This document shows positions 1 through 36,264 of a stretch of DNA of 36,264 nt, piece by piece. Source of the stretch: a virus (lineage: Duplodnaviria > Heunggongvirae > Uroviricota > Caudoviricetes); IMG/VR virus record IMGVR_UViG_2778261165_000017, positions 1-36,264 of that record. One strand, given 5' to 3'. A model generated the notes under the pieces. That model was not told the origin of the DNA and did no database searches. It saw only the letters and a list, made by a program, of their open reading frames with translations. A program made the position numbers and the translations under genes. Within the stretch, counting starts at the first letter, position 1. Every line of letters starts with the position of its first letter.

Positions 1-1020
1 CTACTTACTGACCACAAGCGGCAAATCCAGTGTTGGGGTGATTTTGGTTTTACGATCGTAAATCAACACCTGATTTTCTGTTTTGTGTCCACTGAAAATT
101 TGTTTGTCGCGACTGCTGCCTTCGTAATCTGAAATCCCTTTGGCTTTTATGTCATGGAAGTTGCACCCAAACGGAACGCCGGCTTTTTGCTCGGCTGCAC
201 GTTTAGCCTGATTCCACCAGTTGTTCAGCGTCTTGGCTATTACCTTCCCGCCTTTGGTTGTGTTGATCACATACTCGCATGTGCCGGAAGATACATTTCG
301 GGCTAACTGGATCGCCGTACGTAATCGTGGAGACCATTCCTTGATTTGTTTAGTGCCGGTCTTGTTTTGCTCAATGTAAATCCCTTTATCCATAATATCC
401 TGCCATTTCAGCTCGAGTACATCACCGAGCCTTGCAGCACAAAGATAGGATATCTCCATTGCAATACGTAACTGTGGAATTGCTTCCGCATATATCGCAG
501 CATACTGTTCATCGGTGATGTAAACAGTACGGGCTTTAAGCGTGAATTTTCTGACTCCTTTGCATGGATTATTTTTCACATACCCACGCTCATACCCCCA
601 TCCGTATACACGGCTCAGACTTGCCAGTTCATGGTTTGCCTGGGTCTTACTCTCGAGTCCTCGTTTATCCATGAAAATTCTTACCTGCTCAATTTTTACA
701 TTATCAGCAAGTACTTTTCCGAATACCGCCAGCAATGCCCTTTGATGTTGCTGATAATCTTTTTGGGTTCGGGGTGCCAGTTCTGTAAATGCAGGGGAGT
801 CCATAAACATGTGCCATAATTTAGCGACGGTCATTATGTTGTGAAGTTTTGCTTTTTCCAGTTCATAATTTTGCCAGACTTTAGCCACGCTGGTTTCCCG
901 CACTCTACCGAGTCCTATAGTTCTTGTGCTTCCTTCGGGTTTCCATACGTAACTGTAACCATTCGATCTAACACGTGGTGGCAGTGCATTATCTTTTTTG
1001 TTTTTTCTTGGTCTTCCCAT
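1..1020 (-). CDS. int: Tyrosine integrase, lambda Int-like (339 aa)
   Basis: ORF translation resembles lambda Int as recalled (N-terminal MGR..R, arm-binding region); stop codon at 3..1; GAGG RBS 9 nt upstream of ATG at 1020; first gene of prophage. Confidence 0.9.
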   Translation of the reverse strand: MGRPRKNKKDNALPPRVRSNGYSYVWKPEGSTRTIGLGRVRETSVAKVWQNYELEKAKLHNIMTVAKLWHMFMDSPAFTELAPRTQKDYQQHQRALLAVFGKVLADNVKIEQVRIFMDKRGLESKTQANHELASLSRVYGWGYERGYVKNNPCKGVRKFTLKARTVYITDEQYAAIYAEAIPQLRIAMEISYLCAARLGDVLELKWQDIMDKGIYIEQNKTGTKQIKEWSPRLRTAIQLARNVSSGTCEYVINTTKGGKVIAKTLNNWWNQAKRAAEQKAGVPFGCNFHDIKAKGISDYEGSSRDKQIFSGHKTENQVLIYDRKTKITPTLDLPLVVSK

Positions 1021-1240
1021 TGTTCAGCGCCTCAAAATCGGGTTCAGCAGAAACCAGTTCAGATATTTTCGACATTGCTGTCAGCCCGTGCGGAACATCC
1101 CGGCGAAGAACTATTGGTTCGTTTTTAGGTCCGATTACAAACGGGATGCCGTGCAGCCTTAGCTGATGTTGCTGTCTTGTGTATCGCTCGTATCTCGTGA
1201 TCTCTTGAATCTCTGCTGGCGATAGAGTTAATTCGTACAT
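989..1240 (-). CDS. xis: Putative excisionase (83 aa)
   Basis: Small basic ORF directly upstream of int and overlapping it by 32 nt, as for lambda xis-int; no sequence-level family match confirmed. Confidence 0.55.
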   Translation of the reverse strand: MYELTLSPAEIQEITRYERYTRQQHQLRLHGIPFVIGPKNEPIVLRRDVPHGLTAMSKISELVSAEPDFEALNNGKTKKKQKR

Positions 1241-1306
1241 GTGGTCACGTGCCTTACAGCATGACCGCCGCCAATATAATTTGGAGACGGCGATCAGGGT
1301 TGAACA

Positions 1307-3787
1307 TTAAAAATCAACCGGATTCGGGATCAGTTTTTGCCAGATTGCTGAAACGTATTTTGCCTGGTGACGGGCGTCATCCAGTGCATTGTGGCGCACG
1401 CCTTCGAATGGAATAACGGTTCTGGCATCAAAGTCGATTGTTTTTCCCAGCTCAACGATTGTGCGTACATCGCGATCGTTGTGGTAGCGCCACGGGCAGG
1501 GGATGTCCAGACGTTCGTATGAGGTGCGCAAAATTGCGTTATCGAAAGTTGCACCATTACCCCATACCTGAACGAATTTTTCATCTGAGTATTCGTTGAT
1601 GAACTCCCGAAACCGCGAAAGGGCATCCTTCAGTTTTACCTGGTCTGTTAAAATGGCTGCTCTGGCTTCACTGGACTGCTTCAGCCACCATTCGATGGCT
1701 CCACCGTCAGGAACAGCCCCTGTATTCATTGCGTCAGTCAGACTGATAACGATATAAAATACTGGCCCGATTTCCCCTGTTTGTGGGTCGAAGAAAACCG
1801 CACCAATAACCACGATGGGCGCATTGGTGTTGGCTCCCATCGTCTCAAGGTCGATCATCAGGTGATACCACGTTTTGCTGGTGGACTTATATTTATGATG
1901 GCCGGTCACCACAATTAAGGGATCTGCCGTCTCACCAGTTTCATTATCGCTGGCGTGGTCCTGAGCGCTGCCAGCATTCTCCTTGTGTGGATGTTCAGCG
2001 CCTTCCATTTCCTCCGGATCATTTTCCTGAACTTCAACCTGATTCTCTTCATCGAATGTTTCCTGGTATGTTGCGTCGCCCATCGCCGCGCCACAATCAG
2101 GGCAGTTGCCGCCACCGCTCTGACCGCAGGCGGTGCAGACTTTTTCCGGTTCCTGTTGCGCTACTGGCTCAGGTTGTTTCGTTTCTGGCTCGTTTTGTAA
2201 CGCATTTTGGCTGTTTTGTTCCGCTTTCTGGTCGTTCTGTTCCGATTCTTGCTGGTTCTGGTTTACAGAATCGCGGGTTTCAATCCCCTTCACCCATTTC
2301 GGATCATTCGGGTCGCTAATCCCTGCAACAAATTCTCCGCGAGAGGCAGCAAGCAACTTATCGGCGTCAGGCTGGCTGATATTGGCTGCCTGCATAATTT
2401 TGTTTACTTCGTCAGCGGTAACTTTTACCGGCTCTGGTTGTGCGGTCGTGTCAGATGCACCAGTATTTTGTTGTGAACCTGAGTACGTGCCGTTTTTACG
2501 GGCAAAATATTCTTCTTTCGTGATTTCAGTAGCCCCTGCAGCCAGCGCCTTATTCAGACCAGAAAGTTTGTTTGCACGACCATATTTTTCGCCATCCTTA
2601 TCGGTGAAGAGGAAGTAGAACGGCCCCTCACGCTCTACAGATGGTTCAGTTTCCAGCGCGCTTTCATTTTTTTGGGTATCAGATACTTCAGTTTCCACTG
2701 CATCAGTTTGTGCTGCTGACGGCTGGAGAATATCAGCAGTGCTCTGGTCTGTTTCTTCATCCTCAAACACGCCCTTTGTCGCCAGGTATTCAGTGATGTA
2801 TTTGTTCAGCGCCACGGGATCTTTGTGAATGTCGATCGGACGCTCACGGACAAGGCCAAAAATAGTCTGACGGTCGTAGCGAACGGCATCAGGTTGTTTG
2901 CGCATTGATGCGGAAATACGCTTCCAGTCTTCGCGATCTTTGTCGATAACTTCATTTTTTGCCCAGCGATGGATGCTGCCGTCAATGTTTCCGGCATCAA
3001 TATCACCAGGCCAGAAAGCGTAGGCCAGTTCTTCATCCAGTGTTTTCCATGTCTGCCTGTATTCGCGACGAATGACAGCAGTTACGGAGTCAGTTTTTCC
3101 TGCAGAGTTTTCAGTGCCTTGCCGGTTGACTCTGGCGCGGGCAAGATCGACGACGGAATTATATGCGCCACCTTCTTTGCGCTCCTTTTCCATGCGTTTT
3201 TTACGTTCGAGAAAATACGCCTGAACGTCGGGCCATTTGGCTGTTGGTTTTAAATCACGTCTGGCATCGTTGATGTACTCAATCTGACGCTCTGGATACA
3301 TGGCGTTAATTTCTCTGGTCCGGATAATTGCTTCAGCGAGGTGTCCATCAAAAGTCGTCATCTCGTCATCGCCGAGAAGCCCGCTTGCATTGATGACCAT
3401 ATCCACGGTGATGTTTTCATGTGTACCGAACCTGACAAGGACAGCAGCCCGCTTGTCGTCAGATAACTGATTAAAGTTAACAGTTTCTGTATCCGGTTCA
3501 GGGTCGACCGGAACAAAGGAAGCCGACTCCTCATTCCAGCGGTTTTCCTGCATATATTCGGAATCCCAGGAATCGAGAGCAGGGCGGGCCATGCCGGGTT
3601 TATCCTCGCAGACAAGAAATTTATAAGCACAGTCCTGAGCTTCCGGGTATTGTTCCAGAAATAACCAGCTAAATTTGGCTCTTGCCCGGCGTTCGTCGCC
3701 TGCTTCAATGGCAGTGGCCACAGGTTTAGCGCCTTCTGCTGTTGCCTGTTCGTCCGGAATGGCGGCGCAAATAAAGACTTTACTCAT
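1307..3787 (-). CDS. Large exonuclease, RecE/YdfE-family N-terminal region fused to a DnaQ-like DEDDh 3'-5' exonuclease domain (826 aa)
   Basis: C-terminus carries LMIDLETMG...GAVFF and HNALDDARH motifs typical of DEDDh exonucleases; central CxxC...CxxC cluster (CTACGQSGGGNCPDCG); N-terminus MSKVFICAAIPDE resembles Qin YdfE as recalled. Confidence 0.75.
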   Translation of the reverse strand: MSKVFICAAIPDEQATAEGAKPVATAIEAGDERRARAKFSWLFLEQYPEAQDCAYKFLVCEDKPGMARPALDSWDSEYMQENRWNEESASFVPVDPEPDTETVNFNQLSDDKRAAVLVRFGTHENITVDMVINASGLLGDDEMTTFDGHLAEAIIRTREINAMYPERQIEYINDARRDLKPTAKWPDVQAYFLERKKRMEKERKEGGAYNSVVDLARARVNRQGTENSAGKTDSVTAVIRREYRQTWKTLDEELAYAFWPGDIDAGNIDGSIHRWAKNEVIDKDREDWKRISASMRKQPDAVRYDRQTIFGLVRERPIDIHKDPVALNKYITEYLATKGVFEDEETDQSTADILQPSAAQTDAVETEVSDTQKNESALETEPSVEREGPFYFLFTDKDGEKYGRANKLSGLNKALAAGATEITKEEYFARKNGTYSGSQQNTGASDTTAQPEPVKVTADEVNKIMQAANISQPDADKLLAASRGEFVAGISDPNDPKWVKGIETRDSVNQNQQESEQNDQKAEQNSQNALQNEPETKQPEPVAQQEPEKVCTACGQSGGGNCPDCGAAMGDATYQETFDEENQVEVQENDPEEMEGAEHPHKENAGSAQDHASDNETGETADPLIVVTGHHKYKSTSKTWYHLMIDLETMGANTNAPIVVIGAVFFDPQTGEIGPVFYIVISLTDAMNTGAVPDGGAIEWWLKQSSEARAAILTDQVKLKDALSRFREFINEYSDEKFVQVWGNGATFDNAILRTSYERLDIPCPWRYHNDRDVRTIVELGKTIDFDARTVIPFEGVRHNALDDARHQAKYVSAIWQKLIPNPVDF

Positions 3788-3867
3788 TTTGTTTTAACCT
3801 CATTACAGATTTAAGGGTGAACAAATCCCTGCCATTGCTGGCATATAAAAATGAAATCGGATATTAA

Positions 3868-4071
3868 TTACGGTGCTGTTTTAAGTCCTGCCGGGATTTC
3901 GTTATTGTCCATATGAATAACTTTATCGACCGGATAACAGTTACCGGGAATTTTTTGCTCTGCCGCGGCAGTCATGCATTCTTCCATTGAGTCATGTATG
4001 TCAATAACAAGATCAATCGGTTCACCAGAAACAAAAAAAACAGTCAGAACGAGTACAAATGCCGTATTCAT
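3868..4071 (-). CDS. YdfD-like small membrane protein (67 aa)
   Basis: ATGA start/stop overlap with the upstream dicB-like gene; N-terminal hydrophobic helix (AFVLVLTVFFV); position after dicB matches the Qin dicB operon. Start could alternatively be 4080. Confidence 0.5.
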   Translation of the reverse strand: MNTAFVLVLTVFFVSGEPIDLVIDIHDSMEECMTAAAEQKIPGNCYPVDKVIHMDNNEIPAGLKTAP

Positions 4072-4256
4072 TGCCTGCATCCTGTTTGCATCAGACGTAA
4101 ACGGGCCAGCATCGAAACAATGCATATTTTATTTAGCAGTTCCTGTTCGTGTTTTCTTTTATTAATGGCATCTTCAGTAAATATCTGATTGCTGATAGTG
4201 ACACCAATTTCAAAACAACCTTCAGACGTATTAACGTTTGGTAATAACGTTTCCAT
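4068..4256 (-). CDS. dicB: DicB-like cell-division inhibitor (62 aa)
   Basis: Translation METLLPNVNTSEGCFEIGVTISN...KICIVSMLARLRLM matches DicB as recalled (62 aa); GAGGA RBS 9 nt upstream; lies 175 nt downstream of DicF. Confidence 0.7.
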   Translation of the reverse strand: METLLPNVNTSEGCFEIGVTISNQIFTEDAINKRKHEQELLNKICIVSMLARLRLMQTGCRQ

Positions 4257-4430
4257 TATCGCGTCCTCAACAATGAATTTTGTGATGCGGTGCCTGGTGC
4301 CTCCAGGTGACGTTAACCAGTTAACAATTAACGCCGGATACAGAGAATCCACCCATAACACTGTTTTTAGCTTTAACTGTTCCGCGTGCGCTTAGCCGCA
4401 TTCACCGCATCACAAAATTCACTTTAAAAA

Positions 4431-4483
4431 GGGCGGCAGAGCAGTCACGGAGTAAAACTGATACCGCCAAACGCCACCAGAAA
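4431..4483 (-). ncRNA. dicF: DicF small RNA (53 nt) with U-tail at 4426..4430
   Basis: Minus-strand sequence TTTCTGGTGGCGTTTGGCGGTATCAGTTTTACTCCGTGACTGCTCTGCCGCCC followed by TTTTT matches DicF as recalled, with one difference near the 5' end. Confidence 0.75.
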
Positions 4484-4816
4484 ATTGATAACAGAGGGCG
4501 TTGTAGCGGGGTTGTCACTTAAGCGTATGGTCAACCTGACAACCCGGTGTCCTCAACGGGGAAGGAATAACCCCGCCATACTTACCGCCGCGCCATTTCG
4601 CGGAGTGCCACAACCGGAAGCGCACGGTCGACGAAAATTTAACGACAGGCTATCTATGAACCAGCAACCTCGCCGTGCGCTTTCGCGTTATGCTCTGACT
4701 TTTCAGAGAAATATCCTTTCAGTAAACTGTCAGTGCCGGATGTTCACCCGTGTCCGGCGCACGCACTCCACTTCACCCGTGGAGAACTCCTTAATTACCA
4801 ACCCTCAGGAGGGTGA

Positions 4817-5050
4817 ATGTTAAAATCAACTCTTATTGCTAAATGCCTTTATCAAAATCGCATGGTAAGCAGCATTTCAATAGGCGAGTCTGCAGTTAAA
4901 AGTATTTTCGAAGAGTACTTTCCCGGGCATGATTTTAATAAATGGAATACCAAATTACCGCCAGCAGTTTCAACGCGTATTCTGAAAGCAACTGAAAGAG
5001 CAAGTACAATTCGCGTTAACTATTTCATTAAAGATTTGTGGGATCTTTGA
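4817..5050 (+). CDS. Hypothetical protein (77 aa), opposite strand to the dicB operon
   Basis: Strong RBS AGGAGG 4 nt before ATG; low-GC segment; 3' end overlaps the convergent 135-aa gene by 23 nt. Confidence 0.5.
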   Translation: MLKSTLIAKCLYQNRMVSSISIGESAVKSIFEEYFPGHDFNKWNTKLPPAVSTRILKATERASTIRVNYFIKDLWDL

Positions 5051-5435
5051 TATCCACAGAGCCTAAAGTATGTGCATATGGATGTGCTATTGTGCGCCCT
5101 CGCAGATTTGCATCATTTTCTAAATTCACTGAACGAAACAGGGCATCAACAAGGCTCTGTACAATGCAAAGGCAATCGAAGACTGTCGCCGTTTCTGTTT
5201 TGATTGATGAAAGAACATGGCCATTCACGCAAACAGAAATTACCCGTTTATTAACATCGCTTTCCTGCTTTTGATTATCAGAACCATATAGCCCAGAAAA
5301 AGCATTGCGCACATTACGAACCATATTATCGATGGTTTCTTTTTTGGTGTATGCCGGGTCAATTTTCACCAGACTATCACCGAGAGTCGTTGCAGCAATT
5401 GTCTGGATTTCTTTTGGTAAATCTTTAAATTCCAT
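5028..5435 (-). CDS. Hypothetical protein (135 aa)
   Basis: AAGAGG RBS before ATG at 5435; 21 nt downstream of the ydfC-like gene; low GC; no family recognised. Confidence 0.6.
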   Translation of the reverse strand: MEFKDLPKEIQTIAATTLGDSLVKIDPAYTKKETIDNMVRNVRNAFSGLYGSDNQKQESDVNKRVISVCVNGHVLSSIKTETATVFDCLCIVQSLVDALFRSVNLENDANLRGRTIAHPYAHTLGSVDIKDPTNL

Positions 5436-5456
5436 TATTAGCCTCTTGGTTAGCTA

Positions 5457-5675
5457 TTAACGTGGGTATGTAATCATTCTGGCAATGCTTAGTGCCGCTG
5501 CTTTTTCCAGATTGGTGATATCCTGCTCCAGAGCGGACAGATTTTCAGCCTGCTTAGCCCTGGCTTCATTAGCCCATTTCAGATCCTGCGCTGCATTAAT
5601 TTTCTGGCGCATCCACTCATAAAGTTCATCATCGGTATAGTCTGGCGAGATGATGACGGGTTCTCGTTTCTGCAT
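5457..5675 (-). CDS. YdfC-like protein (72 aa)
   Basis: GAGGA RBS 7 nt upstream; length and position match ydfC of the Qin dicB operon; sequence identity not verified. Confidence 0.55.
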   Translation of the reverse strand: MQKREPVIISPDYTDDELYEWMRQKINAAQDLKWANEARAKQAENLSALEQDITNLEKAAALSIARMITYPR

Positions 5676-5704
5676 ACTGATTCCTCGCGGTGCTGCTTCG
5701 CTTA

Positions 5705-5833
5705 TCAGCCGTTAGATTTTGCCGAGCTGGAAAGCGCCTGTTTAAACTCACTGAAGCTGAGAGCTTCTTCGCCTTCGGCAAGGCCTTCGAAGTATTCTTC
5801 GTAAGCCTTTTCCATGATTGTGTCGAAATCCAT
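5705..5833 (-). CDS. YdfB-like acidic small protein (42 aa)
   Basis: Hand-translated ORF MDFDTIMEKAYEEYFEGLAEGEEALSFSEFKQALSSSAKSNG, below the 60-aa cutoff of the ORF track; start 2 nt after the upstream gene stop; length matches YdfB (42 aa). Confidence 0.5.
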   Translation of the reverse strand: MDFDTIMEKAYEEYFEGLAEGEEALSFSEFKQALSSSAKSNG

Positions 5834-5834
5834 A

Positions 5835-5990
5835 TCACTCACCTGAGTTTCTTTCCAGCCAGCGACGGGCACCATTTTCGGTTTTAAACGTTTTGCTTTT
5901 GGTATACGTCATCGCGGTGAATGTGCCGTCCTGGTTGGGAAACACGCCGTACACCAGAGATTCATTGTTGCCAAGATCGATAGTATCCAT
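5835..5990 (-). CDS. YdfA-like protein (51 aa)
   Basis: Internal Met of the 80-aa ORF with GAGG RBS 5-6 nt upstream; 51 aa as for YdfA; the longer form 5835..6077 is possible. Confidence 0.5.
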   Translation of the reverse strand: MDTIDLGNNESLVYGVFPNQDGTFTAMTYTKSKTFKTENGARRWLERNSGE

Positions 5991-6175
5991 GCTGACCTCA
6001 TTTCCCCTTAACGCCGGGGTAGCGGAACTAAAAAACTGCTGCGCTGTTATATAAAGTGTTCCCGCCGTCATGTTCATACGCCTCGGGCTGGCTACTTACC
6101 CCCTGACCACTGCTTGGTAACTCGAAGTATTGCCCGGCGTTCTGTGGGGCGGGGTGGGTTGGTGAAATAAGAATG

Positions 6176-6210
6176 CACTTTTAAAGTTATGATGTCAACA
6201 CTTATAAAGT
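6176..6210. promoter_or_regulatory. Left operator-like repeats (CACTTTTAAAGT and ACACTTATAAAGT) with a TTGACA on the minus strand
   Basis: Motifs are reverse-complement relatives of those between repressor and cro; the TTGACA (minus, 6199..6194) would be a -35 for the leftward dicB-type operon. Confidence 0.45.
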
Positions 6211-6273
6211 TAGATTCATGCAATAAAAAACCGCCTCCATGTGAAGCAGTTTTGTGAAAAAAGAGGAAGGGGA

Positions 6274-6555
6274 TTACCTAGGAAATTGGCGTCTGGCGTG
6301 GGCGACGCTCACAATTTCAATACTTGAAGTGGCCACACGGTACAGAATGATATAGTTAGGGTGAGCTACAATCTCGCGCAACCCAGACACTCTGTCGCTT
6401 GATGGGTATAAGTACGGATGTTCGGATAAAGCTAAAACACATGTCTCAATGCGAATTTTTAGTCTACGTGCGGCATGGAGATTTTCTTTTGCAATATAGG
6501 CTACGATCTGACGTAAATCATCACGCGCAGAAGGTAGCCATAAGATGGGCAGCAT
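6274..6555 (-). CDS. ParE/RelE-family toxin (93 aa)
   Basis: Translation MLPILWLPSARDDLRQIVAYI...YRV...IEIVSVAHARR has the typical ParE/RelE fold signature; start overlaps the antitoxin stop. Confidence 0.8.
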   Translation of the reverse strand: MLPILWLPSARDDLRQIVAYIAKENLHAARRLKIRIETCVLALSEHPYLYPSSDRVSGLREIVAHPNYIILYRVATSSIEIVSVAHARRQFPR

Positions 6556-6746
6556 CACACACTCCCGTTAGTCGCAGAAATTTGGGCAATGAGATTTTCT
6601 ATTTCTGCCATTGCCTCATCATGGGGAATTGCAGGGCGCGGATCTGCAAGACTTGCAGCTACTTTTGTACGCAGCCATTCGTTGTAGCTGTTTTCTTGCT
6701 CAATGGTTTCAAATTCAGAAACTATAGGCGAAAGAGCAGTGTTCAT
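6555..6746 (-). CDS. Cognate antitoxin (ParD-like, 63 aa)
   Basis: Small acidic ORF immediately upstream of and overlapping the toxin; GGAG RBS 8 nt upstream; 30 nt downstream of the repressor stop. Confidence 0.7.
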   Translation of the reverse strand: MNTALSPIVSEFETIEQENSYNEWLRTKVAASLADPRPAIPHDEAMAEIENLIAQISATNGSV

Positions 6747-6776
6747 AACATATCTCCGTTTGGCTTATGATGGCGA

Positions 6777-7184
6777 CTACGCTCGGTGCCCTTTCTGGGC
6801 CGCGAGCCATCTTGCAACAGTGCGATCCATTGACTCTTTTTTGTCTTTCATGTCTTTAAGCATTTGTTCCTGATCTTCCTCTGGAAATGCTCCGAATGTT
6901 TGAAGCAGTTCCCTTTGTCTGGGGCCTATTTTCATGGTATCTGGCACCACAACTTGCTCTTCTTCGCTTGGCGGTAACATAAACCAATACGGGGGAAAGC
7001 CCGTTACGTCTGAAAGTTTATCAAGATTAGCAGTCGATGGACTTGTAATGCCATGAACCCACTTTTGGACTGACTGCTGGGCAACACCTATCCTGCGGGC
7101 TAGCTCTGCCTGCTTAAGTCCTGTTTTTTCCAGCACCAATTTTATTCGGTACGTAGTTATTTCAAGGGTGGTCATTCGCTTCAT
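6777..7184 (-). CDS. Prophage repressor, DicA/RacR-like HTH protein (135 aa)
   Basis: N-terminal HTH (LKQAELARRIGVAQQSVQKWVHG); same length and C-terminal pattern as DicA; divergent from the cro-like gene; no S24 peptidase domain; no obvious SD before the ATG. Confidence 0.8.
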   Translation of the reverse strand: MKRMTTLEITTYRIKLVLEKTGLKQAELARRIGVAQQSVQKWVHGITSPSTANLDKLSDVTGFPPYWFMLPPSEEEQVVVPDTMKIGPRQRELLQTFGAFPEEDQEQMLKDMKDKKESMDRTVARWLAAQKGHRA

Positions 7185-7202
7185 GCATTCATTTTACATA
7201 AA

Positions 7203-7264
7203 AAAAGTGTAACTAGCACAATCAGCTTAAAAGTGTTGATAATATAACTTTAAAAGTGTATAAA
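7203..7264. promoter_or_regulatory. Right operator region: three AAAAGTGT-type sites and a rightward promoter (-35 TTGATA 7236..7241, -10 TATAAA 7259..7264)
   Basis: Sites at 7203..7210, 7226..7238 and 7247..7259; the third lies in the 17-bp promoter spacer. Confidence 0.55.
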
Positions 7265-7291
7265 TCATGGCAATTCACGGGAGTTAACAAT

Positions 7292-7558
7292 ATGCATGAA
7301 TGTTTAAAAAAGAAAATTCACAAAAGAGGGTTATCCCAAGCAGGCGTTGCTCGCTTGATTGGATTGCCGCAACAGGTTGTATCTCGATGGGCTAATGGTC
7401 ATCAGGTTCCTGCGTCAAGGGTTCTACAACTGTGTGAGATTATGCAGTGGGAGGTTACTCCTCACGAACTCCGCCCTGATATTTACCCCAATCCAACCGA
7501 CGGCTTGCCTTCTGAGTTTAAGGCTAACACACAACCAGCTGCGGGAGTTGATTCATGA
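7292..7558 (+). CDS. Cro-like HTH regulator (YdaS-type, 88 aa)
   Basis: HTH LSQAGVARLIGLPQQVVSRW; GGGAG RBS 9 nt upstream of ATG 7292; divergent from repressor. Confidence 0.7.
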   Translation: MHECLKKKIHKRGLSQAGVARLIGLPQQVVSRWANGHQVPASRVLQLCEIMQWEVTPHELRPDIYPNPTDGLPSEFKANTQPAAGVDS

Positions 7559-7980
7559 AAATCAAGCATGAACACATCCGCATGGCGATGAATGCCTGGG
7601 CGCATCCGGACGGCGAAAAAGTACCGGCTGCGAAAATTACCAAAGCGTATTTCGAGCTGGGTATGACGTTCCCTGAACTGCATGACGACAGCAAACACAA
7701 CGCGCTTTATCTCAATACCCAGAAAATTTTCCGCTGGGTAGAGAAAGACACCCCTGATGCAGTTGAAAAAATTCAGGCGTTGTTACCAGCGATCGAAAAG
7801 GCAATGCCACCTTTGCTGGTGGCCAGAATGCGCAGCCACAGTTCAGCTTATTTTCGGGAGCTGGTGGAGACGCGGGAGCGACTGGTGAGAGACGCTGATG
7901 ATTTTGTCGCAGTGGCAATCGCCGGTTTCAATCAGATGAACCGTGGTGGCCCGGCAGGAAATTCTGTGGCAGTACATTGA
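7555..7980 (+). CDS. YdaT-like protein (CII-position, 141 aa)
   Basis: Starts MKIKHEHI as YdaT of Rac is recalled to; ATGA overlap with the cro-like gene. Confidence 0.55.
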   Translation: MKIKHEHIRMAMNAWAHPDGEKVPAAKITKAYFELGMTFPELHDDSKHNALYLNTQKIFRWVEKDTPDAVEKIQALLPAIEKAMPPLLVARMRSHSSAYFRELVETRERLVRDADDFVAVAIAGFNQMNRGGPAGNSVAVH

Positions 7981-8051
7981 CTGACAATAGCCATATCGAA
8001 TCGCTTCCGGCAACTCGTGAGTAAAAAGATTCGGTATCAGAAGAGGTGAGT

Positions 8052-9098
8052 ATGGCTAACGCCTGGCTCAGATTATGGCATGACATGCCAAACGATCCTA
8101 AGTGGCGAACAATTTCCAGGGTGTCAGGACAGCCAATCGCAACAGTGATGGCTGTGTATATCCACCTCCTGGTGAGCGCGTCACGAAATGTCACGCGAGG
8201 TCACATTGATGTCACGACAGAAGATTTGGCAAGTGCGCTCGACGTGACAGAAGAGGTAATTGATTCAATTTTGCAGACGATGCAGGGGCGGGTACTTGAT
8301 GGTGATTTAATCACTGGATGGGAAAAACGCCAGGTGCTTAAAGAGGACAACGGCAATATTTCGCAAACCGCAAAATCTCCTGCAGAGCGCAAGAGGGCGC
8401 AGCGAGAGAGGGAAAGAAAGCGGGAACAAAATGGCGATTGTCACGGAGCGTCACGAAATGTCACGCACATGTCACGGCAAGTCACGACAGATAAAGATAC
8501 AGATAAAGATACAGATAAAGAAGATCAAAACACTATGGTCCATGGCGTAAAAAACGCCACGAACCAGGCAGGGGATGTTCAGACCGTCAATCCTGGTCAG
8601 CCAGCAGGCACGACACCGGAAGCCGATTCGGGCGCTGTGCAGCAGGTGATGACCGCAAGGCCGGAGCAATCGCACCCACTGCAGCAGCCTGAAGCCGATT
8701 CCGCCATTCAGCGGGAAGCCGATCGGGTAGTCCCGGAAAAAAACGGGCAGTCTGTGGGAAGAGTGGATTATCCGGATGTGTTCGAACAGGTCTGGCGGGA
8801 GTACCCGTTGCGTGCCGGGGCAAACCCGAAGAAATCCGCTTTCAGTGCCTGGAAGGCCAGATTACGCGAGGGGGTGCCACCAGAGGCCATGCTGGATGGC
8901 GTGAGGCGTTACGCAAGATACCTGGCGGCTACCGGGAAAACGGGAACGGAATTTGTTCAGCGAGCGACGACGTTTTTGGGACCGGACCGGAATTTTGAGA
9001 ACCCCTGGTTGCTCCCGGTAAGCGGCACGAACAACCAGCGTTGTGTGAATCATATTTCTGAACCTGATACAGAAATTCCGCCTGGTTTCAGGGGATAA
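8052..9098 (+). CDS. Replication initiator (O-analogue) with origin iterons inside its coding sequence (348 aa)
   Basis: AAGAGG RBS 5 nt upstream of ATG 8052; position after cro/cII-like genes; gene contains nine GTCACG repeats at helical spacing. Confidence 0.65.
   Translation: MANAWLRLWHDMPNDPKWRTISRVSGQPIATVMAVYIHLLVSASRNVTRGHIDVTTEDLASALDVTEEVIDSILQTMQGRVLDGDLITGWEKRQVLKEDNGNISQTAKSPAERKRAQRERERKREQNGDCHGASRNVTHMSRQVTTDKDTDKDTDKEDQNTMVHGVKNATNQAGDVQTVNPGQPAGTTPEADSGAVQQVMTARPEQSHPLQQPEADSAIQREADRVVPEKNGQSVGRVDYPDVFEQVWREYPLRAGANPKKSAFSAWKARLREGVPPEAMLDGVRRYARYLAATGKTGTEFVQRATTFLGPDRNFENPWLLPVSGTNNQRCVNHISEPDTEIPPGFRG
8178..8216. repeat. Iteron cluster 1: GTCACG/GTCACA at 8180, 8190, 8200, 8211
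   Basis: Direct repeats at 10-11 bp spacing counted in sequence. Confidence 0.7.
8440..8522. repeat. Iteron cluster 2 (GTCACG at 8440, 8450, 8460, 8471, 8481) followed by a 12-bp tandem repeat ACAGATAAAGAT x3 (8487..8522)
   Basis: Direct repeats at 10-11 bp spacing; exact 19-bp duplicate GCGTCACGAAATGTCACGC at 8178..8196 and 8448..8466; A+T-rich tandem repeat immediately downstream. Confidence 0.7.
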
Positions 9099-9138
9099 GT
9101 GTTGATTTCAGGTCATGAGGTAATTTTAAGGAGGACTT

Positions 9139-9561
9139 GTGGTAAAAGTTTTTACACAAGAAGAGCGAGAAAAAATTAAAGGGCAGGTTGTTGAGCTAGT
9201 ACGCCGGAGTGGGCGCGAGACGCTACGGCAACTGGAATCCAAGACAGGTGCGACAAGATATCTGATCAGCGTTCTCGCCAGAGAGCTGGTTGCCAGTGGC
9301 GATATATACAACTCTGGTTACGGGTTATTCCCGTCTGAACAGGCGCGTAAGGACTGGCAAAATGCCCGTAAAAAGCTCTCAAGGGCAAAGCTGAAGAAAC
9401 CATCTGCGGTTGATCCGGACCTTATCTGGTCATTACCAGACGGAGAAATACGTCGCTACGACAGGCGTATGAACATAATCTGTCGCGAGTGCCGGAGAAG
9501 TGAAGTTATGCAGCGCGTGCTGGCGTTCTATCAGGGGAATTTTCAGGAGGTGATGCTGTGA
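9139..9561 (+). CDS. Hypothetical protein (140 aa)
   Basis: AAGGAGG RBS 4-5 nt before GTG start; translationally coupled to the next gene. Confidence 0.6.
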   Translation: MVKVFTQEEREKIKGQVVELVRRSGRETLRQLESKTGATRYLISVLARELVASGDIYNSGYGLFPSEQARKDWQNARKKLSRAKLKKPSAVDPDLIWSLPDGEIRRYDRRMNIICRECRRSEVMQRVLAFYQGNFQEVML

Positions 9562-10046
9562 GTACACCGGCAACCATTCTTGATATGTGCTGTGGCAGCC
9601 GTATGTTCTGGTTCGATAAGAATGACGACCGGGCGATATTTAGCGATATCAGAAAGGAAGAGCATACATTGTGCGATGGGCGACGCCTGATTATTAGCCC
9701 TGACCTGATAGCAGATTTTCGTGCATTACCATTTGCAGACGCAACGTTTCCGGTTGTTGTATTCGACCCTCCGCATCTTGAGCGTATTGGTGATAATGCC
9801 TGGATGGGAAAGAAATATGGACGGCTGAATAAAGATACCTGGCGTGATGATTTGCGGCAGGGATTTAAAGAAGCCTTTCGTGTGTTGTGGCCACATGGCG
9901 TTCTGATTTTTAAATGGAATGAAACGCAAATATCTGTCCGCCAGATATTGGCACTGACCGACGTGAAACCAATCATCAGCCAGCGCACTGGTAAGAACGA
10001 TAAAACACATTGGATTATTTTTATGAAGGAGGCAACCAGTGGGTAA
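9558..10046 (+). CDS. Phage Dam-type N6-adenine DNA methyltransferase (162 aa)
   Basis: DPPH motif (DPPY/F/H class) and N-terminal CCGSRMF SAM-binding-like motif; AGGAGG RBS 7 nt before GTG start. Confidence 0.65.
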   Translation: MSTPATILDMCCGSRMFWFDKNDDRAIFSDIRKEEHTLCDGRRLIISPDLIADFRALPFADATFPVVVFDPPHLERIGDNAWMGKKYGRLNKDTWRDDLRQGFKEAFRVLWPHGVLIFKWNETQISVRQILALTDVKPIISQRTGKNDKTHWIIFMKEATSG

Positions 10047-10293
10047 ATCAAAATGCCTGGTTTATGGCAACAAGATAGAACCGTGTACGGCACTGGCAAA
10101 ATCCCTTGAGCATGATGCTGAATACACGACGCGAAAAGGTCTGCTGATATACAAAATCTGGAATGAGAGTTTAACTCGCGGCCCTGATTTGGTGATGTTG
10201 CGTTCCGGTGAATTTTCTAAATCACCAGTGCGGGTTTCATTTTGTCCGTTCTGTGGTGAAAGTCTGAAAACGTGGGAGAACAGAAATGAATGA
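10039..10293 (+). CDS. Small zinc-ribbon-like protein (84 aa)
   Basis: AAGGAGG RBS 6 nt before GTG; Cys pairs (C..C...CPFCGE); overlaps neighbours. Confidence 0.5.
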   Translation: MGKSKCLVYGNKIEPCTALAKSLEHDAEYTTRKGLLIYKIWNESLTRGPDLVMLRSGEFSKSPVRVSFCPFCGESLKTWENRNE

Positions 10294-10597
10294 AATTAAA
10301 GAAATACCAGTAGTACGTGATGAATATGGCTGCTGGACGCATCCTGAATATGAAAAATTCTGTGATGGTAGAGAACATATTTCAACGGAAGAGTTTAACG
10401 CATGGATGGAGGAAAATAATCTTCAATGGACCATCAGAACTATGGATGAAGATGATTTTAATCTGGACGCAGATGGTCCCGATATTGCCGCTTGGGAACC
10501 AGAGCGACCAGAGGGCGAAGGCTGGTTTGTTGGCTCTATTCATGACACTGAAGATGGTCCTGTTTGTGTATGGCTGAGAAATAAGGCTGAAGCATAA
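10286..10597 (+). CDS. Hypothetical acidic protein (103 aa)
   Basis: Overlaps upstream gene stop; coding-like composition. Confidence 0.55.
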   Translation: MNEIKEIPVVRDEYGCWTHPEYEKFCDGREHISTEEFNAWMEENNLQWTIRTMDEDDFNLDADGPDIAAWEPERPEGEGWFVGSIHDTEDGPVCVWLRNKAEA

Positions 10598-10726
10598 AGG
10601 CGATAAATCACCTGGCAACAAAACACTGAAAAATTTAAATCAGAAGTGAATTTTATTAAATCCTTAACCGGAGGGATTCCTGCACCCTCAGAACATCAGG
10701 AGGCCGCCTGAAAGGGCGGTAATGAA

Positions 10727-10909
10727 ATGCGAAAGTTCAGAATAATAATTGAAACGGGAATGGCTGGTGGAGATTTTGAGGATGTATTCGAAGTGGATGA
10801 TGGCGCGACACCAGATGAAATACAGGACGAAGCAAAAGAAATTTTCTTTAACTACTGCAATTACTCATATCACGAAATAAAAGACGAGGAGGAAGAACAA
10901 AATGGCTGA
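10727..10909 (+). CDS. Hypothetical acidic protein (60 aa)
   Basis: ORF with weak RBS; overlaps next gene start. Confidence 0.4.
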   Translation: MRKFRIIIETGMAGGDFEDVFEVDDGATPDEIQDEAKEIFFNYCNYSYHEIKDEEEEQNG

Positions 10910-11078
10910 TTTTGGTTCAACTAAATACAACGTCAGTTTTGAAGAATGGCATGAACTGTTAATGGACTATGCAGAGTTACGCGGTGGAAGTGCTGCTGAT
11001 GCTGAAGCATGGCGTGATGATTATGAAGCAGGGAAAACTCCGGTCGAAGCATATTGTGATGAGTGGGGCGATGAATGA
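10902..11078 (+). CDS. Hypothetical protein (58 aa)
   Basis: Hand-translated MADFGSTKYNVSFEEWHELLMDYAELRGG...; ATGA overlap with next gene at 11075. Confidence 0.4.
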   Translation: MADFGSTKYNVSFEEWHELLMDYAELRGGSAADAEAWRDDYEAGKTPVEAYCDEWGDE

Positions 11079-11623
11079 GCGGGATTAACTATCAGATGCT
11101 GCGGGATAAGGCAGAGAACGCAACTAAAGGAGGCTACATCGTAGGGCATACATCTGTTAACCAGCACGGTAATTTAACAGGAGTTTTTGTTTGTCAAAAA
11201 TGGAAAGGAGAACCAGGTGGCGTGATTGCAGAATGTCATGTTAACTGCCTGGTTGAAACAGATGCTCAGGCTTATGCAAACGCAGAATTCATAGCAGAGG
11301 CTAGCCCGGCTACCGTGCTGGCACTACTGGATGAACGGGAAAGGAACCAGCAATACATCAAAAGCCGCGATCAGGAGAACGAGGATATTGCGCTAACGGT
11401 AGGGAAGCTGCGCGTTGAGCTTGAAGCAGAAAAACAGCGGGCAAAAGTTCTATTTATGGAAAATGCTCGGCTTAAGTCAGGCATAGCCGGTCTGATACAC
11501 CTCGGTATTCGATATGCAGATGTTGAGGTCATGAGAATTGCTGGAGATGCCCAGCTTTCTACCCCATGCACTGACAGCATCATAAACAGCATTGCAACAG
11601 GCATTCGCATCAAAGGAGAGTGA
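11075..11623 (+). CDS. Ead/Ea22-like protein (182 aa)
   Basis: Motif ATVLALLDERERNQQYIKSRDQENEDIALTVGKLRVELE recalled from Ead/Ea22-family prophage proteins. Confidence 0.6.
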   Translation: MSGINYQMLRDKAENATKGGYIVGHTSVNQHGNLTGVFVCQKWKGEPGGVIAECHVNCLVETDAQAYANAEFIAEASPATVLALLDERERNQQYIKSRDQENEDIALTVGKLRVELEAEKQRAKVLFMENARLKSGIAGLIHLGIRYADVEVMRIAGDAQLSTPCTDSIINSIATGIRIKGE

Positions 11624-11624
11624 T

Positions 11625-11834
11625 ATGGCTATCGCTGCAAGTTACACCATGCATCTCTATTGTGATTGCCTCCAGTGTACAGATGGCAAATATAAGTCGC
11701 CAGACTTCGGTGAGTATATAGGTACGTCATGGGCTGGCTGTGCAAAAGAGGCGCGCAAGGATGGCTGGCGAATAAGCAAAGACAAAACGCGTGCTTTTTC
11801 ACCCGGGCATAAAGTTTTGAGGATTAACAAATGA
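11625..11834 (+). CDS. Hypothetical Cys-rich protein (69 aa)
   Basis: AAAGGAGAG RBS before ATG 11625; ATGA overlap with next gene. Confidence 0.5.
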   Translation: MAIAASYTMHLYCDCLQCTDGKYKSPDFGEYIGTSWAGCAKEARKDGWRISKDKTRAFSPGHKVLRINK

Positions 11835-12640
11835 CAACATTTACCGACGACGACAAGAAACTAATTAAAGAAATCAAAGAGCGTATCAGCAGCCCGGAGG
11901 TTCGAGACGATATTGAGCGCCGGGCTTATGAAATAGCGTTAGCCTCGCTGGAAGCAGAGCCGGTGGCATGGCTGCATTCAGACAATGGCTTAGGTATTCC
12001 GGCAATAACGAGGAGTAAAAACATTGCTGACAGTTGGTTATCAAAGAGCTGGTATGTTCAGCCGCTATATATAGCCAAGCCAGTGCCGGTGGTGCCAGAT
12101 GCTCGTCCGTCTTTAAATAATGGCATAGTCGGCTTTGATGAAGGCTGGAACGCTTGCCGCGCCGCCATGATTCATGCCGGAAACTTTCGGGAAAACTTGA
12201 ATTCGTCAACCAATAATTTTCGGGAAATTGCGGAAACGTCAATCAACTCTCCGGTAGTTCCTGGTGAGGTGTTGTCCGCAATCCGGGAGGTTGCCAGGGT
12301 TCGTGCCGATTTCGATGATTTTGACGGTGACAGGCGAGGTATCGGTGATTGTCTGAATGAGTCTGAGCAAGAGCTTATCGTTACCATTAACAAATATGCC
12401 AGTCAGATTGCAGCAAAGCCGCCGCAGGAGGAGAAGAGTGGGAACGCTGACTGTACCGCCACTTCTGGTAAAACTGACAATCCACAAGCATCCGGAAAAC
12501 AGGTTGATGAATTAACCATGTTGGTTAAGCGATTAGCCAGTTCGTTAAAAAGCGTCAATAAATCAAGTAAGCTGCCTGATAAGGCGATGGATTATCTTTT
12601 GCGGAACGGACTGGTAAGTGTGGAGGGGAGGGGACGATGA
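11831..12640 (+). CDS. Hypothetical phage protein (269 aa)
   Basis: Long ORF translationally coupled to neighbours; no family assigned. Confidence 0.6.
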   Translation: MTTFTDDDKKLIKEIKERISSPEVRDDIERRAYEIALASLEAEPVAWLHSDNGLGIPAITRSKNIADSWLSKSWYVQPLYIAKPVPVVPDARPSLNNGIVGFDEGWNACRAAMIHAGNFRENLNSSTNNFREIAETSINSPVVPGEVLSAIREVARVRADFDDFDGDRRGIGDCLNESEQELIVTINKYASQIAAKPPQEEKSGNADCTATSGKTDNPQASGKQVDELTMLVKRLASSLKSVNKSSKLPDKAMDYLLRNGLVSVEGRGR

Positions 12641-12720
12641 CCTGGCCTGAGGCATTTACCACGGTAGGGATTGCAATGGCCGTGGCGTTGGTGGTGTATT
12701 CGATTTGCCGCTGGGGGTAA
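12637..12720 (+). CDS. Possible 27-aa membrane peptide
   Basis: ATGA-coupled to the upstream gene; single hydrophobic helix (MTWPEAFTTVGIAMAVALVVYSICRWG). Confidence 0.3.
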   Translation: MTWPEAFTTVGIAMAVALVVYSICRWG

Positions 12721-12882
12721 GGTATTAAAGAATGCCCCCGCACACATAAGTTGAGCGTCTGAGGTGTGGGGATAGGGAGTTAGTTAAATTGTTATACAAC
12801 AATATCTGATTTTGTATTGAAGCAAGGAAGAGGTTGCCACATATTGAATCATGCACGTGTACGTCAAATGTGGGAGGTCATC

Positions 12883-12972
12883 GTGCTGGTTCTGAAATGT
12901 GCGCTGGCTATTGCGGCTGTAATGGCAATTTATTGTCTTGTTATCGTTCTTATGGATCACCTTTCTGATTGA
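12883..12972 (+). CDS. Possible 29-aa hydrophobic peptide
   Basis: GGGAGG RBS 6 nt before GTG; VLVLKCALAIAAVMAIYCLVIVLMDHLSD; 210 nt upstream of hok. Confidence 0.3.
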   Translation: MLVLKCALAIAAVMAIYCLVIVLMDHLSD

Positions 12973-13127
12973 TTTTATATTGGCGAGGTGACGGGAGTTA
13001 AGTAGAATTGCTGCGGGTGCTTGAGGCTGTCTGCCTCAGGCATGAACACCAAAAGGCAGATAGAGAAAAGCCCCAGTTAACATTACGCGTCCTGCAAGAC
13101 GCTTAACATTAATCTGAGGCCATATCT

Positions 13128-13340
13128 ATGCTCTACACACGTAGGTTAGCCTCTTACGTGCCGAAAGGCAAGGAGAAGCAGGCTATGAAGCAGCAAAAGG
13201 CGATGCTAATCGCCCTGATCGTCATCTGTTTAACCGTCATAGTGACGGCACTGGTAACGAGGAAAGACCTCTGCGAGGTACGAATCCGAACCGGCCAGAC
13301 GGAGGTCGCTGTCTTCACAGCTTACGAACCTGAGGAGTAA
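13128..13340 (+). CDS. mok: Mok-like in-frame extended reading frame (70 aa)
   Basis: In-frame N-terminal extension of hok, like MokC (69 aa) as recalled. Confidence 0.5.
   Translation: MLYTRRLASYVPKGKEKQAMKQQKAMLIALIVICLTVIVTALVTRKDLCEVRIRTGQTEVAVFTAYEPEE
13185..13340 (+). CDS. hok: Hok/Gef-family type I toxin (51 aa)
   Basis: MKQQKAMLIALIVICLTVIVTALVTRKDLCEVRIRTGQTEVAVFTAYEPEE is near-identical to HokC/Gef as recalled; AAGGAG RBS. Confidence 0.85.
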   Translation: MKQQKAMLIALIVICLTVIVTALVTRKDLCEVRIRTGQTEVAVFTAYEPEE

Positions 13341-13410
13341 GAGACCCGGCGGGGGGAGAAATCCCTCGCCACCGCTGATGTGTCAGGCATCCTCAACGCA
13401 CCCGCACTTA

Positions 13411-13437
13411 ACCCGCTTCGGCGGGTTTTGTTTTTTC
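13411..13437 (+). terminator. Intrinsic terminator after hok
   Basis: Hairpin ACCCGC-TTCG-GCGGGT followed by TTTTGTTTTTT. Confidence 0.7.
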
Positions 13438-13508
13438 TGGTCGTTCTGGTTTACAATCCATCCGTCAGCCTGAACAACTGGCACCTGCTGCGCCAGCAGA
13501 GAAAACAG

Positions 13509-13787
13509 ATGGCGCACGATACCAAATTTTACAATTCGGATAACTCTGCCGCCCCTGCCAGCAGGCACGGGCGGCGTTCTCATGCATTCAAATATGACTG
13601 GTATCAGCACGATCCCTGCACTGAAGAACAGGCCGAATGGCTGATCCATAACTACCGCAGACGTGGGTATGAGTTTAGGAAAGCCCTCAGCCTCGATTAT
13701 CGTCACTGGATAATCTACGTCAGGCTGCCGTACTCCGAGCGCCCACCGCGTCCGTCCCGCACATTCCAGCAACGCATCTGGAGGTAA
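13509..13787 (+). CDS. Hypothetical basic protein (92 aa)
   Basis: ORF ending 1 nt before the DUF968 gene start; start at internal ATG assumed. Confidence 0.45.
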   Translation: MAHDTKFYNSDNSAAPASRHGRRSHAFKYDWYQHDPCTEEQAEWLIHNYRRRGYEFRKALSLDYRHWIIYVRLPYSERPPRPSRTFQQRIWR

Positions 13788-13788
13788 C

Positions 13789-14844
13789 GTGCGGGTATTA
13801 CTTCGACCTGTTCTGGTACCGGAACTCGGGCTGGTGATCGTTAAGCCGGGCCGTGAATCCATGCCGGTATTCCACAATACCCGGGTACTGGTGGAGCCGG
13901 AACCGAAAAGCATGCGTAATCTGCCGTCCGGGGTCGTTCCTGCCGTTCGCCAGCCGCTGGCGGAGGATAAATCATTACTGCCATTTTTCAGCGACGAACG
14001 AGTGATTCGTGCTGCTGGTGGCGCTGGCGCATTGTCTGACTGGTTACTGCGCCATGTTAAATCCTGCCAGTGGCCACACGGTGATTATCACCACAGTGAA
14101 ACCGTCATTCACCGTTATGGTACCGGCGCAATGGTGTTGTGCTGGCACTGCGACAACCAGCTGCGCGACCAGACCTCCGAATCACTCGGGCAACTTGCTC
14201 ACCAAAACCTGTCTGCATGGATGATTGACGTCATACGCCATGCAATGAATGGCTCGCAGGAACGGGAATTATCGCTGGCTGAATTATCCTGGTGGGCGGT
14301 CCGCAATCAGGTGGCGGACGCGCTACCGGAAGCGGTATTACGTCGTTCGCTGGGGTTGCGTGCGGAAAAAATCCGCTCAATGTACCGTGAAAGCGACATC
14401 GTACCGGGAGAGCAGACCGCCACCAGCATACTGAAGCAGCGCACAAAAAATCTTGCGCCGCTGCCTCACGCCCACCAGCAAAACCCGCCACAGGAAAAGA
14501 CGGTGGTCAGCATTGCCGTTGATCCCGAGTCACCGGCTCAGTATCTCCAGCGCCAGAAATCACAACGGGAAGAGATGCCTGTATACACGCGCTGGGTAAA
14601 AACGCAGAAATGCATGACGTGTGGCAATCAGGCAGATGATCCGCATCACATCATTGGTCATGGACTGGGAGGGATGGGAACAAAGGCTGATGATTTGTTT
14701 GTTATTCCGCTGTGCCGTAAATGCCATAGCGAACTACACGCCGGGGTAAAAGATTTTGAAGAAAAACACGGCAGCCAGCTGTTGTTGCTGATTCGTTTTT
14801 TAATGCACGCGAGAAATTCGGGTGTTCTGAAGTGGAAAGCATAA
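13789..14844 (+). CDS. DUF968-family protein (YdfU-like, 351 aa) with C-terminal HNH-like Cys/His motif
   Basis: GGAGG RBS before GTG; C-terminal CMTCGN...HHIIGHG...CRKCHSELH; same position as ydfU upstream of Q in Qin. Confidence 0.7.
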   Translation: MRVLLRPVLVPELGLVIVKPGRESMPVFHNTRVLVEPEPKSMRNLPSGVVPAVRQPLAEDKSLLPFFSDERVIRAAGGAGALSDWLLRHVKSCQWPHGDYHHSETVIHRYGTGAMVLCWHCDNQLRDQTSESLGQLAHQNLSAWMIDVIRHAMNGSQERELSLAELSWWAVRNQVADALPEAVLRRSLGLRAEKIRSMYRESDIVPGEQTATSILKQRTKNLAPLPHAHQQNPPQEKTVVSIAVDPESPAQYLQRQKSQREEMPVYTRWVKTQKCMTCGNQADDPHHIIGHGLGGMGTKADDLFVIPLCRKCHSELHAGVKDFEEKHGSQLLLLIRFLMHARNSGVLKWKA

Positions 14845-15210
14845 ATGACTGAACGCATAGAATTTGTTTTGCCTTACCCGCCAACGGTGAACACTTACTG
14901 GCGTCGTCGTGGCAGCACATATTTTGTATCAAAAGCCGGGGAGCGTTATCGCCGGGCAGTGGCGCTTATTGTTCGCCAGCAGCGGCTGAAATTAAGCCTG
15001 TCCGGAAGGCTGGCAATAAAAATTATTGCAGAGCCACCGGATAAGCGCCGCCGCGACCTGGACAATATCCTGAAGGCACCACTGGATGCGCTGACGCATG
15101 CCGGACTTCTCATAGACGACGAGCAGTTTGATGAAATCAATATTGTGCGCGGACTGCCTGTTCCTGGTGGTCGGCTGGGGATAAAAATCACAGAACTGGA
15201 GTGCGCATGA
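14845..15210 (+). CDS. rusA: Holliday junction resolvase RusA (121 aa)
   Basis: Motifs YPPTVNTYW, DKRRRDLDN, GGRLGIKITE align with RusA as recalled. Confidence 0.85.
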   Translation: MTERIEFVLPYPPTVNTYWRRRGSTYFVSKAGERYRRAVALIVRQQRLKLSLSGRLAIKIIAEPPDKRRRDLDNILKAPLDALTHAGLLIDDEQFDEINIVRGLPVPGGRLGIKITELECA

Positions 15211-15896
15211 ATAACCAGTATTTACAGTTTGTGCGTGAGCAGCTCATTATCGCTACCGCTGATTTGAGTGGGGCAACAAAAGGTCAGCTTGAAGCCTGGC
15301 AGGAGAATGCCATGTTTGATACAGGGCGTTACAGGCGTAAAAAAATCCGGTACCGCGATGAAGTGACTGGAAGAATGATAACGCGGGATAGTCCACCGAT
15401 ACCGGGAAAACAATCACTGGCGAAAGGCTCATCAATTGCTCTGGTAAGTCAGGTTGAGTTTTCGACATCATCATGGCGACGGGCAGTTCTGTCTCTTGAA
15501 GAACTTCATAAAGCCTGGTTGTTGTGGTGTTACAGCGGGAGTATTTATTGGGAATATCAGATCGCGATAACACAGTGGGCGTGGAATGAATTTAATGCTC
15601 AATCCGGTACCAGAAAAATTGCAGGGAAAACGCAGGAACGCCTGAAAAAATTAATCTGGCTGGCGGCGCAGGCAGTAAAAGCAGAACTTTTTGGTGGGGA
15701 AGGTTATGAATACCAGGAGCTGGCATTACTGGCGGGAGTGACAACTAAAAACTGGTCAAAAACATTTACTCGTCACTGGGTTGCAATGAAACACATTTTT
15801 CACCGACTGGATAGTGAGGCTTTATTGTTTGTAATGAGAACACGTTCAAAACAAAAGACGGCATTTTCAAAGCAAAGTGTTGCAAAAGTAGATTGA
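15207..15896 (+). CDS. Late-gene antiterminator Q-like protein (229 aa)
   Basis: ATGA overlap with rusA; lies immediately upstream of a strong promoter plus terminator and the lysis cassette; family not sequence-verified. Confidence 0.6.
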   Translation: MNNQYLQFVREQLIIATADLSGATKGQLEAWQENAMFDTGRYRRKKIRYRDEVTGRMITRDSPPIPGKQSLAKGSSIALVSQVEFSTSSWRRAVLSLEELHKAWLLWCYSGSIYWEYQIAITQWAWNEFNAQSGTRKIAGKTQERLKKLIWLAAQAVKAELFGGEGYEYQELALLAGVTTKNWSKTFTRHWVAMKHIFHRLDSEALLFVMRTRSKQKTAFSKQSVAKVD

Positions 15897-15908
15897 AAGG
15901 CATATATT
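15880..15908 (+). promoter_or_regulatory. Candidate late promoter (pR'-like): -35 TTGCAA, 17-bp spacer, -10 TATATT
   Basis: Hexamers and spacing read directly from sequence; overlaps the 3' end of the Q-like gene. Confidence 0.5.
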
Positions 15909-15963
15909 TCATGCAAATCTGATATTTTGCCGATTTTGTACGTGATGGCAAAAGCAAACAAAA

Positions 15964-15985
15964 CCCGCCCACAAGCGGGTTTTTT
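15964..15985 (+). terminator. Intrinsic terminator (tR'-like) about 60 nt downstream of the late promoter
   Basis: CCCGC-CCACAA-GCGGG hairpin followed by TTTTTT. Confidence 0.65.
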
Positions 15986-16105
15986 GTGCCACTTATCTCG
16001 GATAGGCATGGTGAATGCGCTGGTGGAGGAGATAAGGGTGATTTTTAACCAGGTGATTTTTGAATGCTTGCAACATTGATTTCGTAACATTATTATCCTG
16101 CGCCC

Positions 16106-16181
16106 GGCCCTTTAGCTCAGTGGTGAGAGCGAGCGACTCATAATCGCCAGGTCGCTGGTTCAAATCCAGCAAGGGCCACCA
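16106..16181 (+). tRNA. tRNA with CAT anticodon, Ile2 (lysidine)-like / Met-type
   Basis: Cloverleaf folded by hand; 7-bp acceptor stem GGCCCTT/AAGGGCC; anticodon loop CTCATAA; closely resembles E. coli ileX as recalled; CCA encoded. Confidence 0.85.
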
Positions 16182-16182
16182 A

Positions 16183-16259
16183 CCGCCACTAGCTCATCAG
16201 GAAAGAGCGTCAACCCTTTAAGTTGAGTGTGCGAGGTTCGAGTCCCCGGTGGCGGTCCA
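16183..16259 (+). tRNA. tRNA-like gene with atypical anticodon loop CCTTTAA (anticodon TTT if canonical, C at position 33)
   Basis: Perfect 7-bp acceptor stem CCGCCAC/GTGGCGG, perfect 5-bp anticodon stem, T-loop TTCGAGT with one A-C mismatch in the T stem; CCA encoded. Confidence 0.55.
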
Positions 16260-16261
16260 GT

Positions 16262-16337
<76 letters not shown>

Positions 16338-16340
16338 TAT

Positions 16341-16415
<75 letters not shown>

Positions 16416-16421
16416 GTTAGA

Positions 16422-16467
16422 GTCTTTCAGTCTGCGATGATGGGAAATCCCGGAGTGACTGAAAGAC
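16422..16467 (+). repeat. Perfect 11-bp inverted repeat (GTCTTTCAGTC / GACTGAAAGAC) with 24-nt loop
   Basis: Reverse complementarity checked by hand; the loop itself contains GGGAAATCCC. Confidence 0.6.
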
Positions 16468-16474
16468 GTTTAAG

Positions 16475-16547
16475 TTATGAATGATCGCTTTTTTTTGCAA
16501 AATTGCTGTGCAGAAATACTAACCTTCGGGCAGGCGATCATTCATAA
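16475..16547 (+). repeat. Perfect 14-bp inverted repeat (TTATGAATGATCGC / GCGATCATTCATAA) with 45-nt loop
   Basis: Reverse complementarity checked by hand. Confidence 0.6.
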
Positions 16548-16622
16548 GCACTCTGCTTTTATTCCGATTAACTGTGGGTGGTTTGTTGGATAGAGTGCTT
16601 TCCTTACTGTATATATTGTTTC

Positions 16623-16647
16623 GCCCGCTTTTGCGGGCTTTTCTTTT
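16623..16647 (+). terminator. Intrinsic terminator between the tRNA region and the holin gene
   Basis: GCCCGC-TTTT-GCGGGC followed by TTTTCTTTT. Confidence 0.65.
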
Positions 16648-16707
16648 CAAATCCCTTTCATTTCTCAGTGTAAAACTACGCCATCCGTTATTTGCGGAGG
16701 TGAGGCT

Positions 16708-16923
16708 ATGAAATCCATGGACAAAATTTCAACGGGCATTGCCTATGGCACCTCCGCAGGCAGTGCTGGCTACTGGTTTTTACAGTGGCTTGATCAGGTC
16801 AGTCCGTCACAGTGGGCTGCGATTGGTGTACTGGGGAGTCTGGTTCTGGGCTTCCTGACTTATCTGACAAATCTGTACTTCAAAATCAGAGAAGACAAGC
16901 GTAAGGCTGCACGGGGAGAGTAA
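16708..16923 (+). CDS. S: Class II pinholin, phage 21 S21-like, dual start (71 aa)
   Basis: [63 protein letters not shown] is near-identical to S21 as recalled; GGAGGTGAGG RBS. Confidence 0.9.
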
Positions 16924-16927
16924 TTCA

Positions 16928-17242
16928 ATGACTCAAAACTATGAACTGATTGTGAAAGGGATCCGCAATTTTGAGAATAAAGTTACGGTAACTTTAGCGT
17001 TACGGGACAAAAAACGCTTTGACGGTGAAATTTTTGACCTGGACATCTCGCTGGACCGTGTTGAAGGTGCCGCGCTGGAGTTTTATGAGGCAGCAGCCAG
17101 AAGGAGCATCAGACAGGTCTTCCTGGATGTTGCTGCCGGGTTATGTGAAGGGGACGAGCTGTTGCCAGAAACGCGCCCCTGTTCAGAGGCGCGGTATACC
17201 ATAAAAATTAACAGTTCTGATAACTCGATTACAGGTTGTTAG
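16928..17242 (+). CDS. Hypothetical protein between holin and endolysin (104 aa)
   Basis: ATG 4 nt after the holin stop; GGGGAGAG upstream; no family recognised. Confidence 0.55.
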   Translation: MTQNYELIVKGIRNFENKVTVTLALRDKKRFDGEIFDLDISLDRVEGAALEFYEAAARRSIRQVFLDVAAGLCEGDELLPETRPCSEARYTIKINSSDNSITGC

Positions 17243-17297
17243 CTTTTTGCAGTTGGCTTTCCAGTATCTTTCATTGGTAGCATCCTGATAAATATCC

Positions 17298-17831
17298 ATG
17301 AGCGCAAAAATCAAATACGGCCTGTCAGCTGCTGTTCTGGCACTGATTGCCACCAGTGCATCTGCTCCTGACATTCTCGATCAGTTTCTGGATGAAAAAG
17401 AGGGTAACCACACCACTGCATACCGCGATGGTTCCGGCATATGGACCATTTGCCGGGGTGCCACGGTGGTGGATGGTAAACCTGTTATTCCGGGCATGAA
17501 ACTGTCGAAGGAAAAATGCGCTCAGGTTAATGCCATTGAGCGTGATAAGGCGCTGGCATGGGTGGAGCGCAATATTAAAGTACCACTGACCGAACCACAG
17601 AAAGCGGGTATAGCGTCATTTTGCCCCTATAACATTGGCCCCGGTAAGTGTTTCCCGTCGACGTTTTATAAGCGGCTGAATGCCGGTGATCGTAAAGGTG
17701 CATGCGAGGCGATTCGCTGGTGGATAAAAGATGGTGGGCGCGATTGTCGCATACGTTCAAATAACTGCTATGGACAGGTTATTCGTCGTGACCAGGAAAG
17801 CGCATTAGCCTGTTGGGGGATAGGTCAGTGA
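17298..17831 (+). CDS. R: SAR endolysin (T4-lysozyme family, 177 aa)
   Basis: N-terminal signal-anchor-release segment ([16 protein letters not shown]); lysozyme-like core resembling R21. Confidence 0.85.
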
Positions 17832-18292
17832 GCAGAGTCGCCGCGATTATCTCCGTTCTGGTTATCTGCATCATCGTCTGCCTGTCATTGGCTGTTAATC
17901 ATTACCGGGATAACGCCATCGCCTACAAAGAACAGCGTGATAAAAAAGTCAGTGAGCTGAAGCAGGCGATCGCCACCATCGCTGACATGCAGCAGCGTCA
18001 GCGTGATGTTGCTGCGCTCGATGCAAAGTACTCGAGAGAATTAGCCAATGCGAAAGCTGAAAATGAAACTCTGCGCGCTGATGTTGCCGCTGGTCGTCGT
18101 CGGTTGCACATCAAAGCAGTCTGTCAGTCAGTGCGTGAAGCCACCACCGCCTCCGGCGTGGATAATGCAGTCTCCCCCCGACTGGCAGACACCGCTGAAC
18201 GGGATTATTTCACCCTCAGAGAGCGGCTGATGACGATGCAGATGCAACTGGAAGGGGCACAGGAGTATATCCGCACTCAGTGCATTAAGTAG
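17828..18292 (+). CDS. Rz: i-spanin Rz (154 aa)
   Basis: GTG start overlapping the R stop (GTGA); N-terminal transmembrane helix; coiled-coil periplasmic domain; Rz1 embedded. Confidence 0.8.
18048..18230 (+). CDS. Rz1: o-spanin Rz1 lipoprotein embedded in Rz in the +1 frame (60 aa)
   Basis: Lipobox LVVVGC; proline-rich mature region (KPPPPPAW); wholly inside Rz. Confidence 0.8.
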
Positions 18293-18334
18293 CCTTTTTA
18301 TCGTGGTAAACATTTCGCAGGGTATGAGGTATTT

Positions 18335-18685
18335 ATGCCATCACGAATCCCACGCGCCTGCCGTAAGCGTGGATGTGCAGGTACAACCACAGACAGTTCT
18401 GGTTACTGCGATAAACATCGTGGCGAAGGATGGGTACAGCATCAACGCGGACTGAGCCGCCACCAGCGTGGCTATGGCTCGAAATGGGATGCCATACGTG
18501 CGCGCATACTGAAGCGTGATAATCATCTGTGTCAGAACTGCCTGCGCAATGGGAGAGCTGTTGAAGCCAGAACTGTGGACCACATCATTCCGAAAGCTCA
18601 TGGTGGCACGGATGCAGACAGTAACCTGCAGAGTCTGTGCTGGCCCTGCCATAAAGCAAAAACTGCGCACGAACGTATCAACTGA
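18335..18685 (+). CDS. HNH endonuclease (116 aa)
   Basis: CxxC...HxxxH...N...CxxCH pattern (CQNCLRNG...DHIIPKAHGG...CWPCH); immediately upstream of the terminase small subunit. Confidence 0.8.
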   Translation: MPSRIPRACRKRGCAGTTTDSSGYCDKHRGEGWVQHQRGLSRHQRGYGSKWDAIRARILKRDNHLCQNCLRNGRAVEARTVDHIIPKAHGGTDADSNLQSLCWPCHKAKTAHERIN

Positions 18686-18832
18686 TAATCGTTCTCACCT
18701 GTAGGGGAGGGGCGGGTCAAATCTCTGCAACCCTGGCTGCTCAGTACCGCCGCCTGACCTTTCCTCGCATCGCCGCAGGTTCGAAAACTTTTTTTTGGAA
18801 TGTGATTAAATGATTGATAGGTAAAACCGATT

Positions 18833-19315
18833 ATGTCAGGACCCCCGAAAACCCCGCCACGCCTGCATTTGATACGAGGCAACCCCTCAAAGCGCCCCGT
18901 TAAAGACCCAAAAAAAACCGCTAAAAAGGATGAAAAAGGTCTCCCTAAAATTCCGCAACATTTAGGGTCGCAGGGGAAGTACTGGTTCAGGCGAATGGCG
19001 GAAGAACTGAATGCGGAAGGGATCATTTCTCAGCTTGATGCGCGTGCACTCGAGTTACTGGTGGAAGCCTACACCGAATACCGGCATCACTGCGAAACAC
19101 TTGATGCTGAGGGTTATACCTACCGCACGGAAACGCAGAATGGCGATGTGCTGATCAAGGCACACCCGGCTGCTGCGATGAAGGCTGATGCCTGGAAGCG
19201 GATCCGGGCGATGCTTGCAGAGTTTGGTATGTCACCGGCAAGCCGGGCCAAAGTAAATATTGCCGGACCGGATGATGTTGATCCGCTGGCGGAGCTTTTA
19301 AAAGCGAGAGACTGA
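18833..19315 (+). CDS. Terminase small subunit (P27/HK97 gp1-like, 160 aa)
   Basis: Basic N-terminus; 1-nt overlap with the large terminase gene. Confidence 0.8.
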   Translation: MSGPPKTPPRLHLIRGNPSKRPVKDPKKTAKKDEKGLPKIPQHLGSQGKYWFRRMAEELNAEGIISQLDARALELLVEAYTEYRHHCETLDAEGYTYRTETQNGDVLIKAHPAAAMKADAWKRIRAMLAEFGMSPASRAKVNIAGPDDVDPLAELLKARD

Positions 19316-21072
19316 TGGCAAAAGTGGCTGACGGGATCCGCTACGCCGAACGTGTTGTTGCAGGAGAAATTGTCGCTGGCGAATTTGTCCGTCTGGCCTG
19401 CCAGCGTTTTCTTGATGATCTGAAGTACGGCGAAGAGCGGGGGATTTATTTCAGTGAACCCCGTGCGCAGCACATCCTGAATTTCTACAAATTTGTGCCC
19501 CATGTGAAAGGGGCGCTGGCAGGCCAGCCCATTGAGTTGATGGACTGGCATGTATTTATCCTCATTAATATTTTTGGTTTTGTCATTCCGCTGGTGAATG
19601 AAGAGACCGGGGAAGTTGTCATGCGCAGCGATGGCAGCGGACGCCCGGTGATGGTGCGCCGGTTCCGGACGGCGTACAACGAAGTCGCCCGTAAAAACGC
19701 AAAATCAACCCTGTCATCGGGTATCGGCCTGTATATGACGGGGGCAGATGGTGAAGGCGGTGCTGAGGTGTATTCAGCCGCAACCACGCGTGACCAGGCC
19801 AGAATCGTGTTTGAAGACGCCAAAAATATGGTCAGAAAAGCCCGGTCGACACTCGGGCGGTTGTTTGATTTCAACAAGCTGGCGATTTACCAGGAGCAGA
19901 GCGCATCAAAATTTGAACCGCTTTCCTCGGATGCAAACAACCTGGACGGTCTGAACATCCACTGCGCCATTATTGATGAGCTGCATGCACATAAAACCCG
20001 CGACGTATGGGACGTTCTGGAGACGGCAACCGGTGCCCGTCTGCAGTCCCTGTTATTTGGCATCACCACGGCTGGCTTTAACAAGGAAGGGATTTGTTAC
20101 GAGCAGCGTGATTACGCCATTAAGGTATTGCGAGGCTATAACAGCGACGTGGAGGGCGCGGTAAAAGACGACTCCTACTTTGCGATCATTTACACGCTCG
20201 ATGAGGGAGATGATCCGTTTGATGAAACGGTCTGGCAGAAAGCGAATCCTGGCCTGGGCATCTGTAAACGCTGGGATGATTTGCGTCGTCTGGCGAAAAA
20301 GGCGAAGGAGCAGGTTTCTGCGCGGGTGAATTTTTTCACGAAACACATGAATGTGTGGGTCACTGCCGAGTCTGCCTGGATGGACATGATTAAGTGGGAG
20401 AAATGCGAATATATTGCCCCACGACATGAGCTGAAAACGTATCCCATGTGGGTCGGCGTTGACCTTGCTCATAAGATTGATATCTGTGCGGCGGCAAAAC
20501 TCTGGCGAACGGATAACGGGCATGTTCATGCCGATTTTAAATTCTGGCTCCCGGAAGGACGGCTGGAACGATGCTCGCGGCAGCAGGCAGAACTTTACCG
20601 GAAGTGGGCGGAGATGGATAAGCTGATTCTGACGGATGGTGATGTTATCGATCATGCTCAGATAAAAAGTGACTTACTGGAATGGATTGGTGGTGAAAAC
20701 CTCAGGGAACTGGGATTTGACCCGTGGAGCGCGATGCAGTTCAGCCTGGCACTGGCTGAAGAAGGGATACCGCTGGTGGAGGTTCCGCAGACGGTTCGCA
20801 ATCTGTCAGAGGCCATGAAGGAAACGGAATCACTGGTCTATGCCGGGCGTTTCCATCACAGCAATCATCCGGTCATGAACTGGATGATGTCTAACGTTAC
20901 GGTAAAACCGGACAAAAACGACAATATCTTCCCGAATAAATCCACGCCGGAAGCCAAAATCGACGGCCCTGTTGCGATGTTTACAGCAATGAGCCGGATG
21001 CTGGTCAATGGTGGTGAACCGGAGCCGGATCTGTCTGAACATCTGGTCAGCGTGGGCATCCGCTCACTTTAA
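19315..21072 (+). CDS. Terminase large subunit (585 aa)
   Basis: Size, position and ATPase/nuclease-type motifs typical of HK97-like TerL. Confidence 0.9.
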
Positions 21073-21083
21073 CCGAGGTCATT

Positions 21084-21266
21084 ATGTTTCTGATAATTCT
21101 CGCGCCACTGGTGGGCGTGCTGGGTGCGCTTTTGCTGGCGTATGGTGCCTGGCTGATTTATCCCCCGGCGGGTTTTGTTGTTGCCGGGGTGCTGTGCCTG
21201 CTCTGGTCGTGGCTGGTGGCGCGATATCTCGACCGTACACAGTCGTCTGTCGGCGGAGGTAAATAG
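21084..21266 (+). CDS. Small membrane protein (60 aa)
   Basis: Two hydrophobic helices; sits between terminase and portal. Confidence 0.4.
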
Positions 21267-22507
21267 TGTTCTTTTCGGGATTATTTCAACGAAAAAGTGA
21301 CGCGCCGGTGACCACGCCAGCAGAACTGGCGGATGCTATCGGGCTGTCATATGACACCTATACCGGAAAGCAGATCAGCAGCCAGCGGGCCATGCGACTG
21401 ACGGCGGTTTTTTCCTGCGTCAGGGTGCTGGCAGAGTCGGTCGGGATGTTGCCCTGCAATCTGTATCACCTGAACGGCAGCCTGAAACAGAGAGCCACCG
21501 GCGAACGTCTGCATAAGCTGATCTCCACGCATCCCAATGGCTATATGACGCCGCAGGAGTTCTGGGAGCTGGTGGTCACCTGTCTGTGCCTGCGGGGAAA
21601 CTTTTATGCTTACAAAGTGAAAGCATTTGGCGAAGTGGCTGAACTGCTGCCCGTCGATCCTGGCTGTGTGGTGCCGAAGCTTAACAGTAGCTGGGAGCCG
21701 GTCTATCAGGTCACATTCCCGGACGGTTCCACGGATGTGCTGACCCAGGAGGATATCTGGCATGTGCGCACGCTGACGCTGGACGGTCTGGTGGGGCTGA
21801 ATCCCGTCGCCTATGCCCGCGAGGCAATATCGCTGGCAGCGGCGACCGAAGAGCACGGGGCCAGGCTGTTCAGCAATGGTGCGGTGACGTCCGGTGTGTT
21901 GCGTACTGAACAGACGCTGTCAGATCAGGCTTATGAGCGCCTGAAGAAAGATTTTGAGGAGCGTCACACCGGGCTTGGTAATGCTCACCGCCCGATGATC
22001 CTTGAGATGGGGCTGGACTGGAAGTCGATGGCGCTGAACGCCGAGGACAGCCAGTTTCTGGAAACCCGCAAGTTTCAGCTTGAAGAAATCTGTCGTCTGT
22101 TCCGGGTGCCGTTGCACATGGTGCAGAACACCGATCGCGCCACCTTCAACAATATCGAAGAGCTGGGGCTCGGATTTATCAACTATTCACTGGTGCCGTA
22201 TCTGACCCGCATCGAACAGCGGATCAACATCGGACTGGTACGAAAAAGTAAGCAGGGCGTTTATTACGCCAAATTTAACGCCGGGGCGTTACTGCGCGGG
22301 GATATGAAGTCCCGTTTTGAAGCCTACGCCACCGGGATTAACTGGGGAATTTACTCTCCCAATGACTGCCGCGACCTGGAAGATATGAATCCGCGTCCCG
22401 GTGGTGATGTCTATCTCACACCGATGAACATGACCACGAAACCCTCCGATGGCAGTAAAGCCGGTAAGCAGAAGGATAACGCCAATGCAGACGAAACAAC
22501 GTCTTGA
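21266..22507 (+). CDS. Portal protein (HK97 family, 413 aa)
   Basis: GGAGGT RBS 5 nt before GTG; size and gene order. Confidence 0.85.
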   Translation: MFFSGLFQRKSDAPVTTPAELADAIGLSYDTYTGKQISSQRAMRLTAVFSCVRVLAESVGMLPCNLYHLNGSLKQRATGERLHKLISTHPNGYMTPQEFWELVVTCLCLRGNFYAYKVKAFGEVAELLPVDPGCVVPKLNSSWEPVYQVTFPDGSTDVLTQEDIWHVRTLTLDGLVGLNPVAYAREAISLAAATEEHGARLFSNGAVTSGVLRTEQTLSDQAYERLKKDFEERHTGLGNAHRPMILEMGLDWKSMALNAEDSQFLETRKFQLEEICRLFRVPLHMVQNTDRATFNNIEELGLGFINYSLVPYLTRIEQRINIGLVRKSKQGVYYAKFNAGALLRGDMKSRFEAYATGINWGIYSPNDCRDLEDMNPRPGGDVYLTPMNMTTKPSDGSKAGKQKDNANADETTS

Positions 22508-23135
22508 TGTACCGCTGAGTCTGAAATCTGTCAGTGACTCCGGTGAGTTTGAAGGGTATGGCTCCGTCTTTGGTGTAAAGGACAGCCACGATGATGTGGT
22601 GATGTCCGGGGCATTTGCTGCTTCCCTGCGGGCGTGGAGTGACAGAAAAGCGTTACCTGCGCTGCTCTGGCAGCACCGCATGGATGAACCCATCGGTGTT
22701 TACACCGAAATGAAGGAAGACGATGTCGGGCTTTACGTCAGGGGACGGTTGCTTATTGATGATGATCCCCTCGCAAAACGCGCACATGCACACATGAAGG
22801 CCGGTTCGTTAACCGGCCTTTCTATTGGGTACGTCCTGAAAGACTGGGAATACGACCGGAGCAAAGAAGCCTTTCTGCTGAAAGAAATCGACCTCTGGGA
22901 AGTCAGCCTGGTGACGTTCCCGTCTAACGACGAGGCGCGGATCAGCGACGTCAAGAACGCACTGGCCCGCGGGGAAATTCCCGAACAGAAAAAAATCGAA
23001 AGAGTCCTGCGTGATGTCGGACTCTCCCGTACCCAGGCCAAAGCATTCATGGCCGGGGGCTATGGCGCACTGTCCCTGCGCGACGCTGAGGATGTGGGCT
23101 CTGCACTGAATGCACTGAAAAATCTGAACTTCTAA
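22485..23135 (+). CDS. Prohead maturation protease (HK97 family, 216 aa)
   Basis: Family-typical sequence and position between portal and capsid genes; start at internal ATG 22485. Confidence 0.8.
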   Translation: MQTKQRLDVPLSLKSVSDSGEFEGYGSVFGVKDSHDDVVMSGAFAASLRAWSDRKALPALLWQHRMDEPIGVYTEMKEDDVGLYVRGRLLIDDDPLAKRAHAHMKAGSLTGLSIGYVLKDWEYDRSKEAFLLKEIDLWEVSLVTFPSNDEARISDVKNALARGEIPEQKKIERVLRDVGLSRTQAKAFMAGGYGALSLRDAEDVGSALNALKNLNF

Positions 23136-23149
23136 TCAGGAGAAATACG

Positions 23150-24355
23150 ATGGCGGTTGATATTAAAGATGTCGAACAGGTCGCGCAGGAGCTGCAGCAG
23201 AAGTTTGACGACTTCAAGGCAAAGAACGACAAGCGCGTGGAGGCGATTGAGCAGGAAAAAGGCAAGCTTGCCGGGCAGGTGGAAACCCTGAACGGGAAAC
23301 TCAGTGAGCTGGAAAATCTCAAAAGCGACCTTGAAAAAGAGCTGCTTGAGCTGAAACGTCCGGCAGGTGGTGCGCAAAATAAACTGGCCACCGAGCATAA
23401 AGAGGCGTTTGTGGGCTTCCTGCGTAAAGGCCATGAAGATGGTCTGCGCGATCTGGAGCGTAAGGCATTGCAGGTGGGCACCGATGAAGACGGTGGCTAT
23501 GCCGTGCCGGAAGCACTGGATCGCAACATTCTCAACCTGCTGAAAGATGAAGTGGTGATGCGCCAGGAAGCCACGGTGATCACCGTTGGCGGTTCCGACT
23601 ACAAAAAACTGGTGAATCTGGGCGGTACGGCTTCCGGATGGGTGGGCGAGACTGACGCGCGCTCCCAGACTGCCACTTCCAGACTGGGGCTGATTGAACC
23701 TTTCATGGGGGAAATCTACGGTAACCCGCAGGCCACCCAGAAAATGCTGGATGATGCCTTTTTCAACGTGGAAGCATGGATCAACAGCGAGCTGGCAACC
23801 GAATTTGCCGAACAGGAAGAAATTGCCTTTACCACCGGCGATGGTACCAAGAAGCCGAAAGGGTTCCTGGCGTATGAATCCACGGATGAAACCGATAAGG
23901 TTCGGGCGTTCGGCAAACTTCAGCATATTGTATCCGGCGACGCGACGGCGGTGACCGCAGACGCCATTATCAAACTGATTTACACGCTGCGTAAGGCACA
24001 CCGCACCGGCGCGAAGTTCATGATGAACAACAACAGCCTGTTTGCCATTCGTCTGCTGAAAGACAGCGAGGGTAACTATCTGTGGCGTCCGGGGCTGGAG
24101 CTGGGGCAGCCGTCCTCTCTGGCGGGTTACGGTATCGCTGAAAACGAACAGATGCCGGATATCGCCGCTGATGCGAAAGCCATTGCATTTGGTAACTTCA
24201 AACGGGGTTACACCATCGTTGACCGTATCGGTACCCGCATTCTGCGTGACCCGTACACCAATAAACCGTTTGTCGGTTTTTATACCACCAAGCGCACCGG
24301 CGGCATGCTGGTCGATTCGCAGGCCATCAAACTGCTGAAGATTGCAGCGGCGTAA
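23150..24355 (+). CDS. Major capsid protein (HK97 fold) with N-terminal coiled-coil delta domain (401 aa)
   Basis: AGGAG RBS; coiled-coil N-terminus then capsid-like region; gene order. Confidence 0.9.
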   Translation: MAVDIKDVEQVAQELQQKFDDFKAKNDKRVEAIEQEKGKLAGQVETLNGKLSELENLKSDLEKELLELKRPAGGAQNKLATEHKEAFVGFLRKGHEDGLRDLERKALQVGTDEDGGYAVPEALDRNILNLLKDEVVMRQEATVITVGGSDYKKLVNLGGTASGWVGETDARSQTATSRLGLIEPFMGEIYGNPQATQKMLDDAFFNVEAWINSELATEFAEQEEIAFTTGDGTKKPKGFLAYESTDETDKVRAFGKLQHIVSGDATAVTADAIIKLIYTLRKAHRTGAKFMMNNNSLFAIRLLKDSEGNYLWRPGLELGQPSSLAGYGIAENEQMPDIAADAKAIAFGNFKRGYTIVDRIGTRILRDPYTNKPFVGFYTTKRTGGMLVDSQAIKLLKIAAA

Positions 24356-24363
24356 TCATTCAG

Positions 24364-24383
24364 GGGGCGCAGAAGTGCGCCCC
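24364..24383 (+). terminator. Hairpin after the capsid gene (GGGGCGC-AGAAGT-GCGCCCC), weak U-tract
   Basis: Perfect 7-bp GC stem; possible attenuator. Confidence 0.4.
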
Positions 24384-24405
24384 TGTTCTGACAGGTGAAA
24401 GAATC

Positions 24406-24594
24406 ATGATCCTGAAACAAGATCTGAAATGGTCACCGGACGGTATGCGTGTTGAGATTATTCGGGCCGGTGAGTATGAAGATAAAGAATTACCCGAACG
24501 GGTACGCGAAATTGCCACTGCAGCTGGGATTGTCTCTGATAAGAGAACACCTGTTGCGCGGGGGGCTGATAAGTCTAAAAAACAGCATTCATAG
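24406..24594 (+). CDS. Hypothetical small protein (62 aa)
   Basis: AGGTGA RBS before ATG; between capsid and connector genes. Confidence 0.4.
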   Translation: MILKQDLKWSPDGMRVEIIRAGEYEDKELPERVREIATAAGIVSDKRTPVARGADKSKKQHS

Positions 24595-24605
24595 AGGTTG
24601 CCCAA

Positions 24606-24911
24606 ATGATGCCCACTCTGGAAGAGCTTCGTGTTCAGTGCCGGATTGATGATGACAATGAACAGGAGAATTCTCTTCTTATGATGTATCTGGCTGCTGC
24701 CAGGGAAGAGGCTGAAAAGTTTTTAAACCGGACGCTTTACGATGAAACTGTTTCTGAGCAGGATACGACCGGGCTTGTAATAACACCTCTGATAAAACTG
24801 CGTCTTATGCAACTGGTTGGCTACTGGTACGAGAACAGGGAAATGCAGGATGCAGTGCCTGATTTTTTCTATACCGGACTGCGGATGTATCGGTTTCATC
24901 CCGGGACATAG
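24606..24911 (+). CDS. Head-tail connector protein (gp6-like, 101 aa)
   Basis: Family-typical sequence and position. Confidence 0.7.
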   Translation: MMPTLEELRVQCRIDDDNEQENSLLMMYLAAAREEAEKFLNRTLYDETVSEQDTTGLVITPLIKLRLMQLVGYWYENREMQDAVPDFFYTGLRMYRFHPGT

Positions 24912-24919
24912 GAGGATTC

Positions 24920-25258
24920 ATGCAGGCAGGAAGATTACGTGATCGTGTGGTTATTCTGAATGCCACCACCGTTCGGTCTCCATCAGGGCACCCTGTGGAA
25001 ACAATGACGGAAGGGGCAACCATATGGGCAGAAGTTAAGGGGATCAGTGGCAGGGAGAGAATATCCGGAGGCGCAGAAACTGCTCAGGCTACAGTGAGGG
25101 TCTGGATGAGATTCCGGCGAGATGTGACAGCAACTTCATGTCTGAAAGTGCTGACTGGTGCATTCAGAGGCGCGATTCTGAGTATAGACGGTCCGCCGAT
25201 ACCGGATGCCCGTGCCACCCGGCTTGAGATACTCTGTTCTCAGAAGGGGAATGTGTGA
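24920..25258 (+). CDS. Head closure / head-tail adaptor protein (112 aa)
   Basis: Starts MQAGRLRDRV as this family does; AGGAGG RBS. Confidence 0.7.
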   Translation: MQAGRLRDRVVILNATTVRSPSGHPVETMTEGATIWAEVKGISGRERISGGAETAQATVRVWMRFRRDVTATSCLKVLTGAFRGAILSIDGPPIPDARATRLEILCSQKGNV

Positions 25259-25704
25259 TGGATTTCAGTCTTGATTTTTCAGGTCTGGCGGATATTGCAC
25301 GGGATCTGGAGACGCTCAGCAGGGCAGAAAACAATAAGGTGCTGCGCGATGCCACCCGTGCCGGTGCTGAAGTTATGCGGGATGCAGTTGTTGAACGTGC
25401 GCCGGAGCGAACCGGGAAACTGAAGAAAAATGTGGTTGTTCTCACTCAGCGTTCAAAGCGTCGGGGGGAAATTATCTCGGGTGTCCACATTCGTGGACGG
25501 AACCTGCGAACCGGAAACAGTGATAACAGCATGAAAGCCAGCGATCCCCGAAATGCGTTTTACTGGCGCTTTGTGGAGCTGGGAACGATAAACATGCCCG
25601 CGCATCCGTTCATTCGCCCGGCTTTCGATACGACAGAGGAACTGGCAGCACAGATTGCCATACAGCGAATGAATCAGGCTATTGATGAGGTCTTAAGTAA
25701 ATGA
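25258..25704 (+). CDS. HK97 gp10-family tail-component protein (148 aa)
   Basis: Overlapping start/stop with the upstream gene; family-typical sequence. Confidence 0.7.
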   Translation: MDFSLDFSGLADIARDLETLSRAENNKVLRDATRAGAEVMRDAVVERAPERTGKLKKNVVVLTQRSKRRGEIISGVHIRGRNLRTGNSDNSMKASDPRNAFYWRFVELGTINMPAHPFIRPAFDTTEELAAQIAIQRMNQAIDEVLSK

Positions 25705-26045
25705 GAGAGACCACACTGTATTCCCTGCTGTCTCAACTGGCCGGAGGACAGGTTTATCCTTATGTGGTCCCGCTGACGGAGGGAAAGCCTGCGGTATCTC
25801 CGCCATGGCTGGTGTTTTCTGTGGTGTCTGACACGGCATCTGATGTGCTTGATGGTCAGGCTGAATCAAGAATTACCGTGCAGATCGATGTCTGGGCGAC
25901 AGTACCTGATGACGCAGATGATATCCGTGAGCAGGCGCTTGATGCGGTAAGGCAACTGGCACCCTCCGTTATTTCTAAAACGCAGGGTTATGATCCTGAT
26001 TCCCGTCTGAGCAGAGCCACGCTTGAATTTCAGGTAATAGCCTGA
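25701..26045 (+). CDS. Tail completion protein (gp11/DUF3168-like, 114 aa)
   Basis: ATGA coupling; position before the major tail gene. Confidence 0.65.
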   Translation: MRETTLYSLLSQLAGGQVYPYVVPLTEGKPAVSPPWLVFSVVSDTASDVLDGQAESRITVQIDVWATVPDDADDIREQALDAVRQLAPSVISKTQGYDPDSRLSRATLEFQVIA

Positions 26046-26066
26046 GATCGTTAATGATTTTACCCA

Positions 26067-26088
26067 CCCGCCGCTGGCGGGTTTTTTT
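26067..26088 (+). terminator. Intrinsic terminator/attenuator upstream of the major tail gene
   Basis: CCCGCC-GCT-GGCGGG followed by seven T. Confidence 0.6.
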
Positions 26089-26105
26089 ATTTTCAGGAGA
26101 CGAGT

Positions 26106-26810
26106 ATGTCCTCTAATTTTGAACGTTCTCAGCAGACCAAAGTCATGATCTCGTCTGCACCGGTAACGGCAGAAACGCTGAGTTCTGCCAGTTTTCTTGA
26201 ACTGAGCTGTACGATTAAAGAGGTTCAGTTTACCGCCGGGCAGAAACAGGATATTGATGTCACCACGCTGTGTTCTGTTGAGCAGGAAAATATTAACGGT
26301 CTTGGTGCCGCGTCAGAGATTTCCATGTCAGGCAACTTTTATCTGAATGCTGCCCAGAACGCGTTGCGCAGTGCCTATGACAATGACACCACGTATGGCT
26401 TTAAAGTTATTTTTCCGTCAGGCAACGGATTTACCTTTATGGCAGAGGTGCGTCAGCATACCTGGTCTGCAGGAACCAATGGAGTTGTGGCTGCAACGTT
26501 TTCCCTGCGCCTGAAAGGTAAACCTGTACTGACGACAGAGCCACTGAAAGTGAAGGTCGATTTAAACAGCACGCTGCAGGTTTCTGCCGGAGCGAAACTC
26601 GAAATGGTGGTTGAGGCTGCCGGTGGTGTGCCGCCTTATTCTTATGTCTGGAAGAAAGGTGGTTCTCCTGTTTCCGGACAGACGGCGGCAACGTTCAGTA
26701 AGGCATCAGCAGCATCCGGTGATGCCGGTGCGTATACCTGCGAGATTTCTGATTCAGCAAGCCCGGTTAGCAAGGTGACCTCCACTTCCTGCACTGTTAC
26801 CGTCAGTTAA
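26106..26810 (+). CDS. Major tail protein with C-terminal Ig-like domain (234 aa)
   Basis: AGGAG RBS; C-terminal Ig-like region (PPYSYVW...GAYTC); position before the chaperone gene. Confidence 0.8.
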   Translation: MSSNFERSQQTKVMISSAPVTAETLSSASFLELSCTIKEVQFTAGQKQDIDVTTLCSVEQENINGLGAASEISMSGNFYLNAAQNALRSAYDNDTTYGFKVIFPSGNGFTFMAEVRQHTWSAGTNGVVAATFSLRLKGKPVLTTEPLKVKVDLNSTLQVSAGAKLEMVVEAAGGVPPYSYVWKKGGSPVSGQTAATFSKASAASGDAGAYTCEISDSASPVSKVTSTSCTVTVS

Positions 26811-26824
26811 TGAGGATAGATGTG

Positions 26825-27196
26825 ATGACTAAAAATATCCGTAATCTGGCACTGGCAACGATGTCGGGGTTTCGCCATAAAACTGTTGATGTGCCTGAAT
26901 GGGAAGGGGCAACGGTTGTATTACGGGAACCTTCTGCAGAAGCCTGGTTGCGCTGGCAGGAGATCGTTAAAGCAAAAGATGATGAGACACCGTTATCCGT
27001 TGCGGAGCGCGCCCGCCGAAATCTGGAGGCAGATGTTGAACTGTTCATTGATGTTCTGTGTGATACCGGACTGCAACCTGTATTTTCAGAGGATGATCGT
27101 GAACAGGTGATTGCCGTGTATGGCCCGGTGCATGCGCGGCTTCTTCGGCAGTCTCTGGAACTGATCAGTGATGCCGGCGAGGTTAAAAAAAAGTAG
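26825..27196 (+). CDS. Tail assembly chaperone (G-like, 123 aa)
   Basis: GAGGA RBS 7 nt before ATG 26825; ends at a poly-A slippery site. Confidence 0.7.
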   Translation: MTKNIRNLALATMSGFRHKTVDVPEWEGATVVLREPSAEAWLRWQEIVKAKDDETPLSVAERARRNLEADVELFIDVLCDTGLQPVFSEDDREQVIAVYGPVHARLLRQSLELISDAGEVKKK

Positions 27197-27498
27197 CGCT
27201 TCCGGGGATGCGTTTTCTGATGATGCTGGCGCTCAGGATGGGGCGCACATTGTCAGAGTTACGCCGGGAAATGTCCGCATCAGAAATCATGATGTGGGCA
27301 GAATTTGACAGGTTCAGCCCGCTGGGTGATGAGCGGGCTGATATCCGGGCTGCCCAGATAGTTTCTGCGGTTTACGGTGCGCAGGGTGTCAAAGTACCAC
27401 TGAATGATGCGCTTCTTCAGTGGGGGCAAGATTCTGAAGAAAATAAATGCGATGATCCATTTATTGGATTAGAGGTTGCTCTAATGTCTTCATTATAA
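27187..27498 (+). CDS. -1 frame extension giving the G-T fusion (T-like); slippery heptamer A AAA AAG at 27187..27193
   Basis: The -1 frame is open from 27187 to 27498 and has no start or RBS of its own. Confidence 0.65.
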   Translation, partial: KKVALPGMRFLMMLALRMGRTLSELRREMSASEIMMWAEFDRFSPLGDERADIRAAQIVSAVYGAQGVKVPLNDALLQWGQDSEENKCDDPFIGLEVALMSSL

Positions 27499-27556
27499 GA
27501 TAATTTATTAATCGTTTTGAAATTGAATATATTATTCAAACTCAGGAGGGTTAATT

Positions 27557-27898
27557 ATGAGAAATTTAGTGGTGACATTGGCTTGTATATTCTTTATTAG
27601 TGCATGTAAACCATCAGATAATTATGTTATTTCTTTAGGGGAAGACTTAGTTAAAGATAAACTTATTGATCCTGATAGTGCAAAGTTTAATTCTTTTTTC
27701 CATAAGTCAGGTGATTTATATGGCTATGTTTGTGGAGATGTCAATTCAAAAAACACGTTTGGTGGATATACAGGGAAGAAACCATATTTTGTTTATTTGG
27801 AAGTTGTGGACGGAAAAGTTAAGAGTCATGGAACTGTAACAATTGTTAATGACCATGACCCGGGCGGTATGGAAAAATATAAGTTGTTTTGCCAATAA
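27557..27898 (+). CDS. Lipoprotein encoded by an AT-rich insertion (113 aa)
   Basis: Signal peptide with lipobox FISAC; AGGAGGG RBS; markedly AT-rich; followed by its own terminator. Confidence 0.7.
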   Translation: MRNLVVTLACIFFISACKPSDNYVISLGEDLVKDKLIDPDSAKFNSFFHKSGDLYGYVCGDVNSKNTFGGYTGKKPYFVYLEVVDGKVKSHGTVTIVNDHDPGGMEKYKLFCQ

Positions 27899-27910
27899 TT
27901 ATCATCTTAA

Positions 27911-27933
27911 AAAACCGCAGAAGCGGTTTTTTT
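27911..27933 (+). terminator. Intrinsic terminator after the lipoprotein gene
   Basis: A-tract, CCGC-AGAA-GCGG hairpin, then TTTTTTT. Confidence 0.6.
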
Positions 27934-27947
27934 ATGGGTTAAAGTAA

Positions 27948-30900
27948 ATGGCGACATTACGTGAACTGATTATTAAAATCTCGGCAAACTCCCGGTCATT
28001 CCAGTCAGAGATCGCCCGGGCTTCGCGTATGGGGCAGGATTACTACCGTACCATGCAGAACGGAGGCCGGCAGTCCGCTGCTGCATCCCGTGAAATGCGG
28101 CGTGCACTGGCAGAAGTGACGGATCAGATAAATACAGCTAAATCTTCGGCACTGAATATGGCGGGGGCATTTGCCGGAGCTTTTGCTACCGGTCATCTTA
28201 TTTCTCTCGCCGATGAGTGGAATTCAGTAAATGCCCGTCTGAAGCAGGCTTCACAGTCCAGTGATGATTTTCAGGTATCACAACGTGAATTAATGGCAAT
28301 CAGCCAGAGAACGGGAACGGCGTTTTCTGATAACGCCAGCCTTTTTGCCCGCTCTGCAGCTTCCATGCGGAAGTATGGCTACAGTTCTGAGGAGGTACTG
28401 AAAGTCACCGAGGCGATCTCCACGGGCCTGAAATTATCCGGTGCCAGTACAGCAGAAGCCAGTTCGGTGATCACGCAGTTCAGTCAGGCACTGGCGCAGG
28501 GAGTGCTGCGCGGTGAAGAGTTTAACTCGGTGAATGAGAACGGCGATCGTGTTATTCGTGCGCTGGCTGCGGGAATGGGGGTTGCCCGTAAGGATCTGAA
28601 GGCCATGGCGGATAACGGAAAGTTGACCGCCGATAAGGTTGTTCCTGCACTGATTAGTCAGCTTGGGGCATTACGTGATGAATATGCGGCAATGCCTGAT
28701 ACGGTTTCATCCTCTGCAACCAAAGTTGAAAACGCCTTTATGGCCTGGGTTGGTGGTGCGAACGAGGCAAGCGGAGTGACGAAGACGCTCTCCGGTGTGC
28801 TGAATGGTATTGCAGGCAATATTGACACCGTGGCAACCGCTGCCGGTGCTCTGGTTGCCGTCGGGGTAGCCCGATATTTTGGCAATATGGCGTCGTCTGC
28901 TGGATCTGCAACTGCCGGATTAATTACTGCAGCCAGAAACGAAGTGGCTCTTGCTGAAGCGCAACTTCGGGGGACACAGATAGCAACCGCCAGGGCGCGT
29001 GCGGCGGTTTATCGTGCGCAACAGGCGGTTGTTGCTGCTCGCGGTACCGAAAGGCAGGCAGCCGCAGAAGCGAAACTGGCTGCTGCCCAGGCATCACTTA
29101 CCCGTAATATTGCGGCCAGAACAGCGGCACAGACAACGCTGAATACTGTCACGTCAGTGGGGAGTCGTCTGTTAAGTGGTGCGCTGGGGTTGGTTGGTGG
29201 TGTGCCGGGACTCGTCATGCTGGGGGCGACGGCCTGGTACACGATGTATCAGAATCAGGAGCAGGCCAGAGAATCTGCACGCCAGTATGCCGCAACAATC
29301 GACGAAATTCGCCAGAAAACGTCGGCAATGTCGCTTCCTGAAGCGTCAGATAATGAGGAAAAGACGCGGCAGGCACTTGATGAGCAAAACAGGTTAATTG
29401 ACGAGCAGAAAAGTAAGATTAAATCCTTACAGGAAAAAATTGCTGGCTATCAGTATGTGCTGGCAAACCCGGGCTGGACAACCGATAACGGTTTTATGAT
29501 TAACCACATGACGTCGGTAAAAACTGTCACAGAAGGGCTTGCAGAAGCAACAAATCAACTGGCAGTTGAACAGTCCCGTCTCACACAAATGCAGGGCAAA
29601 GCGCAATCCATTCAGGATGTGCTTGCCGGGCTGGAGGAGCGACGGGTGGCGTTGATCCGTCAACAGGCCGCGGAACAAAACAAAGCGTATCAGTCCCTGT
29701 TGATCATGAATGGGCAGCATACCGAGTTTAATCGCCTTCTCGGGCTCGGTAATGAATTACTTCAGCAGCGACAGGGGCTGGTGAATGTACCGTTACGGCT
29801 ACCACAGGCAACCCTGGATGATAAACAGCAGACCGCACTGAATAACAGTGAGCGCGAACTGGCTCTGTCCCGCCTGAAGGGGGAAGCCCGTGAGCGTGCC
29901 CGCCTGGGTTATGCTGCGGATGATCTCGGCTTTGTGGGAGAGGCGTATCAGACAGCCAGACAGAATTATATCAATAACTCACTGGATGCCTGGCGAAATA
30001 ACCAGGCAAATAAACCCAAAGCGCATAAAAAGACCGAAGCGGAAAAAACAGAAGATATTTATAAACGGCTGATTAAACAGCAAAAAGAACAAATAGCACT
30101 GGCAGGGCAGAATACTGAACTGGCTAAGATGAAATATCAGGTCAGTCAGGGCGAATTATCAACCCTGTCAGAAGCGCAGAAAAAAACGCTTTTGCAGAAT
30201 GCAGCACTCATCGACCAGAAAAAGATTCGTGAGCAGCTTGCTGCGTATGAGAGCAGTCTGGCGGACAGTAATGCCAGTGCCCGGGCATCTGACGACGCGC
30301 AGTTGCTGGGATATGGTGAAGGCTCACGGATGCGTGAACGACTCCAGGAAATGTGGAGTATCCGGCAGACGTTTGAGCAGAAAAATAACGAGCTGCTGAG
30401 ACAGTATCAGGCCGGAGAAATTGAAGAAGCCCTGTGGAAACAGGAGAAAGAACTGAATAAAAAATATCTGGAAGAGCGTCTCAGCGATCAGCAGGATTAT
30501 TATGCAAAGGCCGATGCTTTACGTAATAACTGGAATGCCGGACTCCAGGAGGGGCTGACGAACTGGGCAGACAGTGCCACCGATTATGCTTCGCAGGCGG
30601 CAGATGCTGTCGTTTCCACTATGGACGGGCTGGTATCAAATATTTCCGATGCACTGGCCGGAAATGTTGTGGATTGGAGAAACTGGGGGAGTTCAATCCT
30701 CCAGGAAGTTTCAAAAATTCTGATGAACGCTGCCATCGTTAACGGGCTGAAGTCACTTTCCAAAAGCATGTCCGGTGCCGGAGGATGGCTTGGTACGGTC
30801 GGCGACTGGCTTTCCGGTGCAGTGGCAAACGCAAAAGGTGGTGTTTATACATCGGCAAATCTGAGTGCTTACAGTAACACCATTGTGGATACCCCGACGT

Positions 30901-31187
30901 ATTTTGCTTTTGCGAAAGGTGCCGGGCTGATGGGCGAGGCAGGGCCTGAAGCTATCATGCCACTGACCCGGGCAGCGGACGGCTCTCTTGGAGTCAGAGC
31001 CATTGGCAATGTGAATGGTGGCGGGGGATTTGTTTATTCTCCCGTGTATCACATCAGTATTCAGAATAAAGGGAGCAATGGCGAGATAGATACGCAGTCA
31101 GCCAGGGGGCTGGTGGAACTGATCGACAGCAGGGTTGTGTCAATTATGCAGTCATCACGTCGGGACGGAGGATTATGCAGTGCCTGA
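27948..31187 (+). CDS. H: Tail tape measure protein (H-like, 1079 aa)
   Basis: Very long Ala/Gln-rich coiled-coil ORF between G/T and M. Confidence 0.9.
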   Translation: MATLRELIIKISANSRSFQSEIARASRMGQDYYRTMQNGGRQSAAASREMRRALAEVTDQINTAKSSALNMAGAFAGAFATGHLISLADEWNSVNARLKQASQSSDDFQVSQRELMAISQRTGTAFSDNASLFARSAASMRKYGYSSEEVLKVTEAISTGLKLSGASTAEASSVITQFSQALAQGVLRGEEFNSVNENGDRVIRALAAGMGVARKDLKAMADNGKLTADKVVPALISQLGALRDEYAAMPDTVSSSATKVENAFMAWVGGANEASGVTKTLSGVLNGIAGNIDTVATAAGALVAVGVARYFGNMASSAGSATAGLITAARNEVALAEAQLRGTQIATARARAAVYRAQQAVVAARGTERQAAAEAKLAAAQASLTRNIAARTAAQTTLNTVTSVGSRLLSGALGLVGGVPGLVMLGATAWYTMYQNQEQARESARQYAATIDEIRQKTSAMSLPEASDNEEKTRQALDEQNRLIDEQKSKIKSLQEKIAGYQYVLANPGWTTDNGFMINHMTSVKTVTEGLAEATNQLAVEQSRLTQMQGKAQSIQDVLAGLEERRVALIRQQAAEQNKAYQSLLIMNGQHTEFNRLLGLGNELLQQRQGLVNVPLRLPQATLDDKQQTALNNSERELALSRLKGEARERARLGYAADDLGFVGEAYQTARQNYINNSLDAWRNNQANKPKAHKKTEAEKTEDIYKRLIKQQKEQIALAGQNTELAKMKYQVSQGELSTLSEAQKKTLLQNAALIDQKKIREQLAAYESSLADSNASARASDDAQLLGYGEGSRMRERLQEMWSIRQTFEQKNNELLRQYQAGEIEEALWKQEKELNKKYLEERLSDQQDYYAKADALRNNWNAGLQEGLTNWADSATDYASQAADAVVSTMDGLVSNISDALAGNVVDWRNWGSSILQEVSKILMNAAIVNGLKSLSKSMSGAGGWLGTVGDWLSGAVANAKGGVYTSANLSAYSNTIVDTPTYFAFAKGAGLMGEAGPEAIMPLTRAADGSLGVRAIGNVNGGGGFVYSPVYHISIQNKGSNGEIDTQSARGLVELIDSRVVSIMQSSRRDGGLCSA

Positions 31188-31521
31188 GTCTGAAGTTTTT
31201 AACTGGATCCCCCGCGAGGGGATGGAGACGACACGAAAGCCATCTGTTATTACGGTAAAGTTCGGTGACGGATATGAACAGCGACGGGCTGGTGGTCTGA
31301 ATGCGGATCTGAAAACGTTTAAACCGGTATTTCGTGTCACAGATGAATATTCCCGTGCCGCGCTGGACAGTTTTTTATCCCGTCATGCCGGGATTCGTGC
31401 TTTTTTGTGGCGTCCGCCAAAACACAACAGGACTGTCCGGGTTGTCTGCAGGGAGTGGAGCATTTCGGATAATGCCATGTATACCGATTTTAACTGTACC
31501 TTTGAAGAGGTCACTCACTGA
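31180..31521 (+). CDS. M: Minor tail protein M (113 aa)
   Basis: Region VKFGDGYEQRRAGGLNADLKT matches lambda M as recalled; GTG start with GGAGG 9 nt upstream, overlapping the H stop. Confidence 0.8.
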   Translation: MPESEVFNWIPREGMETTRKPSVITVKFGDGYEQRRAGGLNADLKTFKPVFRVTDEYSRAALDSFLSRHAGIRAFLWRPPKHNRTVRVVCREWSISDNAMYTDFNCTFEEVTH

Positions 31522-32219
31522 TGCAGGATATACAGCAGGAAACACTCAATGAGTGCACTAAAACGGAGCAATCCGCGCTGGTCGTGCTCTGGGAAATTGA
31601 TCTGACAGAGGTCGGCGGAGATCGTTATTTCTTCTGTAATGAGCAGAACGAAAAAGGTGAAGCAGTCACCTGGCAGGGGCGGCAGTATCAGGCCTATCCC
31701 ATTCAGGGAAGTGGATTTGAGATGAACGGCAAAGGAGCCAGTGCAAGGCCAACGCTGAAAGTCTCTAATATGCACGGCATGGTCACAGGGATGGCGGAAG
31801 ATCTGCAGAGTCTGGTCGGCGGAACGGTGGTCAGGCGTAAGGTTTACGCCCGTTTTCTGGATGCGGTGAACTTCGTCAACGGAAACAGCGAAGCCGATCC
31901 GGAGCAGGAGGTAATCAGCCGCTGGCGCATCGAGCAGTGCAGCGAACTGAGCGCGGTGAGTGCCTCCTTTGTACTGTCCACGCCGACGGAAACGGATGGC
32001 GCTGTTTTTCCGGGGCGCATCATGCTGGCCAACACCTGCACCTGGACCTATCGTGGTGATGAGTGTGGTTATAGCGGTCCGGCGGTCGCGGATGAATATG
32101 ACCAGCCGACGTCCGATATCACGAAGGATAAATGCAGCAAATGCCTGAGTGGCTGTAAGTTTCGCAATAATGTCGGCAACTTTGGCGGCTTCCTTTCCAT
32201 TAACAAACTTTCGCAGTAA
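31521..32219 (+). CDS. L: Minor tail protein L (232 aa)
   Basis: Near-identical to lambda L as recalled (MQDI.QETLNEC...KCSKCLSGCKFRNNVGNFGGFLSINKLSQ). Confidence 0.9.
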   Translation: MQDIQQETLNECTKTEQSALVVLWEIDLTEVGGDRYFFCNEQNEKGEAVTWQGRQYQAYPIQGSGFEMNGKGASARPTLKVSNMHGMVTGMAEDLQSLVGGTVVRRKVYARFLDAVNFVNGNSEADPEQEVISRWRIEQCSELSAVSASFVLSTPTETDGAVFPGRIMLANTCTWTYRGDECGYSGPAVADEYDQPTSDITKDKCSKCLSGCKFRNNVGNFGGFLSINKLSQ

Positions 32220-32224
32220 ATCCC

Positions 32225-32968
32225 ATGACAGAGACAGAATCAGCGATTCTGGCGCACGCCCGGCGATGTGCGCCAGCGGAGTCGTGCGGCTTCGTGGTGA
32301 GAACGCCGGAGGAGGAAAGATATTTTCCCTGCGTGAATATCTCCGGTGAACCGGAGGATTATTTCCGGATGGCTCCGGAGGACTGGCTGCAGGCCAAAAT
32401 GCAGGGTGAGATTGTGGCGCTGGTCCACAGCCACCCCGGTGGTCTGCCCTGGCTGAGTGAGGCTGACCGGCGGCTGCAGGTGCAGAGTGATTTGCCGTGG
32501 TGGCTGGTCTGCCGGGGTGAGATTCACAAGTTCCGCTGTGTGTCGCATCTCACCGGGCGTCGCTTTGAGTACGGGGTGACGGACTGTTACACGCTGTTCC
32601 GGGATGCTTACCATCTGGCGGGGATTGAGATGCCGGATTTTCATCGCGGGGATGACTGGTGGCGTAACGGCCAGAATCTCTATCTTGACAATATGGAGGC
32701 GACTGGTTTTTACCGTGTCGCACTGACAGAGGCGCAGCCGGGCGATGTGCTGCTGTGCTGCTTTGGATCATCGGTGCCGAATCATGCCGCCATTTACTGT
32801 GGCGGCGGCGAGCTGCTGCACCATATTCCTGAACAACTGAGCAAACGAGAGAGGTATACCGACAAATGGCAGCGACGCACACACTCCCTCTGGCGTCACC
32901 GGGCATGGCACGCATCTGCCTTTACGGGGATTTGCAACGATTTGGCCGCCGCATCGACCTTCGTGTGA
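32225..32968 (+). CDS. K: Tail tip assembly protein K (MPN/JAMM plus NlpC/P60 domains, 247 aa)
   Basis: HSHPGG...SEAD motif; C-terminus matches lambda K; the classical 199-aa lambda start corresponds to ATG 32369. Confidence 0.85.
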   Translation: MTETESAILAHARRCAPAESCGFVVRTPEEERYFPCVNISGEPEDYFRMAPEDWLQAKMQGEIVALVHSHPGGLPWLSEADRRLQVQSDLPWWLVCRGEIHKFRCVSHLTGRRFEYGVTDCYTLFRDAYHLAGIEMPDFHRGDDWWRNGQNLYLDNMEATGFYRVALTEAQPGDVLLCCFGSSVPNHAAIYCGGGELLHHIPEQLSKRERYTDKWQRRTHSLWRHRAWHASAFTGICNDLAAASTFV

Positions 32969-33513
32969 AAACGGGGGCCGAAGCCATCCGGGCGCTGGCC
33001 ACACAGCTCCCGGCGTTTCGTCAGAAACTGAATGAGGGCTGGTATCAGGTGCGCATTGCCGGGCGTGATGCAGGCGAAAATGAATTATCTGCCCGTCTTA
33101 ATGAGCCGCTGGCAAATGGTGCCGTGATCCACATCGTGCCGCGTCTGGCGGGAGCTAAAAGTGGCGGTGTGTTTCAGGTGGTGCTTGGGGCGGCGCTGAT
33201 TGCGGTGGCATGGTGGAACCCTGTGGGCTGGCTGGGGGCCGCGGCTGTATCGGGCATGTATGCGGCAGGGGCCAGTATGATCCTGGGCGGAGCGGCGCAG
33301 ATGCTGGCACCGAAAGCCAGGACGCCCACGGCAGCCAGTACAGATAACGGCAAACAGAACACCTATTTTTCCTCACTGGATAACATGGTTGCTCAGGGCA
33401 ATGTTTTGCCTGTTCTGTACGGTGAAATGCGTGTGGGGTCGCGGGTGGTTTCTCAGGAGATCAGCACGGCAGACGAAGGGGACGGTGGTCAGGTTGTGGT
33501 GATTGGTCGCTGA
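32866..33513 (+). CDS. I: Tail tip assembly protein I (215 aa)
   Basis: Ends ...MRVGSRVVSQEISTADEGDGGQVVVIGR as lambda I is recalled to; 103-nt overlap with K as in lambda. Confidence 0.85.
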   Translation: MAATHTLPLASPGMARICLYGDLQRFGRRIDLRVKTGAEAIRALATQLPAFRQKLNEGWYQVRIAGRDAGENELSARLNEPLANGAVIHIVPRLAGAKSGGVFQVVLGAALIAVAWWNPVGWLGAAAVSGMYAAGASMILGGAAQMLAPKARTPTAASTDNGKQNTYFSSLDNMVAQGNVLPVLYGEMRVGSRVVSQEISTADEGDGGQVVVIGR

Positions 33514-33534
33514 TGCAAAATGTTTTATGTGAAA

Positions 33535-33552
33535 CCGCCTCCGGGCGGTTTT
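33535..33552 (+). terminator. Hairpin with U-tract between I and J
   Basis: CCGCC-TCCG-GGCGG followed by TTTTGTCGTTT. Confidence 0.45.
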
Positions 33553-33573
33553 GTCGTTTATGGAGCGTGAGGA

Positions 33574-36264
33574 ATGGGTAAAGGCAGCAGTAAGGGGCAT
33601 ACCCCGCGCGAAGCGAAGGACAACCTGAAATCATCCCAGATGCTGAGCGTGATAGACGCCATCAGTGAAGGGCCGATTGAAGGTCCGGTGGACGGATTAA
33701 AAAGTGTGCTGCTGAACAGTACGCCAGTGCTGGACAGTGAGGGGAATACCAATATCTCCGGTGTCACGGTGGTTTTCCGGGCAGGTGAGCAGGAGCAGAC
33801 ACCGCCGGAGGGATTTGAATCCTCCGGCTCCGAGACGGTGCTGGGTACGGAAGTGAAGTGCGACACGCCGATTACCCGGACCATCACGTCTGCAAACATC
33901 GACCGTCTGCGCTTTACCTTCGGTGTGCAGGCACTGGTGGAAACCACCTCAAAGGGGGACCGGAATCCGTCGGAAGTCCGCCTGCTGGTTCAGATACAGC
34001 GTAACGGTGGTTGGGTGACGGAAAAAGACATCACCATTAAAGGCAAAACCACCTCACAGTATCTGGCCTCGGTGGTGGTGGGTAACCTGCCGCCGCGCCC
34101 GTTCAATATACGGATGCGCAGGATGACGCCGGACAGCACCACAGACCAGCTGCAGAACAAAACGCTCTGGTCGTCATACACCGAAATCATCGATGTGAAA
34201 CAGTGCTACCCGAACACGGCACTGGTCGGCGTGCAGGTGGATTCGGAGCAGTTCGGCAGCCAGCAGGTGAGCCGTAATTATCATCTGCGCGGGCGTATTC
34301 TGCAGGTGCCGTCGAATTATAACCCGCAGACGCGGCAATACAGCGGTATCTGGGACGGAACGTTTAAGCCAGCATACAGCAACAACATGGCCTGGTGTCT
34401 GTGGGATATGCTGACCCATCCGCGCTACGGCATGGGGAAACGTCTTGGTGCGGCGGATGTGGATAAATGGGCGCTGTATGTCATCGGCCAGTACTGCGAC
34501 CAGTCAGTGCCGGACGGCTTTGGCGGCACGGAGCCGCGCATTACCTGTAATGCGTACCTGACCACACAGCGCAAGGCGTGGGATGTGCTCAGTGATTTCT
34601 GCTCGGCGATGCGCTGTATGCCGGTATGGAACGGGCAGACGCTGACGTTCGTGCAGGACCGGCCATCGGATAAGGTGTGGACCTATAACCGCAGTAATGT
34701 GGTGATGCCGGATGATGGCGCGCCGTTCCGCTACAGTTTCAGCGCCCTGAAGGACCGTCATAATGCCGTTGAGGTGAACTGGATTGACCCGAATAACGGC
34801 TGGGAGACGGCGACAGAGCTTGTGGAGGATACGCAGGCCATTGTCCGTTACGGTCGTAACGTCACGAAGATGGATGCTTTTGGCTGTACCAGCCGGGGGC
34901 AGGCACACCGCGCCGGGCTGTGGCTGATTAAAACAGAACTGCTGGAAACGCAGACCGTGGACTTCAGCGTGGGCGCAGAAGGGCTTCGCCATGTGCCGGG
35001 CGATGTCATTGAAATCTGTGATGATGACTATGCCGGTATCAGCATCGGCGGTCGTGTGCTGGCGGTGAACAGCCAGACCCGGACGCTGACGCTCGACCGT
35101 GAAATCACGCTGCCATCCTCCGGTACCACGCTGATAAGCCTGGTTGACGGAAGTGGTAATCCGGTCAGCGTGGAGGTTCAGTCCGTCACCGACGGACTTA
35201 AGGTGAAAGTGAACCGGGTTCCTGACGGCGTTGCAGAATACAGTGTGTGGGGGCTGAAGCTGCCGACGTTGCGCCAGCGCCTGTTCCGCTGCGTGAGTAT
35301 CCGTGAGAACGACGACGGCACGTATGCCATCACTGCCGTGCAGCATGTGCCGGAGAAAGAGGCCATCGTGGATAACGGGGCGCACTTTGACGGTGACCAG
35401 AGCGGCACGGTGAATGGTGTCACGCCGCCAGCAGTGCAGCATCTGACCGCCGAAGTCACCGCAGACAGCGGGGAATATCAGGTACTGGCCCGCTGGGACA
35501 CGCCGAAGGTGGTGAAGGGCGTGAGCTTCCTGCTCCGTCTGACCGTAACAGCGGATGACGGCAGTGAGCGGCTGGTCAGCACGGTCCGGACGACGGAAAC
35601 CACATACCGCTTCAGGCAGCTGGCGCTGGGGCGTTACACGCTGACGGTCCGGGCGGCAAATGCCTGGGGGCAGCAGGGTGATCCGGCGTCGGTATCATTC
35701 CGGATTGCGGCACCGGCAGCGCCTGTCACTATTGAACTGATACCAGGGTATTTTCAGATAACAGCGGTCCCGAAACTGGCTGTATATGACCCGACGGTGC
35801 AGTTTGAGTTCTGGTTCTCGGAAAAGCGGATTACCGATATCAGGCAGGTTGAAACCACAGCCCGCTATCTTGGCACGGCGCTGTACTGGATAGCTGCCAG
35901 TAGCAATATTAAGCCGGGTTATGATTATTACTTTTATATCCGCAGCGTGAATACCGTTGGTAAATCGGCATTTGTGGAGGCCGTCGGTCGGGCGAGCGAT
36001 GATGCGGAAGGTTATCTGAATTTTTATAAAGGGTTGATCAATAAAACGCATCTCGGCAAGGAGCTACTGGAAAACTTTGAGCTGACGGAAGATAACGCCA
36101 GCAAACTGGAGCAGTTTTCGAAAGAGTGGAAGGACGCCAACGATAAGTGGAATGCCATGTGGGGCGTCAAAATTGAGCAGACCAAAGACGGCAAACATTA
36201 TGTCGCGGGTATTGGCCTCAGCATGGAGGACACGGAGGAAGGCAAACTGAGCCAGTTCCTGGTT
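33574..36264 (+). CDS. J: Tail tip / host-specificity protein J, 3'-truncated by the window end (first 897 codons)
   Basis: Hand-translated [38 protein letters not shown] matches lambda J; 60-nt I-J gap as in lambda; frame open to the window end. Confidence 0.9.

Follow-up and report, generated by a model that had tools for sequence, protein, structure and literature searches.

A YdfR-family (DUF1327) gene as an optional insert between a phage-21-type holin and its endolysin, with a possible link to RNase E/G

Introduction

What is the business of a small, soluble-looking protein whose gene is wedged between the holin and the endolysin of a phage lysis cassette? The locus that raises this question lies in a 36,264-nt stretch of tailed-phage DNA (IMG/VR record IMGVR_UViG_2778261165_000017), which we refer to, at its full length, as the window. 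A preliminary description, made from the sequence alone, had noted a 104-aa gene between a pinholin and a SAR endolysin, which in phage 21 follow each other directly. It was unable to assign this gene to a family, and offered three options for its function: a regulator of lysis timing, a co-expressed accessory protein, or inserted cargo. Here we ask to which family the gene belongs, how firmly it is tied to lysis genes, and on what its product may act.

Results

The gene and its surroundings

The gene occupies positions 16928-17242 on the + strand, with an ATG start and a TAG stop. The open reading frame list agrees exactly with the coordinates, the length of 104 aa and both spacings of the preliminary description: 4 nt (TTCA) separate the holin stop at 16923 from the ATG at 16928, and 55 nt separate the stop of the gene from the endolysin start at 17298. 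The claim that it has its own ribosome-binding site holds as well, since the Shine-Dalgarno sequence GGGGAGAG can be read at 16913-16920 (+), within the 3’ end of the holin gene and 7 nt 5’ of the ATG. With a top 19-residue Kyte-Doolittle mean of 0.75 and a pI of 4.85, the product is indeed soluble-looking, and acidic. The same 19-residue hydropathy analysis found no membrane segment or hydrophobic N-terminus, by which a membrane antiholin would be recognized. The GC content of the gene is 47%, versus 50.7% for the window.

The holin gene upstream (16708-16923, +) encodes 71 aa with an MKSM dual start and is of the phage 21 type, matching PF04971, ‘Bacteriophage P21 holin S’, with an E-value of 1.4e-35, as well as phrog_9876 and phrog_20 (‘holin’); its top 19-residue hydropathy is 1.72. 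Downstream, a 177-aa lysozyme-type endolysin of the RrrQ type (17298-17831, +; PF00959, E 2.6e-24) is 92% identical to RrrQ of Escherichia coli K-12. Its weakly hydrophobic N-terminus (residues 9-27) and its E35-x8-D44-x5-T50 triad would fit a putative SAR endolysin. The cassette continues with an Rz-like spanin gene (17828-18292, +; PF03245, E 3.9e-49; phrog_13), whose start we placed, in line with the annotation of phage PhiR47_1, at a GTG overlapping the stop codon of the endolysin gene. Within it, in another frame, the open reading frame list holds an Rz1-like putative lipoprotein ORF with a proline-rich segment (18048-18230, +), which by analogy would parallel rzoQ within rzpQ of K-12.

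A consensus scan placed a terminator-like GC hairpin and T-run, GCCCGCTTTTGCGGGC followed by TTTTCTTTTC, at 16623-16638 (+), and this predicted terminator 5’ of the lysis cassette probably requires Q-dependent readthrough. On the + strand from 16639 to 17870, a simple consensus search, which amounts to a weak negative, returned no promoter-like or terminator-like sites; by the same weak negative, the gene lacks the flanking promoter and terminator of its own by which a moron is recognized. The consensus scan likewise found no promoter-like site from 16356 up to the gene, i.e. after the tRNA genes, and expression is therefore expected only once Q permits late transcription. The tRNA genes in question, Met-CAT, Lys-TTT, Thr-TGT and Gly-TCC (16106-16415, +), lie between a Q-like antiterminator gene at 15201-15896 and the holin gene. 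The same four are present in PhiR47_1, while in Stx phages the equivalent position is taken by ileZ-argN-argO.

A known but narrow family

Contrary to the preliminary description, database searches do place the gene in a family. The 104-aa protein is a member of Pfam PF07041 (DUF1327), with an E-value of 5e-39 and 132.8 bits against a cut-off of 25, residues 1-96 aligning to positions 1-90 of the 93 in the model, and it matches phrog_2735 over its full length (E 3.5e-55). RefSeq and phage annotation name it “YdfR family protein”. Protein PERCE_61 of phage Perceval, which lies in the same holin/lysozyme context, is 100% identical to it, and one E. coli chromosome holds a 100% identical gene. 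YdfR of K-12 (b1555, Qin prophage, UniProt P76160), encoded at the same position in the order essQ-ydfR-rrrQ-rzpQ/rzoQ that is also found in the window, is 65% identical overall and identical at 59/72 (82%) of residues 1-72, whereas the last 30 residues of the two proteins share no sequence relationship. Membership of DUF1327 and the accessory status of the gene are near certain, and we are dealing with an ordinary member of an already known, poorly understood family, not with a new gene class.

Beyond this assignment, the searches returned little. Pfam and PHROG scans gave only DUF1327 and PHROGs of unknown function, and NCBIfam gave no match; in these three sets of scans there was no homology to the known lysis regulators S21-71, T4 RI/RIII and P1 LydB. 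None of the PADLOC defence models matched at E-values up to 1, nor did any solved structure in a sequence search at E-values up to 10. The family is also narrow: when 1.84 billion representative proteins were searched exhaustively with HMMER, only 60 matched at E-values up to 0.001. The giant proteins P0149 and P0159, which the HMMER search also returned, were discarded, as they consist of Ig/cadherin repeats and match via repetitive beta-strand composition.

The named sources of DUF1327 proteins are Escherichia, Shigella, Salmonella and Yersinia, in whose lambdoid prophages the gene is an optional member of the late operon. A scan of genome contigs with one narrow peptide pattern returned only Escherichia, Shigella and one Veillonella MAG, and because it relied on that single pattern it understates the range of the family. 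The contig in question, JAGZPX010000007.1, is labelled Veillonella parvula, yet its DUF1327 gene (81% identity) resembles those of E. coli and does not differ from the E. coli and E. ruysiae matches; it is probably a binning contaminant.

A conserved N-terminal domain with a variable tail

AlphaFold2 models residues 1-70 with a pLDDT of ~82-95, as three antiparallel strands (5-14, 18-27 and 34-43) followed by a long helix (50-71), while the pLDDT of residues 77-104 remains below 50. Together with conserved columns and dN/dS, this delimits a conserved N-terminal domain of aa 1-72 (16928-17143, +), which is retained across four genera. In family alignments its invariant columns include E6, G47, Y53, E54 and A57, in the motif EGAxLEFYEA. 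Pairwise dN/dS over codons 1-72 amounts to 0.23-0.30 for five relatives with measurable dS (0.25 for the window versus K-12), and to 0.39 for the window versus a Salmonella copy. This constraint, and the score of 132.8 bits against DUF1327, indicate a real gene, not a chance ORF.

The remainder of the protein, aa 73-104 (17144-17239, +; CEGDELLPETRPCSEARYTIKINSSDNSITGC), was set apart by pLDDT and alignments as a variable C-terminal tail that we call type A. Other DUF1327 members carry unrelated tails of several types, for total lengths of 72 to 287 aa, and in Yersinia prophages and E. coli phage Evi the 72-aa domain is the entire protein. The type A tail is kept in the Salmonella copy, with a dN/dS of ~0.28 over a small sample of 23 codons. 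Given that the 72-aa domain exists as a whole protein in Yersinia and Evi, is modelled with high confidence and evolves with a dN/dS of ~0.25, it is the functional unit, to which the tail is appended in variable form. An NCBI contig has an annotated 150-aa read-through version of exactly the window protein (P0003), in which the stop is replaced by Tyr; its ORF crosses the spacer and runs, out of frame, into the beginning of the endolysin gene.

The preliminary description had proposed structure prediction as a check. This supplied a fold for the N-terminal domain and no significant structural relative of the model. Its core of three strands plus helix superposes on several double-stranded RNA-binding domains at 2.5-3 Å over 52-60 residues; such a fold was nevertheless rejected, since it demands an alpha-beta-beta-beta-alpha topology with a significant structural match, a combination that the model does not show.

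An optional gene at the holin/endolysin junction

The preliminary description had also suggested looking for the gene in related phage-21-type cassettes, and regarded homology to a common, characterized component of such cassettes as an argument against its reading. Common it certainly is: by megablast, DUF1327-like DNA is present in 4249 of 5426 complete E. coli genomes (~78%), at up to 8 places per genome, and the holin-DUF1327-lysozyme layout is shared by K-12 Qin, PhiR47_1, Perceval, BP-4795, Stx1_499 and HannyBb. It can be called characterized only marginally. In a lambda-induction array, the change of b1555 was no more than marginal. Of the sequenced phage records, 438 encode a phage-21-type holin and 101 a DUF1327 protein (~23%).

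Phage 933W offers a direct comparison. It has the same holin family and lysozyme type without DUF1327, and its junction, GGGGAGAGTAAGCTGATG, again consists of GGGGAGAG, TAA, 4 nt and ATG. There the Shine-Dalgarno sequence serves the endolysin, since R starts 4 nt past the S stop. Its absence from 933W and from most phage records with the same holin type means that the DUF1327 gene is an optional insert at the holin/endolysin junction.

Sites outside lysis cassettes and convergent partner genes

The Salmonella copy follows a holin of a different family (PF16080) and still precedes a lysozyme gene. In Yersinia and related contigs, DUF1327 is instead inserted among tail genes, at either the M/L or the I/J junction. 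All observed sites are in a late operon, and the family as a whole is not lysis-specific.

Furthermore, DUF1327 is often paired with a small gene of opposite orientation, such that the 3’ ends abut or overlap. One such pair consists of a 72-aa DUF1327 protein and a 98-101-aa protein of PHROG 25324, and is found between S and R in Evi and between M and L as well as I and J in Yersinia. In Yersinia it forms a cassette of ~750 bp (72-aa DUF1327 plus 98-99-aa PHROG 25324; ~3471-4225 in loci L024/L025 and 419-958 in locus L030) that is nearly identical at two tail-gene sites with unrelated flanks. The other pair joins a DUF1327 protein with a longer tail to a protein of 74-83 aa (PHROG 21218, weakly PHROG 6806), and occurs in Perceval, Salmonella and Yersinia. 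Its 79-aa version (PHROG 21218) lies on the - strand at 4312-4551 of the Perceval locus (L003) and 3309-3548 of the Salmonella locus (L020). These two copies are 82% identical with a dN/dS of 0.18, which indicates purifying selection. In Perceval, the 79-aa gene is covered by no annotated feature, and a consensus scan found no promoter for it on the right strand.

Partners are sparse among the sequences at hand. DNA of the 79-aa gene is present in 103 of 5426 E. coli genomes, and among the matches listed all eight overlap a YdfR-family gene. Each of the partner genes occurs in one phage record only, so that 2 of the ~101 DUF1327-bearing phage records hold either of them. Neither has a significant Pfam or PADLOC match (best PADLOC E-value 0.027). 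In the Stx1a phage Stx1_499, a 233-aa antisense ORF without a family match (3041-3742, -, of locus L005) overlaps the putative C-terminal extension of an annotated 263-aa DUF1327 protein, and either of the two readings may be the real one. DUF1327 and its convergent gene are thus a mobile two-gene cassette, of which the window copy, like that of K-12 and of most E. coli, is an orphan.

The 55-nt spacer as a deletion scar

The spacer between the DUF1327 and endolysin genes gives a clue as to how the window copy came to be alone. Aligned with Perceval, positions 17239-17282 (44 nt, -) correspond to the last 13 codons and the stop of the convergent 79-aa gene (phrog_21218), reading LPMKDTGKPTAKS in the window versus LPMKDIGKPTETKG in Perceval. 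Perceval keeps the intact gene in a gap of 370 nt, whereas by DNA alignment the window has lost ~310-315 nt. The alignment thus shows that the 55-nt spacer is a deletion scar of the partner gene, which has left DUF1327 as an orphan in the window. The spacer has no Rfam match, and its RNA shows no notable structure (z = -0.03 versus shuffled sequence).

What remains of the spacer is an A/T-rich endolysin leader, TCCTGATAAATATCC (17283-17297, +), which is conserved in Perceval and K-12 Qin and contains no Shine-Dalgarno sequence. The ydfR and rrrQ genes of K-12 overlap, stop with start, in the sequence ATGA. This coupling is absent in the window, where the scar separates the corresponding genes. 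With the genes 55 nt apart instead of overlapping, and with the holin-embedded Shine-Dalgarno sequence used by DUF1327, translation of the window endolysin may be weaker.

Discussion

So what exactly does the DUF1327 protein do? The literature offers experiments on K-12 YdfR (PMC13232886) as the single functional lead we found. In this 2026 study, residues 1-72 of YdfR were recovered by a two-hybrid screen with RNase G as bait, and in bacterial two-hybrid assays these residues also sufficed for binding to RNase E, via its catalytic N-terminal half. When Strep-YdfR was purified from lysates, FLAG-tagged RNase E(1-598) co-eluted, and the Strep-YdfR eluate was rich in DNase-resistant nucleic acid, YdfR co-purifying with RNA (PMC13232886). 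As the co-purification was carried out without nuclease treatment, the contact between YdfR and RNase E may be indirect (PMC13232886). Overproduction of YdfR altered few transcripts and did not slow growth, and RNA-seq of K-12 under standard conditions gave almost no ydfR reads (PMC13232886). A separate study in EHEC reported that when RNase E and RNase G are both deficient, lysis is delayed and the yields of Stx2 and of lambda-like stx2 phages drop (PMC8443680), from which it follows that these enzymes matter for late operons of this kind.

By analogy with K-12 YdfR, we propose that the window protein would be a late-expressed, cytoplasmic binder of RNase E/G, a reading to which we assign a probability of about 40%. 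It draws together the consistent location of DUF1327 in late operons, its independence of lysis genes, the lack of a promoter-like site of its own, and the retention of the interacting segment. The protein would be made late, when Q allows readthrough, from the Shine-Dalgarno sequence within the end of the holin gene, and would most likely remain in the cytoplasm, where, late in the lytic cycle, it would engage the RNA-decay machinery of the host by modulating RNase E/G or serving them as an adaptor. Neither the holin nor the endolysin would then probably be its target, and if lysis timing were affected at all, this would happen indirectly, via the stability of late transcripts. Such an indirect effect on timing through RNase E/G is possible in light of both studies (PMC13232886, PMC8443680).

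The functional options of the preliminary description can be weighed against this proposal. Patchy presence and the mobile cassette speak for a co-expressed accessory protein and for inserted cargo alike, whereas the option of a lysis-timing regulator found no direct support. Cytoplasmic proteins can in principle do this, as T4 RIII and P1 LydB regulate lysis in their own systems. A protein that binds the pinholin, the endolysin or their mRNAs to set the time of lysis would also account for Escherichia, Shigella and Salmonella copies always lying between holin and lysozyme, for the distance to the holin stop, which is exactly 4 nt in all E. coli cases examined, and for the DUF1327 gene taking the holin-embedded Shine-Dalgarno sequence while the endolysin leader has none. 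However, ~77% of phage records with a phage-21-type holin do without DUF1327, and 933W manages in its absence. The protein lacks a membrane segment and matches no PHROG or Pfam of a lysis category, and its overproduction in K-12 leaves growth unaffected. Above all, the Yersinia homologues sit among tail genes, far from lysis genes, which, together with the mobile two-gene cassette, makes a direct role in lysis unlikely; we would be quite surprised if it proved correct.

The convergent genes suggest another target. DUF1327 might neutralize or down-regulate a partner expressed in the lysogen once the phage switches to lytic growth, possibly by handing the partner mRNA to RNase E, in which case the window copy would be a leftover. 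Two partner families travel with DUF1327 with abutting or overlapping 3’ ends, the ~750 bp cassette recurs nearly unchanged at two tail-gene sites, the window retains 44 nt of a partner, and partnerless K-12 YdfR, when overproduced, alters few transcripts. Conversely, orphans are far more common (DUF1327-like DNA in 4249 E. coli genomes versus 103 for the 79-aa partner, and only 2 of ~101 DUF1327-bearing phage records with either partner) and yet remain under purifying selection, as the dN/dS of 0.25 between the window and K-12 illustrates. It is also hard to picture how one conserved protein would deal with unrelated partners, and these match no known defence family. On balance we consider a partner-directed role unlikely. 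The same holds for a version that borrows from our proposal, in which DUF1327 would be a RapZ-like adaptor within a mobile late-operon module, silencing a lysogen-expressed partner or resolving a clash between sense and antisense transcription. Taken jointly with this adaptor reading, and with no better odds, the module would consist of a late 72-aa RNase E/G binder and an opposite-strand gene of at least two unrelated families.

Could the gene instead be a moron that is expressed in the lysogen for the benefit of the host, through defence, phage exclusion or stress tolerance, and is merely housed in the lysis cassette? Its presence in some homologous cassettes and absence from others, its mobility between sites and its GC content of 47% versus 50.7% are what one would expect of such cargo. 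Moreover, overexpression in K-12 raises the streptomycin MIC threefold (PMC12924614), and an envelope-screen hit is cited in PMC13232886. Against this, no promoter-like site precedes the gene, which starts 4 nt behind the holin, K-12 yields almost no ydfR reads under standard conditions, and PADLOC finds no match. As to the screen, ydfR was not found in the main text of the cited paper, and a kanamycin-cassette deletion could act through polar effects on expression of the downstream lysozyme. A lysogenic benefit therefore seems very unlikely. The least probable reading is that of a decaying passenger without current function. It would suit the variable tail, the many truncated, fused or read-through variants and the scar adjoining the gene, but is hard to reconcile with a dN/dS of ~0.25-0.39 across divergent copies, an ORF that is intact in thousands of genomes, and an N-terminal domain kept in four genera. 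The remaining probability falls to an explanation not yet conceived.

To return to the proposed binding of RNase E/G, several phage proteins are known to act on RNase E, i.e. T4 Srd, T7 gp0.7 and phiKZ Dip, and may be functional analogues only. A further possible analogue is the host adaptor RapZ, which shares with K-12 YdfR both an RNA cargo and the N-terminal half of RNase E as its binding site (PMC13232886). The YdfR family is among the commonest unexplained genes of E. coli prophages and is present in many Stx1 and Stx2c phages. DUF1327 heads a late transcript that also encodes the lysis proteins and, if the phage is of the Stx type, the toxin. Should it be true that YdfR tunes RNase E/G, then late-gene expression, toxin yield and the timing of lysis could all shift. 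What this study adds to the picture of the family is its presence beyond lysis cassettes, its modular build, and its recurrent pairing with an opposite-strand gene.

Several other features of the window deserve mention. Rfam detects a sok antitoxin RNA at 13015-13190 (+; 117.8 bits), which would imply that the early prophage region contains a toxin-antitoxin locus of the hok/sok type, and a DicF small RNA at 4431-4482 (-; 76.4 bits), the latter also being present in the Qin prophage of K-12. Downstream of the lysis genes, a Cys/His-rich ORF of 116 aa (18335-18685, +) lies directly 5’ of putative genes for the small (18833-19315) and large (19315-21072) terminase subunits. It looks like an HNH endonuclease, which in HK97-like phages is often found 5’ of the terminase genes.

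Follow-up and report, generated by a model that had tools for sequence, protein, structure and literature searches.

What is a short lipoprotein gene doing between the tail assembly chaperone gene and that of the tape measure protein in a prophage, where the tail genes are otherwise contiguous? The stretch of DNA analyzed here (36,264 nucleotides, referred to as the window) represents a lambdoid prophage of E. coli with a head of the HK97 type and a tail of the lambda type. An identical tail region, adjoining tRNA-Ser and hya, is found in strain PK8241. The features surrounding the gene are collected in Table 1; proteins homologous to the tape measure protein listed there contain the TMP_3, HK97_TLTM, and Tape_meas_lam_C domains.

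Table 1. Features of the tail operon around the lipoprotein gene, in window coordinates
Feature	Position	Strand	Basis or remark
Major tail protein, Ig domain	26106-26810		upstream of G
Tail assembly chaperone G	26810-27196	+	Pfam PF06222, E = 2.8e-58
-1 frameshift slippery site A AAA AAG, yields G-T fusion	27187-27193	+	sequence read directly
T reading frame of chaperone	27208-27498	+	Pfam PF06223, E = 1.4e-18
Exchanged cassette (moron)	27425-27947	+	alignments with empty and alternative-cargo sites; lowest-GC stretch
5' leader hairpin over the Shine-Dalgarno	27507-27555	+	RNA fold
Lipoprotein gene, 113 aa	27557-27898	+	ORF list, lipobox, AlphaFold2, PHROG 2320
Terminator-like hairpin AAAAAACCGC-AGAA-GCGGTTTTTTT	27909-27933	+	fold z-score; precedes tape measure gene
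Tape measure protein gene, 1079 aa	27948-31187	+	ORF list; RefSeq annotation of identical prophage region

The cassette and its slot

The region from 27431 to 27947 has a GC content of 0.31, compared to 0.507 for the whole window and 0.51-0.52 for the flanks, and the cassette is the GC minimum among all 450-nt windows of the 36 kb (mean 0.507, sd 0.052), which bears out the strongly AT-rich island described in a first-pass annotation of this DNA. The GC3 of the lipoprotein ORF is 0.248, versus 0.512 for the tape measure gene. The boundaries of the cassette were obtained from alignments with phage vB_EcoS-640R1, which does not carry the gene, and with an E. coli prophage that has a different gene at the site. 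Similarity to both comparison sites ends after CTTCAGTGGG (27424/27425), within T, and returns at the start codon of the tape measure gene. Because the divergence begins at 27425, inside T, the last 24 codons of T (27425-27498) belong to the AT-rich import; their GC content is 0.324, compared to 0.544 for the body of T, and the imported end retains the protein motif DPFxGLExAL. The cassette thus amounts to 523 bp, in place of the ~120 bp present at empty sites. The earlier assignment of a cassette at 27499-27947, between the chaperone and the tape measure genes, stands as far as an inserted, foreign segment is concerned, while the true start has to be moved upstream into T.

These alignments show that the cassette was acquired by recombination, the crossovers apparently having fallen within the 3' end of T and where the tape measure gene starts. 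They point to a diverged, AT-richer phage as the probable donor and to recombination rather than simple insertion. Homologues of the protein are found in Providencia, Moellerella, Xenorhabdus, and Photorhabdus, which would be consistent with an AT-rich donor lineage.

Among 5,426 complete E. coli genomes, 902 have the G/T/H module, and the cassette is present in 18 of these 902 (~98% are without it), as two alleles, with identities of 100% and about 94%. When 60 E. coli records were drawn as a spread sample, the T-H junction was contiguous in about 54, with a span of 795-798 bp for this empty arrangement, in agreement with the earlier statement that the gene interrupts otherwise contiguous tail genes. 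In phage 640R1, 46 bp separate the T stop codon from the tape measure start. One of the 60 sampled records carries, at identical breakpoints and in a near-identical module, an unrelated protein, also of 113 aa, with two transmembrane (TM) helices and a zinc ribbon, and in another one the slot is broken by an IS66 element. Judged from these alignments, cassettes are exchanged at this slot, and so far only envelope proteins have been seen as its cargo.

The slot being empty in most prophages that possess this tail module, the gene is an accessory one rather than structural. A virion component can be ruled out, because the protein is exported according to its pattern-based lipobox and the slot is mostly empty; the homology to a structural virion component that the first-pass annotation had named as evidence against its reading was not found. 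In the definition of Juhala and Hendrix, a moron is extra DNA lying between genes that are adjacent in relatives and having a composition unlike that of its neighbors, further marks being a promoter and a terminator of its own and expression from the repressed prophage. The cassette displays the first two of these properties. It is well supported that the cassette is a moron encoding a predicted exported lipoprotein, that is, an ordinary moron in a textbook slot.

The signals for expression were also considered. The ribosome binding site (RBS) AGGAGG is read at 27544-27549, 7 nt from the ATG, as had been noticed before. The 58-nt leader folds into a hairpin of -15.6 kcal/mol (z = -4.99; none of 200 shuffles was equally stable), in which UUUUGA (27515-27520) is paired with UCAGGA (27542-27547), masking the Shine-Dalgarno AGGAGG in a geometry like that of fourU RNA thermometers. 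In the 94% allele the anti-Shine-Dalgarno stem is retained and the inner palindrome TTGAATA-TAT-TATTCAA is destroyed, which rules out the palindrome as an operator. RBS sequestration as a family-wide control was likewise ruled out, the mean pairing probability being 0.56 compared to 0.55 for shuffles. A search of Rfam gave no match for the leader or the 3' region.

A promoter of its own, implied in the earlier description, did not emerge from a consensus scan of the + strand upstream of the lipoprotein gene, which gave no sigma-70-like site; the closest match found by eye, TTGCTC-17 nt-GATAAT, agrees at 8/12 positions and falls under the scan threshold. There is no terminator between T and the lipoprotein gene. 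Downstream of the latter, the hairpin and T-run of Table 1 have a folding energy of -11.7 to -13.1 kcal/mol (z = -3.76). Empty sites have a homologous terminator (AACCGC-loop-GCGGT7-8) 5' of the tape measure gene, and so do HK97, ES18, and a Citrobacter prophage. The presence of the homologous element at empty sites indicates that the terminator belongs to the junction, so that the claim of an own terminator holds for its existence and fails for its being specific to the cassette. A simple terminator scan did not pick up this hairpin.

The lipoprotein and its family

The gene (342 bp) encodes a protein of 113 aa with the N-terminus MRNLVVTLACIFFISAC, followed by KPS. Residues I14-S15-A16-C17, preceded by M-R-N and a hydrophobic core, match the lipobox pattern [LVI][ASTVI][GAS]C. 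Among close homologues, A16, C17, K18, P19, and S20 are invariant (A16 and C17 in 11 homologues) and C10 varies, and C17 is for this reason the predicted lipidated residue. The ORF is thus real and its lipobox, by pattern, canonical, as the earlier prediction of a 113-aa lipoprotein had it. The signal peptide comprises residues 1-16, the codon of Cys17 lies at 27605-27607, and the mature protein has 97 aa and a pI of 6.3. In the Lol sorting of E. coli, an Asp at position +2 leads to retention in the inner membrane, whereas other residues direct the lipoprotein to the outer membrane. With Lys18 at +2, the protein is predicted to go to the outer membrane. The two E. coli alleles are separated by 14 synonymous and 6 non-synonymous codon changes, 3 of the latter in the signal peptide and 3 in the mature part, a ratio that argues for purifying selection. 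Contigs with the exact protein number 275, those with a close variant 698.

The AlphaFold2 model is a small alpha+beta roll (pLDDT 87.9), the nearest structural neighbors of which are the VirB8/TraE/DotI-like and the cystatin/NTF2-like alpha+beta rolls. In these, too, a single helix packs against a curved antiparallel sheet, and several of them are periplasmic parts of DNA-transfer machines. Searches of Pfam, NCBIfam, PADLOC, and the PDB, by sequence or profile, gave no match, and a search of BFVD returned uncharacterised family members only. The homology and structure searches that the first-pass annotation had recommended have in this way uncovered a family, with no named function in these libraries.

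PHROG 2320, of unknown function, matches the protein at E = 2.9e-32; weaker matches come from six other PHROGs, likewise of unknown function. An exhaustive profile search yielded 8,461 cluster representatives at E <= 1e-3, 287 of them at E <= 1e-10. Their N-termini are nearly all a lipobox, a signal peptide, or a single TM anchor, a lipobox or signal peptide being present in most of 149 representatives. The motifs DPxSAxF and VNAKNxFGGYxG are conserved across phyla, with D38, P39, S41, F44, G60, N63, K65, N66, G69, Y71, and G73 each conserved to at least 90%. C59 is invariant and C112 is conserved to at least 90%, suggesting a probable C59-C112 disulfide; actinobacterial members are without both cysteines and have a different cysteine pair. 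In some members the domain is fused to SPOR and to a peptidoglycan-binding domain. Family members occur in soil and water bacteria, and the names given to them at the source are "hypothetical" or "lipoprotein" only. The searches show that the protein is one of a very large family, as yet unnamed, whose members are secreted or anchored in the membrane and share conserved cysteines and a small alpha+beta roll.

Linkage to tape measure genes and possible functions

The placement of the family in phage genomes was analyzed in IMG/VR, where two scans gave 160 viral loci. An ORF of at least 600 aa is the immediate neighbor in 80 of the 160 loci, with the family gene upstream on the same strand in 70 cases, downstream in 6, and divergent in 4, and in 6 further loci it is two genes away. 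The large neighbor ORFs form 16 clusters below 40% identity, all tested representatives of which are tape measure proteins. Another 21 loci have a tape measure gene within 6 kb, mostly with the family gene in the K-I slot, and 20 of the rest are too close to the sequence end to be judged. When the family is dereplicated at 70% identity, 33 of 77 clusters adjoin a tape measure gene, while the adjacency expected for a random gene is ~3%, a rough estimate for genomes with about 60 genes. Between roughly a third and a half of the phage-borne members lie away from any tape measure gene.

Annotated phages, in which the weaker matches were confirmed with the family HMM, give examples of the different placements. 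The gene is directly upstream of the tape measure gene in ES18 (gp20, annotated as "possible moron"), in two Klebsiella phages, and in a Citrobacter/Enterobacter/Salmonella prophage (48-52% identity), and Gordonia ThankyouJordi, Paracoccus Pkon1, and a metagenomic prophage have it in the same position with its strand reversed. In Fraca and Pseudomonas AUS531phi it is located between K and I. Other members lie between ogr and int (P2-like SEN4/5), beside lysis genes and a polymorphic toxin-immunity cassette (M. abscessus prophages), or beside an AAA_15 ATPase and an integrase (a satellite-like island). The loci show that phage-borne members are repeatedly found beside tape measure genes or in the tail-tip module, and the phages so linked infect both Proteobacteria and Actinobacteria. 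In a rough NJ tree, drawn without bootstrap support, the slot classes interleave, which speaks for the gene having moved repeatedly without leaving the tail-tip module. Limited full-text literature searches found no description of the linkage of this family to the tape measure gene.

With these placements in mind, we tentatively propose, as a quite possible function and the best supported of those considered, that the envelope-anchored prophage protein would block the tape-measure/tail-tip stage of DNA entry by a superinfecting phage. In this proposal, the mature 97-aa protein would be held by Cys17 to the outer membrane's inner leaflet, facing the periplasm, as the Lys at +2 suggests, and it would be made in the lysogen as well as during late transcription. 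The interference would take place after adsorption and would act on the tail tip of the incoming siphophage and on the ejected tape measure protein as it crosses the periplasm and the cell wall. If this crossing were blocked, no DNA channel would be opened, which would amount to superinfection exclusion, and the gene would remain linked to the tail module whose relatives it would exclude. The proposal draws on the precedents of HK97 gp15 (same slot), the adjacency of T5 Llp and pb5, and Ltp, together with the tape measure linkage of the family. The role in superinfection exclusion or host interaction that the first-pass annotation had put forward is in this respect plausible. The fusions to SPOR and peptidoglycan-binding domains, which indicate a cell-wall context, and the member located beside an AAA_15 ATPase and an integrase in the satellite-like island also speak for it.

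A number of observations count against such an exclusion function. No sigma-70-like promoter is seen on the + strand upstream, so that expression in the lysogen is only presumed, and the leader hairpin covers the RBS. The slot also takes unrelated cargo, and the adjacency may therefore partly reflect a permissive recombination site. In addition, motifs conserved across phyla suit a conserved ligand such as the cell wall better than a fast-evolving phage target, PADLOC gave no match, and a third to a half of the phage-borne members are away from the tape measure gene.

Several of these same observations would be accounted for by an envelope or cell-wall factor that raises the fitness of the lysogen and is not aimed at phage entry, its place beside the tape measure gene being a permissive site only. 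Examples would be a peptidoglycan-associated protein, an inhibitor or decoy of hydrolases (bacteriocins, type VI amidases, lysozymes), or a factor for stress or serum resistance like lambda Bor. Such a role, which we regard as unlikely, would fit the domain fusions, the conserved ligand suggested by the cross-phylum motifs, and the unrelated cargo accepted by the slot. It would also fit the cystatin/NTF2-like fold, which occurs in protease inhibitors, and the M. abscessus prophage gene beside a polymorphic toxin-immunity cassette and lysis genes. However, permissiveness alone poorly explains a linkage that spans at least 16 diverged tape measure clusters, both strands and sides, and switches of slot. 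Moreover, Pfam gives no match to the lysozyme-inhibitor, Bor, or TraT families, and the members in soil and water bacteria make an animal-host-specific role unlikely for the whole family. Should the protein instead bind the cell wall or inhibit a wall hydrolase, it would represent a new envelope domain.

Jamming of the receptor in the manner of T5 Llp and Cor is an improbable alternative. Here, the protein would bind the periplasmic face of the prophage's own outer-membrane receptor and alter its surface loops, such that related phages fail to adsorb. The general anatomy is indeed that of Llp, a small, predicted outer-membrane lipoprotein with a probable disulfide, encoded inside a tail gene cluster, and other family members are located between K and I, near the tip protein J. 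Nevertheless, Pfam and PDB searches show no relationship to Llp or Cor, the linkage is chiefly to the tape measure gene and not to the receptor-binding gene, and for the actinobacterial, TM-anchored, and SPOR-fused members an outer-membrane TonB-dependent transporter cannot be the partner.

Quite improbable, in our judgment, is an accessory of the lytic cycle, transcribed solely with the late operon, that would stop the progeny from injecting into dying cells and debris or would modulate the envelope prior to lysis. The gene is on the strand of the late operon, with no terminator after T and no promoter of its own detected, and Llp is made during lytic growth (PMC9586334). This alternative is at odds with the Gordonia, Paracoccus, and metagenomic prophage loci, in which the gene is opposite to the strand of the tail operon, and with the P2-like phages and the satellite-like island, which carry it in lysogenic cargo sites beside the integrase. 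It is also at odds with the finding that all classifiable phage records with matches are temperate or prophage-derived.

Finally, a functionless passenger, a hitch-hiking remnant in a slot that tolerates extra DNA, would agree with the rarity of the cassette (18 of 902 genomes) and is nonetheless very improbable, considering the intact ORF and strong RBS, the 14 synonymous versus 6 non-synonymous changes with just 3 of the latter in the mature part, and the spread of the exact protein (275 contigs), the close variant (698), and the family (thousands of clusters).

A broader version of the exclusion proposal is that the family constitutes a pan-phylum entry-blocking module of the siphophages of Proteobacteria and Actinobacteria, linked to the tape measure gene so that the blocker and its target travel together in mosaic recombination. 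The secreted domain, anchored in the wall or a membrane, would act on a conserved step in the passage through cell wall and periplasm that the tape measure protein mediates. We consider this version doubtful. If it were true, it would be the first exclusion family common to such distant hosts, and it would provide a general positional rule for finding exclusion genes, namely beside a tail gene. A block at the tape-measure stage would by itself open up a little-understood step in siphophage infection to study, and would explain part of the strain-to-strain differences in phage resistance in E. coli, Klebsiella, Salmonella, Pseudomonas, and mycobacteria, with a bearing on phage therapy. The interest of the locus lies in the size of a family that is unnamed in curated libraries and in a linkage to the tape measure gene far above chance.

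Comparison with known systems

Searches of Pfam, NCBIfam, PADLOC, and PDB sequences gave no match of the protein to Cor, Llp, Ltp, Bor, TraT, or catalogued defence families. The work on Tai ("tail assembly interference") concerns other proteins. The bor gene adjoins the lysis genes, and the present gene occupies a different slot, besides having no Pfam match. Proteins of the lambda Bor/TraT type are moron-encoded outer-membrane lipoproteins of lambdoid prophages that alter the surface of the lysogen (PMC3594210). In contrast, the present family is found in phages of environmental bacteria, so that serum resistance is not its general role.

Ltp is composed of helix-turn-helix-like repeats, and its gene is located in the lysogeny module and not by the tape measure gene. 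According to the work of Bebeacua (2013), as cited in PMC3952083, this lipoprotein of the Streptococcus thermophilus phage TP-J34 targets the tape measure protein. To the extent of that citation, this is the mechanism proposed above for the present protein, although the latter is without any Pfam match and nothing links the two.

The Llp of T5 is an outer-membrane lipoprotein on the periplasmic side that contains an intramolecular disulfide, and its gene adjoins that of its tail partner pb5 (PMC9586334). Together with Cor of phi80, N15, HK022, and T1, it excludes phages of the same receptor class, the genes being located beside tail genes (PMC9586334). The present protein resembles them as a small phage lipoprotein, predicted to be in the outer membrane and to face the periplasm, with a probable disulfide and a tail gene as neighbor. 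It differs in that the mature Llp has 61 aa, compared to the 97-aa alpha+beta roll here, with no detectable homology, and in that the neighbor is the tape measure gene rather than the receptor-binding gene; furthermore, the present family also occurs where no TonB-dependent receptor exists.

The remaining system is gp15 of HK97, the element for which the word "moron" was coined (PMC3594210), a superinfection exclusion protein of the inner membrane, the action of which is dependent on the tail region that the incoming phage has (PMC3594210). Homology to gp15 was ruled out, as BLASTP gives no alignment at E <= 100, and the two proteins differ in kind: gp15 is a 62-aa inner-membrane protein for which exclusion has been demonstrated, whereas the present one is a 113-aa lipoprotein predicted to reside in the outer membrane. 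The genes nevertheless occupy the same slot of an HK97-like tail operon, with T on one side and the tape measure gene on the other, and in both cases the slot holds a short foreign accessory cassette that encodes an envelope protein and is followed by a terminator.

Cargo of the T-H slot and the end of the chaperone

The junction between the T frame of the tail chaperone and the tape measure gene H (the T-H slot) can be occupied by different genes in related prophages. In E. coli AH19B041, whose tail module is nearly identical to that of the window, the cargo differs from the window lipoprotein while the breakpoints are shared. The AH19B041 product, a protein of 113 aa, carries a pair of transmembrane helices at its N-terminus, along with a zinc ribbon of the form CxxC...CxxC. 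Together with HK97 gp15, the moron protein of the same slot, three unrelated envelope proteins are thus seen at this position. In E. coli MEI2B-1023, the tape measure gene is interrupted shortly past its start by an IS66-family element, and a truncated ORF remains.

The AT-rich import extends into the chaperone and takes in the final 24 codons of T, with a GC content of 0.324, compared to 0.544 in the remaining T. The version of the T tail differs with the state of the slot, the empty, lipoprotein, zinc-ribbon, and HK97 slots each having their own, and the motif DPFxGLExAL is present in the T tails of all four. Coordinates of the features are collected in the table.

Features of the window and of the compared loci (L-numbers)
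Feature	Position	Remarks
Low-GC stretch, second lowest of window	window, about 3750-5000	GC 0.38-0.40; early-left region, near dicB-like genes
Four tRNA genes (Met/Ile-type CAT, Lys, Thr, Gly)	window 16106-16415	upstream of lysis genes
-1 frameshift site A AAA AAG	window 27187-27193	end of G, canonical
T C-terminal end	window 27425-27498	AT-rich import
Strong leader hairpin, lipoprotein gene	window 27507-27555	RNA fold -15.6 kcal/mol, z about -5
Alternative cargo gene, T-H slot	L185:757-1098	AH19B041
IS66-family element	L186:1946-3597	MEI2B-1023, one related prophage
Family gene, strand opposite tape measure gene, at its start	L015:3477-3806	Gordonia phage
Same	L019:2752-3282	Paracoccus phage
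Same	L181:6001-6405	metagenomic prophage

Divergent members of the family

Among the family members encoded opposite to the tape measure gene, the Paracoccus phage protein carries an additional N-terminal peptidoglycan-binding domain. The family alignment (A6), in which L013 and L015 are compared with proteobacterial members, shows that both of the conserved cysteines, C59 and C112 (window-protein numbering), are absent from the actinobacterial members. These have a different pair of cysteines, located in the first helix and in strand 3, and an alternative disulfide is therefore suggested.

Longer members, of 265-290 aa, are found in Providencia, Moellerella, and Xenorhabdus (L184; P0073, P0088, P0091, P0098, P0104). 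Their contigs, of about 100-112 kb and also having ParB-like genes, may be plasmids or phage-plasmids.

The remainder of the prophage

Positions 1-27400 of the window were compared with E. coli PK8241 (NZ_CP080139.1). The two have 100% identity in the tail region, but the integrase gene and the cassette lie about 1,060 bp closer together in the window. The window is therefore derived from a prophage variant that has an indel at some point in the early region or the head region. The low-GC stretch in the early-left region may represent more foreign cargo. The RefSeq annotation of PK8241 gives the first tRNA gene of the cluster as tRNA-Ile.

Translational signals

Frameshifting at the end of G would allow read-through into the T frame as ...EVKKKVALPGMRFLMM..., the same arrangement as in lambda G/GT.

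The leader of the lipoprotein gene has no match in Rfam, and sequestration of the Shine-Dalgarno sequence by the leader is not a general trait across the family. The second E. coli allele of the cassette (94% allele) retains the anti-Shine-Dalgarno stem and has lost the inner palindrome TTGAATA-TAT-TATTCAA. In the window leader, four U's and GA (27515-27520) are paired with the Shine-Dalgarno UCAGGA, the same kind of pairing between a U-run and the Shine-Dalgarno sequence as in fourU RNA thermometers.
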